A program made the position numbers and the translations under genes. A stretch of 64,000 nucleotides of DNA, from contig CAWBZV010000002.1 of NCBI GenBank assembly GCA_963793305.1, forward strand, positions 192,001 through 256,000, written 5' to 3'. The stretch's first letter is position 1, and every line of letters starts with the position of its first letter. This DNA comes from an uncultured Gemmatimonadales bacterium. Its GTDB lineage: Bacteria; Gemmatimonadota; Gemmatimonadetes; Gemmatimonadales; Gemmatimonadaceae. Below are positions 1 through 64,000 of this stretch, piece by piece. The notes beneath the pieces are model-generated. The model made no database searches. It had not been told where the DNA came from and saw nothing but the letters and a program-made list of their open reading frames with translations.

Positions 1-408
1 GTGTCCGTCGTGTCCCGCGCCAAGCTATCGGGTCGCGGCACGATGTTGATATTGAACGGCAGGGACTGGAGCCCGCCCGCCTCGGCGACGATCCGGGGTG
101 TCGACGGCACCGAGTCGGTGGACGCGAAGACGTGGCCAAACGTGTCGGTCGTGACGACCAGTGGATCGAGCGTCAGCCACAGGATCGGAACGTGCAGCGA
201 GTCTTGCTTGATGTTGTACGCCGCCGCTTGCAGCGTACCGAGCGCGGTCGAGTCTCCGATGCGCATGGTGTCGCCGGCCACGACCGATGGCGCCGGCGCG
301 GTGTCGACGGCGAGCGAGATGAACGTCTTTGGGATTCGTGTCAGGCTGATTGCACGATACGGCGACGATCGCCGCCGCCAACCACGCCGCGGCGACCAAC
401 CGTCTCAT
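1..408 (-). CDS. Putative lipoprotein, partial (runs off window edge), apparent frameshift at ~321-327
   Basis: Signal peptide with lipobox-like AVSC; removing one base at GAACGTC gives PKDVISLAVDTAPAPSVVAGDT... open to position 1. Confidence 0.6.
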
Positions 409-1175
409 GGGGTAAACCGCTCAACCAGTGTCGTCGCCAGGTTGACGTACGATTGCGCCGCCGCATCGGACGGGTTGCGCAACACGACAGGCTGTCCGGC
501 GGCGAATGCGTCAGCCGCTGCGACGGTACGGGGCACGACCGTATCAAACACCATATTCGCCGGGAGGTGCCGCCGCACGTAGTCCGCCACGCGTACGCAG
601 GCCTTATTCGCCGGCTCGTACATCGTCAGGAGAATCCCGTCGAGCGTCAGATCCCCGTTGCAGGCGACGATATCCTGGATCGCGCGCAGGATCTGCGGCG
701 TGGTTTGCAGCGCCAGGGGCTCGCACTGCAGCGGGACGATGACGTGCTGGCTGGCCTCGAGCGTGCGCCGCACGATCGAGCCCAGTCCGGGCGGGGTATC
801 GACGATCACCACGTCGCAGCGCTCGCGCGCTTCGACGAGGACGTCGCGCAGCATCGTCGAGTCGGCCATCAGCTGCTGGTACTCGGAGTGGTTGGCCTTC
901 TCGGAGATGGTGCCGACGAGCATCACGCGCAGCCAGGGCAGTTGCGTCGGCAGAATGATCTCGCGCAGCCGGCGCTCGCCGTTCAAGTACTCGAAGAACC
1001 CATGCTGGGGATGGCCGCGCCGGAGACCCGCGCCGTAGCGCACGGCGCCTTGCGGGTCAACGTCGACGATGAGCGTTTTGAGTCCGCGCCGGGCGAAGGC
1101 CGCACCGAGATTGACCGCCGTCGTCGTTTTCCCGACGCCGCCTTTCTGGCTCACGACGGCGACCACGTGCCCCAC
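405..1175 (-). CDS. ParA/Soj family ATPase (no adjacent parB)
   Basis: Deviant Walker A QKGGVGKTT, DVDPQG, IVDTPPG, VIVPLQCE; GTG start overlaps the TPR gene stop. Confidence 0.9.
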   Translation of the reverse strand: MGHVVAVVSQKGGVGKTTTAVNLGAAFARRGLKTLIVDVDPQGAVRYGAGLRRGHPQHGFFEYLNGERRLREIILPTQLPWLRVMLVGTISEKANHSEYQQLMADSTMLRDVLVEARERCDVVIVDTPPGLGSIVRRTLEASQHVIVPLQCEPLALQTTPQILRAIQDIVACNGDLTLDGILLTMYEPANKACVRVADYVRRHLPANMVFDTVVPRTVAAADAFAAGQPVVLRNPSDAAAQSYVNLATTLVERFTP

Positions 1176-1625
1176 TAGGCGCGCTCGGTGTCGAGTGTTG
1201 TACCGGTCTTCATGGCCTCGAGCGTCTCTTCGGCGTGCTTGACCCAGCGCTCGGCCTCGGCGCCGTGCGGGCGGTATTCCAAGAATCGGTTCAGATGTCG
1301 CTCCGCCCCATCTTTGTCGCCGCGCTTGAGCAGCAAGAACGCGAGGCCATAATGCGCGCCCGCCAGTTGCGGCTGCACATCGAGCGCGCGCCGGTAACAG
1401 CGAATCGCGTCCTCGAGACGCCCCGTCTTCGAGTAGGCGATCGCGAGATTCTGCAGCACGCGGTGATCGTTGGGCTGGTCGCGCAGCGCGAGCTGATACG
1501 AACGTCAGCGCGGCGTCGTAATCGCCCTGGCGCTCGAGAGCCAACGCCTCGCTCAAATAGTCCAGGCGTTGCGGCTTGGGTGACCCGCCAGGTTTGCCCC
1601 CGAGGAGGCGGCTCAACCAGGACAT
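1175..1625 (-). CDS. Tetratricopeptide repeat protein (frameshift at ~1500-1506)
   Basis: TPR patterns NLAIAYSKTGRLEDAIRCYRRAL and AHYGLAFLL; N-terminus MSWLSRLLGG joins after a one-base correction. Confidence 0.8.
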
Positions 1626-1660
1626 AGTGTCAAAGGTACGAAGGGCGTAGCTTATACACC

Positions 1661-2179
1661 ATGGCGCCACGTCGATACGTCGTCGATCACACGAAAGGGG
1701 TCATGCACATCGAATGGCCGTTTTTCGGTGAGTTGTCCCGTGCGCTCGCGCTCAAGGTCGCGCGCGCGTATGACCCCCAAATTGTCGTCGGCATCGCGAC
1801 CGCCGGGGTCGTTCCCGGTGCCGTCGTCTCGGCGATCCTCGACCGCGAGTTTCACTCCATCATGGTCTCGCGCCGCGCCAAAGCCACCACCGTGCGTGAG
1901 ACCCCCGCCGTGCTCGGGGCCGCCCCGCCCGAGGTCCGCGGGCGCCGCGTGCTGATCGTCGATGAGACATGCGACTCCGGCGCCACCATGCGCCTCGCCG
2001 TCGCCGCCATCGTGAACGCCGGCGCCACCACCGTGCGCACCGCCGTCTCGTTCAAAACCGGGACGTATGAGCCGGATTTCTATGCGCTCGCGACCGAGAG
2101 CACGATTGTACTCCCATGGGACCGCGAGGTTCTCGTGGACGGGGAGCTGCTCCCCAATCCCATGTACGAGGGTCTCTGA
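1661..2179 (+). CDS. Type I phosphoribosyltransferase family protein
   Basis: PRPP-binding loop VLIVDETCDSGATM; IVLPWD C-terminus as in Gpt-like enzymes. Confidence 0.85.
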   Translation: MAPRRYVVDHTKGVMHIEWPFFGELSRALALKVARAYDPQIVVGIATAGVVPGAVVSAILDREFHSIMVSRRAKATTVRETPAVLGAAPPEVRGRRVLIVDETCDSGATMRLAVAAIVNAGATTVRTAVSFKTGTYEPDFYALATESTIVLPWDREVLVDGELLPNPMYEGL

Positions 2180-2305
2180 GCGCGCTTCGCGCGACTCACT
2201 GATACTTGGGGGGTCCGGGGGGCGTAGTTGGGGTTTGCCCCCCGGAGGCGAACAGACCAGTCGATGCAGCGCGTAGCGCGGCATCGACGTGCCGCGGAGC
2301 GGCAC
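2178..2305. repeat. Multi-hairpin intergenic element (REP-like) between convergent genes
   Basis: Stems CGCGC-TTC-GCGCG, CCGGGGGGC/GCCCCCCGG, GTCGATGC..GCGC-GTA-GCGC..GCATCGAC, GTGCCGC-GGA-GCGGCAC. Confidence 0.6.
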
Positions 2306-2316
2306 TGTAGGCCCCG

Positions 2317-2877
2317 CTATTCGACGGCTTCGACCGCCGTCTCGTAGCTGGTCCCGGCGCCCATCTCGTCATAGACATGCCCCATGACCTCGGCATTGCC
2401 GATCAAAAATCGGCACCGGGGCGCGCCGGCGGAGCGACACTCGACTTCGAGGACCGCGAGCGGATGGTCGGCGATCCGCCCGAAGAAGTCCGCGAACATG
2501 CCCGTGGTGAGATAACACCCGGGATGATCGAGGTTGGCGCTGGGGTCGGCCTCGGCCCAATCGGCCGTGTCGAGCGTCGCGACCGCGTCGCGGAGGGTGC
2601 CGATGGTGAGTGACCCCCACCCGGCGTCCCGGAAGTACTCGGTGGCGCGCTGCTCGAAGGTCGGCACGTCCAGATCTTCCGGTGCGCCGAATCCTTGTGC
2701 CTCCATCCAGGAAGTAAAAGAGGCAAAGAGCTGCTCACCGCCGGCGTATCCGGCTTCCTGGAGATAGGAGGCCGCGGCGAGACCGGCGTCGCGGACGAGC
2801 GCGGCGCGGAGCGCGGCGAGCGAGCCGCGGGTCAGGGCGACCATCTGATGGCGCGCGAGGTCGATCGACTGTGGCAT
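2317..2877 (-). CDS. V4R domain protein
   Basis: AGWGSL and GCYLTTGMFADFF...EVECRSAGAPRCRF motifs typical of V4R. Confidence 0.85.
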   Translation of the reverse strand: MPQSIDLARHQMVALTRGSLAALRAALVRDAGLAAASYLQEAGYAGGEQLFASFTSWMEAQGFGAPEDLDVPTFEQRATEYFRDAGWGSLTIGTLRDAVATLDTADWAEADPSANLDHPGCYLTTGMFADFFGRIADHPLAVLEVECRSAGAPRCRFLIGNAEVMGHVYDEMGAGTSYETAVEAVE

Positions 2878-2887
2878 GGCTGATAAC

Positions 2888-5712
<2,825 letters not shown>

Positions 5713-6644
5713 TGGCGGTATGCGCGAGAAACTCGTCGCTGTCGAAGCGAATAACGCGGTTGCGTCCCTGCTCCTTCGCCACGTACAGCGCGTCATCGGC
5801 GGCCCGCACTAACGCATCGACATTGGTGATCCGTGTGTGTGGCCACCCGGCCACGCCACAACTGATCGTGCGTTGCACGCTCCCGCCGTCGAACGCAAAT
5901 GTATGCTCCTCCACGGATTTCCGCACCCTTTCCGCGAACGTCACCGCATCCTCGGCCGTCGCCCCGGGAAGAATCAACATGAATTCCTCGCCGCCGTACC
6001 GGCCGACACGGTCGATTTCGCGAGCCGCGATCTTGAGGAGCGCCGCCAGCTGGCGCAGCACCGCGTCGCCCGCTTGGTGCCCATGCGTGTCATTCACGCT
6101 CTTGAACTTGTCGAGATCGCACATCACGCAGGCGAAGGGCTCCTGCATCCGGAGCGAGTGCTCGAACGTTTCCTCGAGCCGTTGCTCGAGATGGCGACGG
6201 TTGTCGATCTCGGTCAACGCATCGGTTTTCGAGAGCCGCTCGACCTGATCCTGCAGGGCTTTGATCCGCAACAACGACCGAACCCGCGCCTCCAGCTCGG
6301 CGAAGTTGATCGGTTTCGTGATGTAGTCATCCGCGCCGGCGTCCAGCCCGTCGACTTTGTCCTGGGTCGAGTCGAGCGCCGTCTGCATGATGATCGGGAT
6401 GAACGGCAGCTCCTTGTTGCCTTTGATGAGCCGCGCGACCTCCAGGCCGGTCAGCCTGGGCAGCATGATGTCGAGGAGAATCAGGTCGGGCATCGGCTGG
6501 GCGGCTTCAACCACGGCGAGCGCCTCTTCGCCATCCTGGGCCGTCAGCGTCGCGTAGCCGCGCGCTTCGAGACGATCTTTGAGCAGGTCGATGTTGTCGG
6601 GATGGTCATCGACAATCAAAACGTGCACTGCTCCCTGCATGTCG

Positions 6645-7034
6645 CTATACCGCTTCAGTCTTCCCGAGGAAGCGCTGGACCTCGGCGACCACCGCGCGGG
6701 GCTCACAGGGTTTGGCGAGATAGCCATCGCACCCGACTTCCATCGCCTTCTCCCGGTCCGACGCCAGCGCGTGGGCGGTCAGCGCGATAATCGGAATGTC
6801 GTGCGTCGCCGGGTCGTGCTTGAGCACCTGTGTGGCTTCCCACCCGTCGATAATGGGGATCGAGATATCCATCAGGATGAGATCGGGTCTCTCCGCTCTC
6901 GCTTTCGCGATCCCTTCCTCGCCGTTCAACGCTTCCATCACCCGATAGCCAAAGTGGCGAAGAATCGTCGAGTACACGATACGATTGTCTTCGTTGTCTT
7001 CGACCAGCAGGACGGTCTTCCCATTAGCGGTCAT
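6645..7034 (-). CDS. Single-domain response regulator (DivK-like)
   Basis: VLLVEDN, PDLILMDISIPIIDGWEAT, PIIALTAHA, GYLAKP. Confidence 0.88.
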   Translation of the reverse strand: MTANGKTVLLVEDNEDNRIVYSTILRHFGYRVMEALNGEEGIAKARAERPDLILMDISIPIIDGWEATQVLKHDPATHDIPIIALTAHALASDREKAMEVGCDGYLAKPCEPRAVVAEVQRFLGKTEAV

Positions 7035-7182
7035 GCGTTGCCCAGGTGTGCCAAGTAATTGTGTGGCTTGCACTTGCGCTCCATAAACGCAACGAGAGGA
7101 CAGACTCGCTCAAGATGGGCGGCGGTGCCATGACCGGCCGGAGTCCCTTGCCTTAGCAGCAAGTTTCTTACCAACGGTCGGA

Positions 7183-7950
7183 TCACAGTTTCGCCAGGCG
7201 GGCGCGGGCGTCGTCCTGGTAGTGCGAGTCGTTGTAATCGGTCACCGGCGCGTTGACCACAAATTCATACTCCGTTCGCGCTTTGGCCTTGTCGCCCGTG
7301 TCCTGATAGATCCTTGCCAGGTCCAGGTGATGGATGATCCGGCTCGGATCGTACTTGACCGCCTTTTCCATGTAATCCGTGGCGTTCTGCCAACTCGCCT
7401 GGCTGAAGATGCCGCCGCCTAAGAAATTCTTGGCCATGAACCGGGAGAACCCCGACAAGCGCATGATCTCCGCGTTCCAGGCGCCCATGACGTGCAGCGC
7501 GCCAGGATTCGTCGAGTCGATGGCCAAAGCCGCCAGCGCCTCGGAGCGCACTTCTTTGGCGTACTTGACGCGCGTGCCGGGGCCATACGTGAGGGCTTCC
7601 CGTCCCAGCGCGCGGGCCAGGTGAAAGTGCGGCGTCGCGCTGTCGGGATGAAGAGCGACCGCTCGTCGCGCGTAGGCGCTCGCCATCTTGTACAGTCCCG
7701 TTCGATGCTCTTTGTCCGGGTCGAACTCGGCCAAGTCGACCGCGCTCCGCGCGGCTTTCCACAGCGCCTCGTAGTTCATCGAGTCCGCCGCGATCGCGGC
7801 CTCGTAGTCGGCGAGCGCCGCCTGCGCGTTGCGCGCGGCGTACAAGCTGTCGCCGAGGGCCATATTCGATCGTGCCGCTGTGTCCTGTCCCCACGCCGGG
7901 GCCGAGGCCAGCATGACGGCGACGAGAACGGTGGGACGCATAGGCGGCAT
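7183..7950 (-). CDS. Secreted TPR-like helical protein
   Basis: Signal peptide (ASAPAWG), repeated TPR-like helices. Confidence 0.7.
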   Translation of the reverse strand: MPPMRPTVLVAVMLASAPAWGQDTAARSNMALGDSLYAARNAQAALADYEAAIAADSMNYEALWKAARSAVDLAEFDPDKEHRTGLYKMASAYARRAVALHPDSATPHFHLARALGREALTYGPGTRVKYAKEVRSEALAALAIDSTNPGALHVMGAWNAEIMRLSGFSRFMAKNFLGGGIFSQASWQNATDYMEKAVKYDPSRIIHHLDLARIYQDTGDKAKARTEYEFVVNAPVTDYNDSHYQDDARARLAKL

Positions 7951-7991
7951 CAAGCTATCGGGACCAATGCAACAGAGCAACCAGAGAGGCG

Positions 7992-9281
7992 ATGCTCGCG
8001 CTGAGTCTGATAGAACGGAAACGCGACGGTGAGCGCATCCGGCCCGCCGAGTGGCAGGCGCTCATCTCTGCCTATGTCGCTGGTGAGATACCGGACTACC
8101 AGATGGCCGCTCTCCTTATGGCGGCCTATCTCAACGGCCTGAACACGGACGAGACTGTCGCACTGACCACGGCGATGATGTCGAGCGGCGCGACGCTCCC
8201 GAAGCGCCGAGAGCCTCGCATCGACAAGCACTCGACGGGCGGAGTAGGCGACAAAGTGTCGCTGGTACTTGCGCCGTTGGTCGCCTCACTAGGACTGACG
8301 GTCCCCATGATCTCGGGCCGCGGGCTCGGTCACACAGGCGGGACGCTCGACAAGCTCGAGGCGATCCCTGGGTTTCGCACACAACTCTCCTTGGCCGAGG
8401 CCGAGCGGCAACTCGACGATATCGGGTGCGTGCTCATCGGCCAGACGGCCGAGCTTGCGCCCGCCGACCGTCGGCTCTACGCGTTGCGCGACGCCACAGC
8501 GACTGTGGACTCTATCCCACTCATCGCGGCCAGCATCATGAGTAAAAAGCTGGTCGAGGGCCTCAATGGTCTCGTGCTCGACGTGACGACCGGCTCGGGC
8601 GCCTTTTTGCCCACACCGGAAGACGCCACTTCCTTAGCCCGGGTGATGATCGCGCTTGGCGCCGCCCATGATTGCCGCACCGTCGCGCTGATCACCGCGA
8701 TGGATCGCCCGCTCGGATGGGCCTGCGGCAACGCGCTCGAAACCGAGGAGGCGATACATGCGTTGCGCGGGGAAGGGCCGAGCGATCTCATGACCGTCAC
8801 GTTCGCGCTTGCCGCCGAGATGCTCACGCTTGGCGGCTTGGACTCCGATAGCGCTGCACTCTCCCGCGCCATCACCTCAGGGGCGGCCGCTCGCAAATTT
8901 CAGGAAATTATCGAGGCGCAAGGCGGCAACCCTGGCGTCGTCGACGATCCCGCCACGCTCCCACAAGCGCCTGTCTCCTCGCCGTACCTCGCGAGTCGCT
9001 CCGGCGTCGTCGCCGCGATTGATCCTCGCATCGTTGGCCAGGGTATCATCGCACTGGGAGGAGGGCGGAGTCGACAAGAAGACACGATCGACCCGGCGGT
9101 CGGGTTCGTGATCACCATCAAGCCGGGCGATCGGGTCGAACGGGATCAGCCGTTGGCGACGATCTACGCGCGCGATGCCGAGGGGTTGGCCGTCGGACGA
9201 TCCGCACTCGACCGCGCGATACGCATCGCGGACGAGGCCGAGCCGATGTTATCGTTGATTATGGCCCGAATCGGGGATTAG
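7992..9281 (+). CDS. Thymidine/pyrimidine-nucleoside phosphorylase
   Basis: DKHSTGGVGDK, SGRGLGHTGGTLDKLEAIPG, SIMSKK. Confidence 0.95.
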   Translation: MLALSLIERKRDGERIRPAEWQALISAYVAGEIPDYQMAALLMAAYLNGLNTDETVALTTAMMSSGATLPKRREPRIDKHSTGGVGDKVSLVLAPLVASLGLTVPMISGRGLGHTGGTLDKLEAIPGFRTQLSLAEAERQLDDIGCVLIGQTAELAPADRRLYALRDATATVDSIPLIAASIMSKKLVEGLNGLVLDVTTGSGAFLPTPEDATSLARVMIALGAAHDCRTVALITAMDRPLGWACGNALETEEAIHALRGEGPSDLMTVTFALAAEMLTLGGLDSDSAALSRAITSGAAARKFQEIIEAQGGNPGVVDDPATLPQAPVSSPYLASRSGVVAAIDPRIVGQGIIALGGGRSRQEDTIDPAVGFVITIKPGDRVERDQPLATIYARDAEGLAVGRSALDRAIRIADEAEPMLSLIMARIGD

Positions 9282-9283
9282 CC

Positions 9284-12887
<3,604 letters not shown>

Positions 12888-12891
<4 letters not shown>

Positions 12892-13667
12892 TTCCCCACG
12901 AATCGCGGCGCGCGCTTCTCGAGAAAGGCCCCAGTCCCTTCCACCGCGTCGGTCGAGGCGGCGAGGACGCCAAAATAGGCGGACTCCAAGACGAGCGCCG
13001 AATCGAGGCTCATGCCGAGCCCACGATGCACGGCGTCGATCGTGAGGGCGAGCGCGAGCGGCCCATTGGCGAGGATCTGCATCATCACGGCTCGGGCCGC
13101 GGACTGCACTTCCTCCGCCGGCACCACGCGCGTCACGAGTCCGATGCGGAGCGCCTCGGCCGCATCGATCGTCTCGCCCGTGAGCAGCAAATGCATCGCC
13201 CGCCCGGCGCCGACGAGCCGCGGCAGGCGCTGCGTGCCGCCATATCCCGCCGCGAGACCGAGCTTGACCTCCGGCTGGCCGAACTTGGCCGTCTCAGCGG
13301 CGATCCGGATGTGGCACGCCATCGCCAGCTCGCACCCGCCGCCGAGCGCGAAGCCATTGACCGCCGCGATGACCGGCTTGGGCAATGTCTCGATCGACCG
13401 GAACACGCGCTGCCCGAACTCCAACGTCGCCTGTGCCTCGATCGCGCTCAGTCCCTTGATCTCGCCAATGTCGGCGCCCGCGGCAAACGCGCGGCCGGCG
13501 CCGGTCAGGATGATTCCCCCGACCGTGGGATCGGCTCGAGCCTCGGCGACCGCGGTGCCGAGCTCGGAGATCGTGATGTGGTTGAGGGCGTTGAGCTTGT
13601 CGGGTCGGTTGAGCGTGATTGTAGCGATGCGCTCGCCGACCTGCGAGACTACGGATTGATGCGGCAC
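12888..13667 (-). CDS. Enoyl-CoA hydratase/isomerase (crotonase)
   Basis: LNRPDKLNAL, AFAAGADI, ALGGGCELAMAC, GQPEVKLG. Confidence 0.92.
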
Positions 13668-14654
13668 GAGAGAGAATCTAATTGGATCCTGCGGAAGGGC
13701 ACCGTTCGATCCGGCTTCCATTATGAGACGAGCACCGGTCGCCGGGTGCGCCAACGCAGCACGCTGGCGCGGATCAAGGCGTTGCGCGTCCCGCCCGCCT
13801 ATCGCGACGTGCACATCGCCACCCGGCCGGGTGCGACGATCCAAGCGTATGGATACGATGCGCGCGGCCGGAAGCAGTATCGGTATCTCCCGAGCGCGGT
13901 CGAGAAAAGCGCGAACCGCAAATTCCGTCGTATCGCCGGGATGGGACGCGATCTCCCGGCCATCCGCGCCCGACTCGCGGCCGACATGCGGCGCCCGGGG
14001 CTCACGCGCCAGCGGGTCTCGGCGGCCGTCGTCAGGCTTATCGCCGAGGGCTATCTCCGCGTGGGCAACGAGCGCTACGAGCGCGAAAATCGCTCGCACG
14101 GCGCCACGACGTTGCGCAAGTCGAATATCAAAGTCGATGGGACTCGCGTCAGCCTGCACTACCGGGGCAAGCACGCCATAGAGCAACGACACACGATCGT
14201 CGACGGCCGCCTCGCGAAGTTCATCACCCAGCTCCACGCGGCGCCGGGCGTGCACGTCTTTCGGTATCAAAACGGTGCGCGGTGGTGCGACGTGACGGCG
14301 AGCGACATCAACCGCTACCTGCGCGACCTCGTCGGCGTCCCGTATACGGCGAAGGACTTTCGTACGTGGGGCGGGACCTTGCAATGCGCGGTGTCTCTCG
14401 CCGCAACCCGGCCCGCGGACAACGTAACCCAAGCGAAACGCAACGTGGTCGCGGCCATCCGTGGCGTCTCCGAAGAGCTGGGCAACACTCCGGCAATCGC
14501 CCGGAAGTCGTACGTGCACCCCATCGTCATCGCCCAGTATCTGGACCATGGCGCGACGATCGCCCCGTATCTCACGGGGCAATGCGTTCGCCTCGGCCGG
14601 TGCACGCGTGAAGAGGAGGCGCTCTCGGAGTTCCTCCACTCGCATTTTCGCTAG
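13659..14654 (+). CDS. DNA topoisomerase IB (bacterial, poxvirus-like)
   Basis: DARGRKQYRY, LRVGNERY, YRGK, TAKDFRTW, LGNTPAIARKSYVHP. Confidence 0.9.
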   Translation: MRHERESNWILRKGTVRSGFHYETSTGRRVRQRSTLARIKALRVPPAYRDVHIATRPGATIQAYGYDARGRKQYRYLPSAVEKSANRKFRRIAGMGRDLPAIRARLAADMRRPGLTRQRVSAAVVRLIAEGYLRVGNERYERENRSHGATTLRKSNIKVDGTRVSLHYRGKHAIEQRHTIVDGRLAKFITQLHAAPGVHVFRYQNGARWCDVTASDINRYLRDLVGVPYTAKDFRTWGGTLQCAVSLAATRPADNVTQAKRNVVAAIRGVSEELGNTPAIARKSYVHPIVIAQYLDHGATIAPYLTGQCVRLGRCTREEEALSEFLHSHFR

Positions 14655-14664
14655 ATTGCGCCCT

Positions 14665-15643
14665 GTGGAGCCTCTAGCCGCCGTACGGTGGACGCCTGAC
14701 TTTGCAGCTGTTCGCATCATCGATCAACGCCTGCTGCCCGGCGAGTTCGTCGAACGCGACCTGTCGACACTCGACGAGATCTGCGATGCCATTTCCACTC
14801 TGGCCGTGCGCGGCGCTCCTGCTATCGGTGTGGCCGGCGCCCTCGGCCTGGCAGCCCTCCTCGCGCACGAGCCATCCATGGTGTGCGCGGAAGCCTACGC
14901 AGCCCGAATTCGCTCGGCGCGCCCTACCGCGGTAAACCTCCCACGCGCCATCGATCGTGTCATGGCTGCGGTTCGTGCCGCCCCCGACGCCGAGATCGCG
15001 CGGGTGGCTCGTCATGAGGCCAACGCGATTCTAGAAGAGGACCGGGCCATGTGCCGGCGTATCGGCGAGGCCGGCGCGCCGTTGATCCCGGACGGCGCGC
15101 GTATACTGACGCACTGCAACGCGGGCGCGCTCGCTACGTCGGGCATCGGCACCGCACTCGCGCCGGTCTACGTCGCCGCCGAAGGGGGACGACGCATAGA
15201 AGTCTTCGCCGACGAAACACGACCGCTCATGCAAGGTGCGCGGCTCACGGCATGGGAGCTTTCGCGCGCCGGTATCCCCGTCACGGTCATTCCCGACAGT
15301 GCCGCCGCGAGCTTGTTGCGCTCGGGTAAGATCGACCTCGTGCTGGTCGGCGCCGATCGCATCGCAGCCAACGGTGATGCAGCGAATAAGATCGGGACAT
15401 ACGGTGTGGCCATTGCCGCCAAGCGCCACGGAGTGCCGTTCTATGTCGTCGCGCCAACGTCGACGTTCGATCCGGCCACCGCTTCGGGCGAGGATATCCC
15501 TATAGAAGAGCGAGGCCGACATGAGCTGTCCGTCCCAGACGGAGCTCGCGTGTTCAACCCGGCGTTCGAACGTCACGCCGGCGGAGCTCATCACGGCTTT
15601 CGTGAGTGACACCGGCGTGCACTATCCGCCGTACAGGTTCTGA
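14665..15643 (+). CDS. mtnA: S-methyl-5-thioribose-1-phosphate isomerase (frameshift at 15568-15574)
   Basis: VRGAPAIG, RPTAVNL, THCNAGALAT, ETRP, GADRIAANGD, NPAF(D)VTP. Confidence 0.93.
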
Positions 15644-17305
<1,662 letters not shown>

Positions 17306-17310
17306 GGACT

Positions 17311-17757
17311 ATGCATCCACGGACGAAATGGTTGATCGGCGGCGCTATCATCCTCGGCAGCGCCGGGCTGATCATGGCCAACGCCATCACCAAAACCGGC
17401 GAGTACTATTTCACCCCCCAAGAATTGGCCACTCGCGTCGCCGGCGATCCGTCATTCGTCGAAACCGGCGTAAAGGTCGGCGCTCGCGTGGTGCCGGGCT
17501 CGATCGTTCGCGCACCCGGCGGGCGGGAAGTCTCTTTCCGCGTCTCCGACGGCGCCCAGACATATCCGGTCGTCTATCGCGGCATAACACCCGACACGTT
17601 CACCGATGGTGTCGATGTGGTGGTCGAAGGCAGACTGGGTCGCGATGGAACGTTTCGAGCGACGACACTGCTCGCCAAGTGCGCATCCCGCTACGAGAAC
17701 GCACCCGAGAAGTATCGGAGCACACCGGGATACCGGACGCCGAACGCGGCCACATGA
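17311..17757 (+). CDS. ccmE: Cytochrome c maturation heme chaperone, Cys-type (CxxxY)
   Basis: N-terminal TM; YRGITPDTFTDGVDVVVEG; LLAKCASRY. Confidence 0.92.
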   Translation: MHPRTKWLIGGAIILGSAGLIMANAITKTGEYYFTPQELATRVAGDPSFVETGVKVGARVVPGSIVRAPGGREVSFRVSDGAQTYPVVYRGITPDTFTDGVDVVVEGRLGRDGTFRATTLLAKCASRYENAPEKYRSTPGYRTPNAAT

Positions 17758-19775
17758 TCCTGATCGGCGAGCTGTCGCTCTGGCTGGCGCTGATCGTCGC
17801 CGCCTGGACGACCATCGTGTCGTTCGCCGGCGGCGCGCTCCACCGCCCGGACCTGGCCAAGAGCGGAGCGCGCGCCCTGTATGCGACTTGGGCATTTATC
17901 GTACTGGCTTCGGTGGGATTGTGGGACGCGCTCGTCACGCACGATTTCAATCTCTCGTACGTGGCCGAGCACACCAGCGCGAACCTGCCGTTCGTCTACA
18001 CGCTGACCGCGTTCTGGGCCGGCCAGGCCGGCTCGATGCTCTTCTGGTGCCTGATCCTCACGACCTATAGCGCCATCGCGGTCTGGACCAACCGCGGACG
18101 AAATCAGGCGCTCATGCCCTACGTGACCGGCACGCTTGGCGCGATCACGCTGTTCTTCGTCGCCACAATGTGCTTCGGCGCGAGTCCCTTCGAGCGCCTC
18201 GACTGGACGCCGCCCGACGGCGCTGGGATGAATCCCCAGCTCCAAAATCCCGGCATGGCGATCCACCCACCGAACCTGTACCTCGGCTACGTCGCGACCG
18301 CGATCCCGTTCGCCTTCGCGATCGCCGCGCTGATTACGCGCCGGCTCGACGCCGAGTGGCTCAGCGCCGTGCGCCGGTGGTCGCTGGTGTCGTGGTTCTT
18401 CCTCACCGTCGGCATCACGCTCGGCATGTGGTGGGCCTACGTCGAGCTCGGCTGGGGTGGGTACTGGGCCTGGGATCCCGTCGAGAACGCGTCACTACTT
18501 CCGTGGCTCACGGGCACCGCGTTCTTGCACTCGATCATGGTCCAGGAGAAGCGGGGCATGCTCCGCAAATGGAACGTCGTGCTGGTCGTCTCGACGTTCT
18601 TGCTGGCGATTCTCGGCACGTTCATCACGCGAAGCGGCGTGATCTCGAGCGTCCACTCGTTTGCGCAGTCGCCGGTCGGCAATTGGTTCGCGGGGATGCT
18701 GATCGCTTGCGTCGCGGTAACGGCCTACTTGGTGGCGACTCGCCTCAAGGACTTGGAGTCCAAGGCCGAGCTGGAGAGCATGGTCAGCCGGGAAGCGGCA
18801 TTTCTCTACAACAATTTGTTGCTGGTCGGGATCGCGTTCTCGGTGCTGTGGGGCACGCTCTTCCCGATCCTGAGCGAGGCGGTGCGCGGCTCGAAGATCA
18901 CCGTCGGCCCGCCATTTTTTAACGCGGTCAACATCCCGCTCGGCCTTCTGTTGCTATTGCTGACGGGAATCGGCCCGTTGATCGCCTGGCGCCGGGCGTC
19001 CGTGGCAAACCTGAAACGCCAATTCGCATTCCCGACGTTCGCCGGCCTGGCGACACTGGCATTGCTCCTGGCGGCTGGGATGCGCGACGTGAATGCTGTC
19101 GTGTCGTACACGCTGGCGGGCTTCGTCGCCGGGACGATCGGCCAGGAGTTCTACAAGGGCATCGGCGCGCGACGTCGTATGCATGGTGAGTCGGTCGTCG
19201 CCGCATTTGTACGACTCGTGGCTCGTAACCGGCGCCGGTACGGCGGATATATCGTGCACGCCGGTGTCGTTATCCTGTTCTGCGCGTTCGCCGGCCTCGC
19301 GTTCAAGCGCGAGAACGATGTCACGCTGCACACGGGTCAGACGTACGAGACGACCGATCCGTATGGCCACCACTGGGCGTTCGTCAGCCAGGGGCTCTCG
19401 CAGTTCGACCAACTCAACCGTCACGTGGTCGCGATCACGCTCAAGCCCACGCGCGACGGCAAGCCGATGCCGCTCATCGAGAGCGAGAAGCGGCAGCATT
19501 TCGACAGCCGCGGCCAGGCGAGCTTCGAGCCATCGACCGCGGTCGGGATTCAGGAGGGGCTCGCCCAGGATGTCTACGTCGTGCTGGCCGGCGCGACGAA
19601 CGAGGACACGGCCGAGATTCGCATCACGTTCAACCCGCTCGTCTGGTGGGTGTGGTACGGCGGGATGATCATGGCGCTGGGTGGCCTCATCGTGATGTGG
19701 CCCCAGGCCGATCGGGCCCGCGCGAAGAGCGGCTATCGCACAGTCCTCGCTCCAGCGCACGCCGAGACCGGTTGA
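17754..19775 (+). CDS. ccmF: Cytochrome c heme lyase
   Basis: IHPP, WAYVELGWGGYWAWDPVENASLLPWL, SVHSFA. Confidence 0.96.
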   Translation: MILIGELSLWLALIVAAWTTIVSFAGGALHRPDLAKSGARALYATWAFIVLASVGLWDALVTHDFNLSYVAEHTSANLPFVYTLTAFWAGQAGSMLFWCLILTTYSAIAVWTNRGRNQALMPYVTGTLGAITLFFVATMCFGASPFERLDWTPPDGAGMNPQLQNPGMAIHPPNLYLGYVATAIPFAFAIAALITRRLDAEWLSAVRRWSLVSWFFLTVGITLGMWWAYVELGWGGYWAWDPVENASLLPWLTGTAFLHSIMVQEKRGMLRKWNVVLVVSTFLLAILGTFITRSGVISSVHSFAQSPVGNWFAGMLIACVAVTAYLVATRLKDLESKAELESMVSREAAFLYNNLLLVGIAFSVLWGTLFPILSEAVRGSKITVGPPFFNAVNIPLGLLLLLLTGIGPLIAWRRASVANLKRQFAFPTFAGLATLALLLAAGMRDVNAVVSYTLAGFVAGTIGQEFYKGIGARRRMHGESVVAAFVRLVARNRRRYGGYIVHAGVVILFCAFAGLAFKRENDVTLHTGQTYETTDPYGHHWAFVSQGLSQFDQLNRHVVAITLKPTRDGKPMPLIESEKRQHFDSRGQASFEPSTAVGIQEGLAQDVYVVLAGATNEDTAEIRITFNPLVWWVWYGGMIMALGGLIVMWPQADRARAKSGYRTVLAPAHAETG

Positions 19776-20341
19776 TGGTCTCGCGGCGAGCGTTTCTGGC
19801 GACGATGGTGGGAGCTGTTGTCGCGCCGAAGGCTGGAGCGCAGCAAGGTCGACCGACGATGTCGGGCCCGATGGACGAGGCGACGTATCGCCCGATCTCG
19901 CGACCGCCGAAGGCGGGAGCGACGCCGTCGATGTCGAACGATGCGCGCGACGCACTGGAGCATCGCCTCCACTGCCAGTGCGGGTGCACGCTCGACGTCT
20001 ATACGTGCCGCACGACGGACTTCACGTGCCCGGTCTCCCCGCAGATGCACCGCGACGTGATGACCCTCGTCGCGGGCGGCTACACGGCCGACGAGATCCT
20101 GGCGACGTTCGTCGGCGCCTATGGCGATAAGGTCTTGATGGCGCCGCCGCGCCAAGGCTTCAACTGGGCAGGGTATCTCACTCCATCGATCGCGCTTCTC
20201 GCGGGCGCTGTGACCGTGGCCGTGATCATCATGCGCTGGCATGGGCGCCGTGCGCCGCAGGCGCCGAGCGAGTCCGTGTCGGTCGACGCGACGAGCGATG
20301 AGCTCAAGCGCCTGGAAGAGGCAGTGCGCCGGGACGATTGA
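19775..20341 (+). CDS. ccmH: CcmH/CcmL-like cytochrome c biogenesis protein
   Basis: LHCQCGC..., G.T.DEI...FV..YG..VL.APP pattern, C-terminal TM; N-terminal SRRAFL. Confidence 0.78.
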   Translation: MVSRRAFLATMVGAVVAPKAGAQQGRPTMSGPMDEATYRPISRPPKAGATPSMSNDARDALEHRLHCQCGCTLDVYTCRTTDFTCPVSPQMHRDVMTLVAGGYTADEILATFVGAYGDKVLMAPPRQGFNWAGYLTPSIALLAGAVTVAVIIMRWHGRRAPQAPSESVSVDATSDELKRLEEAVRRDD

Positions 20342-20346
20342 CCACC

Positions 20347-20811
20347 ATGGCCGCCCTCGGTATTGGCACCGTCCTCGCGCTCGCCGCCGTCGCCTTCGTG
20401 CTGTATCCATTGCTCGTGACCGGCCGCCCGCAGGCGCGACGGGCCGAGGTTCCCGAAGAGACTCCAGGCTCGACGGCCGTCGAAGCGCTGCGCGAGATCG
20501 AGTTCGATCGCCAGACGGGCAAGCTCTCCGACGCCGACTATGCGTCGCTCAAGGCCAGTTATACCGAACGTGCATTGGCGGAGCTTCGTACTGAACCCGC
20601 GGCGGTTCCGGATCCGGTCGAGGCCCTCGTGCTGGGCTTTCGCGCGCAACGGCGGACTTGTGTCGAGCATGGCGCGCGTCCGGAGTCCGATGCCGCCTAC
20701 TGCAGCGAATGCGGTCGCTACCTCGCGGGCGCCTGCCCGACCTGTGGCGCCGCCATCACCGAGCCGGCCGCGCGATTCTGCGCCGGTTGTGGGAACGCGC
20801 TGGCGGCATGA
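20347..20811 (+). CDS. CcmI N-terminal-like protein with C-terminal zinc ribbons
   Basis: TM + LREIEFDRQTGKLSDADYASLKASY; CSEC, CPTC, CAGC. Confidence 0.7.
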   Translation: MAALGIGTVLALAAVAFVLYPLLVTGRPQARRAEVPEETPGSTAVEALREIEFDRQTGKLSDADYASLKASYTERALAELRTEPAAVPDPVEALVLGFRAQRRTCVEHGARPESDAAYCSECGRYLAGACPTCGAAITEPAARFCAGCGNALAA

Positions 20812-23187
20812 GACAGGCGATCCGTCGTTTACTGAGCACCCCGGGATTCACGATCGCGGCGACGCTCATCATGGCGATCGCGATCGGCGCGACCGCGTCC
20901 GTGTTCGGACTCGTCGACGGCGTGCTGCTCAAAGCATTCCCATATCGCGAGGCGAGTCGGGTGCTCACGCTCTGGGAACGCAACCCGGCGATGCGCGTCC
21001 CAAAGGGTACGTTCTCCGTGCCGGACTATCTCGACCTCCGGGCGCAAAGCCATGTCTTCACGGATCTCGCCGCGGCGGAGGGAGAGTGGGAGGAAACCGT
21101 GACTGGCCAACAAGCGCCCGAGCGCGTGCTTGGCCAGGCAGTGACACCGAGCTACTTCTCGGTGCTCGGTCTCACGCCGGTGCTAGGGCGCGGCCTGTCG
21201 CAAGACTCGGCCGGCCCCGACGAAGTCGTGATCGGATATGGGTACTGGCAGCGGCGGTTTGGCGGTGCAACGTCAGTTCTCGGAAAGGCGCTGACGATCG
21301 ATGACCAACCGTTCACGATCGTCGGCGTGGCGCCGCCCGGTCTGCCGGGCGGGGTTGAGCTCTGGCCGCGGTGGCGATTCCCGAACGAGCTGCTGGCGCA
21401 TCGCGACGGGCACCTGATTGACGTATACGGCCGATTGGCGCCAGGTGTGACGCCGGAAGCCGCGCAACGGGAGCTGAACGTGATCGCGGGACGCCTGGCC
21501 ACGGCCTATCCGCAAACGAACACCGGCTGGTCGATCACCGCCGTCCCCCTGCCGGACCAGCTCGTGGGCGACGTCAGACCAGCCCTCACGATGGTACTCG
21601 CCGCGGCCGGGTGCGTGCTGCTCATCGGCGCGGCCAATCTCGCCAATCTCTTTCTCGTTCGAAATCTGTCACGTGAGCGTGAGCTTGCGGTTCGCACCGC
21701 GCTCGGCGCGACGCGCGGCCGCTTGGTGCGCGAGCTGATCGCCGAAGCGCTGGCGCTCGGCGTTGTCGCCGCGGCTCTTGGTGTTGGGTCGGCCGTTGCC
21801 GGCGTCCGCATCCTCCGCGCGCTAGCCCCGGCAACGCTACCGCGTATCGGCGACATCACCGTCGATGGCCGGGTCGTCGCATTCTGCGTGCTGACGACGA
21901 TCGCGACGGTGGTCATCTTCGGCGTGCTCCCGGCCTGGCACGCGTCGCGCGGCAATCCGGCCGACGCGATCAAGGAGGGCGCACGCGGTACTGGTTCGGC
22001 GCGCCATCATCGCGTACAGGACGCCCTCGTAGTGCTCCAGGTGGCGATGGCGCTCGTCCTGTTGACCGGCGCCGGGCTGCTCGTCGAGACCTTTGCGCGG
22101 TTTCAACGCTCCGATTTTGGCTACCGGCCGGATGGCGTGCTCACGGCGCGGGTCGCGCTCTCCGACCAGCGATATCCGACCGCCGAGCGTCAGACCACCT
22201 TTGCTACGCGACTCGCCGAGCAACTCGCCGCGCAGCCGGGGATCGTTGCGGCTAGCGCGAGCTCCGCGCTGCCCAGCAACCCCAACATGCGATGGATTTT
22301 CCAGATCATCGGGGACCCGACGCCCGATCCGGGCAGCAAGCCGAACGTGAGGATGTACTTCGTCAGCCCGGGTTACTACCGCACCATGGGGATCGCGCTC
22401 CTGCGCGGACGAAAACATCCTGCCATCCGACGACGACCGATCCGTCAGGGTCGCGGTCATCGATGAGCTCATGGCCCGCCGATTCTTCGCCGGTCGAGAC
22501 CCGATCGGCAAGCGGATCACGTTCGCCGGCATGCCGGACTCTGACACGCTCACGATCGTCGGCATAGCCGCCGCCATCCGCCAGGGCGGGCTCAAGGCCG
22601 ACGATGTGCCGCTCATGTATGCGTCGTATGCGCAGCTGCCTTTGGCGTTCGGCACGGTCTCGGTCTCGGTGCGGACCACCGGCGAGCCCGAAGCGCAGGC
22701 CGCCTTGATCCGGCGCACCGTTGCGGCGATCGACCCGCTCGCTCCCGTATCCGACATGAAGCCCATGGCCGCGCGCGTGGCCGAGTCGGTCGGCACGACG
22801 CGTTTCTCGACGTTTCTCGCGTCGCTGTTTGCGATGGTCGCGCTCGTCCTCGGGATGGTCGGGATCTACAGTGTCCTGGCCTACATCGTGAGCCAGCGTC
22901 GTCGCGAGATCGGTGTGCGACTCGCGCTGGGCGCCACGCACGCCCACGTGATTGGCGATGTGCTTCGCCGCGCCCTGACGCTGGCGGGATTCGGGATCGC
23001 GTGCGGCTCCATCGTGGCCTGGTGGCTGACGCGAGGGCTCGCTCGGCTGTTCGTCGGCGTCAACCCACATGACCCCACCATCTTCGCCGGCGCCGCGCTC
23101 ATGTTCACGCTCGTCGCCCTCGTGGCGGCCGCGATCCCGGCGTTCCGCTCGACGCGGGTCAGTCCAACCATAGCCCTGACAAGTTGA
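20808..23187 (+). CDS. ADOP-type (MacB/FtsX-like) duplicated ABC permease (frameshift at ~22412)
   Basis: LLIGAANLANL, RERELAVRTALGA, RRREIGVRLALGA. Confidence 0.88.
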
Positions 23188-23227
23188 GGCATTCCAACCA
23201 AATGGGGGTCGAGCGCCACGAATTGGT

Positions 23228-23828
23228 ATGCGCATACTCCTTTGGATGGCTCTGATCGTGCCGACCATCGCCGCGGCACAAGCACGTGACCAGGAAATCC
23301 GTCTCGCCAGGAGCGCCGCACCCGCGAACGTCTCGAAGGACGCCAAGGTGTACGTGCTCGACCACGACCACTATATCGTCGCCGACCCAGGGCACTCGAC
23401 CGAATCATGCCTGGTCGCTCGCCCCATGCTGCAGGCGTTCGCGCCAATGTGTGGGGACCCAGAGGCCAATGGGACGATCCTGGCGGTGGAGCGCTTTCGG
23501 TCCGTGGAGGTGCTGGCGGGCAAATCGCCGGAACGTCATCAAGCAGGAGATCGCCGCCGGGTTCAAATCGGGTCGCTTTCACGCGCCCAAGCGGCCGGCA
23601 TTGATCTTCATGATGTCGTCGGCCCAACTTCTCCCGAATCCGGATTTCACCAAAATCGGGAAGTTCCAGCCGCACCTCATGGTCTTCTACCCCGGCATGC
23701 ACAACGCCGATTACGGACTGGTCAACTCTAATGACAACAACGTGCCGGGTGTGATCGAAGCGGATTCGCCAATGTCAGCGATGATTGTGGTCATGCACGA
23801 CTGGGTGGATCCCGCGCCGACGCAGTGA
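23228..23828 (+). CDS. Secreted hypothetical protein (frameshift at 23531-23537)
   Basis: Signal peptide; SAAP..CLVAR..APMC and PHLMVFYP continue after a one-base correction. Confidence 0.65.
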
Positions 23829-24311
23829 CGGGCGGCGAGGACGCGTTTCGGGCGTTGTATCGGGCGCATACGCCGGCGCTCTACGCCCTGGCGTTGCGCC
23901 TCACGGGGAGTGACCAGAGCGAGGCTGAGGATCTCGTCCAGGAGACCTGGGTGCGTGCGACGCGCAGAGATGTCAGCGTTCAGAGGGGAGTCGGCGTTGC
24001 GCACGTGGCTCTGTGGCGTGTTGGTCAACGTCCGCCGCGAGCGCGTGCGGTCGGCGTGGCGGATGGTCGGCCCATTGGATGTCGAGCCCGCGACCCCGGC
24101 GAGGGACGACACGGCGTTCGACCTCGAGCGCGCGATCGCCGCGCTGCCGGACGGTGCGCGCGACATTTTCGTGCTCCACGATGTCTACGGCTACGCGCAT
24201 CGCGAGATCGCTGAGTTGCTCGGTGTCGTCGAAGGCACATCAAAAAGTCAGTTGGCGCGCGCTCGCATGCTCCTGCGCGCGTCGTTGAATCTGGACGAGG
24301 CTCGCCCATGA
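23825..24311 (+). CDS. ECF RNA polymerase sigma factor (frameshift at ~23968)
   Basis: AEDLVQETW, FRGESALRTWL, GYAHREIAELLGVVEGTSKSQLARAR. Confidence 0.88.
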
Positions 24312-24787
24312 CCGAACTGCCTGACGACATCAGACGCGCGCTCGCCGAGTTGCCGCGGGAGCGGCAGCCCGATCCCGCGCTCGAGGACCGGGTGGTCGGC
24401 GCGGTGTTCCCACGCCGTCGCGGGTGGGCATGGGCTGGTGTGGCGGCCGCGGCGGCGGCGCTGCTGCTCATCGTGGTGCATCCCTGGTCGCGCCCCACTC
24501 CCACTGGTGACACGTACGCCCTGCTGTTGACGGTACCCTCGACGTACGTCTCTCCCGGGCCAGCTGAGCTCCACCGGCGAGAACACGAGTACGGACTCTG
24601 GGCCGACAGTCTCGCGGCGTTGGGAAAGCTCGACCTCGGCGGGAAGCTTGTCGGCACCGGGGAGTTGCCGGTCGACGGACTATTCATTGTCCGGGCGGCG
24701 AACGACGCCGACGCCGCGCGGATCGCCGCGACCTGCCCCCATTTCAAGTACGGGGGGGGCGTCGAAGTCCGGCGATTTGTCCAGTGA
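24308..24787 (+). CDS. Putative membrane anti-sigma factor with C-terminal YciI-like domain
   Basis: Coupled to the ECF gene; single TM; GLFIVRAAND..AARIAATCPHFKYGGGVEVR. Confidence 0.65.
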   Translation: MTELPDDIRRALAELPRERQPDPALEDRVVGAVFPRRRGWAWAGVAAAAAALLLIVVHPWSRPTPTGDTYALLLTVPSTYVSPGPAELHRREHEYGLWADSLAALGKLDLGGKLVGTGELPVDGLFIVRAANDADAARIAATCPHFKYGGGVEVRRFVQ

Positions 24788-24800
24788 CGCGCTCGCTCCG

Positions 24801-26525
24801 CTAGCTGCGCTCGATGGCGGCGAGGCGGTGGAGCGCGATGCGGATCGGCAGCAGCGTCGATCCGACGCACAGCGCGCCGGCGAGGCCGAAGCCGATGATG
24901 AGATCGCGCATGTCGTTCGTGCTGTCGCGGTGGCCGCCGAGGATGGCCGTGGCCTGCTCGCTCACGTAGTTGTACACGGGGCGCGCCTCGGATCCGACGA
25001 CGGCGAGAATCAGCAGGACGGACACCATCATGAACACCAAGCCGCCAAACGAGGTCGGGATCTGCGCGGCGTTCTCGGTCTCGAACTGCGGGAAGATGGT
25101 CCCGAAGCAGAGGGCCAGGGCGGCGATCGCGAACGTTAGGAACGTGATCGTGAAGACCGATACGGCGAACACGAAATCGTTGACCTGCAAGAGCGTGTCG
25201 GTCACGCCGACGATCAACAAGGCCAGGATCAAGAGGGGCGCCGTCCCCACCCAGAACTTGGCCCAGAGGAGGTCGCCGATGTCGAGTGGGCTCGCGCGGA
25301 GAAGCCACCACGTGCGGCCTTCCAGGCTCACGCCGGGGAAGATGAACCGGCCGGCCACCGACGCGATCACGAATCCGGCGACCACCAGGTTGCAGAACGG
25401 GATCACGGTGCGCAGCAGATTCGTGACGCCGTCGGTCTTGAGGGGCAGGAACTTCACATTGAAGACGTAGACGACGATCAGCACCGCCAGGAGAATGAGC
25501 TGCGACCACTGGGTGCTGTCGCGGAAGAAGATGCGGAGCTCCTTGAGCACGAGCTCGCGCCGCAGCACGCCGAACGGCGCCAGTATGGTGCGCATGACGC
25601 GTGACAGGGTCCCGCTTTTGGCGAACTGCTTGCCGGACTCCTGCGCCTTCGTGAAGGCGATCGGATAGAGCCAGGCGTGCAATGCGGCACCAATGACGAA
25701 CAGCGCGGCGGCGGTCGACCAGAGCAGATAGAAGGGCAGAGGATCGGGCGTGCCCGTGAGCCACGACATCACGGCTTGCTGCATCCAATCGCTGGGTGAC
25801 CAGGGGGACTGGCTCCGCAGCACGGAGACGAAATCGACGAGGTTCTTGAACTCTTCCGGCCGCGCGAACCGCTCCGGCCGCATGACCCGGAACAGGACGA
25901 CCAACCCACCCGCGGCGAGGACCGCGATGACGCTCAGGATGTCCTTCGTGCGGCGTGCCGGAAAGACGTTCACCAGCAGCAGCGTGACGGCGCTGCCGAT
26001 GATGGCCGGCAGAACGATATACGGGAGAAACGCGCCGATCGCGATCAGCGGGAAGAGTGGGCCACCGTGAAAGACGACCCCGTACGTCGCCAGAATCGGC
26101 GCCGCCATCAAGGCGACCATCCAGCTTGAGTTGACGACCGTCTCGATCAGCTTGGCGATGTAGAAGCCGAGCCAGTCGACCGGCGCCCCGACCAGCATGT
26201 CGAGGTCGCGAGCCAGGAAGAAGGTCGATAAGGCGTTCACCACGTTCGAGAGGAGCAGGATCCCGACAAACCCGAGGAGCAGTATTCCGAGCAGCTTGCC
26301 GGCGACCAGTGGTCCGATCTCCGGCACGTGCTTGAAGTACGAAAGGATCCGGTACAAGACGCCGATGATCACGAACCAGAACAGGGCGCCGAGCACGCTC
26401 AAGGCAATGACCCGCCCGGTCCGCGCGCGGCCGCCGTTGCGTGAGCGGGCGCGCGCCGTGAGCCACTTCGGCGAGAGGAGGCGGACGGCGGTGCGGACCG
26501 CGCCCGGCTCAGCGATCGAGGACAC
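24801..26525 (-). CDS. Putative ABC transporter permease
   Basis: Many TM helices; KELRIFFRD, SLEGRTWWLLRASP; downstream of an ABC ATPase. Confidence 0.8.
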   Translation of the reverse strand: MSSIAEPGAVRTAVRLLSPKWLTARARSRNGGRARTGRVIALSVLGALFWFVIIGVLYRILSYFKHVPEIGPLVAGKLLGILLLGFVGILLLSNVVNALSTFFLARDLDMLVGAPVDWLGFYIAKLIETVVNSSWMVALMAAPILATYGVVFHGGPLFPLIAIGAFLPYIVLPAIIGSAVTLLLVNVFPARRTKDILSVIAVLAAGGLVVLFRVMRPERFARPEEFKNLVDFVSVLRSQSPWSPSDWMQQAVMSWLTGTPDPLPFYLLWSTAAALFVIGAALHAWLYPIAFTKAQESGKQFAKSGTLSRVMRTILAPFGVLRRELVLKELRIFFRDSTQWSQLILLAVLIVVYVFNVKFLPLKTDGVTNLLRTVIPFCNLVVAGFVIASVAGRFIFPGVSLEGRTWWLLRASPLDIGDLLWAKFWVGTAPLLILALLIVGVTDTLLQVNDFVFAVSVFTITFLTFAIAALALCFGTIFPQFETENAAQIPTSFGGLVFMMVSVLLILAVVGSEARPVYNYVSEQATAILGGHRDSTNDMRDLIIGFGLAGALCVGSTLLPIRIALHRLAAIERS

Positions 26526-27266
26526 CGAGCAACTCTTTCACGGCGTTGTCACCCGTCAGCCGCAAGAGATGTCTTCCAGCCCCGCGGCGCCGGCGACGGC
26601 GTCGGCCCGGAGCTCATCCATGGTCCCGCAGGCGCGAATCCGACCACCATTCATGATGGCGATACGGTCGCACATCGTCTCGGCGACTTCGAGCGTGTGC
26701 GTGGACATCATGATCGTGTGGCCGCGGCGCGTGTATTCGCGGAACAGCTGCTTGAGCGTCTTGGCGGCGCGCGGATCGAGACCGACGTGCGGCTCATCGA
26801 CGACGATGACATCCGGGCAATGGACAAAGGCCGACGAGATAATCAGCTTCTGCCGCATCCCGTGGCTGTAGCTCTCGACCAACTCGTCGCGCCAGTCCTC
26901 GAGATCGAACACGGCGAGCAGCTCACGCGCCCGCGTCTCGACGTCCGGGCCGCTCTGACCGAACAAGCCCGCGACGAATCGCAAGAACTCGGCGCCCGTG
27001 AGTTTTTCATAGATAAACGGCCGGTCGGGAATGAACCCGAGGACGCGCTTGGCGGCCGTCGGATCGGCCGTGACGTCGACGCCCGCGATGCGGACGGTTC
27101 CGGCCGTCGGCCGCAGAATGCCGGCGATCATGCGCAACGTCGTGGTCTTCCCGGCGCCGTTCGGTCCGAGGAACCCGAACAGCTCACCGCGCGGCACGAC
27201 GAGATCGACGTGATCGACGGCGGTGAAGGTGCCGTATTTCTTCGTGAGGGCAGCGAGTTCGATCAT
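26509..27266 (-). CDS. ABC transporter ATP-binding protein (frameshift near 26568)
   Basis: GPNGAGKTT, YSHGMRQK, VDEP, STH; corrected end LEDIFLRLTG. Confidence 0.9.
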
Positions 27267-28099
27267 TTGAAGCGGCGTCCTGGCCAGTTACGGTAGGCGA
27301 GCTCGTAGCACATGCGCCGGAACCGAAGCGCGCCGGCGCCGGCGAGCTCCACATCGGCGTCGACGATCCGTCCCTGCCCATCGACCCACGCCGACAGGGT
27401 CGGCGTCGCGAGCCGCCAGGCGCGAATGGTGTCGACCGTCGCGGCGCGCCAATGGCCCGCCGTGGAGTCGTACACGGCGCTGTCGGCGATCGAGAACAAG
27501 GACTCGGCGGCAATTTGGAACGTCACCGGCACGACGCGGCGGCCGGCAACGTCGGCGACTTTGAATGCGACGCGCGCGCCGACGTGCGGTTTCGTCTCGG
27601 TTCCCATACCCACGATCATGGGAATCGCGTCCGGCGCGAGGATCTCGGGGTCGGCGCGCTCAGTGTGCGACGACACCGTGGGAAACAGCGAGCGGAACGT
27701 GACCGTCGAGTCGGCGTTGACGTTGGCCGTCGCGTGATACCAGCCCGTGCTCGTGTCGATCGCCGCATCGAGCGACTCCACCACGAAGCGGCGGGACATT
27801 GTGGACTTGAAGGACACCGCCATCCGACGCGTCGAGTCGCGGCGCGCTTGGATGATCAGGTAGTCATCGAACTCCAGGCCGGTCGGTGTCGTATCGGCGC
27901 TCGAAGACGCAAAGCCGATTTGATGGCCGTCGCGTTCGACGAGGTAGTACGCGGGACCCGGGTTGAACCGGGTCGCGGCCTGCGTTCGCTCGCCGTCGAG
28001 TCCGGGCGGCTTGTGTTGGCGGTGAGCCAGTGTTGCCAGGCCGCCCGCCCACAGGAGCACCGCGGCACCCGCGGCCGCGCGTCGTGTCGTGTGGACCAT
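27263..28099 (-). CDS. Membrane-anchored hypothetical protein
   Basis: N-terminal hydrophobic segment, beta-rich body; 4-nt overlap with the ABC ATPase. Confidence 0.65.
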   Translation of the reverse strand: MVHTTRRAAAGAAVLLWAGGLATLAHRQHKPPGLDGERTQAATRFNPGPAYYLVERDGHQIGFASSSADTTPTGLEFDDYLIIQARRDSTRRMAVSFKSTMSRRFVVESLDAAIDTSTGWYHATANVNADSTVTFRSLFPTVSSHTERADPEILAPDAIPMIVGMGTETKPHVGARVAFKVADVAGRRVVPVTFQIAAESLFSIADSAVYDSTAGHWRAATVDTIRAWRLATPTLSAWVDGQGRIVDADVELAGAGALRFRRMCYELAYRNWPGRRFK

Positions 28100-28114
28100 A
28101 CCACACTACGACGA

Positions 28115-28498
28115 CTATCTCTTCTGCGCGTCTCTCGCTTTCTGGTAGGCGGCCGCTGCCTCTTGGGGACGACGCATGCGGTCGAGCACGATCCCGACGC
28201 CTTTGAGGGCCCGCCAATTGTCCGTCAGGAGCTGGGCCGCGGTCTCGAAGGCTGAGAGCGCCGCCGGCAGTTGGTCGGTGTGGTTGTACGCGTCGCCGAG
28301 ATAGTAGAACGCCTGCCCTTCACTCGGCGCGAGCTCCGTGGCCCGCCGAAGCGGCTCGATGGCGTCCTTCCATCGGGCTTTTCGGCAGAGCTGCATGCCA
28401 CGCTCGGTGAACGTCTCGGCGTCGACCGCTGCCTGTGTCGCGGCAGCGGCGCCATTTGTTTCTGGGGCGGGAGTTTCCGGAGATTCTGATTCGGTCAT
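28115..28498 (-). CDS. TPR protein
   Basis: AFYYLGDAY, ALKGVGIVLDRMRRPQEAAAAYQKA. Confidence 0.8.
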   Translation of the reverse strand: MTESESPETPAPETNGAAAATQAAVDAETFTERGMQLCRKARWKDAIEPLRRATELAPSEGQAFYYLGDAYNHTDQLPAALSAFETAAQLLTDNWRALKGVGIVLDRMRRPQEAAAAYQKARDAQKR

Positions 28499-28812
28499 GT
28501 TTCGCGTCCGATCCAGCCGAGATACTGCTCCATTCCGGCGCTCACGGGAAGTGCCAGGAGCTCCGGTACTTTATATGGGTGAAGCTCGGCAAAGGCCGAT
28601 TCCAGTGCGGCCACACGTTCGCTTCGCGTCTTGAGCAGCACAACCACCTCGGGTTCATCCGCCACACGGTCTTCCCACCGATACAAAGATCGCGCGCCCG
28701 GCAGCAGCGTGCCGCACGCGATCAACCGGCGTTCGAGTAGCGCCCGAACTAGTGTCATGGCCTCGTCTTCGCTCGTTACCGTCGTGAGCACGACAACCGC
28801 GTCGGTTATCAC
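28495..28812 (-). CDS. cutA: Divalent-cation tolerance protein CutA
   Basis: LLERRLIAC, SLYRWED, HPYKVPELL. Confidence 0.9.
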   Translation of the reverse strand: MITDAVVVLTTVTSEDEAMTLVRALLERRLIACGTLLPGARSLYRWEDRVADEPEVVVLLKTRSERVAALESAFAELHPYKVPELLALPVSAGMEQYLGWIGRET

Positions 28813-29007
28813 AGGGATGACGACCCTCGCTTGCATCGCGCCACGGATTGGCGCGAGCTTACTAATCTCGCGCAAGTCCGTTCTCGTTGCGAGCGCCGTG
28901 GTTCTCTTCGGTCTAGGCCAGCGTCAGTTCAGAGAGGTATCGTGGTCGGCACTTCCCAGGTCTCCCGATGCGTGTTCGGCGTTCGGGGGCGATAAACCAG
29001 CGCAGAC

Positions 29008-30462
29008 GTGACGGACGAAAGACTTCACGCGCTAATTGACGAGTTGAGAGCGCTCCCCTCGGAAACAGGATGGGTCGAGTTCAAGACGAACTACGCCGAG
29101 CCTGAGAAGACCGGCAAACTCATCTCGGCGATCTCGAATTCGGCCCGCATGGCGGACCGGTCCGTGGGCTACGTCGTGTGGGGAATCGAAGACGTCACCC
29201 ACAATCTGGTCGGAACGACCTTCAGCCCGCAGTCCGATAAAGTCGGGAATCAGCCACTTGAGTTGTGGTTCTCGACCATGCTCAAGCCGGGTATGTCGCT
29301 CAAATTCCATTCGACGACGCATCCGATGGGTGAGCGGGTTGTTGTGCTGGAGGTCCCCGCGGCGGCGAGCGTGATGACGAAGTTCCAAGAAATCGCGTAC
29401 ATACGGATCGGGAGCGCGGTCACGAAACTCTCGGATCACCCCGAGCGCGAGGCGGAGCTCGTCGCGAAACTGCGGCCTTTCATTTGGGAGCGAGGTCTCG
29501 CGGCGGAGTTTCAGACTGTCGCTGAGGTCGAACAACGCCTTGACATCGATGCCTATTTTCGGCTCATCGAGGCGGCACGGCCCGATGAACCCTCCGAGGT
29601 CATACATCGGCTCGCTGCTGAGCGACTCATCGTGCACGATGTCAAGGACCGTTGGAACATCTACAACCTCGGCGCGCTGCTGTTCGCGACCGACTTGGGC
29701 GCATTCGATTCGACATCACGAAAGGGCGTGCGCGTGACAGTGTACGATGGCCTGGGTAAAGCGAAGACCAAGAGGCACGTGGAAGGGAACCGCGGCTACG
29801 CGGGTTCATTTGAGAATCTCATAGGGTACATCGACGCGCTATTGCCGCGGGAAGAGCAAGTCGTCCCGGCACTGCGTAGCGTTCGACGCGCGTATCCGCC
29901 GATCGCGATTCGTGAGTTGGTAGCCAATGCTCCCGTTCACCAGGATCTCACGATGCCCGGGGTGGGGCCGATGATCGAGATATACGATGACCGAATCGAG
30001 ATCACGAATCCCGGCGCACCGGTCACCGACATGCTGCGGAAGTTGTTCGGTGCCCCGCCGCAGTCGCGAAACGAAATGATGGGCAAATTGATGCGGCGAA
30101 TGAGAATCTGCGAAGAGCGCGGCTCCGGACTCGTGAAAGTCATCTCTTCCGCCGAGGAATACCATTTACCGGCACCGGAATTTCGAACGATCGACGGGCA
30201 CACCCGCGTGACCCTCTTTGGCCCGCGACCATTCTCGGAGATGAATAAGGAGCAGAGAATGCTTGTGTGCTATCAGCATACCGCGCTCCAGTTCCACAAT
30301 CGCAGCTACATGACGAATGCGACCCTGAGAGACCGACTGCAAATCGAGGAGCAAAACAAAGCGCAGGTTTCGCGGGTCATCAGAGACACACTGAACGCGC
30401 GCTGGATTCGTCCCCAAGATCAGGAACGCCCCCGAGCTGGCTACCTGCCGTATTGGGCATAG
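29008..30462 (+). CDS. AlbA_2 (Schlafen-like) + HATPase_c_4 + HTH protein
   Basis: ETGWVEFK, ISAISNS, GYVVWGIED, YIRIGS; YPPIAIRELVANA.VH, IEITNPG, RN....L...RICEERGSG. Confidence 0.85.
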   Translation: MTDERLHALIDELRALPSETGWVEFKTNYAEPEKTGKLISAISNSARMADRSVGYVVWGIEDVTHNLVGTTFSPQSDKVGNQPLELWFSTMLKPGMSLKFHSTTHPMGERVVVLEVPAAASVMTKFQEIAYIRIGSAVTKLSDHPEREAELVAKLRPFIWERGLAAEFQTVAEVEQRLDIDAYFRLIEAARPDEPSEVIHRLAAERLIVHDVKDRWNIYNLGALLFATDLGAFDSTSRKGVRVTVYDGLGKAKTKRHVEGNRGYAGSFENLIGYIDALLPREEQVVPALRSVRRAYPPIAIRELVANAPVHQDLTMPGVGPMIEIYDDRIEITNPGAPVTDMLRKLFGAPPQSRNEMMGKLMRRMRICEERGSGLVKVISSAEEYHLPAPEFRTIDGHTRVTLFGPRPFSEMNKEQRMLVCYQHTALQFHNRSYMTNATLRDRLQIEEQNKAQVSRVIRDTLNARWIRPQDQERPRAGYLPYWA

Positions 30463-30957
30463 AATCAGAGGGCGACCGCGCTTCGCAGGCGTGTGTAATG
30501 AATTGATCGTAGCTGTCAAGCCTGACAGTATGGGTCCGTAACTGATGTAATTGTAATGATTTAGACTGTGCGCAAGAATTGACCATGAATTGACTGTGTG
30601 GAAAACCGAGGGGCGGACAGCAACCATTGGGTGGGTAGCAATCATTGGTCGCGCCCAGTGAGTCATGATCGAGCGGGGCCCCCGTCCTAGGCGGCTAATC
30701 GGCCGCGCGCGCCGCCGATGACGACGGCGGCACATTGATGACGCGGTTTGGACGGCCGCTCCCAGATTGGTCGGCATGGCGCCGCCGTGCTGGCTCGATC
30801 CGCGACTCGCACCCTATTTCCGGCGGTGCGCCTGCGCTCATTTCAGCGCTTCGGCGTGACCGGCGCAGTGGTCGCGACGCGCTGGCGGCACATCACTGGT
30901 TGATCTCCATCGCTCTCGGCGTCACGACTGCGCCACAGGGGCCGCCCGCCCAGAACG

Positions 30958-31319
30958 CTACGACCAGATTTTCCGCATACGAGCCACGACCAGCGTTGCC
31001 TCGGGGTCCGGCAACGTCTCTTTCAGCATCTCTATCGTCCGCCTCAGATGACCCGTGACCTGCTCCCGGTCAACGCCATGGAGCGGCGGGAGACTCGTGC
31101 TCACGATGAACTCGGCAGCACGTAACCCAAGACGTGGCTCAACATCCCTGTCGCGCATGAAGCGCTTGAGGATGCGAATAGCGGTCGGCGCCGCTTCCGA
31201 ATGTCCTGGCGTAGCGCTTCCGGCGGCCGCCCGCCGCCCCTGTTGCCCTCATTGCCGCGCCGGAGTGTGCCGCCATTTCGGCCCGGCTGCACGGAGTTTG
31301 TCACGGAGTTTTCGGCCAC
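30958..31319 (-). CDS. Terminase-small-subunit-like (DUF5681-like) protein, frameshift at ~31197
   Basis: LRRGNEGNRGGGRPPEALR joins (R)EAAPTAIRILKRFMRD...LRAAEFIV after a one-base correction. Confidence 0.45.
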
Positions 31320-31797
31320 CGGGACCCCTCGATTCGGCCAGGGGAAACTCAACGCCCGACCAGTCGCTTCCGAGTTCTGGCAGCTTGATCACAGGCAGCC
31401 GCACTGTCTCGACACGGGCCAGGCCCTCAACTGCGGCGTTGACCTTGACCTTGTCAGCAGTCCCCAGTCCGTACTTGAGCGCGATCTCGACGGCGCGCAG
31501 CTGATCGGCAGGGGTTGGGTCGATCTCGACAACAGACCCATCACGGTCTATGACCCTGACAGGCTGACCATCGATCAGTGGCTTGAGCACTCTCGCGACA
31601 CCAATTCTCGCGATGCGTAGCAATGCCCTTCGGAGCCTATCTGGCGGTTTGCCGCCCCCGCCGCAATGTCCGGGCACGCCGCCGCGACAGAGCTTTCCGT
31701 GGCCGTGGATGGGGGCGACCAATGGCGGGAACTCGTCGTGGCCGGAGCGTTCTTTTGAGGCATGTGTCACGGCTGGCGTCATGCTCGCGAGAGTCAC
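31249..31797 (-). CDS. Terminase-small-subunit-like (DUF5681-like) protein
   Basis: LCRGGVPGHCGGGGKPPDRLRR...DQLRAVEIALKYGLG; similar to the downstream ORF. Confidence 0.45.
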   Translation of the reverse strand: MTLASMTPAVTHASKERSGHDEFPPLVAPIHGHGKLCRGGVPGHCGGGGKPPDRLRRALLRIARIGVARVLKPLIDGQPVRVIDRDGSVVEIDPTPADQLRAVEIALKYGLGTADKVKVNAAVEGLARVETVRLPVIKLPELGSDWSGVEFPLAESRGPGGRKLRDKLRAAGPKWRHTPARQ

Positions 31798-32008
31798 GGG
31801 ACGGTAGTTGCGACGGTAGTTTTAGCGACAGTTCCACATTCGCAATTCGGGCAGTGACCGGCACGAGAATGGTCACCGTTCCGGTCACTGTTCACGACGA
31901 CAAGATCCGCTGTTTGGCCTGCCGAGTCCGGGCGGATTACGGCGGCGTCAGAGAGAGAACCGGCATGATGCCGGAAGGCACGCCGCAATATCGTTAGCTT
32001 ACTAATCT

Positions 32009-34831
32009 ATGTCCGAAGAATCGCTGGTCATCCGTGGCGCGCGCGAGCACAATCTCCGCAACATCAATGTGACGATTCCGCGCGACCGGCTGACCGTGAT
32101 CACGGGGCTGTCGGGATCCGGAAAATCGTCCCTGGCGTTTGACACGATCTATGCCGAAGGCCAACGTCGGTATGTCGAATCCCTCTCGGCCTACGCCCGA
32201 CAGTTCCTCGGGCTCATGGAAAAGCCGAATGTCGACTCGATCGAGGGCCTGTCGCCAGCGATCTCGATCGAGCAGAAGACCGCCGGGCATAACCCCCGTT
32301 CAACAGTAGGGACCGTCACGGAGATCTACGACTATCTCCGTCTCCTGTACGCCCGTGTCGGCACCCCACATTGCGCGAGCTGCGGGCGGCCCGTCGAGCG
32401 GCAGAGCGCCGGTCAGATCGCCGAGATCGTTCTCGCCTGGCCGGCCCGCACGCGCATCGAGGTCCTCGCGCCTCTGGTCCGTGGACGGAAGGGCGAATTC
32501 CGCGAATTGTTCGACTCGGCTCGTAAGCAAGGGTTCGTTCGCGCCTACGTCGACGGCGACCTGATCGAGCTGGCCAATCCACCCAAGCTCAACCGCCGCC
32601 AGAATCATAGTGTGTCGGTGATCGTCGACCGCTTGGTGGTCGAAAACAAGGATCGCGGTCGTCTCGTCGACTCGCTCGAAACCGCCCTTCGTCTGGCCGA
32701 TGGCCTTGTGGAAGTCTCTCGCGCGGACACCGCCGAAACTCAAATCTTCTCGGAGAAGTACGGCTGTCCGACCTGCGGCATTGCGCTCGCGGAGCTAGAG
32801 CCTCGCCAGTTCTCATTCAACTCGCCATTCGGGGCCTGCCCGGCGTGCAGTGGGCTCGGTACCAGACGTGAGGTCAGCGAGGAGCTCATTCTCGGTGACT
32901 CGAGCATCTCGCTATTGGAGGGCGTGATTCTGCCATGGGGCGAGCCCGATGGGTATCTGCGCAAAGTCATCCTGCCGGGGCTCGCCAAGCGCTTCAAGTT
33001 CGACCTGAACACCCCGTGGGGAAAGCTGCCGCCCTCGGTGCAGCACGTGTTGCTGCACGGGGCGCCGAGTGGTGACGCGACGAAGTGGGAAGGCATCATC
33101 GCGAATATCCAACGTCGCCATGATGAGACCGAATCGGACACGATCCGGATGGAGCTGGCGCAGTACATGGTTGGCGTTCCGTGTTCGGCGTGCGCTGGTC
33201 GCCGACTCAAGCCAGAGTCGCTCGCCGTGACCATCGCCGATCGCAATATTGGCGAAGTCACGGAGTTTTCAGTCGCCGATGCCGATCGGTTCTTCGACAC
33301 GCTGACGCTCAGGCAATCGGAGATCGCGGGGCCGATTCTCAAGGAGATTCGCGAGCGCCTGCGGTTCTTGGTTGATGTCGGCCTGGATTATCTCACGTTG
33401 AATCGCTCCGCCGAATCCCTGTCCGGTGGCGAGGCACAGCGCATTCGCCTCGCGACGCAGATCGGTTCGCGGCTGGTGGGTGTGCTCTATATCCTCGACG
33501 AGCCGTCGATCGGCCTGCACCAACGCGACAACGCCCGTCTGCTCGCGACGCTGGCGCGACTCCGCGATCTCGGCAACTCGGTGATCGTCGTCGAGCACGA
33601 CGAAGAGACGATGCGCGCCGCGGACTATCTGCTGGACCTGGGCCCAGGCGCCGGGAAGCACGGCGGACTCGTGGTCGCCGAGGGCTCGATCGCGGATATC
33701 ATGAACAACCCGGATTCACTCACGGGAAAGTATCTGTCCGGCATAGTATCGATTCCCGTGCCGACCGTTCGGCGCCAGTTCGATACAGCGCGCGTGCTCC
33801 GGATCGCCGGCGCCCGCGAGCACAACCTTCGCGACATCACGGTCGACATCCCCCTCGGCTGCTTCGTCGCCGTCACGGGCGTCTCGGGTTCGGGCAAGTC
33901 GACACTGGTCGAGGATATTCTGCATCGCTCGCTGGCCCGGCATTTCTATCGCGCCCGCGTGATCCCCGGCGCATATGATCGTATCACGGGGCTCGAGCAT
34001 CTCGACAAAGTGATCGACATCGATCAGAGCCCAATCGGCCGAACGCCGCGCTCGAACCCAGCGACCTACACCGGACTGTTCACACCAATCCGCGAGCTCT
34101 TCGCCGAGATGCCGGAGGCGAAGATTCGTGGCTACGGCCCGGGTCGATTTTCATTCAATGTGAAGGGTGGCCGTTGCGAAGCGTGTCAGGGCGACGGTCT
34201 CGTGAAGATCGAAATGCATTTCTTGCCGGATGTGTTCGTCCCGTGCGAAGTGTGCAAGGGCAAGCGCTTCAATCGCGAGACGATGGAGGTACGATTCCGC
34301 GGCGCGAGCATCGCCGATGTGCTCGACATGACGGTCGAAGACGCCTGCGAGTTCTTCGCGAATCAACCGCGCATCGCGCAAAAGTTGGAAACCCTGCGCG
34401 ACGTCGGTCTCGGCTACCTGCACTTGGGCCAGAGCGCGACGACGCTTTCCGGTGGCGAAGCCCAGCGCGTCAAACTCGCCACCGAGCTCTCCAAGCGCGA
34501 CACGGGTCGCACGTTCTATATCCTCGATGAGCCAACGACGGGATTGCATTTCGAGGACGTGCGACTGTTGCTCGATGTCCTGCATCGCCTGGTCGATCGG
34601 GGCAACACGGTCCTCGTGATCGAGCACAATCTGGACGTCATCAAGACGGCCGACTGGATCATTGACCTCGGGCCCGAAGGGGGATCGCGCGGTGGCGCGG
34701 TCATCGCGACGGGCACACCCGAGGAGGTCGCGGCGACGGCCGCGTCCTACACGGGCCAGTACTTGCGGCCGTTGTTGGACCGCATACCGGTCGGCGCCGT
34801 CAACGGAGCATGGCAACGCCGAGCAGGATAG
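32009..34831 (+). CDS. uvrA: Excinuclease ABC subunit A
   Basis: [16 protein letters not shown], two LSGGEAQR signatures, zinc fingers. Confidence 0.98.
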
Positions 34832-35663
34832 CGCCGACGCCGGCCCACTGGCGCCGCGTCAGCCGCTCGTCGAGCACGACGCGCGCGAGCACCACGGTGA
34901 CGCCGCTGGCCAGCGATGAGAGCACCGTGACGATGGCGATGTGACCCGTGCGGAGTCCGGTCGAGTACGCGATGTAGCCGAGCACACCACAGGTGCCATG
35001 GACGAGCAACAGCGCGCGCAGCGTCGGAGCCGGGAGTGCCAGGCTGTGGCCGCGTGATAGCGCGATGGCGCCGGCGGCGAGCGCGCCGGCTCCGTAATAG
35101 ATCCAAACGGGGAGCGCCCACCCGAGCTTCGGCACGGCGAACGCGCCGATGAGCCAGAAGCCGACGCCGAACGCCACGGCGGAGTAGATCGCGGGCCCAA
35201 GTCCCGGCATTGCCGATGCCGGCGCCGCGCCGTTCACGCGTTCGGGCGTGGACGTGCAGGCGACGCCGAGGATGGTGACCATGAGTCCGCCGATGGCGAC
35301 GGCACCGAGGACTTCGCCGGTGGCAACCGACAGGATCATCGTGACCGCGCCGTAGCTCGCCGAGATCGGAGCGACGATCGAGACGACGCCGACGGTGATC
35401 GCGCGATAGAGACAGAGCGTGCCACTCAGCACGATGGCCGATCCAAGGAGCGCCGCGGCCCACGCCGACCACGGAGCAGTCACCGCAAATCCGCCCGGAC
35501 TGGCAATGAGCCACACACTGATGAGAACGAAGGCGGTCGTCTGCGTGAAGAAGACCGTTCGCAGGACCCCGACCCCGCGCCCGGTGAACCGGGCCAGGAG
35601 GTCAGCCGCACCCCATGCGCACGCGGCGAGCAGCCCGAGTATTACACCAGTATATGACCCCAT
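34800..35663 (-). CDS. EamA/DMT family transporter
   Basis: About 10 TM helices; [26 protein letters not shown]. Confidence 0.85.
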
Positions 35664-35701
35664 ACCGGTAATATACATAATACTGGTGTTATATTGATAG
35701 G

Positions 35702-36268
35702 GTGTTCGAGTACATCAGCGGCGACATGGCCGCCGACCTCGTCAACGCCGGCGAGCGCCTCAGTGATTATGGCCAGCTCCTCGAATGGGCCCAAGGGGCT
35801 GGGGCTACTTCAGCCGCAGCTGCTGAGCGTTTGAAGATGGTGGCCCGGGCGAAGCCCGCAGAAGCGGCCGCCGCACTCCGAGCCGCGCATCGGCTTCGGG
35901 ACATCATTCACGACGTATATGCCGCGGTGATCGCCGGCCGCTCGCCCGACCTCGCCGCTCTCAACGGCGAGCTCTCGCGGGTGCTCCCGCGACGGCAGTT
36001 GGAGGGCAACCATTGGATATGGCTCGGCGCGGACCGCGATCTCGAATCGCCGTTGTGGCCCGTCGTCCTCGCGGCGGCGACGCTTCTCACGTCTCCGGAT
36101 GCCGCCCGACTCCGGATCTGCGCCCAGCAGGACTGTGGGTGGATGTTTGTCGATCGGAGCCGCAACGGATTCCGGCGATGGTGCTCGATGGCCGACTGCG
36201 GGACCCGCGAGAAGTCGAGGCGTCGCGCGGCAAAACAAAGCGCAAGCGTTGCTCGTAGAGCCCCGTAA
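35702..36268 (+). CDS. ABATE/CGNR zinc-finger domain protein
   Basis: ADLVN; CAQQDCGWMFVDRSRNGFRRWCSMADCGTR. Confidence 0.88.
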   Translation: MFEYISGDMAADLVNAGERLSDYGQLLEWAQGAGATSAAAAERLKMVARAKPAEAAAALRAAHRLRDIIHDVYAAVIAGRSPDLAALNGELSRVLPRRQLEGNHWIWLGADRDLESPLWPVVLAAATLLTSPDAARLRICAQQDCGWMFVDRSRNGFRRWCSMADCGTREKSRRRAAKQSASVARRAP

Positions 36269-36283
36269 CGTCTATTATCGTCT

Positions 36284-36688
36284 ATGGTCACCCGCGAAGA
36301 CATTGAGAGCTTTCTCGACCGCCTGAGCGCCGAAGGGGCGAGCTACAGCGAGGTCGAACCGGGGCTCTGGATCGTTAAACCCAATGGCGCCCTCGATTTG
36401 GACGTCGTGGTCCACTACTCGCCGCCGGTAGTCGTCTTACGTGTGAAGGTGATGAACCTCCCGCGCGACGAGTCGGCGTCGGGACACCTGGCCAGGCGCT
36501 TACTACAGTTGAATGCAACCGATCTCGTCCACGGCTCGTACGGTATAGAACGGGAAAATGTCGTGCTCACCGAGGCGCTGGAGCTCGGCTCTTTGGACTT
36601 CGACGAGTTTCTCGCGGCGTACGAGGGTATGACGCTGGCGCTCGGTGCTCATTTGAAAGAGCTCGGCGCCTACCGCGACGGGCGCTGA
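36284..36688 (+). CDS. YbjN/CesT-like chaperone-fold protein
   Basis: LLQLNATDLVHGSYG motif; directly upstream of pspA. Confidence 0.7.
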   Translation: MVTREDIESFLDRLSAEGASYSEVEPGLWIVKPNGALDLDVVVHYSPPVVVLRVKVMNLPRDESASGHLARRLLQLNATDLVHGSYGIERENVVLTEALELGSLDFDEFLAAYEGMTLALGAHLKELGAYRDGR

Positions 36689-36703
36689 CCTCAGGACGCA
36701 TCC

Positions 36704-37495
36704 ATGGGCCTTTTTGATCGCTTATCAACGCTGCTCAAATCGAACATCAATGATCTCATCTCCTCGGCGGAAAACCCCGAGAAGATGCTCAACCAGATCA
36801 TTGTCGACATGCGGTCGCAACTCGTCAAAGCGAAGCAGCAAGTCGCGACCGCGATCGCCGACGAGAAGCGCCTGCATGACCAGGCCGACACCGAATTCCG
36901 GCAGGCCGAGGATTGGGAGAAACGGGCCGTGCTCGCCGTGCGCGAGTCGCGCGATGACCTGGCCAAGCAGGCTTTGGTTCGCCAGTCCGAGCATCTGCAG
37001 CACGGGCAGGTCCTCCAGCAGACGTGGGAGTCCCACCGGCTGGAGACCGAGAAGCTCAAGAACTCGCTGCGCGATCTGAACGACAAGATCGAAGAGGCGA
37101 AGCGCAAAAAGAATTTGCTCATCGCGCGTCAGCGCCGGGCCCAGGCTCAAAAGCGCATTGCCGAGACGATGTCCGCGCTGTCCGAGAAGTCGGCCTTCGA
37201 GGCGTTCGCCCGGATGGAAGAGCGCATTGAGCAGAGCGAGCGCCAGATCAAGGCGTCGACCGAAATCGACGAGGAGTTCACTGGCGATCGCCTGGCGAAG
37301 GACTTCAAGCAGCTCGAGGTCTCGGCCACGGCATCCAACGCCGACTCTCAGCTCCTGGCGCTCAAGCAGAAAATGGGAATGCTCGGTTCCGGTGCCGCGC
37401 CCGACAACCGGCAGCTCGGCGCCGGTGAGGTCGCGCACGAAGAGATCGTGCATGATGCCGAGGTCGAGACACCGGACCCTAAGAAACCGGCTTGA
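36704..37495 (+). CDS. pspA: PspA/IM30 family protein
   Basis: MGLFDRL..., ENPEKML, RDDLAKQAL, AFARMEERI. Confidence 0.92.
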   Translation: MGLFDRLSTLLKSNINDLISSAENPEKMLNQIIVDMRSQLVKAKQQVATAIADEKRLHDQADTEFRQAEDWEKRAVLAVRESRDDLAKQALVRQSEHLQHGQVLQQTWESHRLETEKLKNSLRDLNDKIEEAKRKKNLLIARQRRAQAQKRIAETMSALSEKSAFEAFARMEERIEQSERQIKASTEIDEEFTGDRLAKDFKQLEVSATASNADSQLLALKQKMGMLGSGAAPDNRQLGAGEVAHEEIVHDAEVETPDPKKPA

Positions 37496-37595
37496 ATACA
37501 GCGACCGCTGCGCGGTCGACTGCTCAAGCCGCGCCCCGACTGCTTCACGCTCCGTACCCCGGTTCAGACGCCGATGACAATGGCAGGGAGCCGGT

Positions 37596-38823
37596 GTGAC
37601 CACTGACGGACGCCATACCGTGAGCGCGGCAGCCACGCAGAAGCCAGTCCGGATCGCGCCGATCCTGACGGCCGTGGTCCTCACGGGCCTGCTGCTCTGG
37701 ATGTTCCTCAAAACATCCGATGTCTTCCTGCTGCTCTTCCTCGCGACGCTGTTAGCGCTCTACCTCGGCGCCGTCGCCGATTTCATCGCGCGCCGCACGC
37801 AGCTCCCCCGCCCGATGGCATTCGGGCTCGGCGTAGTGCTCACGCTGTCGGTTGGCGCAGGCATCGTCGGCCTGCTCGTACCGCCAGTCGTGCAGCAGTC
37901 GCAAGAGCTCTTCGGTCTCGTTCCATCGACCGTGAGCGCCTTGCAACGCGAGATCGCGACCCTCTCCGCGAAATTCCCAGGGCTGGCCAAGCAAATCGGC
38001 CCCATTCAGGACCAGGTCCTGAATAACCTACCGGGCCAGATCTCGGCCGTCGTCGGCGACGTCGTCCCTCGCGTCTTCTCGGTGCTGGAAGCGATCACTA
38101 TCCTGTTCACCGTTCTCATCATGGGGATCTACCTGGCACTCGAGCCAGCGGTCTACCGCGAGTGGGTGATCGCGCTCTTCCCTCCGCTCCATCGCGACCT
38201 GGTCCGCGACATCCTGACCGACATGGGCTCCAAGCTGCGCGACTATATCGTCGCGCAGCTCCTGACCATGGTGATCCTCGGCGCCCTGACCGCCTTGGGC
38301 CTCTGGGCGATCCACGTCCCGTTCTGGCTGACGTTCGGTGTCCTGAGCGCGGTTGCCGCAATCATCCCGGTGTACGGTGTGCTCCTGTCGACGGCCGTTC
38401 CCGCGCTGTTCGTGATCAGCCAGCCGAACGGACTCGTTCGCGCGGCGCTCGTGCTCGGCCTCGGCGTCTTGATCCACGTCATCGAGGGCAACTTCGTCGC
38501 GCCGAACATCATGTCGAAGCGCGTCGATCTGCCGCCGGTCCTGACGATGTTGGCCGTGCTGATCTTCGGCGAGCTCCTCGGTCCGGTCGGTTTGCTCGTG
38601 TCCGTCCCATTGCTCGTCGTGATCATGGTGCTCGTCCACCGCTTGCTCGTCGCGCGGCTCTACGAGGGGCGCGGCTTCCGTCGCGCGCGCCGCGATGGTC
38701 CGATCACCGTGCGCGTACCGGCGGCCGAGGGTGGTGGCAGCGGTATTGCCGTCTCGGCGTATGATGGCATGCCGCTCGAACGTCATCGCGTTATCCGAGC
38801 GAGCGCGAGCCGGTCCCAGCTAG
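37596..38823 (+). CDS. AI-2E family transporter (frameshift at 38778-38784; corrected stop 38823)
   Basis: IIPVYG, IEGNFVAPNIMSKRVDLPP, LLGPVGLLVSVP. Confidence 0.85.
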
Positions 38824-38848
38824 CGATCGATAGCGATGGCGCGCGTCG

Positions 38849-38887
38849 TGGCGTGATGACGGGCTTCGTCCCGCATCACGCCATTTT
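38849..38887 (+). terminator. Intrinsic terminator-like or 5' leader hairpin
   Basis: TGGCGTGATG-A-CGGG/CCCG-CATCACGCCA stem followed by TTTT. Confidence 0.5.
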
Positions 38888-38916
38888 CGTCTCCGACCAT
38901 TTCACAAGGAGACGTC

Positions 38917-39108
38917 ATGAACAAACTCGCCCTCGCCCTCTGCTTGGCCACGAGTCTCGTCGTAGCGCCGGCCGCGCCGGCTCAATCGTGTCTCGTTTCA
39001 TCGTTCAGTAGTTGTGGCGGGACATTCTCCGGCGCAGACTGGTTCTGGGTCGCGCTGCAGGACTACTGTGGGTGGACCCGGTTCATCCTGTGCGATTTCG
39101 GTTTCTAG
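38917..39108 (+). CDS. Small secreted Cys-rich peptide (twin CX7C)
   Basis: AAGGAG RBS; 22-aa signal peptide ending A-P-A; 41-aa mature part with 4 Cys. Confidence 0.7.
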   Translation: MNKLALALCLATSLVVAPAAPAQSCLVSSFSSCGGTFSGADWFWVALQDYCGWTRFILCDFGF

Positions 39109-39443
39109 CCGAGCGCGGCATCGCGGCGGCGCTGCTCGCGGCCGGCATTCTGTTGCCGGTAGCAGCGCTCGCCCGCCGGCGCACCGGTCCGCCGACCGCG
39201 CTCCTGTTCGTGAGCCGCGGGTGCGCTCGCTGTCTGGCCGCGGCCGCGCAGTTCGACTCGATGACGACGCGGCGCGGCGTCCGTGCGGTTCTCGTCGTCG
39301 ACTCCGGGAGTTGGGCCACGGTCGCGCCGCACGTGCTGCTGACCCGCGACTCGGGGCACGCTCTCGCGCGCGCACTGTCCATTCGCGCGGTCCCCGCGTT
39401 GGTCTCGATCACCGCGGTCGTGCGCTACGACTTCGACCGATGA
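39090..39443 (+). CDS. Membrane-anchored thioredoxin-like protein
   Basis: TM, then LLFVSRGCARC and a cis-Pro-like loop IRAVPALV. Confidence 0.6.
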   Translation: MRFRFLAERGIAAALLAAGILLPVAALARRRTGPPTALLFVSRGCARCLAAAAQFDSMTTRRGVRAVLVVDSGSWATVAPHVLLTRDSGHALARALSIRAVPALVSITAVVRYDFDR

Positions 39444-40036
39444 CGCGCATCCTCTCGCTCCGTGCCATCCGGAAATCGTACCGGAGCGGCATACCAGGCT
39501 GCTCGGCCGCCGTGCGCGTGCTGCGCCGCGTCGATCTCGACGTCGTGCCCGGCGAAGTCGTCGGGATCGTCGGCGGGCCGGGCTCGGGGAAGTCGACGTT
39601 GCTGCTCTGTGCCGCGGGCCTGCTCCGTCCCGATGCCGGCACGGTCGAACGTCCGCGGGACGGGACGTACGTCTCGGCGCTTCCGCCGGCCTATCACTGG
39701 ATGGCGGTGCTCGACATGGTCGCCCTCTTGACGCGCTTGCCACGCCCCACGGCGATTCGCGAGTCGCTGGATCGCGTCGGGCTCGGCGGTGATCTCGCTC
39801 GTCCGGTCGGCACACTGTCGAGCGACGCGCTGGCGCGACTCCATGTCGCGTTTCTCCTCGTTACCATGCCGGTGCTCGCCCTCATCGATGGACCGATCTC
39901 GGCGCTCATCGGGTTGCTGCCGCCTGCTGGTGTCACGGTCATGGTCGCGGCGCGGGACGCCCGCGCGGTCGAGTCGCTCGCGACACGCGTGGTTGTGCTC
40001 GCCGACGGCATGGCGCGCGGGGCGGTGCGCAGGTGA
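39440..40036 (+). CDS. Degenerate ABC ATP-binding protein
   Basis: Walker A GGPGSGKST intact; signature LSSDA, Walker B LIDG. Confidence 0.75.
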   Translation: MTRILSLRAIRKSYRSGIPGCSAAVRVLRRVDLDVVPGEVVGIVGGPGSGKSTLLLCAAGLLRPDAGTVERPRDGTYVSALPPAYHWMAVLDMVALLTRLPRPTAIRESLDRVGLGGDLARPVGTLSSDALARLHVAFLLVTMPVLALIDGPISALIGLLPPAGVTVMVAARDARAVESLATRVVVLADGMARGAVRR

Positions 40037-40617
40037 TATGGCTGGCGCTCGTTGCGCATGCAGGATCTGGCTTCGCCCTGCTCGTCACGCTTTCGGCACG
40101 GCTGCAGCCAGCGTTGCTTGCCACCGCTCACCCTGGCCATTCGCTGGCGCTCGAGCCGGGACTTCGCATGCTACTCATCGCCTATGCGTCGACGCCTCGG
40201 TTGACGGCCATCCCCATGGCGGCGGTTGCCTGGCTGCGCGCTGGCCGAATGGGTCGTGAGCGCACCGAGTTTCGCCGATGGTTTGGCGCCGGGTTCGTGG
40301 TCCTCGCCGCCGAGTCGGTGCTCCGGGCATTGGCGGCGCTGGGCGTCCACGACGCGATGACGCCGGCAACATGGGCGGCGAAGCTCCGGCCGCCGTTACC
40401 GATTGTTTCGGCAGCGGTCACGATGATCGTCGCCGGCATGTGTTGGGCACTGGCGTTGAGAGAAGCGACGGCGGCTCGGCGCGGGTCTGCCGACGGACCG
40501 GACGTGTGGGACACCCAAGACGCGGCCGCCGCGATGTGGTGGACGGGCGCGATCGCCATTGCCGCGTCACACCTCGTCGCGCCGCTCGCTGTCGCGTTCG
40601 TTCTGCGCCTCGGTTAG
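40033..40617 (+). CDS. Multi-pass membrane protein
   Basis: About 5 hydrophobic segments; GTGA overlap with the ATPase. Confidence 0.55.
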   Translation: MIWLALVAHAGSGFALLVTLSARLQPALLATAHPGHSLALEPGLRMLLIAYASTPRLTAIPMAAVAWLRAGRMGRERTEFRRWFGAGFVVLAAESVLRALAALGVHDAMTPATWAAKLRPPLPIVSAAVTMIVAGMCWALALREATAARRGSADGPDVWDTQDAAAAMWWTGAIAIAASHLVAPLAVAFVLRLG

Positions 40618-40631
40618 CTTGTGACGCTCCG

Positions 40632-42087
40632 ATGCCGTCTGCGCCACCCTTCCTTCTGTACGACACGATGTTGCGCAGGGTCGAGCCGTTCGCTCCGGCG
40701 GACGGGAAGACCGTGCGCCTCTATACGTGCGGCCCCACGGTCTACAACTTCGCGCACATCGGAAATTTTCGGACGTTCTTGTTCGAGGATCTCCTGCGTC
40801 GGGCGTTCGAACTGCGCGGTTGGGATGTCGATCAGGCGATGAACCTGACGGATGTCGAGGACAAGATCATCGCCAAGGCCGTGAAGGAGCGAGTCACGAT
40901 CGGCGACGTCACGGCGCCGATGATCGTGCAGTTCTTCAGGGACCTGGACTACCTCAAGATTCAGCACGCCGAGCACTATCCGCGGGCGACTGAGTACATC
41001 CCGCAGATGATCGCGCTGGTCCAGAAGCTCGAGGAGCGCGGCATTGCGTATCGCGCGGACGATGGCTCGGTGTACTTCGCGATCCAGCGGTTTCCGTCGT
41101 ACGGCCGTCTCTCGCGACTCGACAAGCGCGAGCTCAAGCCCGGCGCTCGGGTGTCCAGTGACGACTACTCCAAGGAAAACGCCGACGATTTCGCCTTATG
41201 GAAGGCGGCCAAGCCCGAGGATGAGCAGACGGGCGCCGCATGGGATTCGCCCTGGGGGCGCGGGCGCCCGGGCTGGCATCTCGAGTGCTCGGCCATGGCG
41301 ATGTCGATTCTGGGGCAGACGCTCGATCTCCATTGCGGAGGGATCGATCTCATCTTCCCGCATCACGAGGACGAGATCGCCCAGTCGGAGGGCGCGACCG
41401 GGGTGACCTTCGCCCGGCATTGGTGCCACGGCGAGTTTTTGCTGATGGAGGGGGCGAAGATGGCGAAACGGGTCGGCAACGTTGTCACCGTTGCCGACTT
41501 GCAAGCCGAAGGGATTCCGGCGGCGGCCGTGCGGCATTCTCATCTACAACACGCATTACCGGCAGGTGCTGAACCTGACGGACGAAGGTCTGGAGGCATC
41601 CAAGGCCGCCGTCATGCATTTGGCTGAGCTCGCTGAGCGTCTGGATTCGCCTATGCCAGGCAGCGGTACCCCGGCCATGGCGACCGCCGTCGCCGAGCTC
41701 GAACAGGGTATTAGAGAGGCGCTGTTCGACGACCTGAACGCTCCGCGTGCACTCGCTACGGTGTTCAACTTCGTTCGGGCGGCCAATGCCGACCTCGACC
41801 GTAAGGGCGGCGATGCTTCGGCTATCTCCCAGGCCCGCAACGGTCTCCAGTTCATCGAGACGACGCTCGGCATCGTCCCGCCCAAGCGCTTAATGGGTAT
41901 CTACCCGCCGCAGCACGACGGCGCTGACGAGGTCACCCAGTGGGTGAACGCCCGGTTGGCGGAGCGAGCGGCCGCCAGAGTCGCCCGGGACTTCGCCAAG
42001 GCCGATGCCATACGGGATGAGCTCGCTACAAAGGGTGTCCAAATCAAAGACTCGGGCGTCGGGACGACGTGGAAGAAAGTCAGTTAG
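40632..42087 (+). CDS. cysS: Cysteine--tRNA ligase (frameshift at ~41538)
   Basis: YTCGPTVY, HIGN, PGWHLECSAM, FPHHEDE, KMAK, DDLNAP, ADAIRDEL. Confidence 0.96.
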
Positions 42088-42119
42088 CGTAACCCTGTAA
42101 CGATCGATCTCTTAACACG

Positions 42120-42148
42120 TTGACACTCGTTCACCAGTCGAGTATTGT
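42120..42148 (+). promoter_or_regulatory. Sigma70-type promoter of the tRNA-tuf operon
   Basis: TTGACA (42120-42125), 17-nt spacer, TATTGT (42143-42148). Confidence 0.75.
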
Positions 42149-42171
42149 ACGGGCTCGCGCAAAATTGCTGT

Positions 42172-42244
42172 GCTGACGTAGCTCAATTGGCAGAGCAGCT
42201 GATTTGTAATCAGCAGGTTGCGAGTTCAAGTCTCGCCGTCAGCT
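42172..42244 (+). tRNA. tRNA-Thr(TGT)
   Basis: Cloverleaf; anticodon arm GCTGA-TTTGTAA-TCAGC. Confidence 0.95.
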
Positions 42245-42290
42245 CTCTGGAACACGTCAGTGCGGCTCTTTGCGTGGGTAAGTAGCTCAC

Positions 42291-42373
42291 GGTGGGGTAC
42301 CCAAGTGGCCAACGGGAGCAGACTGTAAATCTGCCGGCGTATGCCTTCGAAGGTTCGAATCCTTCCCCCACCA
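42291..42373 (+). tRNA. tRNA-Tyr(GTA)
   Basis: GCAGA-CTGTAAA-TCTGC, long variable arm, GGTTCGAATCC. Confidence 0.95.
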
Positions 42374-42385
42374 TTCGCGGGGGAC

Positions 42386-42458
42386 GCGGGAGTAGCTCAG
42401 TTGGTAGAGCGCAAGCCTTCCAAGCTTGATGTCGCGGGTTCGAGCCCCGTCTCCCGCT
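42386..42458 (+). tRNA. tRNA-Gly(TCC)
   Basis: GCGGGAG/CTCCCGC acceptor; CAAGC-CTTCCAA-GCTTG. Confidence 0.95.
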
Positions 42459-42586
42459 TGTCGAGGATGCAGGAGCTGGAGCTGATGTTGGGCACAAAGA
42501 CACGCGAGACGCGCAGCACGAGGAGTCGAGCCAAGGCGAGACGACATCTAATAGGACAGAGCTACGCGAGAGTTTGCGTAGCAAAC

Positions 42587-42659
42587 GCTCGCGTAGCTCA
42601 GTCGGTAGAGCGCACCCTTGGTAAGGGTGAGGTCATCGGTTCAATCCCGATCGCGAGCT
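42587..42659 (+). tRNA. tRNA-Thr(GGT)
   Basis: GCTCGCG/CGCGAGC acceptor; CACCC-TTGGTAA-GGGTG. Confidence 0.95.
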
Positions 42660-42696
42660 TGGACGTAGGACACTTAACACTGGACGCAAATTAGTC

Positions 42697-43890
42697 ATGG
42701 CAAAGGCAAAGTTTGAGCGGACGAAGCCGCACGTAAACGTGGGAACGATCGGGCACGTCGACCATGGAAAGACGACGTTGACCGCGGCGATAACGCTGGT
42801 CCAATCGGCAAAGGGATTGGCCCAGAAAGTTGCGTTTGATCAAATCGATAAGGCGCCGGAAGAGCGCGAGCGTGGAATCACGATCGCGACGGCGCATGTA
42901 GAGTATGAGAGCGACAAGCGGCACTATGCGCACGTCGACTGCCCAGGTCACGCCGATTACGTGAAGAACATGATCACGGGTGCTGCCCAGATGGACGGCG
43001 CCATTCTCGTGGTCAGCGCCGCTGACGGCCCGATGCCGCAGACGCGCGAGCACATCCTGCTCGCCCGTCAGGTCAACGTGCCGTTCATCGTCGTGTTCAT
43101 GAACAAGGTCGATTCCGTCGACGATCCAGAGCTGCTGGATCTCGTCGAGCTCGAGGTCCGCGAGCTGTTGAGCGCGTACAACTTCCCAGGCGATGAGATC
43201 CCGGTGATCCGTGGCTCGGCGCTTAAGGCGCTCGAGAGCGGCGACCCGAAGTCGGAGTGGGGTGCCAAGATCGGCGAGCTGATGACCGCCTTGGATTCGT
43301 ACATCCCGATTCCGAAGCGTGAAGTCGACAAGCCGTTCCTGATGCCGGTCGAAGACGTGTTCTCGATCACGGGCCGTGGCACAGTGGCCACCGGTCGTAT
43401 CGAACGCGGCAAAGTCAAAGTCGGCGAAGAGCTCGCATTGATCGGATTCAACTCCGACAAGAAGACGGTCGTTACTGGCGTCGAGATGTTCAGAAAGCTG
43501 CTCGATGACGGCCAGGCTGGCGACAACGTCGGACTGCTTCTGCGTGGACTGGGCAAGGAAGATGTCGAGCGCGGGATGGTGCTGGCGAAGACGGGTTCGA
43601 TCACGCCGCACACGCACTTCGATGCGGAAGTCTACGTGCTGACCAAGGAAGAGGGCGGGCGGCACACGCCGTTCTTCAAGGGCTATCGTCCGCAGTTTTA
43701 TTTTAGAACAACGGATGTCACGGGAAGCGTTGAGCTCCCCGCGGGCACCGAGATGGTCATGCCGGGCGACAATATCCAGATGGCCATTGAGTTGATCACA
43801 CCGATCGCCATGGACGAGGGTCTGCGGTTCGCCATTCGTGAGGGTGGCCGGACGGTCGGCGCCGGTGTCGTCACCAAAATCATCAAGTAA
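42697..43890 (+). CDS. tuf: Elongation factor Tu
   Basis: [21 protein letters not shown]. Confidence 0.99.
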
Positions 43891-43896
43891 ATCGCC

Positions 43897-44049
43897 ATGC
43901 CTCGCGAGAAGATCATCCTAGCGTGCAACGAGTGCAAAAACCGCAACTACTTCACCACGAAGAACAAGCGCACGCATCCCGAGCGCGTCGAGTGGAAGAA
44001 GTATTGCCCGCGGTGCAACAAGCACCACGTGCATAAGGAAACCAAGTAG
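43897..44049 (+). CDS. rpmG: 50S ribosomal protein L33 (zinc-binding form; below the ORF-track cutoff)
   Basis: [50 protein letters not shown]. Confidence 0.95.
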
Positions 44050-44050
44050 C

Positions 44051-44314
44051 ATGGCCGTCGACGTGGCGCGAGCGGGTGAGGCCAAGGAAAGCTGGTTTGC
44101 GCGGGTCGGCGCGTTCGTGCATTCGATCCCGTCGACCTACCGGGCCATCGTCAACGAGATGCGCCGGGTGACCTGGCCCAGCGTTGAGGAGATTCGGCAG
44201 TTATCGGTGATGGTGGTGGTCTTGTCGCTCTTTATCGGCGCCGTGATCGCCGTGATGGACGTGACCTTTCAAGCGATCTTGGTGCGATGGATTCCGCAGC
44301 TGTTCGCACGTTGA
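44051..44314 (+). CDS. secE: Preprotein translocase subunit SecE
   Basis: EMRRVTWPS + TM; lies between rpmG and nusG. Confidence 0.92.
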   Translation: MAVDVARAGEAKESWFARVGAFVHSIPSTYRAIVNEMRRVTWPSVEEIRQLSVMVVVLSLFIGAVIAVMDVTFQAILVRWIPQLFAR

Positions 44315-44316
44315 GC

Positions 44317-44859
44317 ATGGAGCATCGCTGGTACGCGATTCAGACGACCGCCGGACATGAGAACAAAGTCCGGTCGCTGATTCAGCGGAAGATCGAGATG
44401 GACCCGGCTGCCGCCGAGGTCCGCTCGATCCGCCAGGCGTTGGTCCCGACGCAGGAAGTCGTCGAGATCAAGAATGGCAAGAAAGTGAATGTGGAACGGA
44501 AGATGTACCCTGGGTATGTGCTCGTTGAGATGGTCATGAATCAGGAAACGATTCATACCATCAACGGCATCCAAGGGGTGATCAAGTTCGTCGGGCATGA
44601 TCGGCTGCCGCAGCCGCTCCGGCCCGACGAGGTCAATCGGCTCCTCGGGATCGCGACTGATGCCGAGCCAGAGGAGCCGAAAGAAGAGATTCCGTTCCTG
44701 GTCGGTCAGGCGGTCGCTATCACCGAGGGGCCCTTCACCGATTTCAACGGGACTGTTGAAGAGGTCATGCCGGATAAGGGCAAGGTTCGCGTCTCGGTTT
44801 CGCTGTTCGGCCGACCGACTTCGGTGGAACTCGACTACTTGCAGTTAAAGGCATACTGA
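44317..44859 (+). CDS. nusG: Transcription termination/antitermination factor NusG
   Basis: WYAIQT, YPGYVLVEM, KOW GPFTDFNG, FGRPTSVEL. Confidence 0.96.
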   Translation: MEHRWYAIQTTAGHENKVRSLIQRKIEMDPAAAEVRSIRQALVPTQEVVEIKNGKKVNVERKMYPGYVLVEMVMNQETIHTINGIQGVIKFVGHDRLPQPLRPDEVNRLLGIATDAEPEEPKEEIPFLVGQAVAITEGPFTDFNGTVEEVMPDKGKVRVSVSLFGRPTSVELDYLQLKAY

Positions 44860-45002
44860 ACGCAGGGCGCTTCGCGCCACCGCACAGGCGGCGAAGCGGG
44901 GCATGGTGTGGTTGGGTTTGGCGGGGTTTGGCAGCCGCGCACGAGCGTAGCGAAGTGCGCGCCGAGTAGGCCGTCGGAGACCACGCCGACGCGAAAAGAA
45001 CA

Positions 45003-45028
45003 GTGGGAGTCGTAGGTACGACGCTAAG
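45003..45028 (+). promoter_or_regulatory. Candidate L1-binding autoregulatory site upstream of rplK
   Basis: GGGA-GTCGTA-GG-TACGAC-GCTAA resembles the rplK leader L1 operator; expected position. Confidence 0.45.
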
Positions 45029-45040
45029 AGAGGGAGTCGA

Positions 45041-45463
45041 ATGGCGAAAAAGGTTACGGGATTCGTGAAGCTCCAGATTCCTGCGGGGCGCGCGAATCCG
45101 GCACCCCCTGTCGGCACCGCACTGGGCCCACAGGGGATCAACATCATGGCGTTCGTGAAGGAGTTCAACGCACGCACGCAGGGCCAGGATACCATCCTGC
45201 CCGTCGAAGTCACGATCTTCAGTGACAAGTCGTTCACTTTTATCACCAAGACGCCGCCCGCGGCGGTCTTGCTGAAGAAAGAGGCGGGTGTCGAGAAGGG
45301 CTCGGGCACGCCGAACAAGCAAAAGGTGGGCTCAGTCACCAAGGCGCAGATCCGCAAGATCGCGGAGATCAAGCTGCCGGACCTGAATTGCGATTCGATC
45401 GAGTCGGCCGAAGCGATGGTGGCCGGCGCCGCGCGGTCGATGGGCATCGAGGTCAAGGGCTGA
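45041..45463 (+). CDS. rplK: 50S ribosomal protein L11
   Basis: [19 protein letters not shown]. Confidence 0.98.
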
Positions 45464-46155
45464 TGAACACGCACGGGAAGAAGTACACGGACGCGGCAAA
45501 GCGGCTGCCGATCGGGGCGCCGCAGTCAGCGCACGCGGCTCTGGAGCTCGTCAAGCAGGCGGCCTTCGCCAAGTTCGACGAGACCGTCGAGGTCTCCGTC
45601 CATCTGGGCGTCGACCCGCGCCACGCCGACCAGCTCGTGCGCGGCACGGTCGTGCTGCCGGCGGGCACCGGTAAGTCGGTCCGCGTGCTCGTGATCGCGG
45701 TCGGCGACAAGGCCCGCGACGCGCAGGCGGCGGGAGCCGATTTTGTCGGCGCAGAGTACATCCAGAAGATCAAAGAGGGCTGGATGGACTTCGACGTGAT
45801 GATCGCGACCCCGGACCAGATGGGTCAGGTGGGCCAACTCGGCCGCGTGCTCGGGCCCCGTGGTCTCATGCCGAATCCCAAGGCCGGCACGGTGACGCCC
45901 GACGTGGCGAGAGCCGTGCGCGACACGAAGGCCGGAAAGATCGAGTTCCGCGTCGATAAGGGCGGCAACCTGCACGCGCCGATCGGCAAGGTCTCGTTCG
46001 CGGTCGATGCACTGCAGACGAACTTCAACGCGCTGATGGAGACGGTGGTTCGCTCCAAGCCAGCCGCCGCGAAGGGCGTGTACATCAAGAACGTCGTGAT
46101 CTCGAGCACCATGGGCCCGGGTATCACGATCGACATTACGCCCTATCGCTCATAG
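45463..46155 (+). CDS. rplA: 50S ribosomal protein L1
   Basis: [28 protein letters not shown]. Confidence 0.98.
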
Positions 46156-46157
46156 AT

Positions 46158-46667
46158 ATGAAAAAGACAGAGAAAGAAGCTCTGGTCTCAGAGCTCAAAT
46201 CGAAGATGGTCGGGGCAAAAGCCCTGTACTACACTGACTTCACGGGCTTGAACGTGAAGCAGATGACGGATTTGCGGCGCCGGTTCCGGAAGGGCGGCGT
46301 CGAGTACGTCGTTATCAAGAATTCACTGGCGCTTCGCGCCGTGAATCAAAGCGGTCTCGTGGGTACCAAGCTCAAGGGCCCCACCGGCATTGTGATTGGG
46401 AAGGACCCGGTCACGGCTGCCAAAGTTTTGACCGATTTTGCTAAAGAATTCGAGAAACCCGGGGTCAAAGGCGGGTTGCTCGATGGCAAGGTGATCGACA
46501 AGGCGCAGATAACGAAACTCGCGACGATGCCGTCGCGGGAGCAGCTCCTCGCCAACCTCGGTGCCGCGCTCCAATCGCCGTTGGCCGGATTCGCCGGCGC
46601 GCTCAACGGTGTGCTGTCCACGTTCGCCGGCGCGCTCGAGGCGTTGCGCGCCCAGCGCGAAGGGTGA
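46158..46667 (+). CDS. rplJ: 50S ribosomal protein L10
   Basis: DFTGLNV, VIKNSL, LKGPT, MPSREQLL. Confidence 0.95.
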   Translation: MKKTEKEALVSELKSKMVGAKALYYTDFTGLNVKQMTDLRRRFRKGGVEYVVIKNSLALRAVNQSGLVGTKLKGPTGIVIGKDPVTAAKVLTDFAKEFEKPGVKGGLLDGKVIDKAQITKLATMPSREQLLANLGAALQSPLAGFAGALNGVLSTFAGALEALRAQREG

Positions 46668-46700
46668 CCCTCCCCGTACTATATTTAGAGAGACGAGACA

Positions 46701-47111
46701 ATGGCTAACGCAACGCAGCTCAGCAGTGACGATATCCTCGAAGCAATCGGCAACATGTCGGTCTTCGAGCTTTCCGAGCTGATCGACAAGTTCAAGAGCA
46801 AGTTCAACGTGACCATCGCCGCCGCACCAGTCGGTGGCGCAGCGCCGGCAGCTGGCGGCGCCGGCGGTGGCGCCGCAGCAGCGGCGCCCGTCGAGGAGCA
46901 GACCGAGTTCGCGGTCACGCTCAAGGAAGCGGGTGCGAAGAAGATTCAGGTCATCAAGGTCGTGCGCGAAGTCACGTCGCTCGGCCTGAAGGAAGCAAAA
47001 GACCTGGTCGACGGCGCACCGCAGGTCGTGAAAGCTGGCGTCTCAAAGGACGAGGCGGCACTGATCAAGGCCAAGTTGGAGGAACAGGGCGCGACGGTCG
47101 AGGTGAAGTAA
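46701..47111 (+). CDS. rplL: 50S ribosomal protein L7/L12
   Basis: [27 protein letters not shown]. Confidence 0.98.
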
Positions 47112-47247
47112 CTGAAGACTGGCGACGGGCCGACGCACGGCCCAAAAGTCGAACTGGAGGGGGAAGTACGTCGTTCCAGCACCCGTTGGAACGGCCGATC
47201 TTCCGTCTCCCGTCCGACGTCCGCATTACACGGGGACCAAGCCTGAC

Positions 47248-51870
<4,623 letters not shown>

Positions 51871-51873
51871 CTC

Positions 51874-54800
51874 ATGATCGATTTTCGCAGCGCGCGCGAG
51901 ACCCGCGCGTCGGCGTTCGACTTCATTCAGGTCCGCATTGCCTCGCCAGAGGAGATTCGCGGCCCGAAGGATCCAAAGGAGCGCGAGCGGCTGGAGATGG
52001 CCGGCTTGCGCACGTGGTGGTCGTGGGGCGAAGTGCTCAAGCCCGAGACGATCAACTATCGCTCGTTCAAGCCCGAGAAAGACGGGTTGTTCTGCGAGCG
52101 CATCTTCGGGCCGGTGAAGGACTGGGAGTGCCACTGCGGCAAGTACAAGCGCATTCGCTATCGCGGCGTCATCTGCGATCGGTGCGGCGTCGAGGTGACG
52201 CTGTCCAAGGTCCGCCGCGAGCGCATGGGGCACATCGAGCTGGCCGTGCCCGTGGCGCACATCTGGTTCTTCAAGACCTTGCCCTCGCCGATGGGCAATC
52301 TCCTCGACATCACCCTGCGTGATCTCGAGAAGATCATCTATTACTCGAACTACGTCGTCATCGACGCGGGGAGCCAGGACGTTCGGTTCACGCAGCTGCT
52401 CGATGAAGACGAGTATCTCTCATTGCGCCAGAAGGCGCGGGACGAGGGCGATGCGGCCTTCATGGCCGACATTGGCGCGCCCGCGGTTCGCGAGTTGCTC
52501 CGCCGCCTCGACGTCGACAAGGTCGCCGGCGAGCTGCGCTCGTCGGTCGCGGTCGAGTCGTCGCAGCATCGCAAGAAGCAGATGCTCAAGCGGCTCAAGA
52601 TCGTCGATGCGTTCATGAATTCCGGCGATGCCGGCGACGTGCGGAATAAGCCGGAGTGGATGATCCTGGACGTGATCCCGGTGATCCCGCCCGATCTCCG
52701 CCCGCTCGTTCCACTGGACGGCGGTCGGTTCGCGACCTCTGACCTGAACGACCTGTATCGCCGTGTTATTAATAGAAATAATCGGCTCCAAAAGCTGATC
52801 ACTCATCGTGCCCCTGAAGTGATCCTGCGCAATGAGAAGCGCATGCTTCAGGAGGCTGTCGATGCGTTGTTCGACAACGGCCGTCGGTCAAAGGCGATTC
52901 GTGGTCGCGGCAAGCGTCCACTGAAGTCGCTGTCCGATATGCTCAAGGGCAAGCAGGGCCGGTTCCGTCAGAACCTGCTCGGCAAGCGCGTCGACTACTC
53001 GGGCCGTTCGGTCATTGTCGTGGGCCCGGAGCTCAAGCTGCACCAGTGCGGTCTGCCAAAGGCCATGGCGCTGGAGCTCTTCAAGCCGTTCATCATCCAT
53101 AAGTTGGTTGAGAAGGGCATTGCCGAGACCGTCAAGCGCGCGAAGAAGATCGTCGAGCGCGAGTCGCCGGAAGTGTACGAGATCCTCGAAGAGATCATTC
53201 GGGATCACCCGGTGCTGCTCAATAGAGCCCCGACGCTGCATCGACTCGGCATTCAGGCATTCGAGCCGGTGCTGGTCGAAGGCAAGGCCATTCGTATTCA
53301 CCCGCTCGTCTGCGCGGCATTCAACGCCGACTTCGACGGCGACCAAATGGCCGTGCACGTGCCGCTCTCGTTCGAGGCGCAGCTGGAGAGTCGTCTCCTG
53401 ATGCTGTCGTCGAACAATATTTTGAAGCCGTCTGACGGCCGCCCGGTCGCGGAGCCCAGCCAGGACATTGTGCTCGGGTGCTATTTCGCGACGCGCGCGA
53501 CACCGGACTTCGACACGGCAGTCAAGAACGCGAAGCGCTATTCCACGGCCGAAGAGGTCGAGATGGCGGTCGCGCTCGGCCACGTCGAGTATCAGTCGCC
53601 GGTGAAGTTCTTGGTCGACGAGCCAACCGGAAAACGCTGGGTCGACACGACCGTCGGTCGCGTGTTGTTCAACGCGATCGTCCCGAAGGAGATCGGGTTC
53701 CAGAACCGCGAGATGAAGAAGAAGGCCCTGGGCGAGCTCGTCTTCGAGTCCTATCGCCGCGGTGGCTTGGCTACGACCGTGGAATTCCTGGACCGCCTGA
53801 AAGACTTCGGATTCAGAAATGCCACGCGCGGTGGTGTCTCGATCGGTATCGAAGACCTCCACATTCCCGCCGAGAAGGAGACACTGCTCGGCGAGGCCGA
53901 GGCGCGCGTCGAGCGGTTCCAGCGCGCGTACCAGACGGGCAATATCACGAACGGCGAGCGCTACAATAAGGTGATCGACACCTGGACGCACGCCAACAAC
54001 GACATTGCCGACGCCATGGTGAAGGCCATGCGCGAGTCGAAGCAGGGATTCAACCCCGTGTTCATGATGTTCGACTCGGGCTCGCGCGGCTCGCGTGACC
54101 AGATTCGTCAGCTGGCCGGTATGCGCGGTCTGATGGCGAAGCCGCAAAAGAAACTGACCGGTGGTATCGGTGAAATTATTGAGAGCCCGATCAAGTCGAA
54201 TTTTAGAGAGGGTCTCTCGGTGTTGGAGTATTTCATTAGTACGCACGGCGCTCGTAAGGGCTTGGCTGACACCGCGCTCAAGACGGCGGATGCCGGTTAC
54301 CTGACGCGTCGTCTCGTTGACGTGGCACAAGATGTCGTGATCACCGAAGACGATTGCGGCACGATCTTGGGCCTCGAAGTCGGCGCCTTGAAAGAAGGCG
54401 AAGACGTCATCGAGCCGCTCGGTGAGCGTATCGTCGGCAACGTCGCGGCCGAAGATGTCGAGGATCCGCACGAGATGGACGAGAGCGGCCGTCGTCGGTT
54501 GTTGATCGAAGCAGGCAAGTTGATCGACGAAGACACCGCGCGCGAAATCGAGGAGTCGGGCATCGAGACGGTGAAGATCCGCTCAGTGCTCACGTGCGAG
54601 GCCAAGCGTGGACTCTGCCGCATGTGCTATGGCCGTAATCTCGCCACGATGTCGATGGTCGACCTCGGCGAGGCGGTCGGTATCATCGCGGCGCAATCGA
54701 TCGGCGAGCCGGGCACGCAGCTGACTCTCCGTACCTTCCATATCGGTGGTACAGCAGCCCGTATCGCCGAGCAGACGAGCCGGAAGTCGAAAGTCGCCGG

Positions 54801-56172
54801 AAAGATCGAGTTTGGCGATCGCCTGGTCGTTGTCACCGGTGGTGATGGCCAGAAAGTGGTCACGTCGTACGAAGGCGAGGTGCTCATTCGTGCCGCTGGA
54901 GATAGATCCGGTGGGTTGGGTGCCAGACTTCAAGTGCCACTCGGCGCCATCCTGATGGTAGCGGATGGCGAAGAGGTCAAGCGCGATCAGGTGATCTTCA
55001 GTTGGGACCCGTACTCGAACCCGATTATCGCGGACGTGTCCGGTACCATTCGATTTGTCGACCTGGTCGAGGACGAATCGGTGTCCGAGGAGCTCGATGA
55101 GCTCACCGGCCTCCGTCAGCGTGTTGTCATCGAAGACCGCGACAAGAAGCTGCACCCGCACATCGAGATCTGGGACGATTCCAACGACCGCAAGGTCCGC
55201 GACTTCGTGATCCCGGTGGGCGCGCAGTTGACGGTCGAGGATGGCGCGGAGATCTCGGCGGGCACGACGATCGCCAAGGTCAGCCGCGAGGCGTACAAGA
55301 CCCGCGACATCACGGGCGGCCTGCCGCGCGTGGCGGAGCTGTTCGAGGCGCGCCGGCCGAAAGACCCGGCGACGATCTCGGAGATCGACGGCATCGTGCG
55401 GTTTGGCGAGATCAAGCGCGGCAAGCGCGAGATCTACGTGCACCCCTCGAAGACCGTGAACCACATGGTCGTCGTCGATGAATCACAAGAGGCGCAGCTC
55501 TACGAGGTGCCCGCAGGCAAGCACTTGCGTGTGCACGAGGGCGACCGCGTGCGCGCCGGTGACCGTCTCTCAGAGGGTCCTGTCAATCCGCATGATATCC
55601 TCCGGATCAAGGGTCCCCGCGCGGTCCAAGAGTATCTGCTCAACGAAGTGCAGGAGGTCTACCGCCTGCAGGGCGTGAAGATCAACGACAAGCACATTGG
55701 CGTGATCGTCCGCCAGATGTTGCAAAAAGTTCGCGTCATGGAGCCGGGCGAGACCGACTTCTTGGAAGGCGAGAACGTCGACAAGCAGACCTTCCGCGAC
55801 GAGAACGAGAAGGGCAAGAAAAAGAAGCAGGCCCCAGCAACGTCCGAGCCGCTCCTGCTCGGCATCACGAAGGCCAGCCTCACGACGCAGTCCTTCGTCT
55901 CGGCCGCGTCGTTCCAAGAGACCACGCGCGTCCTCACGGATGCCGCGATCCGCGGCGCCCAGGACGATCTCCTGGGTCTCAAGGAGAACATTATTATCGG
56001 CCATTTGATCCCGGCCGGAACTGGGATGTATCGCTATCAAGACGTGGAGATCGAGGGCATGGAAGTGCCCCCGACTCCGCTCGCTACCGAAGATCCTCTC
56101 GGCATGGGCGCATCACCGTTCGCGCCATTGCCGACGCTCGCGGGCAGTATGGCCGGAGCGGATGACGAGTAG
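51874..56172 (+). CDS. rpoC: RNA polymerase beta' subunit
   Basis: [24 protein letters not shown]. Confidence 0.99.
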
Positions 56173-57994
56173 TCGTACCGTCTCTTCGACGGGCGCATGG
56201 GCAACGGCCCGGGGCTATCGCTCCGGGCCGTTGGTCGTAACATGGGTGTTGGCGATGGCGTTCGTCCTGGCGCACGTCGATCGAGGCTGGGGTCCGCCCG
56301 ACGAGGGGCTGCTCGGCCAAACGGCCGAGCGGTTCCTCCACGGTGAGATCCCGCACCGGGATTTCGACGATCTCTATACCGGCGGGTTGACCGCCCTCCA
56401 CGCGGCCGCGTTCGCGATCTTTGGCGTTCGCCTCGTGGTACTCCGGTGGGTGCTGGCCGGGGCAGTCGCCTGCTGGATCCCGATCGTCTACGCGCTCGCC
56501 CGACGCTTCGCCGCGCCGGTGACCGCGGCGAGCGTCACGCTGCTGGCGGTCGTGTGGAGCGTGCCCGCCTATCCGGCAGCGATGCCGTCGTGGTACAACC
56601 TGTTTTTCGCCAGCGCGGGTCTCCTGGCGCTCTTCCGCTTCGCCGAAACCAGGAGCCCGCGATCGATGTTCGGCGCGGGGCTCTTCGGCGGCCTTTCCAT
56701 TCTGTTCAAGGTCGTTGGATTGTACTTCGTTGCCGCGGCCGGACTGGTCGCGGTATTTTCGGCTGTCGACCTGGCCTCTGACGAGGGGAATGTGCCGGCG
56801 GTCCCGGTCGGTGTCGTGCCGGCCGCCGTCCTCCTGCTGGCGGTGCTATGGCTGGTGCGTATCCGACCAGATGCCGGCACGCTGTTCTATTTCGTCGCCC
56901 CGGCTGTTGGCATCGCCGTCGCGCTGACGGCCACCGCTGCTCGGGCCAAGCGCGTCGATGGGCGCGAGGTGTGGACGCCGGTCGTGGCGCTGGGCGCCGG
57001 CGTCGTGGTCGGTGTCCTGGGCATTGTGATTTTTTATGCCCAACACCACGCGCTGGATGCGTTGGTCAGAGGCGCGCTGATCGGTCCGACCCGCCGTCTG
57101 GTGTTTGCATCGAGGGAGCCGCACCTGTACGCGGCGTTGGCGGCTCTGCCACTGGCCGCGGTCGCCGTCGCCAGCCCGCGCGTCCGTCGGCCAGCGACGG
57201 CACGAACCATCGCCCTGCTGATCGTCGCGGTGTTCGCTGTGCTGGTCGTCCTGAGCCGACGTACCGACAATCTGGGACAGTCCGCCGACAGCAACCTCGC
57301 GTACCGGCTGGTGCTGGACTCGGTTGCGCCAACCATTGTGCTCGTCACCCTGGCGTACGCCGTCGCGGTCGTTCGCCGCGCGGGGCCGTCGCTACCGCGC
57401 GAGCGACGGGTCGCCGCCTTCGCGGCTATCACGGTGGCCGCGTTGTGCTCCCTGATCGGGTTTCCGTACTACAACGATCTGTATTTCTACTACGTCGCCC
57501 CGCTCGTCCTGATCGCCGTGCTGGCGCTCCTGGCCGTGTGGGGACGCCCGATCTCGCCGTGGATCGCGTCGGCGACGCTCGGCATGTACCTCATATTTGG
57601 CGCCACCCGGGTCGCCGTCGGCGGGTCGTCGCGCCTGGCGTTCCCCCGTGGTGGCTTGCGTGTCTATCCGGCGGACAGCGCCGGGGCCGGGGCGTTCGTA
57701 GATACGGTACACCATCATGCGACCGGCGGCTATCTCTACGCCATGCTCGACGCGCCCGAAGCATACTTTATGACAGGGCTCGAGAACCCAACGCGGACCA
57801 TGTACGAATTCTTCGACGATACCGCCGGTCACACCGACAGCGTCTTGCGCCAGATCACCGCGCATGACGTGCGCGTCGTGGTCACCGGTCACGGCGTCTT
57901 TTCCCCGCCGGAGCCCGCGTTGCTCGACTCGCTGCGCGCACGGTATCCCGACTCTGTCCACGTGTGGAGGTTCACCGTACGGTGGCGGCAATGA
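56162..57994 (+). CDS. GT-C fold (ArnT/PMT-like) membrane glycosyltransferase
   Basis: DEG after the first [14 protein letters not shown], many TM helices. Confidence 0.65.
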
Positions 57995-58998
57995 CCGGGA
58001 TCACCACGGAGCGCGATCAGCTGCTGGAGGCGGCGGTGGAGCTGCGGCGCCAGGTCGCATCGCGCATCCTCGGCCAGGACCCCGTGCTCGATGAAATTCT
58101 GATCGCGCTCATCGCCGGCGGCCATGCGCTGCTGGTCGGTGTGCCGGGCCTCGCCAAGACGCTCATGATCCGGTCGATCGCCGAGGCGACCCATCTCGAC
58201 TTTCGTCGCATTCAGTTCACCCCTGACCTCGTGCCCTCCGACATCACCGGGACCGAGGTGATGGAAGAAGACCAGGCGAGCGGCCGTCGCACGTTCCGGT
58301 TCGTGCCTGGACCGGTCTTCGCCAACATCATTCTGGCCGACGAGATCAACCGCACGCCACCGCGCACGCAAGCCGCTCTGTTGGAAGCCATGCAAGAGGC
58401 GCGGGTCACCGCCTCCGGCGAGACACGCCCGCTCCCCTCACCGTTTTTTGTTTTGGCGACGCAGAATCCCATCGAGCAAGAGGGCACGTATCCGTTGCCC
58501 GAGGCCCAGCTCGATCGCTTCTTGTTCGATATCCGGGTCGGATATCCGGCCGAATCGGACGAATTGGCGATCTTGCGCTCGACCACCGGCGCTCCCTCTC
58601 CCCCCTTATCGCCGGTGCTGTCGGGCGAAGACGCCCTTGCCCTGCAAAGACTCGCCCGCGACATCCCGGCCGCCGAGCCGGCGCTTCGGTACGCGAACGC
58701 CCTGGTGCGCTCGACGCGCCCGGATGAGCCCAACGCACCGGCGATCGTCAAGCGCCATGTGCGCTGGGGCGCCGGACCGCGCGCGGGCCAAGCGCTCATC
58801 CTCGGTGCGAAAGCCCACGCGCTTATCCAGGGCCGATTTGCGGTGTCGCCCGGTGATATCCGGCGCGTCGCGCTGCCGGTGCTCCGGCACCGGATCTTGC
58901 CGACGTTCGCCGCCGAGGCCGAGGGCGTGACTTCCGAGCGCATCGTCGCCGAGTTGCTCGACACGATCAAACCGCCGTCGAGCGACGTGCGCGTATGA
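57991..58998 (+). CDS. MoxR family AAA+ ATPase
   Basis: GVPGLAKT, RIQFTPDLVPSD, DEINR, ATQNPIEQEGTYPLPEAQLDRF. Confidence 0.95.
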   Translation: MTGITTERDQLLEAAVELRRQVASRILGQDPVLDEILIALIAGGHALLVGVPGLAKTLMIRSIAEATHLDFRRIQFTPDLVPSDITGTEVMEEDQASGRRTFRFVPGPVFANIILADEINRTPPRTQAALLEAMQEARVTASGETRPLPSPFFVLATQNPIEQEGTYPLPEAQLDRFLFDIRVGYPAESDELAILRSTTGAPSPPLSPVLSGEDALALQRLARDIPAAEPALRYANALVRSTRPDEPNAPAIVKRHVRWGAGPRAGQALILGAKAHALIQGRFAVSPGDIRRVALPVLRHRILPTFAAEAEGVTSERIVAELLDTIKPPSSDVRV

Positions 58999-59858
58999 CA
59001 GGCATGACATCAGACGCGACGTTGCTGGATGCGGTCCGTGGCGTCCGCTGGCCCGCGAGGCGGCGCGTGCCCGCCGCGGCGCACGGCGTGCATCGCTCGC
59101 GCCGTCGCGGGTCGGCCGCCGAATTTACCGAGTATCGGCCGTACGCCCAGGGCGATGATCCGCGGCGGATCGACTGGAAGCTGCTCGCGCGGAGCGACCG
59201 TGCGTTCGTTCGACTGAGCGACGATCACGCCTTGTTGCCCACGATCTTCGCGGTCGACACCTCGGCGTCGATGGCATTCCCGACGCAGACGCTGGCGAAG
59301 TGGCACCACGCGCGGCGAGTGGCACTGGCGCTCGCGTCGATCGCGCATGCGGCCGGCGATCCCGTGGGTCTCTTACTCGCGCCGGCGGCGCTCGCACTCC
59401 CGCCCCGTACGCGCCGTAGCATCGTCACCGAGCTCGCCGAAGCGCTGAGCGCCGTGGAGCCGAAGGGAGCGGTGTCGCTCGAGCGGCTGATCTCGGCTGC
59501 CGTGACGATCGCACGCGGAGCGCGCGTCGTATTGATCTCGGACTACCTGACGGACGCTGAGGATCTTGCCGCCACGTTGGCGGCGGCACGAGCGGTCGGC
59601 GGCGAGGTCCATGCGATCCACGTGGTGGCCGCCGAAGAGTTGGCGCCGCCGATGCGCGATGTGTCGGTCGAGGACCCCGAGGATCCGACAGTGCGCCGAC
59701 CGCTGGTTGGCGCGGCCCGCGCGGCGTACGATCGCGAGTTCGCTGCGTGGCGAACCTCGATTGCCCGAGACTGGCGCGCGGCCAGCGCAACGTATGTCAT
59801 GACGACGACCGACGAGCCGGCCGAGCATGCGGTGCGGCGGATCGTCGCCTCGCCCTAG
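58995..59858 (+). CDS. DUF58 (VWA-like) protein
   Basis: EFTEYRPYAQGDDPRRIDWK, VDTSASM, LISD. Confidence 0.9.
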   Translation: MTGMTSDATLLDAVRGVRWPARRRVPAAAHGVHRSRRRGSAAEFTEYRPYAQGDDPRRIDWKLLARSDRAFVRLSDDHALLPTIFAVDTSASMAFPTQTLAKWHHARRVALALASIAHAAGDPVGLLLAPAALALPPRTRRSIVTELAEALSAVEPKGAVSLERLISAAVTIARGARVVLISDYLTDAEDLAATLAAARAVGGEVHAIHVVAAEELAPPMRDVSVEDPEDPTVRRPLVGAARAAYDREFAAWRTSIARDWRAASATYVMTTTDEPAEHAVRRIVASP

Positions 59859-59869
59859 TTACGGTTGCC

Positions 59870-60919
59870 GTGACACTCGCCGCGCCAGGCTTCCTCGCGG
59901 CGGCGTTTGCCGTTGCGGCCGCGGTGACGGCGCTCCACCTGCTGGTTCTCCGCCCTCCGCCGGCGTCGCGCTTGCCGACGGCTCGGTTTGTTCCGCCGGC
60001 GCCGTCCGTGGTCCGGCGCCGGGAGACGTGGCCACAGGATCGGCGGCTGCTCGCGCTCAGAATCGCGACGATTCTTCTTGCCGGCCTGGCGTTCGCCGGC
60101 CCCGCCTTGGGCGCCCGCCGCGTGCGCTCGGCGCGCATTGTGGCGATGGATCTCTCGGCGCCTTCGGCGCGCGACAGCGCGACTCGGTATCTCCGCGCAT
60201 CCGACATCCTGATCGTCTTCGACACCACGGCGCGCGTGTTGCCGGCCGATTCTGTGAACTCAATCGGTCAGTTGAATGGAGTGAGCTCCCTCTCAGCGGC
60301 CCTCATCGCGGCCCGTCGCACGGCGGCGCATCTCAGCGCGGACTCGGTCGAGCTCGTGGTGATCTCCCCGTTCACCGAGTCTGAGCTCGACGCCGCAACG
60401 TCGGCAATCCGCGCCCAGTGGCCAGCGGCGATCCGGGTCGTTCGCGTGGCGGCATCGCCGGGGCCTACGCACCATGCGACCATCGGTTGGGCGTTACCGG
60501 TCGGCGCGGTCGATACCATTGGCGCTGTGGCGACGGACGCGATCGTCATCGTGGCCCCGTTCACGCGCGCACGTACGTATCAAGCCCTGGAAGGCGCTGT
60601 CATCGCGCGCTGGGTTGATGGCGTGCCGGCAGCGGTCGAACGCCCACTCGGCGATAGCTGCGAACGCGACATCGAGATCGGGATGCCCGCGGGCCGCGAG
60701 GCCGACCGGCTCCGCTCGGCGCTGACCGACCGGCCGTGCGGCGGATCGGTAGACACGGCTCCGATGCCGGATTCCGCCCTCCGTGAATTCGCCGGCTCCG
60801 GCGCCTCTGGCGCGACGTTCGAGCCCAGTCGGGATGGAGCCGGTGATCGCACGCTCATGTCGGTGCTCTTGGTGCTCGCCTGCGCGATGGCGATCGCCGA
60901 ATGGGTCATCCGGCGATGA
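59870..60919 (+). CDS. BatA N-terminal domain membrane protein
   Basis: LHLL...LPTARF...LLALR...LAFAGP; C-terminal EWVIRR. Confidence 0.75.
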   Translation: MTLAAPGFLAAAFAVAAAVTALHLLVLRPPPASRLPTARFVPPAPSVVRRRETWPQDRRLLALRIATILLAGLAFAGPALGARRVRSARIVAMDLSAPSARDSATRYLRASDILIVFDTTARVLPADSVNSIGQLNGVSSLSAALIAARRTAAHLSADSVELVVISPFTESELDAATSAIRAQWPAAIRVVRVAASPGPTHHATIGWALPVGAVDTIGAVATDAIVIVAPFTRARTYQALEGAVIARWVDGVPAAVERPLGDSCERDIEIGMPAGREADRLRSALTDRPCGGSVDTAPMPDSALREFAGSGASGATFEPSRDGAGDRTLMSVLLVLACAMAIAEWVIRR

Positions 60920-62880
60920 CGCCCCTCATCGAGCCACGGACGGCGCTCGGCGAGACGCGCCAGGTTCGCGGGATCCTGTTCGCCACCGCGATGGTGACAT
61001 CGCTCTTGTGGGGCTGCGTCGCGGCCGGCGTCACCATGACTGTCGGCGGCGCGGTCGGGCATGCGTCGCACTTGCCTGAAGCGTACTTCGAGGCGGTTCG
61101 TTTTGTGGCCGCCGTCATGGGACTTTCAGTCGCGACGATTCGCCTGTGGCGTCGGCGGTACGCGTACTCGATCCGGCAGGTTGCGCTCTGGATCGAGGAA
61201 CGAGTCCCAAAGCTTCGCTACGCGCTCGTGACGCTGCTCGACCGCAATGGGCCGACCGACCAGACGGTACGCCAGCGGCTCGAGTCCATCGTCAATGCCG
61301 TCAACCTGCCGGAGGTCGCACTCCGCGTCGTGATTCCCGCCTACGTGCTGGTGTCGGTGACCGTGCTCGTGGTCGCGTTTCTCTTGGCGAAAGTGATGCC
61401 GCTGAGCGCGACGGGCGCGGATCGGGCGGCCGAGCCGTCAGCCGCGTCGGCGCGATCGACCGCCGGCGTGCGGCGGCTGGTCGGGCTGAGCGCGCACGTC
61501 GTTCCGCCCACCTACGCACACCAGCACCCGGTAGACCTTGCGGACCCGTCAACCATTGTGGCGCTCGTCGGGAGCACGATCACCATCCGCGGACCCGGTT
61601 CGCCGGACGGGCTGGTTGCACCGTTTGCCGTGCGGGCGTCCGCCGATGGCTGGGCGGTGGAGTTCCCCATGCCGCGACAGGCGTCGGCACTGCGGCTCGA
61701 GGACGGATCCAACAGCCGGATCGTCGCGCTGCTGCCACGCGTGGACGAACCGCCGGCCGTTGTCCTCGAGCTACCATCGGCCGACACCACGTACCGCACA
61801 CCGCCCAAAGCCATCGTACTCTCGGCGCAGGCGACGGACGACATCGGGCTCGCCAATGGTTGGTTCGAGTGCATCATCAGCACCGGCCAATCAGAAGGCA
61901 ATTTCAAGAGCATCACGGACACCATCGGCCACGTGCAATTCTCGGCCACTCGCTCGGGCTCGCTCCGCGCGACGTTCTCCGTGGCACTCGCACCGGGAAG
62001 TCAGCTGTCGATTCGTGCGCTCGCGCGTGATGGGAATACCGTCACCGGGCCGGGTGTTGGCTCATCCGATACGCGCACGATTCGCATCGCGCGCCCGGAG
62101 GAATACGACTCGCTCGCCATTGCCGCCGCCGCCCCCCCTATCCTCGACAAGGCGCTGATGAGTCAGCGCATGTTGGTCATGCAACTCGAAGCGCTCGTCG
62201 CGAAACGAAAGCGGCCGAAGTCGGAATCGCTCCGGCTCGCCGACGTCGAGCAGCAACTGGTGCAGGAGGTCGACGACATTCTGAATGGCGCACCGGCCGC
62301 GGGGGACTCCGGGGGCGAGCCGGGCGAGCGTGCGGACGTCGATGCATCGAAGGGCGCCGCGGGGTCGGCCACCGGCGGCCGCGAGCGCGGATACTTTCAG
62401 GTCGCGTACCAGGCGATGACCGACGCCGCGCGGTCGCTGGCCGTGGCGCTGCCTGACACCGCGCTGCCTCCCGCCCGCCGAGCCCTCTCGGCGCTGGACT
62501 CGGCGCGCGTCATGAACCGATTGTACCTCCGCGGCACGCCGCCGACGATCGTCGTCAACACCGCGCGCGTGCGTCTCGCGGGGCCGCCCGGCGGTCCGAC
62601 ATCGGACACCGCCGCGCCCGCTCACCGGACGCCCGGTCCGCGAGCGGACTCGCTCCGCGCGATGGTGTTGAGGTATATCGAGCAGCCGTCAGTGCGCTCC
62701 GATTCGCTGCTATTGTTGCAGGTCGGGACCGCGGCATCGGCGCCACTCGACACGGTCCTCGCCGCCGCGCTCGGAGACGCCGCCGCCGCCCGCAACGCGG
62801 TGCGTCTCCGGGAGGCGCTCTTACGCGTGCGCCGCGCGGCGGCGCCGCCGCCAAAGGTGACACCGGGGCTCGGCCCATGA
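60916..62880 (+). CDS. DUF4175-like membrane protein
   Basis: TM helices, PPTY, ATDDIGL, MSQR; MoxR operon context. Confidence 0.6.
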   Translation: MTPLIEPRTALGETRQVRGILFATAMVTSLLWGCVAAGVTMTVGGAVGHASHLPEAYFEAVRFVAAVMGLSVATIRLWRRRYAYSIRQVALWIEERVPKLRYALVTLLDRNGPTDQTVRQRLESIVNAVNLPEVALRVVIPAYVLVSVTVLVVAFLLAKVMPLSATGADRAAEPSAASARSTAGVRRLVGLSAHVVPPTYAHQHPVDLADPSTIVALVGSTITIRGPGSPDGLVAPFAVRASADGWAVEFPMPRQASALRLEDGSNSRIVALLPRVDEPPAVVLELPSADTTYRTPPKAIVLSAQATDDIGLANGWFECIISTGQSEGNFKSITDTIGHVQFSATRSGSLRATFSVALAPGSQLSIRALARDGNTVTGPGVGSSDTRTIRIARPEEYDSLAIAAAAPPILDKALMSQRMLVMQLEALVAKRKRPKSESLRLADVEQQLVQEVDDILNGAPAAGDSGGEPGERADVDASKGAAGSATGGRERGYFQVAYQAMTDAARSLAVALPDTALPPARRALSALDSARVMNRLYLRGTPPTIVVNTARVRLAGPPGGPTSDTAAPAHRTPGPRADSLRAMVLRYIEQPSVRSDSLLLLQVGTAASAPLDTVLAAALGDAAAARNAVRLREALLRVRRAAAPPPKVTPGLGP

Positions 62881-63491
62881 GCGGCTTTGTCTTTGCGACG
62901 GGCCGCTACGAGTCCGGTGACTGGGACTCGGCGCCATTGGTCCCCGCGAACCTGATCGACTCGATCGCGCGATATACGTCGATCGAAATCGCGCCGAGCG
63001 GGGCGATTGTTCGGTTGTCGTCGGACAGCCTGTTCGATTATCCGTTGATCTATCTCACGGGTCATCTCCCGTTTCGCTTTACGACCGAGGAGCGGCGGCG
63101 GGTACGAGAGTTCATTGACCGTGGCGGGATGCTCTTCGTCGACGACCACAATCACGACGTCGGCGGCGTATTCCACCAGACGGCGACCGAGGAGATCGCC
63201 CGGTCGTGTGGCCCACTCGTCGACTTGCCGAACACGCACGACCTCTATCGCTCCTTCTTCGTGTTCGACCACGGGCCGCCAACGACGACGCAAGAGCTGA
63301 ACGGCTGGGGCGACAATCTCGTGCACGCGCAGCTCCAAGCCGTGCTCGGCCCCGGCAACCGCATTCGCGTGCTGTATTCCAGCAAGGACTACAGCTCGGA
63401 ATGGGGGTATCACCCGGAAAGCAAGCGCCAGCGGTCAGTCGACGACACACGCTTCGGCGTGAATATCATCGTGTATGCGCTCAGTCGTTGA
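62877..63491 (+). CDS. DUF4159 domain protein
   Basis: YPLIYLTGH, GGMLFVDD, FGVNIIVYAL. Confidence 0.85.
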   Translation: MSGFVFATGRYESGDWDSAPLVPANLIDSIARYTSIEIAPSGAIVRLSSDSLFDYPLIYLTGHLPFRFTTEERRRVREFIDRGGMLFVDDHNHDVGGVFHQTATEEIARSCGPLVDLPNTHDLYRSFFVFDHGPPTTTQELNGWGDNLVHAQLQAVLGPGNRIRVLYSSKDYSSEWGYHPESKRQRSVDDTRFGVNIIVYALSR

Positions 63492-63492
63492 C

Positions 63493-64000
63493 GTGCGCCC
63501 ACTCGTTGAACGCACCGCCCGCCTCGTCGCGATCGTCGCGCTGGGCGCTTCGGCGTGGGCGATCGGGCGCCGGACGTCCGTCGAAACGCCCGCGCGCCGT
63601 GCATTGACCGACTGGACGACGCGGTCCGTGCGCCTCACGCTCGACAGCACGCCGTCGCCAGTTGTCCGCGACTGGCTCGCGGCGCTGCGCCGGAACGGCG
63701 TCAGCGTCGCCTGGTCGTGGCAGCGAACCTCGCCGACACCACTCGCGGTCGCCGCGGCGCCGCTCGCCGACCCGGCCGGCGCCACCCGCGTTGCGGTCGC
63801 AGCCCCGACCGGGGTATCGGTGACGCTCGCCGATCGCCTGGGGCCGATCGACACGGGCCGAGCGGCATTCTGGCGGTCTCACGGTCACGGCGCCGATTGC
63901 GCTGGAGTCGATCACTGCGTCGGGCGCGCGAGCCGTGATCACCGACTCTCTGATCCTTCGGCCGCTGTTGGTCCTCGGCACGGTCAGCTGGGAGACGAAG
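63493..64000 (+). CDS. Membrane-anchored hypothetical protein, partial
   Basis: GTG 1 nt after the DUF4159 stop; MRPLVERTARLVAIVALGASAWAIG; runs off the window edge. Confidence 0.55.
   Translation, partial: MRPLVERTARLVAIVALGASAWAIGRRTSVETPARRALTDWTTRSVRLTLDSTPSPVVRDWLAALRRNGVSVAWSWQRTSPTPLAVAAAPLADPAGATRVAVAAPTGVSVTLADRLGPIDTGRAAFWRSHGHGADCAGVDHCVGRASRDHRLSDPSAAVGPRHGQLGDE

Follow-up and report, generated by a model that had tools for sequence, protein, structure and literature searches.

The window analysed here is a 64,000-nucleotide stretch of the genome of a Gemmatimonadales bacterium. Between positions 38917 and 40617 it carries four open reading frames, each overlapping the next, for a small peptide, a CxxC protein, an ABC ATPase and a membrane protein. 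A sequence-only reading had described this cassette, and we found the frames again at the same positions and with the same cysteine spacing. Upstream lie a ybjN-like gene, pspA and a gene for an AI-2E family transporter; cysS, tRNA genes and tuf follow downstream. The features are listed below, with the evidence for each in brackets.

37596..38823, + strand: AI-2E family transporter, upstream flank (Pfam; comparison with relatives)
38848..38884, + strand: GC-rich hairpin followed by TTTT, likely terminator of the pspA/AI-2E transcript (RNAfold, relatives)
38855..38887, + strand: bipartite motif of a hexamer, 21 nt and a -10-like hexamer, likely module promoter (motif counts)
38888..38914, + strand: stem pairing CGTCTCC with the ribosome-binding site (folding; conserved in the genus)
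38917..39108, + strand: peptide precursor, 63 aa (ORF, profile, selection, AlphaFold2)
39090..39443, + strand: membrane-anchored thioredoxin-fold protein, about 117 aa, with CARC and V-P (HMM, homolog domains, selection)
39440..40036, + strand: degenerate ABC ATPase, 198 aa (Pfam ABC_tran, E 1e-13; motif alignment; selection)
40033..40617, + strand: shortened Yip1-like multi-pass membrane protein, 194 aa, predicted peptide-binding partner (profile-profile comparison, Pfam, Atlas)
40632..42087, + strand: cysS, start 40632, downstream flank (Pfam)

Both flanking frames are interrupted in the assembly. The AI-2E frame reads through its true stop (TAG, 38821-38823) toward the peptide because of a single extra base, 38779, which sequencing run X1 lacks, and cysS is split by one extra base, 41537, which runs X1 and X2 lack. 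Since the matching runs do not contain them, both bases are likely assembly errors. An ORF and Pfam check of positions 33000-47000 found no radical-SAM or other modifying enzyme, so the absence first asserted for the cassette holds across this interval. No Pfam or NCBIfam model scores above threshold for the window peptide, CxxC protein or membrane protein. Between uvrA and the ybjN-like gene (34800-36268), the window and the related genome G001 carry a CGNR zinc-finger/ABATE gene and what we take to be an EamA-like transporter on the minus strand. Elsewhere in the window genome, a VKOR gene contains an in-frame stop (G000:C5:145320-145697).

The peptide ORF is preceded by a Shine-Dalgarno sequence (AAGGAG, 38906-38911). 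Residues 1-22 form a Sec-type signal, judged by eye and by conservation (the cleavage-site Ala is kept in at least 90% of 22 rows), and the mature part after Ala22 has 41 residues ending in DFGF, with cysteines at 25, 33, 51 and 59 (C-X7-C-X17-C-X7-C). The length of the frame, its ribosome-binding site, its signal and its twin-CX7C spacing are all as originally described. A loose twin-Cys pattern has 45 ORF/start matches in the window genome, so the pattern by itself proves little. An HMM built from homologs outside the window's genus, on the other hand, gives the peptide ORF the top rank of 98,372 six-frame ORFs in the genome (E 9.5e-9). Tracing the ATPase through 60 relatives led to four peptide homologs; scanning genome contigs with the single window peptide gave no match, and an alignment was needed. 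By profile search, the peptide is present in at least 30 of 401 genomes of the phylum, a lower bound with 14 candidates scored per genome and two of the matches weak. About nine chance matches at E 0.01 (L049-L056 and similar) were removed on inspection, and P0050 and P0051, which are broken or extended forms, were excluded from the peptide HMMs.

The family comprises 84 representatives at 50% identity. Exact C-X7-C-X17-C-X7-C spacing occurs in 46 of 92 family proteins, and a second group among the 92 has C-X3-C-X16-18-C-X3-5-C. Homologs that keep the Cys spacing, whose absence would have counted against the sequence-only reading, therefore exist, and 84 clusters and 92 proteins support its proposal of an undescribed family of secreted-type disulfide peptides in which the Cys spacing is conserved. 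Among genome contigs, 45 matches were found by pattern and 43 confirmed, all titled Gemmatimonadota save "bacterium HR33", presumably also a member of that phylum; the single named organism among 10 divergent peptide clusters belongs to the Longimicrobiales. The sequence comparisons thus indicate a real peptide family, seen in Gemmatimonadota only. Searches of Pfam, NCBIfam and PDB sequences with the peptide returned no family. A PagK-like identity was considered and set aside, as the Atlas leads of only 0.76-0.80 lie under the reliable range.

In 95 aligned cores, a motif precedes the second helix (R 87%, G 89%, W/Y 97%, then C, then Y 86%); this RG[WY]CY motif is replaced by QDYCG in the window peptide. 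Net charge is zero or negative in 93% of the 95 cores and -2 in the window core. AlphaFold2 predicts helices at residues 25-36 and 42-61 of the window peptide (mean pLDDT 73), the helical hairpin anticipated earlier, and nested disulfides would join the two helices. A fold search with this model gave no match above background. In some loci of the same family (L223, L224, L220-L236), the main peptides are preceded by another small Cys peptide of secreted type, marked by a YWQ-x-P..CP motif.

The CxxC protein most likely starts at GTG 39090, giving a 19-nt overlap with the peptide ORF that is identical in the related genome G003. It carries CARC and AVP motifs and is shortened relative to its family, and an HMM from homologs outside the genus places it at the top of the genome (E 1.3e-14). 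Its homologs match Thioredoxin_2 and AhpC-TSA; CxHC is found in 22 of 29 distinct thioredoxin motifs and Val before the cis-Pro in 25 of 29. CxHC together with Val-Pro is the signature of DsbA/PDI oxidases, and the window protein is likely a periplasmic oxidase.

Comparing relatives shows a more complete version of this cassette. In three families of the order the genes run pspA, AI-2E, what we take to be a DUF1611-like gene 3' of AI-2E, the peptide gene or genes, an optional thioredoxin, a permease, the ATPase, the membrane protein, an optional mscS and cysS. The intact module, as read from its sequences, consists of the peptide(s), an optional DsbA-like oxidase, an ABC-2 permease, a DrrA/LanF-like ATPase and a Yip1-like protein. 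Among 33 peptide-first loci extending as far as cysS, the permease and the membrane protein are each present in 32 and the thioredoxin in 20, and two to three tandem peptide genes occur in 14 of 43 loci. One genome known from unpublished data (G012; L005, L032, L059, L097) is contained in alignments A1-A3 and the HMMs and is one of 20 intact loci; its type of arrangement is independently present in L116 and L220-L244. The module occupies a fixed chromosomal site, no copies were found on plasmids or in viruses, and in other orders the module is sited away from pspA. A second architecture, in four loci away from cysS (L070-L073), combines a shorter-spaced peptide with a six-bladed beta-propeller, a permease and an intact ATPase; no Yip1 match was found in these four. 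A sigma-54 activator lies upstream in one of them and short tandem repeats in two. Upstream of pspA, two families (L060-L069, L143-L185) carry tandem arrays of 2-8 small membrane proteins of 85-120 aa with coiled-coil-like tails, presumably resembling PspB-like partners. These have no Pfam match above cut-off, and the arrays are absent from the window.

Linkage was assessed in 80 loci picked by cysS alone, from 139 genomes with a match; 65 span the interval. The peptide is present in 5 of the 65, and the thioredoxin and Yip1-like genes occur in the same five and in none of the other 60, the five coming from two genera only, so that the count is descriptive and does not amount to a statistical test. 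Within this sample, the oxidase-type thioredoxin is dedicated to the peptide and the membrane protein is tied to it, as the sequence-only reading had proposed. The same reading had named as a warning sign ATPase and membrane genes beside cysS without the peptide. That holds for the ATPase, a remnant of which stands in 30 peptide-free loci (all motifs kept in 2, degenerate in 28), and does not hold for the membrane and thioredoxin genes (0/60).

The membrane ORF joins the ATPase ORF by a GTGA overlap. A same-family HMM built without the genus ranks the window membrane protein first in its genome (E 1.2e-5), and an all-family Yip1 HMM does not find it (E 75). A profile of window-type proteins matches the intact same-family profile at 96.8% (E 2.8e-10), which in turn matches that of other families at 96.1%; Pfam Yip1 is found in 5 of 40 intact members, weakly (best E 1.6e-5). 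The window protein itself has no Pfam match to PF04893, and its link is two profile-profile steps to proteins with weak Yip1 matches and an Atlas score of 0.95 (Yip1 on 47% of members). When the single window protein was set directly against the intact Yip1-like alignment (A9) or the permease alignment, the comparison failed. A fold search with the Yip1-like model found nothing above background. The shortened form is retained in 15 further clusters at 90%.

A complex prediction for the intact relative L205 (Yip1-like protein, permease and peptide) scored 0.59, against 0.01 for the best control, and replacing the Yip1-like chain brought it to 0.00; the runs share at least 93% of contacts and partner pLDDT is at least 73. 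The mark set for such predictions is reached by 116 of 157 solved pairs and 2 of 215 mismatched pairs, and 18 of those solved pairs and both mismatches lie at or below 0.60. The model thus lends weak support, for the L205 chains, to binding of the peptide by the Yip1-like protein. Genome G406 keeps the peptide and Yip1 without a transporter, which fits such a partnership.

The ATPase ORF joins the CxxC ORF by an ATGA overlap. Its P-loop is kept, the signature reads LSSDA, Walker B reads IDG without the Glu, the H-loop His is missing and the Q-loop region is shortened; by its motifs, the protein is predicted to be unable to hydrolyse ATP. This degeneracy is common to G003 and G001. In intact relatives, by comparison, all 20 peptide and permease loci have the Walker-B DE and H-loop His, with Glu or Asp at the aligned Q-loop position (20/20), and 33 of 37 ATPases in peptide-first loci pass strict motif patterns, with 4 failing. 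What marks a LanFEG/DrrAB system, a permease of its own and an ATPase with Walker B Glu, signature and H-loop, is present in the intact relatives and missing from the window copy. For the intact ATPases, the best-scoring models are DrrA, lantibiotic-protection and GldA, none reaching its cut-off, and the intact permeases match ABC2_membrane_2 in 7 of 24 cases (best E 7.8e-5). Model scores class the intact ABC system as exporter-type rather than importer-type. No permease homolog was found in the window or elsewhere in the 92%-complete genome. Because the permease is absent and the ATPase lacks the Walker-B Glu, signature and H-loop, the earlier notion of an export module fails for the window copy, whose peptide carries its own Sec-type signal. 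On sequence grounds the window holds a reduced form of the module, without a permease and with a degenerate ATPase.

The N-terminal motif Y-x-x-G-x-x-G-C-x-A (window 39476-39505), with a conserved Cys, belongs to the ATPases of family f1 and is kept in many degenerate ATPases near cysS, even without the peptide. In L145, L149, L151, L152, L168, L176, L183 and L184, only the C-terminal ~70-100 aa of the ATPase are left before mscS/cysS, in some cases behind the promoter-like motif of the module; these fragments may have a function of their own.

By a simple counting method, applied to short genes of high GC content, dN/dS against L187/L188 is 0.27/0.29 for the peptide, 0.32/0.40 for the thioredoxin, 0.09/0.15 for the ATPase and 0.18/0.19 for the Yip1-like protein, with 0.04-0.24 in the flanking genes. 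For the ATPase, seven within-clade pairs give 0.09-0.23 and the comparison with G003 gives 0.37; over all four genes and every window pair, the range is 0.09-0.43 at dS 0.08 to >1. One close pair of signal-less peptides gives 1.18, on 6 changes. Values below 1 across the four genes indicate purifying selection, not a cluster of pseudogenes. This largely refutes the idea that the module in the window genus is a decaying relic, kept since its promoter and overlapping ORFs lead into cysS, and we think that reading quite improbable. It would explain the loss of the permease and ATPase motifs, the shortened oxidase and Yip1-like protein, the missing signal in sister alleles and the persistence of the promoter-like motif in peptide-free loci; the peptide, oxidase and Yip1 genes also have no coverage in RNA runs X19 and X20, which hold 6-7% of words and are uninformative. 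Besides selection, the Cys spacing is preserved in every allele, and the shortened Yip1 form recurs in the further clusters.

Three allele types were distinguished among close relatives: a signal-bearing peptide with oxidase, ATPase and Yip1 (window, L187, L188, G003), a signal-less peptide with the same partners (L189, L190) and a signal-less peptide with the ATPase only (G001, L191, G005). The G001/G005-type peptides, of 35-36 aa and without Yip1 or oxidase, have a dN/dS of about 0.2. Between the window and G001/L191, identity is 96-97% over AI-2E and 95-96% over cysS, but falls to 58-60% across the peptide and 76-77% over the ATPase. In the ATPase tree, G001 and L191 group with G005 (99%); the flank tree groups them with the window (98%). 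These data show that the cassette has been swapped between near-identical strains. Across 7 signal-bearing close alleles, the mature part differs by 27% and the signal by 6%; mature pN/pS is 0.34-0.58, below 1, giving no signal of positive selection. Run X2 contains a nearly identical module in which about 10 residues differ between Cys33 and Trp53 and both Cys are kept (read by hand), and on its 3,272-nt contig at least 17 of 60 substitutions and 4 of 5 gaps, among the rows listed, fall inside 39015-39074.

Upstream of the peptide, the region 38820-38925 folds with an RNAfold z of -3.8. The hairpin at 38848..38884 shows two-sided changes in 4 of 22 predicted pairs across 9 relatives and has no Rfam match. 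The bipartite motif was found at 28 of 68 peptide loci, against 0.26 in shuffles, with a pattern drawn by eye and relaxed to admit the window clade (8 of the 28), which makes this first count partly circular. The spacer is 21 nt in 28 cases, 20 in 4 and any other length in at most 1. In 11 more loci, peptide-free ones included, the motif again lies ahead of the module's first gene, and genome-wide it is not enriched (123, against 84-125 for other spacers). It is likely the module promoter and may also feed cysS. Support for the CGTCTCC stem is weak, since it is conserved in the genus without two-sided changes. No sigma-54 consensus was found in promoter position upstream of the peptides, the 3 matches in 85 being incidental.

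Adjacency to cysS and a structured leader raise the question whether the small Cys ORF senses cysteine and so adjusts cysS expression, as a leader would, and the signal-less alleles of 35-40 aa do keep four Cys. We consider this highly improbable: the Cys codons lie apart and form no cluster, the hairpin sits 5' of the ORF, signal peptides and Cys at helical periodicity are found in most homologs, and the second-architecture loci do not adjoin cysS. The neighbourhood of pspA suggests another possibility, that the peptide is a periplasmic accessory subunit or substrate of a Psp-linked ABC-2/Yip1 complex for envelope maintenance, with no intercellular role. The fixed site 3' of pspA in three families, the small membrane protein arrays, the conserved motif and the lack of an outer-membrane exit gene are consistent with it. 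We nevertheless judge it improbable, since the peptide is patchy in distribution, hypervariable and swapped among strains, the module lies away from pspA in other orders, and its promoter-like motif is its own, behind a terminator-like hairpin. The accessible part of a survey of Psp contexts does not mention Gemmatimonadota (PMC11237479).

Gemmatimonadota are abundant soil bacteria. Their peptide weapons and signals are known mainly through genome annotation, and the accessible text of PMC11316326 names only lasso, Nif11 and microcin-type clusters. In a search of mainly open-access literature, we found no description of the peptide family, which may still be listed elsewhere. Since it lacks a modifying enzyme and neither Pfam nor NCBIfam has a model for it, profile-based mining would miss the family. 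By analogy, the system would work like a disulfide bacteriocin with self-protection, yet lie outside the glycocins and the circular and leaderless bacteriocins. Glycocins (sublancin 168, glycocin F, pallidocin) have two helices with two nested disulfides, to which the predicted helices and putative disulfide pairing here would correspond, and a dedicated thioredoxin-like gene in the cluster, which 20 of 33 complete loci also have; judged by the accessible account, the Gemmatimonadota module differs in lacking a glycosyltransferase, a peptidase-containing ABC transporter and a fifth, loop Cys, and in having a Sec-type signal, a longer 17-residue linker and no sequence match (PMC6405829). No S/O-glycosyltransferase was found in the window or in the relatives' modules examined, and in place of a peptidase-containing ABC transporter with a cleaved leader there are a stand-alone DrrA/LanF-like ATPase, an ABC-2 permease and a Sec-type signal.

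In Bacillus, YknW is the Yip1 protein of an ABC system that protects against the disulfide peptide SDP (PMC4887032). The likeness lies in a disulfide peptide of about 40 aa and in a Yip1 protein and ABC system in self-protection. As far as that source describes it, YknXYZ is MacAB-like, includes a membrane-fusion protein and is encoded apart from the toxin, whereas here an ABC-2 permease and a DrrA/LanF-like ATPase stand in the peptide operon and two disulfides are predicted (PMC4887032). Intact ATPases approach the LanFEG model (TIGR03740 E 2e-44 and 4e-32, below cut-off) and have an acidic Q-loop residue, compared here with the LanF E-loop as described in the accessible part of bioRxiv 10.1101/2025.10.09.681468; in contrast to LanFEG, one permease and a Yip1-like protein replace LanE/LanG and there is no lanthipeptide machinery, and the window copy further differs by its missing permease and degenerate ATPase. 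Bacteriocin clusters of the leaderless and circular kinds likewise contain Yip1 proteins (PMC11580447, PMC8659200), for which immunity or transport has been suggested (PMC11580447). Those clusters resemble the module in combining small peptides, often several, with Yip1 and ABC genes; their peptides, as far as these accounts go, have no leader or are cyclised head to tail, whereas here there are a signal peptide, four invariant Cys and a net negative charge (PMC11580447, PMC8659200). No DUF95/SpoIIM match was found among the module proteins. Unlike a cationic peptide without leader, the window peptide has a signal and a charge of -2, with signal-less alleles in the genus. EntV of Enterococcus faecalis is likewise a secreted peptide whose activity needs a DsbA-made disulfide; it is set apart by description only, through GelE processing and a housekeeping DsbA (PMC6606811, accessible part).

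Taken together, the cassette likely encodes a secreted antibacterial or signalling peptide and its predicted binding partner. Our leading reading, held tentatively and at somewhat less than even confidence, is a Sec-exported, oxidase-stapled, strain-specific bacteriocin-like peptide bound by a Yip1-like protein that protects the producer. The peptide would leave the cytoplasm by Sec, the neighbouring thioredoxin-like protein would oxidise it to a two-disulfide helical hairpin, and it would act on other cells as a strain-specific antagonist, with the Yip1-like membrane protein binding it on the producer's side. The ancestral module would have relied on its ABC-2 permease and DrrA/LanF-like ATPase to remove the peptide from the membrane, in the manner of LanFEG and YknWXYZ. 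In the window genus, with the permease gone, the ATPase predicted dead and RG[WY]CY lost, a minimal peptide-oxidase-Yip1 cassette would remain, in which the ATPase kept under selection probably has a structural or regulatory role.

Several observations argue for an antagonist: a gene set like that of bacteriocin clusters (Yip1, ABC genes and a disulfide peptide), the ATPase scores against DrrA and lantibiotic-protection models with the acidic Q-loop residue, the co-occurrence of oxidase and Yip1 with the peptide, the variable mature region, cassette exchange and tandem peptide genes, and the predicted L205 complex. Others argue against it. Typical pore-forming bacteriocins are cationic, whereas these cores are anionic or neutral. 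RG[WY]CY is conserved across the order, and the module keeps to one chromosomal site, without a plasmid or viral match. In a diderm, Sec gives access to the periplasm only, and the module includes neither an outer-membrane factor nor an adaptor. The signal-less G001/G005 alleles, without Yip1 or oxidase, are still under constraint; the four second-architecture loci pair a beta-propeller with no Yip1 match; the module has no regulator; and the co-occurrence loci come from two genera.

The main rival, rather unlikely in our estimate, is a strain-specific signal (a pheromone or kin tag), secreted and oxidised, with the Yip1-like protein as receptor and the dead ATPase as cytoplasmic relay. It accounts for the anionic charge and conserved motif, the allelic cassettes with their own conserved promoter-like motif, the predicted dependence of the complex on Yip1 and the purifying selection on a catalytically dead ATPase, and the sigma-54 activator of one second-architecture locus also fits. 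The main module, however, has no kinase, regulator or second-messenger domain, its intact ABC is exporter-type, and the Yip1 precedents favour protection. A broader conjecture, which we regard as somewhat unlikely, is that anionic disulfide-stapled hairpin peptides serve kin discrimination across the phylum, being read or neutralised by the Yip1 protein, with cassette-swapped alleles and the dead ATPase as a signalling or scaffolding subunit; if true, bacterial Yip1 proteins would gain a defined ligand.

Whichever role applies, the locus offers a specific peptide-Yip1 pair for the role of Yip1 in bacteriocin clusters. The mature peptide, of about 40 residues with two predicted disulfides, is synthesisable, which makes its function directly testable, and a natural allele series with cognate Yip1-like partners is available. 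Module reduction is clearly illustrated by the series, which runs from an intact transporter through a dead ATPase under selection to isolated fragments. Separately from the cassette, the window genome also carries a canonical Yip1 gene (G000:C5:685596-686108).
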